From: Stylophora pistillata
Lineage: Eukaryota
Length of the DNA: 64,000 nucleotides
Assembly (NCBI RefSeq): GCF_002571385.2
Contig: NW_019218006.1
Location: 358,140 to 422,139 of the forward strand
Reading direction: 5' to 3'
The translations under genes and the position numbers were made by a program. The notes beneath the pieces were generated by a model. The model did no database searches, was not told the DNA's origin, and was given only the letters and a program-made list of their open reading frames with translations. This document shows positions 1-64,000 of the stretch, piece after piece (the stretch's first letter is position 1; each line of letters opens with the position of its first letter).

Positions 1-659
1 ACTTCGTCTGAGCCTCTCTACGATTTATTGTTCATCAAGGAGTTTAACAATAACTTAATGAGTGTACGAACAACAATGCCGTCTAAATGCTTTGTTTTGA
101 TGAAACAGATCGAAAACGTGCGACCAAAACCTAATTTGGAAATAATTACCACTCGAAAACAAGTTCATAGAACTTTGTTTGTGGATTTCGATGCTATTGG
201 CAGTAATGACACCTTAAACCTCAGTAAACTCTTTTTTGCTGATTACCGAGACTTCAATGATAAACGCTTTGATTCCCTTTACTTGTGCTGTAAGGGCAAA
301 TTAATTATATTTCTGAAAATTTGCATCATCAGGAAAATATTACAGCAGCCTTCGTTGGCAATCGCAAGTAATTACTTAGCCGATTCTTAAATGAACTATT
401 ATTAATGAAAAGAAATGAAAAATACCTAATCAGACAGCAGGTGTGTTGTTATGGTCACTCTATTTTGATGTCCACTGACAGAAGCCATGCAGTTAAGTCC
501 CTTATAAGTTTGATATTTGTCTACTTGGTTGGTTAATGCAGTTAAATAACAAATACGTGATTCACTCGAGCAAAGGTAACTAACTGCTCAGTCTGACTTT
601 GCCGAATGAAAAATAGACCGGGCAATTCGGCGAGCATGCGATCGAAGGCATGACCGTAC

Positions 660-1320
660 CAAATGCAAGTTCACAAATAGCAGCTGTGGAGCTTTCCAAA
701 GCGAGGGGTTAAGCGAGGTCGAAAAGCCATCATCACTTTGAGATTAGCCTCTTCTATGAGCTTTTGTGCTGCCCGCGGGAGTGTGAATGCTGCCCGCGGG
801 AGTGTGAATGCTACCCGCGAGAGTGTGAATGCTGCCCGCGGGAGTGTGAATGCTGCCCGCGGGAGTGTGAATTGACCTGATGCCGGATTCGGAGCGGACA
901 TTTCCTTGCGATCGCGGAGTCTGTTGTTCAGGAGTGTCCTCTTCGTCTGATTGAAAATGCTCGATGTTCAAAGAGCCTTCCAAAGTTACACCACTATCTA
1001 AATCTGTATTATCGATTAAAACTTTCGTCATGATATTTAGAAATGGACTGAACACTCATCCGGTGAGGGTTAAAACTCATTACAACCGCTCTTTACGAGG
1101 GATAATTAGGCGGATGTCGACTCAATGATGCGAAAATCTTTACAAAAACGGAAGACGATAGTGGTCGAATATCAGTTCCAACTAACACTGATGCATACTG
1201 TATAATTGTTAGAAAGGACAGTGTTTAATATCACTTGCAGACTTACCCTTAGCTGGTTCCACTCGGTTCATGCCTGCAACGTTTTACTCTTTCCTGTCTT
1301 GACGAGGCATAAGTCAAACT
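660..1320 (-). pseudogene. Possible decayed exons of an unidentified gene containing a 7-aa repeat
   Basis: Donor AGG|gtaagt at 1246, acceptor tacag| at 1198 and donor TTG|gtacgg at 659. The frame reads YASVLVGTDIRPLSSSVFVKIFASLSRHPPNYPS*...DLDSGVTLEGS...(GSIHTPA)n..HRRG*SQSDDGF...LHL, with in-frame stops and a frameshift. The implied intron is only 49 nt and no family was recognised. Confidence 0.25.
768..872. repeat. 21-bp tandem repeat, 5 copies (GCTGCCCGCGGGAGTGTGAAT)
   Basis: Directly visible; one copy carries two substitutions. Confidence 0.95.
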
Positions 1321-3499
1321 AATCTTTGAGTACACATACGAGTGTGTTTTTCACATGCGAGTGTGTTTTTCAGTTATGATATGAATTATGCATTATTTTT
1401 AGTTCGTTTCCAGGAAACGATCATGGATGGTGTTTTAAATCTGGAAAATTTGGAATGGCTTCATTAAATTAATCCGAGGATCACAGACGTGAGTGCAAAG
1501 TATGATAATTTTGAATAGCAAATCTTTAATATGCAGGGTGAACTTCATTAGGCCACCGACGTTTGAAATCAAATAATGTTCAAACTACAAAAGGTGTAAT
1601 CAAAAAGTCTCTTAATGTCCGGGCTAAGCTGATTCAGCTACAATGCTTGATATACGCTTGAGTGCATCTTTTTTGTTGCTTTTTTTTAGCAAACAGCTGT
1701 TTCATACCAAGGTGCGATTTAAATGTTCAATAAGTACGTACAAATAAAATCAAAGGCAAACATGCGTAGTCACAGCTGAACCAACTGAAGATTATCTTAA
1801 TCTGAATTTATCAAACGGTCGATTTGGTAACTAGCATTCGATTCAAGACAAGTAGTGGTAGCTTCTCTGTATACAAAAGATAGTCAACATCAAATCTGAA
1901 CGATTTCTTTCGTTAATCAATATCACCCATTAGTCCTGTCGAACAACATCGAATCATTATCTAATAGACGGAATCGTGAGATTATTTTCGGTTTTCATGG
2001 ATACGCGGTCATATCAGATCATATTTATCATATCAGTGAACCAACTGAACATATTCATATTTATCATATCAGCGCTTCTAAACAGTTGTAAGACATTCCT
2101 CTTTATTATCTTTTGCTCCTAAAGGTTTTTGTAAAAAATAAAATGCAAAAAAAGTGTGAACTAGTTGATTTCGTAGCCAAGGGTTCGTTAACTGATAAAA
2201 TTGACGTAATCGAGAGCGAAATTCGTCCCCAAACTGTTTCAAAGCTGAACGCAGAAACACTTCGAATACAATTCTTTGCTTCTGTAATGATCGATTAGCT
2301 GCGGAAGATGTGACTGTCATATACCATCGCACAGCGAAAGACAGGAGACTGATTTCCTTTCTATTTCAAATTAGTCTCAGATCTAGAGTCAGATCTAGAG
2401 TCAGTGTTGCTCTGTTTTGTTTACGATTTTGATAATTAACAGGGTATATCTGGCGACCAAATAGCCCCAACCAAGTGCACGGGCATTCAACATGAGCGAA
2501 AGTGCAGGCACAAGAGAAACCGCTTTCGTCACGTTGACAACCGCCGTAATTGGCTTTCAGCTCGACTCCACTTAGCAAAAATCTGGATCAGGCGACTGAC
2601 TACCAACCAATTTTGTCCGCCTGGAGCATCTCGTTGTCACCCTTCGCTAACCTAACTGCAGTCGGTTGCGAACATATCACAACCACATTTAATTGAAATG
2701 ATGAAAATGATATTAACAACAACAATAATGATGGTGAATAATAAAGATAGAAAATATAGGACGAAACCATCTGACAAAGAACAGAGCTGTCCACAACCAG
2801 ATGAGATCGTCCAAATTAGATGGAAATGTTCAAAAGAGACAGAAAAGACAGTACAATCCTAGAATAGACGAACTTTCCGAAGACACGAAACCACCGATAA
2901 TCAGACGGAACCCTCAAAAAGTGGTTGGAGTGTACGAAATCAGACGAAACCGTCTGCAAATGTACAAGATTGTCAGAAACTAGAGGGAACCGTCACAAAC
3001 TTGACGGAGCCGTACAAAATAGGACGGCAGAATAAATGGTTACGTGTTAGCCAAACTAATGGAAGTACCCCCCCTCTCCCAAAAAAGAGGATCACCCAAA
3101 ATTGGGATATAATTTCGAAGGATCTCTACGAATTAAATGGGCGGTAATGCTGATCCATTGAATCGCAAATGCTGTTTGTGGGTTTGAGCTAAAACTGAGA
3201 AAGTATCAAATTTAATAGACAGAAAGGAATAAACAAGGGTATTTTAACTTACGCATTCAACTCAGGAAGACTGACATATAATTGCAGCTCAGTTGTGCTT
3301 TTTATTAAGCAATCACAACATTCTACATTTAATCTCCCTCGTGAGAAATTTTAAATTACCAAGAATTTAATAAGTACTTGTGCGACTCAGTGAAACTGTT
3401 TTGCTATGAATTCCCTCGCTACTTTGTTTCACACTTTACATCGATGCCGCTGTGCAGTGCTAGGATTATTCAAGTTTGGTATATACCACACAGGTTTAA

Positions 3500-3740
3500 C
3501 TTACTGTGCTTCGCGCGCGCTGATTGGCTAGTTTGGAAGTGATAACCAAGTAGTATTCACTTCCAAGCACTCTGAGACAAAACCGCGCGTCGAGAGTTTA
3601 ATTTCCGACTTTTTTTCGGTATATTGTCAGAAATAAACCAATTCTTGTTGAATTTTTTTTTCTTTGGTTTTTGTGTAGTATATACTAAAACAATTAATCA
3701 CTTCGTATGTTTACCTCCACTAAGGAGAATAATTGTTAAT
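3500..3740. mobile_element. Decayed non-autonomous element (Crypton-like/MITE family common in cnidarians)
   Basis: Contains a gcgcgctgattggcta box and terminal imperfect hairpin arms aacaattaatcac...gaataattgttaa. Similar end motifs occur in the 35741-36038 element. Confidence 0.45.
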
Positions 3741-5951
3741 AATACTGAAACTTATTGTTCCATAATTCGCAAAAAGTGTAAAGAGAAAAGTCAGAGTAGC
3801 AAGCACTATTGTTACTAATAATAATGCTAATAATGGAAACCAAAATTTCAATAATTCATAAATAGCCACATCATCCCTCTGCTGGAATGAGAAAACGCTC
3901 TAAGAATAAAGTTGAAGTACACAGGAATCTAGGGTAATTTTTTACATCTGATATTCAAACAAAATAAAGAAACTGAAAACAATTCTACTCATTCTAACCA
4001 GCGAAGTAATGGAAACGTAACTTCTCTACGCAATTTCAATTTCGAAAAAACGTGCAAAAGAATTTACTTTCATTTCAGCTGGATGATGCCATGCTGTTGC
4101 AACATCAAACTCTCCGAGCTAATCTACAACGGAGAGTATTGTAGCTCTAAATTACAAATACCCAAACTCACTTGCCGCAGTCTCGTGAAAATGTTGAAGG
4201 GTTCCTGTCACATAACTATATTCTCGACGACTGAAGGCAATTCATAACAAATGAACTTCGTATTAACCAATCAGAAGAAAGAAATATCCACAGCTGATAC
4301 CAATACCTAAAAGTATACATAGCCGGTCAAATTTCTGAATGTCCGACGAACTACAGTTCATTCTCATTTTGCATACAGTCTTCATGCAAACGCATACAAC
4401 CGTACCCTTAATCATCAGAATAAAAATATCCTCCATATCAAAGAAGTAGCTAACACTAACAACGTCTTAGAGGACAGTTCACATCTCCTTTTCTTGTAAC
4501 TTCATCTTTTTAACTCCTTAGAAGACGACCATCGCCAAACTATGCATTTGTTCCGTCTTTTACCAAATACTTCCGTGTTCAAAAGTTTTAACTTTATCAC
4601 CTTCTCAAATATTGACAGCAGTAAATGCATCAGCTATAGCTCCGTGATGAAGGAGGGCATCTCTTAACAGTTACAAACTTTGAAAAATTGGTAAATTTGT
4701 AGGTAACTTCACGAACTACCGGTAGTTAGAACTTAATAGAAGGCTACATACGGTGTCACTGTGGAACTCTTTTCGTATTACACATTGCTGTGTTACCAAG
4801 CTTTCTTGGTGCACTTCATTACTACTTAAACCTTGATACTACAAGACAGAGAAAACTCACAACCACTATCTAAATGTGATATAATTGGGTCAAACTCACA
4901 ATTGGATTCGTTCAAAAAGTTGCCTCTAGGTGCGAAATGACAAAAACCTACAGCAGTACCAGAAAATTGAGACAGTATTCAGCAATTCAATTCCACAGGG
5001 CAGAAACTATGAAGGAACCAATGGGAAAAATACAATTCTTCACAACCCGATTTTGCATGACAAATTTGGAAAAAGAAGTAAAACGAAAAAGAAAGAAAAC
5101 AATTTTAAGTAAACCTCCCACTCCCTTATTTCACCCTAAATTCCCAGAATGTACAAGTTATGTCTTAGCTTCCTAGCTAAATTATGCATATATCACTACA
5201 TATCTAACGCATAGTTATTACAACTTATTCAAATTGGATTTATCTATTTCGAGATAAATTATGCTTAAATGAAACGCAGTCATGGAACAAGCCAACTTGT
5301 CTCTCTTGAGCAGCAAAGGTGATATTCACAGGAAGCTTGCCGAAGAGCTACATACAGACAACTCAGATTTTAAGCGATTGTCGGCGGTAGCCATCCGAGA
5401 TTGCAATTGTTTTGCTTTCAGTATGCCACTATCTTACTCGTGGAAAAAAATATCGCCTCACCTTCTCGACCATGTATTCAGATAGAAACCTCAAACCAAT
5501 CGTAACTTGATCCCACTCATTTTCCGCGCTCGTACCACCGAGCTCTCGGTAAATTACGGATATCTGCTTTGTTTTTGATTTGCCGTTGTGAATACTAAGT
5601 TGAGGTTTAAGGATGCTCAATAAAAAGAAAAACAAAAACAGGATAGCTTCACGTGTTACCTCAGCACTCTAGCAAAAGAAGTCTTACCCTGATTAATCGA
5701 AATCACTTTCCAGTGAATATCCGGAGGGGAAACATAGCTTAAATTAGCGTCTCGCTCATCATTAGAACCAAATCACAAAAGGGAAAAAATTTGGCTTGTC
5801 TAGGCGCGCTTCTTAGGAAATAATACTTACATCTTAATTACGTGGTCTTTCGACAATACTAGAAATACCTTACCATTCCACGCAAACGCAAAACCGGAAA
5901 CATCTCCCGGATACATTTCATCACCTAGCTAAGTAAATTACACAGGAATTC

Positions 5952-20236
<14,285 letters not shown>

Positions 20237-20298
20237 GTTACCTTTCGCTGCATCGAACCATCTGCAGCCCAACTTGATTTTGGCTTTCCGCTAACTAT

Positions 20299-20308
20299 GT
20301 GACGTCAC
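20299..20308. promoter_or_regulatory. Perfect palindromic CRE (GTGACGTCAC) upstream of PKC
   Basis: Exact TGACGTCA about 65 nt upstream of the PKC ATG. Confidence 0.6.
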
Positions 20309-20317
20309 GGTCCAGTT

Positions 20318-20327
20318 CCTTATATGG
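20318..20327. promoter_or_regulatory. Consensus CArG box / SRF site (CCTTATATGG)
   Basis: Exact CC(A/T)6GG, 9 nt from the CRE. It could also act as a TATA-like element (CATATAAG) on the - strand. Confidence 0.55.
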
Positions 20328-23300
20328 AAGGGCTCTTAAATGGTGCCAGATTTTCCAAAACGGACATGTTTAACTTTACCGCTTTGCAAATTCGCAAAAA
20401 TTTACTAATTTTGATGAGTGACAGAAACAATTGTAGGTTTCTGAGGGAAAATTTTGACTGATTAACCCTATTTTGTGCGCGTTTAATGGCTGCAAGCTGA
20501 ATAATTCCTTTTGTTGGTGACGGCACGCAAAGATCTTGATTTGCATTATCAACAATTTTTGCAAGTGGATTGATCGGCCGTGTCGACTGAAGATATAAAC
20601 AGCACCTTCACGGGTTGTCGCCCTACCGGATATACTGCAGATCGCAATCATCAGAAAACAATAGCGGTATAAATAAAGCGAAATATTATTTCTTCAGTTC
20701 ATTGATATTTTTTCTTGGAAGAGAAAAACGAAATCCGACGATCGACCTTGCAAAAAACTGGCTTCTTTGAGATATTCTATCGAAATGCATGTCCTTTATT
20801 CCTTTAATTCTGGATAGATTTCCAACTAGAGCCACATTTAGACTAGCAGTGACTATTTGTTACTTAGTTATACCTAAAATGTAATAAACGTTTGGTAAAA
20901 TCTACGCTAATCAATTAACCAAATGCCCTGTTCCAATATTCGAGGTCTTGTAAGATAGTGTTATTAGTCATTATTGAAACCCGAAGTCATTTTTTATGCT
21001 GAAAATTAAAATCTTGAAAAAAAAGCAGCCGGCAGGTGTTACTTCTACTTCAAGTGGACAGGTCACTTCTTTTGAATATTTTCCATCCCCCAAATCAAAA
21101 TAACTTTTTCTTTTTACAATTACCTTAAGTGGACTATCACAAAATATTTGGATAAAACACTAAAACGATCCTCTAGACAATTCGTGTCACAACGAAGAGC
21201 GATCAAAAATAGAATGCAAAATACTCCGCGGTTAGGTTTAGTGAATTTCCATAATTTTTCTCGATTCCCGCGAAAATTAAACTCCCGTCGTTAGGCAACC
21301 ATTCTTTGGCTAACATATTTCTGGATCGAGCAAAAACCGACGGCAGCGAGCCAGCCGAGGAAATATGCGTAGCACTTTTTCTAGAGCCGCTTGTGTTCTA
21401 GTACACTTGGGGTCGCTACACATTCCTTGAATTAAGGATCATTCACATGAATCGCCGGATCTCTTACTGACCAGCATTTAAATTTCGAAACCACATTCCT
21501 CAAAAGGAAAATTGCTTTGGCTAATGGATGATCTTAATTTGATGCAACGATATAGTACACAATGGCTCTCTTTCGATAATGCACCATAACAGACAAGACA
21601 ACACGACAGATTTTCTTTATTTACTTTATTATTTTTTCAAAATCACCGGCAAAACATTTTTTAGAGGCAGATTGTTCATCGCATCGCCGAGACATTGGAT
21701 CACTTGAGAAAAAAACACGAATATATAAGGCTTTCCGGCGCCATCTAATTGAATTAGCTTACGGGATAAGGAAAACCCTAATTATTCAACCAATTGTTTT
21801 TTGAATAGCCGAGTCCTCGGCGTACCAGTGCACTTGTTCAATAAATGAATAAGACAATATATACGTATGCGCAGATCATTATCCAAAAGTATTCAAAGAT
21901 GAATAGCATCAGTTACCTCGATTATGCAAGAAAACAGCCAAACCTCTTTGGGAGGGGTCAGTAATCCTAAGCTTGAGACAAAGAGATCAGAAATACATTT
22001 GTTTTTTCACTGATTTGGAATAACTTCTTTCCTACCTCCAGAAGATGCGATGCTCGCCCTCAAAGCTGAGTCAATTTCGAAACTGAAACCTAGCGTAAGC
22101 TACCTTGAGCTGATCCAGGTAGAAAACGTCTGATACAGAAAAAAACTTTTTCTCTCCCGCAGAACTTTATTTCAAGCATATATGACTGCACATTTCATAT
22201 TATTCAAACAATCATAAAACCAATAAGTCCCCCCCCCCTCTTTCAGACAGAAAACATGTTTGTGAAAGGAACTTGATGGAGATGAGGGGGTTAGCAAAGA
22301 GGAGGCTTAGTTAGGGAGGGGGGCTCATCTATAATAAAGGAACTTAGTAGAGAGGAGAAAGGCTCATTTGGGCATTTGCATTGAACAAACCTGCCGTCAT
22401 CATATATTCAGGAAACGTGCAATTTAAATATAACCAACTGCCTGGCTATGGCTCTTTAGCTGAGCCTGCTTTGCACGCGAGCCAAGTGGCTTACATACTT
22501 CGGACTTATTCAGATGTCCACAATATCAAGCGATCAGGAGAACTGCTATTCTTTCTTATACAACCCCACTCCGGGCTGTCTCTTTATCCGGTTCAACCTC
22601 ATTTACAATACTGCACGCAGGCGAGGGAGAAAAGGACAGTGATCGCAATCTTCGGCTAAAGCTTGAACCTAAAGCTTCCTATTTGAAGATCAGCCACCTC
22701 ACATGCTTGGTTTCTTCTTGCTCTTGCCTCAGTCAAATTAATATCGTTGCTATCAAGAGAAAATCATGCTCCAATAATCTTCACAGCCTTCGGAAAATAT
22801 CGCCCTGTGAGATAACAAAAGAAACTGAAAAAGACATTGCAATAATAAATAAGAAAGCACACAAGCAACACGTTCTGTTGTGATTGATGTTACGAGTGGA
22901 GTCAATGAAGCGAAAGAAAAAATTTGGAGGAGAACATGGGAGATTTCACGAACATTTGCACTGCTAAACTGCCAAGCTCGGCTAACATCTTTGTTTTGAT
23001 TTCTCCCGCAGGCAATTGTATGAAGCCGAATAGAGGCCAAATTATAACCACGCCAGTATGCTTCATTTAACTGGCTCTCTATCGCAAGATGAGACAACCA
23101 ACTGGGACTCCACAATAGCGCATCACAGATTAAACCAAATGAATTCAAACAAGCTATCAGTCATTCATAACCACTTAAGCCAAGGAGGCGTTGAGTGATA
23201 TCCGCTTTGCCGGCTTTTCAAAACATTCACAAGAAATAGTTTTTCAATGCAGATTTCTCTATTTCTATTTAAAACCATTTGGAGTCAATTTACCTTGACA

Positions 23301-24387
23301 AAGCGTCGGCTAGTATTATGTCACATAACAAGAACTAAATTGGCCATTTAGGACTAAATCGTGTATAAAAGAAGAGATTAGTGGCAATCGTTGGGCTAAG
23401 CAAATTCATTCAGAGAGAGATCCAGAATGCGAAAGAGGGATCGATAAGTTTATAGAGCGTTAACTCCTAAGGACTCACGTATTTTTATCGCTCGCCCGCC
23501 CACCCGTTCCATCAAACGAGCGCAAAATTAAGCAAACAGCCACGAACCACAAGCCACAAGCCACTGGTCAAAAGCCTTACGTGACTTGTTTATTATCAAT
23601 TCTAATACAATTTGTACCTTTTTAATTCCCCAGGATAATAATCTATGAACAAGATAAGCATTGTACCATTTCGGAGGCAAAATTTGATGAACGGTTTTGA
23701 GACAAAGAACTTGACTTAGGTTTGATTCATTGTCAATTTTTGTGTCATCTTGCATGAGTGCCGCACGTTTACGCATGATAATGAGAAAATGTGGCGGACA
23801 ATACAAGCATGATTACGTCAATACAGTGTTACAAAATTGCGGGGTGTAATTATAGAACAGCCATCTCGAAGTACTGCTCAGCTGTTTTTCTACCATAAAA
23901 CAGCGGATTTTTCTAGTTTAGGGGCTAGTCTGTAATGCCGTGAAAGAAGTAGGAAAATCCAACGAGCCTACATACTTTTTACTTCAGTCGGCACGTCCTA
24001 GTTGAAAACCTTAACAACTTTTTGCAAACTCGTAGGCGTTTATTGCGTGCGAAAACAGAATAGAGTGGGTGGATCAATCCCAAAAGAGCGCTTCTTCGGC
24101 AACATTACACACTTGGTCTTTTCACTGATTAACGGTCCTTGAACGAGCGAATAAGCACCCTGTGACCATGCCGCTGTTTTGTGTAACCAGTCATGTTCTA
24201 GCCCACCAGAACATGAGCTTTGTCACGTCTGACGGTTATGTCTATAGAAATGCCGAGCACATCGATCAATGTTTTCAATGTGGGCGTTTTAGACGTCAAA
24301 AAAAATTTCTAACCATATTTTTACCATATGGTTTTATAAGCGACAAGCCCGAATGAGTGCCAAATTGATCATCCGATACAAGTTGCA

Positions 24388-24586
24388 CCTCAGAGATCTG
24401 ATGTTAATTCTCCCCTCTAGCTGCTAGATATTTCCTGATAAGTCAGTTGGGTAAATTTGCTGTTAGACCGAGATAACAGCTTCTACATGATAACTTTGAG
24501 TATTCTCATTACCTTTTTGCAGGATAATGTATGCATATTACAAGGAGAAGTTACATGTTAATCACTTCAGGGAGTTAAAAGATTAA
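24388..24586. mobile_element. TTAA-type MITE, 5'-eroded copy
   Basis: agatctgat.gttaattctcccctctagctgcta...ggagaagttacatgttaatcacttc matches 52590-52801. Confidence 0.75.
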
Positions 24587-24789
24587 TTTTAAATATCTCT
24601 ATATAACAACAATACTGTCCCGTGTAGCACACAGGGCGAGTTGGTGAGGCACTCATACAGCCATGAGAAATCCTTTCCTATGCCTCTATTCTCTGCTGCT
24701 TTCTGTGAGCACGGGAAAAATTCAAAACTTCTCGTACACTGCTGCTATCCTCGATTCTTTTCCTAATCAGTGCATGCCAATTGAGCTAA

Positions 24790-25124
24790 CCGCCTCCCGG
24801 TTAGCTCAATGGCTTAGAGCGCCGGATTGTGTTGTGCGGGAGGTCGAGGGTTCACGCCCTGGCCGGACCGTTACTTATGGTCTTAAAATCAGTGAGGAGA
24901 ATTTGCTACCTTTCTATAATCAAAAAATGGATAGATATTCTAGTCTTCTCGGATAAGGACGAATAAACCGTAGGCCCCGTCTCCTGCAGGGTTAGGGGTA
25001 GGAGACGGTAATTTCCCACGCCCGAGATTACTATGTAGTGGATGTCCTTCCCTGGGGTGGGATGGGTGGGAATTAGCCCTGAAAAGCCCCCATTGGGAGT
25101 GGCCAACTAACGAATGTATGTATG
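24790..25124 (+). mobile_element. tRNA-derived SINE, near full length, with (TATG)n tail
   Basis: A-box tagctcaatgg, B-box ggttcacgccc, central ctcggataaggacgaataaaccgtaggccccg block (resembles the MetaSINE core from memory) and tail tgtatgtatg. Confidence 0.75.
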
Positions 25125-25507
25125 CGGCTGTTTATTTCTTTCATCACTTACTGTCTGTATTACATGTTACAGAGGATTACAGGGTCGTTCTGGAAGGGAC
25201 AGATGCACGTTGAAGATTCCTTTACCACAGCTATTATCGCCAAATAACCACAGAAATCACATATGTTTCCTTATTACACAGATGGGAGGAGTGGAGTGGT
25301 CGGTGACGGTCCTGCCTCATGCATCCGCAGTTCACTTGTCTCTAATTTCTAATTTAAAACTAAACCATAAATTGGTTAACATGAGATAAACTGATTCCCA
25401 CGAGATGTCAAGTTCCTGCTGTGTACGTACACTCAGCTCTTTGTTCCTCACGAAAGGTCCTCAACAGTATCGGTCACTCCTCTAGCTTGACTTTACAAAG
25501 GTGTACT

Positions 25508-26648
25508 TTAACTAGTACTCAGTTTCCTCGAATTACTCTCCGAACATGCGATGCCTATCATGGTTCACCGAATGCTCCTCATCTTCCGGCAGTAAATGAT
25601 TGGATTGAGGGCAGAGTTCAGTTGGACAAGAGTCCATGAAGACACGAATATCATCGTGAAAATAGGTTGTTGATGTGGATGTGTTATAAAATGACGTAGA
25701 CAGTCGACAAAAAGCTGAGGAAAAAAAAAAAAGTCTTTTCATAGGATTACACAATTACTGGTGAACCAGTAGTTTCCATTGTGGTCCTTGCAAACAAATG
25801 AAACAAATGGTCTAAATTGAACATAACATCATTAAGAACCCCAACCGGCCGGAGGCAAACCAGTTGGCTATTTACAAGCGTGGCCAAGGATCTGAACTCA
25901 GCCACATTGCCTCCCAACATACCCAAAATGCAGATAACATACCCAAAGTGCACCGTGAATCCAGTATGTACTCCGAGCAGATTTGTTAACCCTGACATCA
26001 TTTATTATGTTATGGCTGTTTTGAGATAAATTTTCCCTAGCCTGAACCCGTAAATGTTGGCGTCTGATCGTTAAATAAACCTTTAAAGTAAACCATGTGG
26101 TGGAAAAGAAGCAAAATAATTCGATAAGGAAAAATATCCCAAGACATTCTCTGTGAGAAGGAACACGTTTACCAAGCCAAGAAATGCACTAAAAAGCTAT
26201 ATTGTAATAACCGTGATAACCACTCGTTCGGGAGTCACCAGTTGCTGGTAACGCAAAGGCCTCCAAATGGAAACGAATCTGTCCGCACTTACGGCTGTAA
26301 TACCAAAAAACGACGATAGAAAGAGGACATTGGTAATGAGGAAAAAAGAAGTACGTAGTTTATGCAAGTTGCCGTGTACTTGGCCCACTCGTCGAGCGAT
26401 GTATTATGGTTGACCCAGAATTCCAACACCGAGATCAGAAACAGCAAGGCTTAAAAGCAATATTTTTAAAGTTTTTGACAGAGAAGAAGTTTTTCGCAGA
26501 GCTTGGATTGCTAGAATGTTCATGATAATGGTTGGATAGCATAGGAAATGTTGAGGACGGTTTTAGCCACGAGAACAGAATACATTGGATCTTGTAAAGT
26601 CCCAGAGCTTGAATTTTGTCGTTCCGAGCCAGAGAGTGAGTTATTCAT
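25508..26648 (-). pseudogene. Class A GPCR pseudogene, paralog of 29999-30940
   Basis: ATG at 26648. Segments read ALRKTSSLSKTLKILLLSLAVSDLGVGILGQP*, SADRF..IWRPLRYQQLVT, NKSARSTYWIHGALWVCYL|PQLF and LNSALNPIIYC. It has at least two frameshifts, several in-frame stops and a SINE inserted in TM6. Confidence 0.9.
25721..25914 (-). mobile_element. tRNA-derived SINE, internally deleted copy inserted in the GPCR pseudogene
   Basis: Nearly identical to 56614-56802. It retains the 5' tip ggaggcaatgtggc but lacks the tRNA body. Confidence 0.85.
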
Positions 26649-27816
26649 AATTATTTTTAACTGTTTAGACTGGGTTCAACTTCACTTGAAGTTAGTTTAT
26701 ACTTTTTGAAGATGTACACCGTCTGGAGAACAAGTAAGACAATGCAAGCATCACAAGAGAATAGGAAACTGCAATAAAACTGTCCGCCTTTTGTCTTTAG
26801 GTTTTCATTTCGCAGTAAACTTTGCTATTTCATTGGCTATAATAACGTAGTTAACGAGAATTTTTGTGACATCTGTCTTATTCTTTTTAGGCCTAGGGTT
26901 GAACAAAGTGTTTCTATGGGAAAAAAGTCAACTCATTTACGCAGGAAACAATGCTAGGGCAATTATAGAAGGTAATTTTCTTCACTGAACAGATGGCGTT
27001 TTCACGCAGAGGCTTTTCGCCTGTTACAATAAGAAATAATTAAGCTGTGTGAACCAAGAAAAACAGCCCATACTGTTCTGCTTAGTCCTTTCATTGAAGA
27101 GAGAAAAAAATAACCAACAAAACAAGACAAAAAAGGAAAAAAACAATATTTTTAGTTCAACGTGTATAGTAGTTATTAAGAAGTACCATCCAGCACACAA
27201 GACTTCGACGACAGTTGAGAATTAAACGAGAAACGTCAGGAAGGAAAACACGCTATAGCTCTCAGATATAAAGGAACAGATAATTATGTCTCCACGTGAC
27301 TTTCATGTTTTTCTCATATGACAACATTACCATTTTTGGGGATGAATGCACGAGTCAGTCCCAATTCCATTCCGAGATAATTACTTGGCTTCATTCTGCG
27401 TTTGCAAATACTTGTGTTTTCTCTTCGTCCAAACTCTCCCTTGAGGATGCCATCTAGGAATCTACAGTCGTGCTACGGTGATGCTTTTAATAGAGACTAA
27501 AGTAACAGTCTTGAGCGTGAGACAGACGTGTAGATATCCTGGCAGAGGTACTCGACAAAACAAAACTTAACCAGCTTTTCCAGGGATTTTGACAAACTTG
27601 AGGCTTTTAAAAAGAGGTGGTAACATCTCTCACCACCAGATCATCAGTTCCTGATTACATTTGTTTGAATAGGCTATACGGTACATGAGCGAGAATATGA
27701 AAACTATGGAACTGATGAACTATTGGATGATATCTCTTCGAACAGAAATAATGCAGCTAAAGACGACTGGGGGCAAAAGATAAGATATGCCAGTCTAGCT
27801 ATTGGACATCACGAAG

Positions 27817-27943
27817 NNNNNNNNNNNNNNNNNNNNNNNNNNNNNNNNNNNNNNNNNNNNNNNNNNNNNNNNNNNNNNNNNNNNNNNNNNNNNNNNNNNN
27901 NNNNNNNNNNNNNNNNNNNNNNNNNNNNNNNNNNNNNNNNNNN
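27817..27943. other. Assembly gap
   Basis: Run of N. Confidence 1.
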
Positions 27944-28049
27944 NGTATATTTATGTTTCATTAAAGGGTTTAGCATATCAATAGATTCTGAAAGATGGTG
28001 GGTTTTTTTTGCTTGATCTTCTAAAAAGAAACATGTCTCTATTTTTCCC

Positions 28050-28130
28050 TGAGCATAGGACAAAGAGTTCCCCACGAGGAATTGAACCCCGGTCCTTCTC
28101 GTTCGCGGGGCGATGCTCTACCACTGAACC
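28050..28130 (-). mobile_element. tRNA-like SINE head fragment
   Basis: The - strand reads ggttcagtggtagagcatcg...ggttcaattcctcgtgggga (A and B boxes), with no convincing acceptor stem. Confidence 0.55.
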
Positions 28131-53211: not shown

Positions 53212-54819
53212 CTAGGCGTGCGTGACTTCGTCTCTTGCGGTTCTCCGTGTCTTACGCGGCTCAAGTGTTTTTACTTCGTGTTCTTGCCAGGTCTTGGTGA
53301 CACTACCCTTCCTCCTGAGTGACTGTTGAGTTTTCTATGATATTTACATCACGACACTTAGTAGAAGAACGCTCTCATCATTTTGAACAATCACTGTTAA
53401 AGTTACCTCTGTAACAGGAATGCATACATCCACGAGACTGTCGTTATAGCCAAGATATTTGTTATTGATGCAGCTTTTCTGATGGCAATATTTTTTCGCT
53501 TTTTTCTGTCTTCTCCCAAATATTTTGTCCCTGATGCATTATCAGTGGTTTCGGTTGGAAAACTGGAGGAGCGTGGTAAAACATCCCTGGGGCTTTGAGC
53601 CTTGGTGAAGTCATTAAAAAAACTTATTGCTTTTTGCGTCTGTGACACCGAGTAAGTAGCTTGTGTTTTTGCAAGGCTGTATGAAAATGCTTCCAATGTT
53701 TGCGTTCGAGATGGAGCTTGTGATACCGAAGCGGCAATTTGTTCAGGAACCAGGCCGTCAAACGTAGCCGTCGAACTTTGCGGCGGAGTGAAAGTGTGCG
53801 TTGTAGCTTTGGTGGATATGCTTTGCGATGGAGTTACGGACAACGAGGGATGAATTGTGGCTGTAAAGAAAGTAGATTAGTCAGTAAACTAGAAACAAAA
53901 CCTTAAAAAAGCTTTACAAAAATCATGATCGTGATAAATGGGCAAAAACTTAATAACGTACCGCACTGATTACAAGTCCGTGGACACTGCTGCCTTATGT
54001 TGTCGTATCTGCCGCAGTAATTTGCATAATCAGAACACTTGTCCAGTTTATCTTGACACAGTGGTGCTGAAGTGATAAGACATATTTAGACCCTGCTTAA
54101 ACGGATAAATGTCAGGTGTGCACAATGGGACGGCTATTTTTAAGATATTATATTGAGCCTTGCACAAAATTCCAGTGAAACAAAAGAAATCGAAACTCCA
54201 GGATATTTCTACGCGCGATATTTGTTCTGTATTGGCGCAAAGGTAGAAATGTAGGAATATTTTTTCATGTGGGGTCAACAACCCTCCTACTTCTAAGAAA
54301 TATCGAAGTTCTAGAGGAAGAGACACTTCTCCTAACTACGTCATCAAGTTTCCTTTGGGGCATTGTCATTATTGCAAACTATTCTGTTTTATGTTTTCGA
54401 GTCAATTGACGATGCCCAATTATGGTGTCGATTGTTACAGTAATTCCGCCGTAGCGATCGGAAGTTTTTACAAAAATTCCCCTCTGTAACAGATTTTTTT
54501 AGTCATCGTACAGTCCTGTGTAAATTGTTAATGAATTTACTGGTAAACAAAAGATGTAAAAGGATTAAAACTGGGAACGTAGTTACAAATGAGATAAGAC
54601 GTGGAAAGATTTTCCCAAGAATAAAGGGAAAGATCTCTACGACCATTTTGAAAATAATGGCATCTTACTAAGTAGGATTATTCTTAACCCCACTGGAGGT
54701 GCATAGATTGGTTGCATTGATAAAGTTCAAAATCTGCCAGAAATTTTCGGCTTACCTGCTACTGTTAGGTGAGCTGAATAAAAGAATACTGAAAAGAAAG
54801 CAAACTTGGCGAGGTCCAT
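53212..54819 (-). CDS. ShKT-domain surface protein A: signal peptide + ShK domain + mucin-like stalk + TM + short basic tail, ~241 aa
   Basis: Exons 54819-54756 (MDLAKFAFFSVFFYSAHLTVA), 54066-53962 (APLCQDKLDKCSDYANYCGRYDNIRQQCPRTCNQC), 53860-53407 (S/T-rich stalk, RKKR, ITNILAITTVSWMYAFLL) and 53314-53212 (RRKGSVTK...EVTHA*). Introns are GT-AG, phases 1/1/2. AATAAA at 52971-52966. Confidence 0.8.
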
Positions 54820-56613
54820 TACTAAGCCCCAGCAAAGAAATCGACCCTGGTGTCAAGTTGAAATGGCTAGATACCGTTCTCTGGGAAGAAGTATCTTATG
54901 CTTTTAAGCACGGGATCATTTATATTTTATTGTATGTCATATAATAGCTGTGAGCTTAGAGAAATCAATTATGACGTCTTTCGGAAGTGGTTTGTATTTC
55001 ACGCGCACAAGAAATTTCAAGAATTCCTTAGTGTTTACCAGCAACAGTAAAAAACATTGTTGCGGATTAATTCTACTTGTAGCTTTGATTCATCGCTAAA
55101 AAAAGCAATGAATACAATTCAAAACAAAGAGGAATTGACAGAAAGACATTTCTTGAAAAAACAATAACAACAAAAAGCATTCCATTCGGCGTATTTTAGT
55201 GTCAGAGCGATTACCAAAGAAGAGAAGTTAATTGACATTAACACTTTCAAATAATTATAATCCATTTCACTGCATTGGAAAGCTAATCAAAAAAGAAAAC
55301 TAGGATTTTTTCTTAAAGGAAAAGTTCAGTTTTCTTTATCCTGCTCGAGGAGGAGATGTGAGCTCGGTCATATTACCCTCTGTACGACCTTGAACACGGA
55401 AACTTTTGTTTGCGATGTGAAAAATTTTCAGCGCCGGTTTGTTTGCTGTACGATTCCTGGAAGATGAAATAACTTCACTTTTTTTCTCAAGAAAGGCCGT
55501 CCCCTTACCTCAGGATAACGTTATAAACAGCTGTGTAAGCAAATCGACACGAAGTAAGCTTGGGCTCAATTTAATTCGTTGTATTGCCTTTAGGTTGATG
55601 AGAGAAAGAGAAAATCTGACCTTTATTTTGTCTCGATGAGGAAAAACGAGAGAAATAATCATACTCTGGAAATATAGGATGGAGTTCGCGCAAAAGGCTT
55701 TGATGCAGTCTCATATCGGCGCGACCCAGCATGGAAGCATAAGCTTATCTATCTAGAGGGTTCTTAGTGTGTGGGTTGAGGCAATCTTCTAAGCATTTGA
55801 TAATTCCAAATACGCCAAATCAATAGGATTAGGTGGAAGTATCTATTAGCGTGCGCGACATTACGGATTTCGGCGATACAATAAAAGTGTTCAATAACGA
55901 CGGTTTCTGATGACCCCAACTCAGCAGTTTGATTCAGTAATAATGAGTATGATAGGATGAAGATGATGTCAAAATCATAATAATGATACGAGGTGACCGA
56001 ATCAAATTAGCTTCAGGGAAATTTATCATTAGTTTGCTCCCTCCCAAAAACAAACATCTCTCGCGCCATTCTGTTGAAAGTTCGAAGGGGACGGGCGCAG
56101 CCCAAAGCCAACTTGAGGGCCATAAAATCCAATTGAATTAACGGATTTTGATAGCAAAGTATTTCTGTCTACGAAAGTTATATCCTAATAATTTGAAGAG
56201 GTTATTTCCTGTCAGATTAAAAATGGGTATATTTCTTAACTTGTCACCTTATGCTTAGAAAAAAACGGAAATATTTATGATTATAAAAGTTGTCCCAGTC
56301 GAGTACAGAAGACTTCAACTTTCCCTCGACTTGACAAAAGGAAAGTTCAGTCTTGTGAGTCGCTATCAGGAAAGGCACTGAGAACACAAGTTAATTAAAA
56401 GTATGTGACCGGGTAAAAATGGCAACGGAAAAGACGGAACATGGGAGTGGCTGACGGAAGGGCGAGGAGCAGAAGCCTAGGAAATGCTACTTTTCAGTAA
56501 TACGTCTAGAAACGTCTACACTACAGGGATATAGTTTTTGGTAGCTCATCATTGGGGTAAGCCTCGGAAGAGGGTGTATCTACCGTTTACTCACGTCAGC
56601 TCATTTAGTTAAG

Positions 56614-56896
56614 AAAAAAAAAAAGTCTTTTTATAGGATTACACAATTACTGGTGAACCAGTAGTTTCCATTGTGGTCCTTGCAAACAAATGAAACAAAT
56701 GGTCTAAATTGAACATAACATCATTAAGAACATCATTAAGAACCCCAACCGGTCGGAGGCAAACCAGTTGGCTATTTACAAGCGTGGCCAAGGATCTGAA
56801 CTCGGGGCTACCGTGAATCAAATCTAGTGGTCAGGGTGGAACTCGAACCCGGGAGCGGCGGATTACGAGTCCGACACTCTAACCACTCGGCCACAC
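56614..56896 (-). mobile_element. tRNA-derived SINE, near full length, ending in oligo(T)
   Basis: On the - strand: A-box tggccgagtgg, B-box ggttcgagttcc, core ccacgcttgtaaatagccaactgg, a 12-bp internal duplication and 3' end ...aaagacTTTTTTTTTTT. Confidence 0.88.
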
Positions 56897-58079
56897 AGTA
56901 ACGAAGGCTTTCCATTGGTCAACCTTTAGTTTATTCCCGTGTTTCATTTGTGATATATACCCCTCAATTCTGTCTCTGTTTTGTACCGTCATGCGCGTAT
57001 GGCTCTGACAGACACTTGAGAGGCTGATGAAAACTGATTTTTTGTTGACCTCAGCCGGACTAATGTGATTAGAACCACAAAATTTAGTTCATCCAGTTGT
57101 TCTTTCAAAAAGTTATTGCTAGAAATACTAAGATTTGCAAGCAGATAGCGGACTGGTTGTAAGAAACTTTGAAAGTTTCTTATAACCAGTCCGCCAGGCA
57201 TTTTTTTAGATTCGTGATCGCTCAAACAAAAAAGTTATTACGAAGCAACAACTTTACAGCGCGTGAAGGATCTGATAAAGGCTTAAGAAACCAATACTCA
57301 ATATTGTTTTTCTTTGACAAGTTTTCTAGGAAGTGGAAATTGAAGTTTATAGCCTACGGGTCAAGCGCGAGACGACCTCGAAGACTACGCGCGCGTAGCG
57401 AGACTCCAGCGGTAAGTGCTGACCCTCTCGTTCTTCTTTCAGCTCTCGAAGCCTGTCGAGAGACGATTGACAGGTTAGAAGATGCGATGTCTTTCCTTCA
57501 GAAGCCCGCTTGACTTAAAAAAACCTGACGTATCAGTTTCTTGAACAAGCAGACTTGTCGAGGCGAAACTGGATTCAAGGCGGGTAAAGTGAAATTCCAC
57601 TCGTCATGCCAGTTTTTGTTAACAGCTTTAACAAGTTTTGTGTGCTTTTGTGAGTACTGAGTAAACAGTGTTGACACTTGTCGAGGAAAACGTGTCGGTG
57701 TATTTGCGGCGGACTATCTAGCTTCAGATCGTAAACTTCCTAGGTGTCCCTTGCAAACAATGGACTTACAAGCTTGCAGTAACCATAATTTTTTCCTATT
57801 GAAATGTGCGTTTTAACCTGTTTTCACGGGGAAAAAATTTTTGCTAAACTTAGCGAACTTTCTCTCAAACCTGTTACATAAACAAAGTTCCTTATTTTTT
57901 CATCAATTGAAAGCACGTGAAAGACCACCCCGAAATCGAACTAACGAAAATATTTGACTCAAGAGGAAATTGTATCCACATTTTATTTGTCCTCTCTTGA
58001 ATTGCTTCGAGGCTAACGAGGGTGACTTAGTCAGACTAATTTCTGAGTGGACAGATAACGTTCAGTTCCTTCTGTAAGA

Positions 58080-61000
58080 ATGCTGCTCCCATGCGAAAAA
58101 TCTATTTGTCTAATTACGGCGTTTCTTCTAGTAGGCGGCACAAGAACAACTGCAACAGGTATTCTGACGCACTTTTTTTAATTGCTGGGTGAGAAGAAGT
58201 AGAAAAATGATGGCTTCACTTTCATGCTGAAGGTTACTTGTGATTTATTATGATGTCTTGTTGAGTTATAATTGAAAAAGAGTTTCTTTGAAAAGACTTG
58301 GAAGTATTTTCGCTATTGCATAAATAGCGCTCTCTACTGCGAGGATCGTGCATCATACGTACTTGGAAGTAAAGTAAATCGTTATAATTTCATCGCTGTT
58401 TAAGGAAGAAATACGTCATTAAAAAAAATAAACCGGCTAGGACGAATCCTTCCTACTTGTGAACAATGTTGTCAAATATAGCAAGAAAGGCACATGGCGG
58501 TATTAAACATTACCGCTGATATATGCAGTCTTGTATATATGTCGATAAATGGCTAACGGTCAAAACACGCAAGTTACTTGTTCTCTAAGAATTATGAATT
58601 TTTCTTGATTTGGACCGACGACTTGAACAGCACTTCTTTTGTTGGTTGCAACGTCTTTAGGTAGGATAGAATGTACTCACTAAATAACGATGATTGCAGA
58701 ACAACATGGGAAGCGAGAATCATGGATGAAAATGTTCTTCTTTCGCGGTTAATTGGGCTAGCCTTTCAGAATTCAGTTTTACTGTCTTCTATTATACGTT
58801 CTATATGGATTATACTGCGTGGTCCAGGTTTAAACAAAATTTTTGTCATGTGGGGAATTAGTGAGGAGCCCACACTGTCACTGTTCTCTTCCAGAATTTA
58901 TTTCTCAGAAAAGCAGGCAGGACAACGTTACGCGAAGTCAACCTCGTTCCCAGGGTCTCTCATCTTCCCCTCCCCTGGAGCGAGCGAGGGGGACGGGAAG
59001 ATGAGAGACCCCGGGAACGAGGTTGACGCGAAGTCTCTGGCCGACTAAAAACTACTCACAATGATTTACTTATTTCATGAACACACCTTGATCAAAATGT
59101 AAGTTGATTGGCTGTAAAGTTCTTCCTAACAAAGATAAACAAACTGATTTATCGGAGCGGACAGATCGAGACACTCGATTTCCGGCAGATAATTTTGAAT
59201 CTTTACAATACTAATTATCCTGTTTCCGACAGTCACACCTGGGTAAAATCTCCGTCTATGGACGATCTGTTGTTGTTGTTGTTACTGTTGGTTTCAAATC
59301 TTCCAACTGACCAAGGAACGGGATAGGGAAAATTGAAATCATTCCTTTTGCTTCCCCCTTCTTTCAACCTCTTTAGGCCTTTATTTCAGCTTTTATTCTG
59401 ACTTTTTAGGTATCAAGTACTTTTTGGCAACTTGTCCTCGGCAGAACTGTGATTCAGTGTGTGCAACATTTGGTTTCCAATGTGCTAAAGCGGGACAAAG
59501 CTTTCCAGCTTCATCTGCTTTGCCTATATTCGAATCTTTGGGAGTTTCGTGCAAAACTATCAACGGCACCGAACAATATCAAAATGGAGAGCAACCGTGT
59601 TACTTTGCGGAGTCTCACGTCCTGGAATGGGTCGGAGTGTGCGTCGGATTTAAGGGTATCCCTGAAACCATTGACTGCCACATAGCCAACAACCCTTACA
59701 TCCGCAGGTTGTGTCCATGTTATGATCCTACAGGTAAGGCTTCTTGTGGGTTATTCTAGGGCGCTTTCTCTTCAGATCACCAATAAAAGTTGGTTCAACT
59801 GCCAACGCGTCTTGAAATAACCAAGGTTTTGTGCATTTGAAAGGTCCGGTATTCCGACTAAACCGGCCAACCTTTTGAATAATGGAGCGGTTAAACTTGT
59901 TTTTTTTTTTCCAAAAGCTACTCCAAGCCCGAATATATCCGGTAAACCACCGTATACAACAAAACCTCTCAAGACGAACAGGGCCGCTCTATCTACAGCT
60001 GACAACAAAGACCATTCGGAAGCTAATCCTTCAGAGCAGCAGATAGCCCAGATAGGCACAAGCGGCAATGCTGATAGAACAGTTCTCATTGTTTTGGCCG
60101 TTATTGCCGCTGTATTAGCGCTCTGTCTTTTGGGATTAGCAGTTCTCTTTATGCGGAATAAGAGAAAATTTATCAGGTAATTCATATCAAATAGTTATAA
60201 GCTAATTTATGCAGTTGTTTCTTTTCTCGAACTTTGGTCGTGTTTTTGGACGTGGACTTGTGTCAGTTTAATGTACAGTGTAATAATTTATCCTGGATAT
60301 CTTGAGCCCCTATTATTGAGCCCCTATTACATATGAAGCCATCGTTGCTGCTAACCACCATTTCAAGGTCGGGGTTAAAGGAATCGAAATTCTAAGCACA
60401 ACACCTCAATGATAAATCAAGTTGTCTATGCGAAATGCGTGGTTTCCTACAGCTTATCGTCACAGTTTCCACTGTGGCCCCTTAAACGAGTTGCGTTTCA
60501 TTTTTTGGATCCTTAATCGCTTTCATTTTGTCATTCGCAATCCATTTCTATTTTCATTATTCTGAACCTTCTCGGGTAATTTCTTGGTCAATCCACGTCC
60601 GGCTTTTTTGATACATGTCTTCCCTGAAGGTAAACTATTGATTCACTTTTTTTTTAAGTTTAAGTGAACGCAGTTTACAAGGGCCCTGTCCAAAATAACT
60701 AAGAATATCTTAAATATCTTTTTGTAATAATTGACATTAACAGCTCTTTTGCATCCAATTGTCCCAAACCTAAAGGGCTACCCATGGCCAACCAACATTG
60801 GTTTATTTCTTATTGTAAGAATAAAATACAGACTATCCCCTTCTTAGCCAGAAAGGAGACAGATGTCCACAACGAAAAGCTTAATGTCAAATTTAGCAAC
60901 AACAAGAACGATGCAGTCTTATCTGATATGATGGATGGTTTAGCTGTTGAGAATGAGACTGATGAAGAAACTAGGTGGGTGATGTGTTAATCATATTGTG

Positions 61001-62198
61001 ACATTGTATACCTGACAACATAAGGTCTTGAAATGGTTGAAATGTTCTCAATTCCTGAATATACAGCAACTGCGAAATGAGATCGGTTAACTTCTCCCTA
61101 CAAAACACAAACTTGAAGACTGATTCAGAGCAGAAAGAAAGGTAATAAAAGATATTCCGATTTATTGATAGCAAGCCATTTTGATATGAATTGTGGTTCT
61201 TGTCTCTAACGTTATTCGTTTTCAAAAAACTTAATCTTTTCTTCGATACTGTTGAACTCTAGATATGCGAGCCTACCAGAGAAATCCACAGACAACATTA
61301 TGTATGCAAGGTAGGGTCTTGTTGGTGTCTTTTGCAGTTACACTCAATCAATTCTGGTTTTATTTTGAGGTGAAGAGAAATAATTATCACAGGAATGATA
61401 AGGGGTGCTGTACTGCATGCTCCTTTTAGCTTCATACATTTTTTTAAATCTGCAAAGCCACTCTAATCATGCAAATTACGAATACCTCGAGCTTTTCATA
61501 TATTTCAGCTCGGTATATCTGGATGGACATCATGGTGCTGAAATTTTGGTGTCATGCTATCCACCTTACCATCCAACCGGCTCCGGCCGCGCCCATGTTT
61601 GAAAAAAACTCAACAATTTACTTGTCTTTTTATCTTATCTTTTTTGCTCCTAGCATTACCGAAGAAAAGAATATTTCTTGTGTGTCTGGTAACATCAACC
61701 ACGTGTATGACAGGTGAAGTGAATTTTCAAAAATTATATCTCTTTTAACTTAATCATTTTGAACGGCATAAAATGAAAAACGATGTAAAATAAAAAACGA
61801 TTTAAAACTGTTTTGAACGATGGACAAACCTCATCTTTTATAAGAATAGCAAGACAGTCGCTGGTTTGAACTCATCAGTAGCAAAGAACGAAACAAATGG
61901 ACCTAGCTTTACGCAAGGAAACTGAAACGAAACCAACCGGTCATAACCGATAATGACTTTTGGTATTTGGGTTTTACTGCCGATAAGATTATTGCAAAAC
62001 TGATCGATTAGTTGTCAAAAACCAGACCTATGAGACTCGACAGACAAGCAAATCCACAGTGAACTGTTATGATGACGACCACTTCCGCTCTATAGGACCA
62101 ATTTAAGTACATTGCTTCACTCTTTGTCTGCAACTGGGACCTTCTTATTTCTAATCTTATATATATTTTTTATCTTCTATTGCATCAGATTGGTGTGA
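58080..62198 (+). CDS. Type-I membrane protein: signal peptide + Cys-rich domain (GnT-V/MGAT5 C-terminal-like) + P/T stalk + TM + tyrosine-motif tail, ~300 aa
   Basis: Exons 58080-58158 (MLLPCEKSICLITAFLLVGGTRTTAT), 59410-59733 (10 Cys, NCDSVC...C...RRLCPC), 59918-60176 (stalk, TM VLIVLAVIAAVLALCLLGLAVLFM, stop-transfer RNKRK), 60852-60974, 61263-61310, 61654-61713 and 62189-62198. Phases are consistent. Exons 2-3 are strong; the first exon and last two are tentative (a stop at 61715-61717 is an alternative end). Confidence 0.7.
58939..59025. mobile_element. 87-bp hairpin MITE with a perfect 9-bp TSD
   Basis: TIRs caacctcgttcccagggtctctcatcttccc and gggaagatgagagaccccgggaacgaggttg; ACGCGAAGT at 58930-58938 and 59026-59034. 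Confidence 0.93.
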
Positions 62199-64000
62199 GA
62201 TCATTTTGCTGAACCTCTTATGTCGAAGTTTTATAATCTTCAACAGTTGTGGAATCAGCGTAGCCTAGACTCTGTCATGATCATCATTGTGGTTTATGAT
62301 CTGGCAACAATATCAAGCAAATCAAGACCGCTACCAAATAATTAGGATAAATGTGGTGTGAAAATAGTTTCAAAACTAGATGTCAGACAAATAGGGTGCC
62401 CAAAACGACGCAATAAAAAGTAATTATAACATCTATCCTTTTATGTATTTCCATCCCACAAGGGTGTTTAAATTGTAAACACATCGGTAACAATCCAAAC
62501 ATTGGAACTGAATGCCTAATGACAACCCGTATGAAAGTGAGTTTTAGGAAACCTAGTGTGACAAGGACAGTCGCACTTGAACTCGCTGCCTGTATTCTTT
62601 CCGTTATAAAATGATGGGGGTGAAGGGAACGTCCTACGCACGTTTCACAAACATCAAGAAAATAGAAATAAAGCATCACGAAAAATCGGATATACGAGTG
62701 TAAAATTCACGTAAGAGCAAAAAATTAACAGTTCATGGGGTTTTAATTTCATATTTTCACTGGTCACGAAAATAAAAAAGACTAAATCATTTATCACGCA
62801 AAAACTTCATCCCCCCCCACCCTCAATAATCAAATATCAGTAGCTAACGTTCAGCATTCTGATCGATTAGTCGTCATCCGGCGGTATTTAAAGCACCATG
62901 ACCTTTATTAGTACGTTTTTAAAATGCAAACTGGCGTGTTTTCCTTGGCAGGCAAACTCACTTTTATACTGCTGACGATACTTGTCAAGGAAAACATCAT
63001 GTGCCTCTGCAGAATTTTCCTTGGCCTAATCATCTTCCCTCACGTAGGATAATCTAAATGATTATTTGTTTGTCTGTTAAAAATCTGGCATTTAGACGTT
63101 TATCAAGGAAAATCTGTCATCTCCTTGAGTTAATGCACCTATAGAGGAACAGACTAGTCAGTCGAGTGGCACTTTCTTTCCGTTTATTGGACAGGAGAAC
63201 TGTCTGTGTCACTTAATAATTTGAAGCAAGCGGAATATCGTCGGCATCAAGGCAGATTTACTGAAATCATCACAGTCATCAGTGTAAATAAACTGATAAG
63301 ATGAACACTTTGTTTTCCTTGACTGAAGGACACTTTGTGTCTTTTCGACCAATCACACGATCGATAGACTATGCCCTATCACATTTAGACAGTATAAAGA
63401 TAAACATCCATCACAGTAACCGTGTCAAACGAGGTTGTTTTTATCTTCTCGAAAAAACTGTGAATAATCTCCTTAGATGGCAATCTTTTGTAGCTTGGTC
63501 TTATTTGCGATGTCTTTCGATGTAGCCTGGTGTTTCGTTCACGTTACAGGTAAGTAGGATTTACTTAGTAGTACATTTGGTATCAACTGACTGCACGTTT
63601 TGTTGAAGTACGATGACGATATCTCATGCTGACATATAACTTACCTCAAAATTAGTTCTTCCATTGTGAGCTGTCCCATCGACTTTAGACAGTTTGAGAG
63701 GAAATATATTTTAAAAAGGTTTATCAGCGATGAAAGACACGTTTGAAAGCCAAGACTGGAGCTTAGCTTTTTTTATCCCAATCTTGAAGCTGCGATTATT
63801 GTTTCTGTGGTGACGTTAAATTGACCCGATTGCCGCGGTTCAAATTGGCGCAATGATTTAGATAAGAAAGATAAACAAGTCTAATAAAAAGTATCAATTC
63901 TGCTAAGATTTTACTTGCTAGATGTGTGGGAATTATAAATTCCATAAAGGAAACCAAAAGGACCTCTTAAAGTTAAAATACTTTTAACCAGCAAGACATC

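Follow-up and report, generated by a model that had tools for sequence, protein, structure and literature searches.

A coral type I membrane protein with a cysteine-rich head resembling the C-terminal domain of GnT-V

The 64,000-nucleotide stretch of Stylophora pistillata DNA analysed here (the window) contains a gene whose product is, with high confidence, laid out as a type I single-pass membrane protein, the sole folded ectodomain of which is a Cys-rich domain encoded by one exon. There is hardly any doubt that this head and the C-terminal accessory domain of GnT-V (MGAT5) are homologous, a conclusion made secure by fold matches, matches to PF15024, profile scores above those of shuffled sequences and a profile-profile comparison. 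The coral protein is not a GT18 enzyme and is not in a named receptor family. As to its role, we rate a receptor with a tyrosine-dependent tail slightly above even, and consider the fuller reading, a surface receptor that would bind an outside ligand and signal via its tail tyrosines, to be evenly balanced.

Gene structure, transcripts and predicted product

Exon 2 (59410-59733, 324 nt) is bounded by TTTTTAG at its acceptor and GTAAGG at its donor, and is in phase 1 at either end. Its translation runs to 107 residues, among them 10 Cys and one NGT sequon, and includes all the motifs listed in an initial sequence-only reading of the window. Splice sites, translation and RNA-contig joints thus confirm the symmetric single exon of this composition that had been claimed there. 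The gene has seven exons and six GT..AG introns, and its product contains 300 residues when the 60852 acceptor is used. The features are as follows.

58080..58158, plus strand: exon 1, 26 codons with the start codon and a probable signal peptide; donor in phase 1
59410..59733, plus strand: exon 2, GnT-V C-terminal-like domain; eight core and two variable Cys; symmetric, phase 1-1
59918..60176, plus strand: exon 3, stalk, transmembrane helix and basic stop-transfer residues
60852..60974, plus strand: exon 4 with in-frame acceptor, tail with conserved D-x-x-D-G-L-x-V motif; joint in runs X6 and X10
60848..60884, plus strand: exon 4 with alternative acceptor 4 nt upstream, frameshift; joint in runs X1 and X2
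61067..61141, plus strand: 75-nt AG..GT open cassette, resembling the Oculina Tyr-Cys-Glu-Met exon with Asn replacing Tyr
61263..61310, plus strand: exon 5, carries the first tyrosine of the tail (YASL) and the greater part of NIMYASI
61654..61713, plus strand: exon 6, completes the ITIM-like motif and carries the third tyrosine (YDRL)
62189..62198, plus strand: exon 7, last of the coding sequence with its stop, then 3' UTR; first AATAAA at 62412

The product is ordered as signal peptide, Cys domain, Ser/Thr/Pro stalk, helix, basic residues and 87-residue tail. The start codon of exon 1 is the only ATG within 57900-58082 and is followed by a hydrophobic core, and the exon 1 peptide matches the N-terminus of Pocillopora P0003. 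The stalk contains 57 residues, with 35% S+T+P and 23% S+T (the Orbicella stalk is richer), and the transmembrane helix lies at about 60082-60150, with a hydropathy of 3.25 over 19 residues. The type I architecture proposed from the letters alone therefore holds, in that a signal exon, an internal helix and a tail are present, and Pfam and frame analysis assigned no known receptor family. Modelling the whole Pocillopora orthologue from five sequences was uninformative, with a pLDDT of 37.9 and values above 60 in the helix region only.

Eight public runs were aligned to the locus; three of the supporting runs are RNA by guess and two are recorded as polyA RNA. The joint 58158>59410 was observed in one of the eight runs (X6) and 59733>59918 in four, both with GT..AG ends. 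Four runs also show 61310>61654, four show 61713>62189, and three show 60974>61263, the cassette at 61067..61141 being spliced out in all three contigs that join across it. A five-exon model built from splice sites alone had the tail wrong; the model with seven exons rests on the RNA joints. In two raw-read RNA runs carrying the same species label, no exon read was detected among 1,934 and 1,436 million letters (~2 and ~6/100 of the runs), so expression of the gene may be low.

At exon 4, two runs show the joint 60176>60848 and two show 60176>60852. The frameshifting acceptor is thus used by contigs of two of the four runs crossing this junction, and leads to a stop at 60882 and a 232-residue form without any tail tyrosine. 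In Pocillopora, the equivalent of the upstream acceptor is read through in frame in 15/15 sequences, all proteins, so a small deletion in the lineage of the window probably made the acceptor frameshift. The tail exons are phase 2-2 cassettes, the middle ones of which are skipped in one Oculina record.

Relationship of the head to the GnT-V C-terminal domain

Used alone, the window domain matched no Pfam family at E <= 10 and gave two chance matches, nothing useful, among PDB sequences. A search of 1.84 billion representative proteins returned 56 relatives at E <= 0.001, and the exon 2 domain is therefore not a chance product. The domain alignment was built from 47 of the 60 proteins gathered, omitting the repetitive P0044, the long proteins, and rows that were incomplete or nearly identical to others (P0012-P0014, P0048). 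Of these 47 relatives, 24 matched the final hundred positions of PF15024 (GT18) at E <= 1, with a best value of 1e-8. The 47-row profile aligned the eight core Cys with those of human GnT-V at E 0.11, just below a partial chance match, and hhalign related the second half of the domain to GnT-V at 85.6% (E 5.6e-6, 42 columns). In addition, the family profile scored three MGAT5 domains of the coral's own genome at 21.5-31.4 bits, against 12.3 for the best of 900 shuffles.

An AlphaFold2 model of the domain, computed with no templates and with 47 non-MGAT5 sequences as input, reached a pLDDT of 96.5. GnT-V structures date from August 2018 onwards. The AlphaFold2 training cut-off precedes this date, and memorisation of GnT-V by the model is thus unlikely. 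The sequence-only reading had likened the head to the C-terminal domain of MGAT5 and had suggested comparing such a model with GnT-V by Foldseek. When this was done, MGAT5 chains took ranks 1-10 of 14, with a probability of 1.00, TM scores of 0.56-0.69 and E-values of 0.005-0.017, none being below 0.001. VIA-align against 48,161 chains placed MGAT5 residues 638-730 first, at Z 9.9 (rmsd 2.3, 88 residues aligned), with a runner-up at 2.2. A repeat comparison gave Z 10.1-10.9 for the same residues, with an rmsd of 2.3-2.4 and up to 92 of the 107 residues aligned; across the two comparisons the alignments cover 87-92 residues. Together with the PF15024 matches and the profile scores, these results bear out the resemblance. 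The best clusters of the ESM Atlas carry PF15024 on 12% of their members, a lead from one source, and a viral fold library gave a best E of 2.1 for the domain model. DUF7265 was rejected as an assignment: two of the 47 members matched it, below the cut-off, with no match in the genome and no paper found.

The predicted fold is shared with GnT-V/MGAT5 (CAZy GT18, PF15024 ~465-557; PDB 5ZIB, 5ZIC, 6YJQ-6YJV), as are eight Cys in register, a Pro that precedes the final sheet, and an R-x-C-P-C ending. However, the 300-residue coral product lacks the GT-B catalytic part, for which there is neither room nor match, and is type I, whereas the enzymes are type II. The coral domain is N-terminal and stands alone, unlike that of GnT-V, which is C-terminal and packs on an enzyme. 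Nagae et al. (2018, PMC6107550) assign residues G628-L741 and five disulfides to this domain of human GnT-V; judging by the aligned range, the coral domain appears to lack the last Cys pair of the enzyme, past residue 730.

The core of the family consists of eight Cys, kept in 37 of the 38 full-length rows of the 47-row alignment, from which four disulfides would follow. The two extra Cys pointed out in the sequence-only reading are indeed present in the window, but they are not conserved together. Cys8 occurs without Cys63 in four of the 38 full-length rows and Cys63 without Cys8 in seven, and both occur in one, the window's own; Pocillopora P0002 and P0003, outside the alignment, also carry both. 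On this distribution, the pair is not a conserved fifth bond. The position of the NGT sequon is kept in Pocillopora and Orbicella, and is absent in Oculina and Porites.

Further positions make up a family signature, namely Tyr/Trp 56 (45/47), Pro 62 (45/47), Tyr 64 (42/47) and Asp 60 (31/47; Glu in the window), along with the stretch Gly-x-x-x-Ile-Pro-x-x-Ile-x-Cys. The aromatic-x3-D-x-P-x-Y loop is specific to the module family and may be the best candidate for a binding site. Its absence from MGAT5 domains, and the long branch between the two groups, tell against the idea of a Golgi helper or regulator of glycosylation, in which the shared domain would contact GnT-V-like enzymes or their substrates. 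This idea draws on the only solved relative of the domain being part of a Golgi enzyme and on the several MGAT5-like genes in the genome, but the type I layout and the long tyrosine-bearing tail also speak against it, and we regard it as very improbable.

The domain was also found in other architectures. In Nematostella P0071 it precedes EPTP repeats; in P0057 it stands ahead of a trefoil; and in P0051 it lies within a 505-residue protein. P0024, P0062 and P0063 are secreted proteins with two copies each. In Actinia P0022 the domain is followed by a stalk and a weakly hydrophobic end (hydropathy 1.05, GPI-like by eye). A profile search of proteins of 469-2000 residues gave 0/2028 candidates, which is weak evidence. 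P0024 and P0037 exceed the GT18 cut-off through this domain alone; PF15024 thus hides a separate mobile domain, and short marine-animal 'GT18' matches need not be enzymes.

Where did exon 2 come from? The coral's own genome contains about five MGAT5-like copies, and a genome search with PF15024 matched three other contigs and not the receptor locus. All three of the MGAT5 domains examined are interrupted by one or two introns, and thus occupy two or three exons, in contrast to the single exon of the receptor domain. In a tree of 57 domains, the MGAT5 domains fall on a long separate branch. This branch and these introns show that exon 2 did not arise by recent copying from MGAT5. A tree joining the MGAT5 domains with the coral receptor clade was not rejected by the AU test (p 0.108; 31 domains, short unrooted alignment), a value that neither proves nor rules out an origin from MGAT5. 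The suggestion that the domain was exon-shuffled fits the symmetry of this conserved exon and the range of further architectures, but exon 2 was not copied from an MGAT5 exon.

Conservation among corals and the cytoplasmic tail

Searching longer proteins produced five hits among 24 candidates, and together with cluster look-ups these orthologues are named from four coral genera (Pocillopora, Orbicella, Oculina and Porites). The layout is common to all, and their annotations read 'uncharacterized' or 'hypothetical' only. The nearest named relative, from Pocillopora verrucosa, is 86% identical. Mean identity over four orthologues is highest for the head (69%) and helix (65%), lower for the tail (43%) and lowest for the stalk (29%). 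The phase 1-1 exon ends are conserved in all three genomic contigs of other corals that span both ends; of two further coral contigs, one has the 5' end only and the other is a spliced transcript. Nine close coral domains form one supported tree group (99/97), whose members, where named, are stony-coral sequences.

Six protein queries of the 398-Mb genome found this locus alone at meaningful scores, so the gene looks single-copy, the count being a lower bound as the genome search scores few candidates. Five weaker matches in this genome were rejected: C66 (E 0.43) is antisense to an unrelated 548-residue frame, and C895, C224, C293 and C910 (E 0.01-0.48) gave no score with the domain profile. 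Within a Pocillopora cluster of 15 sequences, four of 103 sites are variable, and a second cluster of 15 also has four; the clusters were cut at 90% identity, which limits visible variation.

These observations bear on whether the protein is a polymorphic allorecognition determinant like Hydractinia Alr1/Alr2. Both are cnidarian type I proteins with tail tyrosine motifs, and the single-pass layout with an ITIM-like tail is found in some Alr proteins, for which the ITIM consensus used here is given in the open text of PMC9546547. However, Alr ectodomains are Ig-like and Fn3-like and belong to a large polymorphic family, whereas the coral head has another fold. Fold searches found no Ig or Fn3 fold in it, the six genome queries, in which few candidates are scored, revealed no gene family, four sites vary in each of the two clusters noted above (cut at 90% identity), and exon 2 has one coding variant among the runs aligned (L71M). 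We therefore consider this the most improbable of the explanations weighed. Allorecognition receptors of Botryllus likewise contain Ig and Sushi domains rather than the GnT-V-like domain, according to the open text of PMC12582321.

Even and high conservation of the head and helix, a single copy with low variation and a clade of stony-coral sequences where named would also suit an adhesion or matrix-contact protein, the head of which would bind cells or skeletal matrix and the NxxY motif of which would engage FERM or PTB adaptors. The odd ninth Cys of most scleractinian orthologues, Cys8, points the same way, since it is presumably unpaired in these and could link two chains; a two-copy complex prediction (score 0.05, mark 0.32) says nothing for or against such pairing. 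Against this explanation, Cys8 is replaced by Ser in P0010, one small domain on a 57-residue stalk bridges little distance, and secreted tandem proteins and EPTP fusions carry the domain too. It is therefore judged unlikely.

In the tail, 18 of the 82 gap-free columns are invariant among four orthologues, including three shared tyrosines, NILY and the non-tyrosine motif D-x-x-D-G-L-x-V. Tails range from 87 to 115 residues with three to six tyrosines, and those of Orbicella and Oculina have extra YxxM and YEN motifs. All three tyrosines of the window stand in YxxL/I, which was the case in 1.3% of 20,000 shuffled tails. The middle tyrosine stands in NILY-x-S among orthologues. This central N-I-[LM]-Y reads as NxxY, kept in five of five orthologues, and in most orthologues also as an ITIM. 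In the window, IMYASI fits the ITIM consensus [ILVS]xYxx[ILV]; the motif is present in the window and in four of five orthologues, two of which are near-identical Pocillopora sequences, is absent in Porites, and is matched by chance in 13-21% of shuffled tails. Between YDRL and the stop codon lies a single residue.

YxxL/I and NxxY equally serve as sorting signals. CD300, TIM and CD164/endolyn combine a signal peptide, a small disulfide-rich head, a Ser/Thr/Pro stalk, a helix and a tail with tyrosine motifs, and in sialomucins the stalk is heavily O-glycosylated and a YxxPhi lysosomal signal is C-terminal. With CD300, TIM and CD164 the coral protein shares layout only, their heads being unrelated in sequence and fold. 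The coral protein may be an endocytic or lysosomal sialomucin-like carrier (CD164/endolyn-like), in which the tyrosines would serve as AP-2/AP-3 and sorting-nexin signals and the head would capture cargo or shield the membrane. A small Cys-bearing head on a stalk, with one helix and a short tail that contains tyrosines, is the layout of sialomucins, the C-terminal YxxL is kept in all full-length orthologues, NxxY (5/5) is more widely kept than the strict ITIM (4/5), and Pocillopora and Oculina records include isoforms without the last two residues. On the other side, a tail of 87-115 residues, with three to six tyrosines on separate phase-2 exons, extra YxxM and YEN motifs in Orbicella and Oculina, and an invariant motif that lacks tyrosine, exceeds the needs of sorting, and Pfam sialomucin matches are far below cut-off and confined to the stalk and helix. 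We hold this explanation to be somewhat improbable, yet the likeliest of those set against a receptor.

Proposed function and gene neighbourhood

In the preferred reading, that of a receptor, the stalk, which would be O-glycosylated, raises the conserved head at what would be the cell surface, where the head would bind a ligand; the likeliest candidates would be glycans or glycoproteins carried by microbes or by adjacent cells. Clustering would then allow a Src-type kinase to phosphorylate the three tail tyrosines. The phosphorylated N-I-[LM]-Y would dock SH2 or PTB proteins and so recruit an adaptor or phosphatase, and the last YxxL would permit uptake of the bound receptor. Cnidarian single-pass proteins bearing ITIMs, and SHP/SHIP homologues, do exist (open text of PMC9546547). 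An inhibitory, ITIM-type sign of the signal is nevertheless doubtful.

Several observations run counter to the receptor reading. The gene looks single-copy and nearly monomorphic, unlike fast-evolving immune receptors. The GnT-V C-terminal domain has no known ligand, and the acceptor-binding residues lie elsewhere in GnT-V. The single ITIM may be a chance match and is lost in Porites, the tyrosine motifs are ambiguous with sorting signals, expression may be low, and one acceptor is frameshifting.

A glycan as the ligand is possible but somewhat unlikely. The GnT-V acceptor-binding residues D378, F380, W401 and K554 sit in the middle domains in the open text of PMC6107550, and neither there nor in the open texts of PMC8889256 and PMC7014118 is a function of the C-terminal domain stated. 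That an accessory domain of a glycosyltransferase may serve as a lectin has a precedent in MGAT4, where the domain is a different one (PMC12616123, PMC9296478).

After MGAT5, the next fold matches are C-type lectin-like (CD302, PLA2R CTLD7, KLRG1 and DC-SIGNR), with Z 2.2/2.0 and E 3.7/9.0. The order of strand, helix, helix and closing strand is common to both, but the scores are at noise level with 6-15% identity, and the match is a lead only. C-type lectins carry the calcium/sugar motifs EPN or QPD, and WND; these three motifs are absent from the translation of the window domain.

A bolder and rather improbable version would make the GnT-V C-terminal domain an ancient mobile sugar-recognition module, perhaps distantly C-type-lectin-like, and the coral protein an ITIM-type inhibitory receptor, a sensor among stalked recognition proteins (ApeC-CUB, ShK), with the 4-nt acceptor choice toggling between a receptor and a tail-less decoy. 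If this were true, an orphan enzyme domain would gain a function, and corals a non-Ig 'do not attack' receptor for self glycans or symbiont glycans. Glycans probably take part when corals recognise symbionts and microbes.

What does the protein offer in the meantime? Its free-standing 107-residue version and dozens of relatives make the function of the GnT-V domain testable, and coral biology gains a conserved candidate surface receptor with a tyrosine-motif tail, predicted from sequence, the value of which is limited until a ligand or signal is shown. A literature search of open main texts found no paper on the protein, its architecture or the domain outside MGAT5. Supplements of coral expression studies may list the gene.

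The neighbourhood of the gene suits a recognition role, gene neighbourhood being weak evidence in animals. Upstream and head to head with it are two exons encoding ShK domains, and after each comes an exon rich in Ser/Thr; the membrane anchors of these ShK genes are doubtful (hydropathy 1.47 and 1.38). The minus-strand stalk gene next door was considered as a paralogue and ruled out by its ShK head. Downstream, beyond the window, are two genes with ApeC, CUB, a stalk and a single helix. ApeC domains of amphioxus bind peptidoglycan (open text of PMC8361754). The likely tail exons of the two coral ApeC/CUB genes were found to contain tyrosine motifs.

Splicing and relatives of the head domain

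In the receptor-like gene with the MGAT5-like head, two splice acceptors were found only 4 nt apart, at 60848 and 60852, each being used in contigs of two of the four runs that cross this junction. Use of the former shifts the frame and removes the entire tyrosine tail.

The AlphaFold2 model of the head domain could be aligned to Clandestinovirus protein A0A8F8PNF7 of BFVD with a TM-score of 0.57, but with a non-significant E-value of 2.1 and a probability of 0.33; this viral protein may possibly carry the same domain. The coral genome itself contains about five MGAT5-like (GT18) genes, a cluster of three on contig C103 and the others on C317 and C197. One C-terminal exon among these genes (L017) is also seemingly duplicated, adjoining a run of N.

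Neighboring genes

The upstream side holds one or two stalked ShK genes, arranged head to head with the receptor-like gene:

53906-54085, minus: ShK-domain exon, Pfam PF01549 above cut-off
53406-53876, minus: Ser/Thr-rich exon following it
50701-50916, minus: ShK-domain exon, Pfam PF01549 above cut-off
49797-50057, minus: Ser/Thr-rich exon following it

Membrane anchors of these genes are doubtful. Directly outside the window, on the same contig (C223), lies a tandem gene pair:

L027:1259-3940: first ApeC-CUB gene
L028:728-3243: second ApeC-CUB gene

Both encode ApeC and CUB domains, a Ser/Thr stalk and a transmembrane helix, with tyrosine motifs in the likely tail exons, and their products are membrane-bound ApeC proteins and candidate microbe-binding receptors.

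Repeats and remaining genes

Further features of the window are as follows:

58306-58361 and 58936-59027: short interspersed repeats within intron 1
57163-57513, plus: open frame of 116 codons upstream of exon 1
about 38200-48600: long, partly duplicated short-tandem-unit arrays, with open frames on several strands
30002-30979, minus: intronless rhodopsin-type GPCR
25901-26400, minus: broken-looking second copy
12212-20290, minus: protein kinase C-like exons

Both intronic repeats recur across a very large number of transcript contigs and reads; the first has three further copies at 37.6-43.9 kb, and the second belongs to an inverted pair. The 116-codon frame, which has no match in Pfam, is probably a mobile-element fragment. 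Reverse-transcriptase-like fragments (35-41 kb) flank the tandem arrays, and the protein kinase C-like gene contains C1 and C2 domains.
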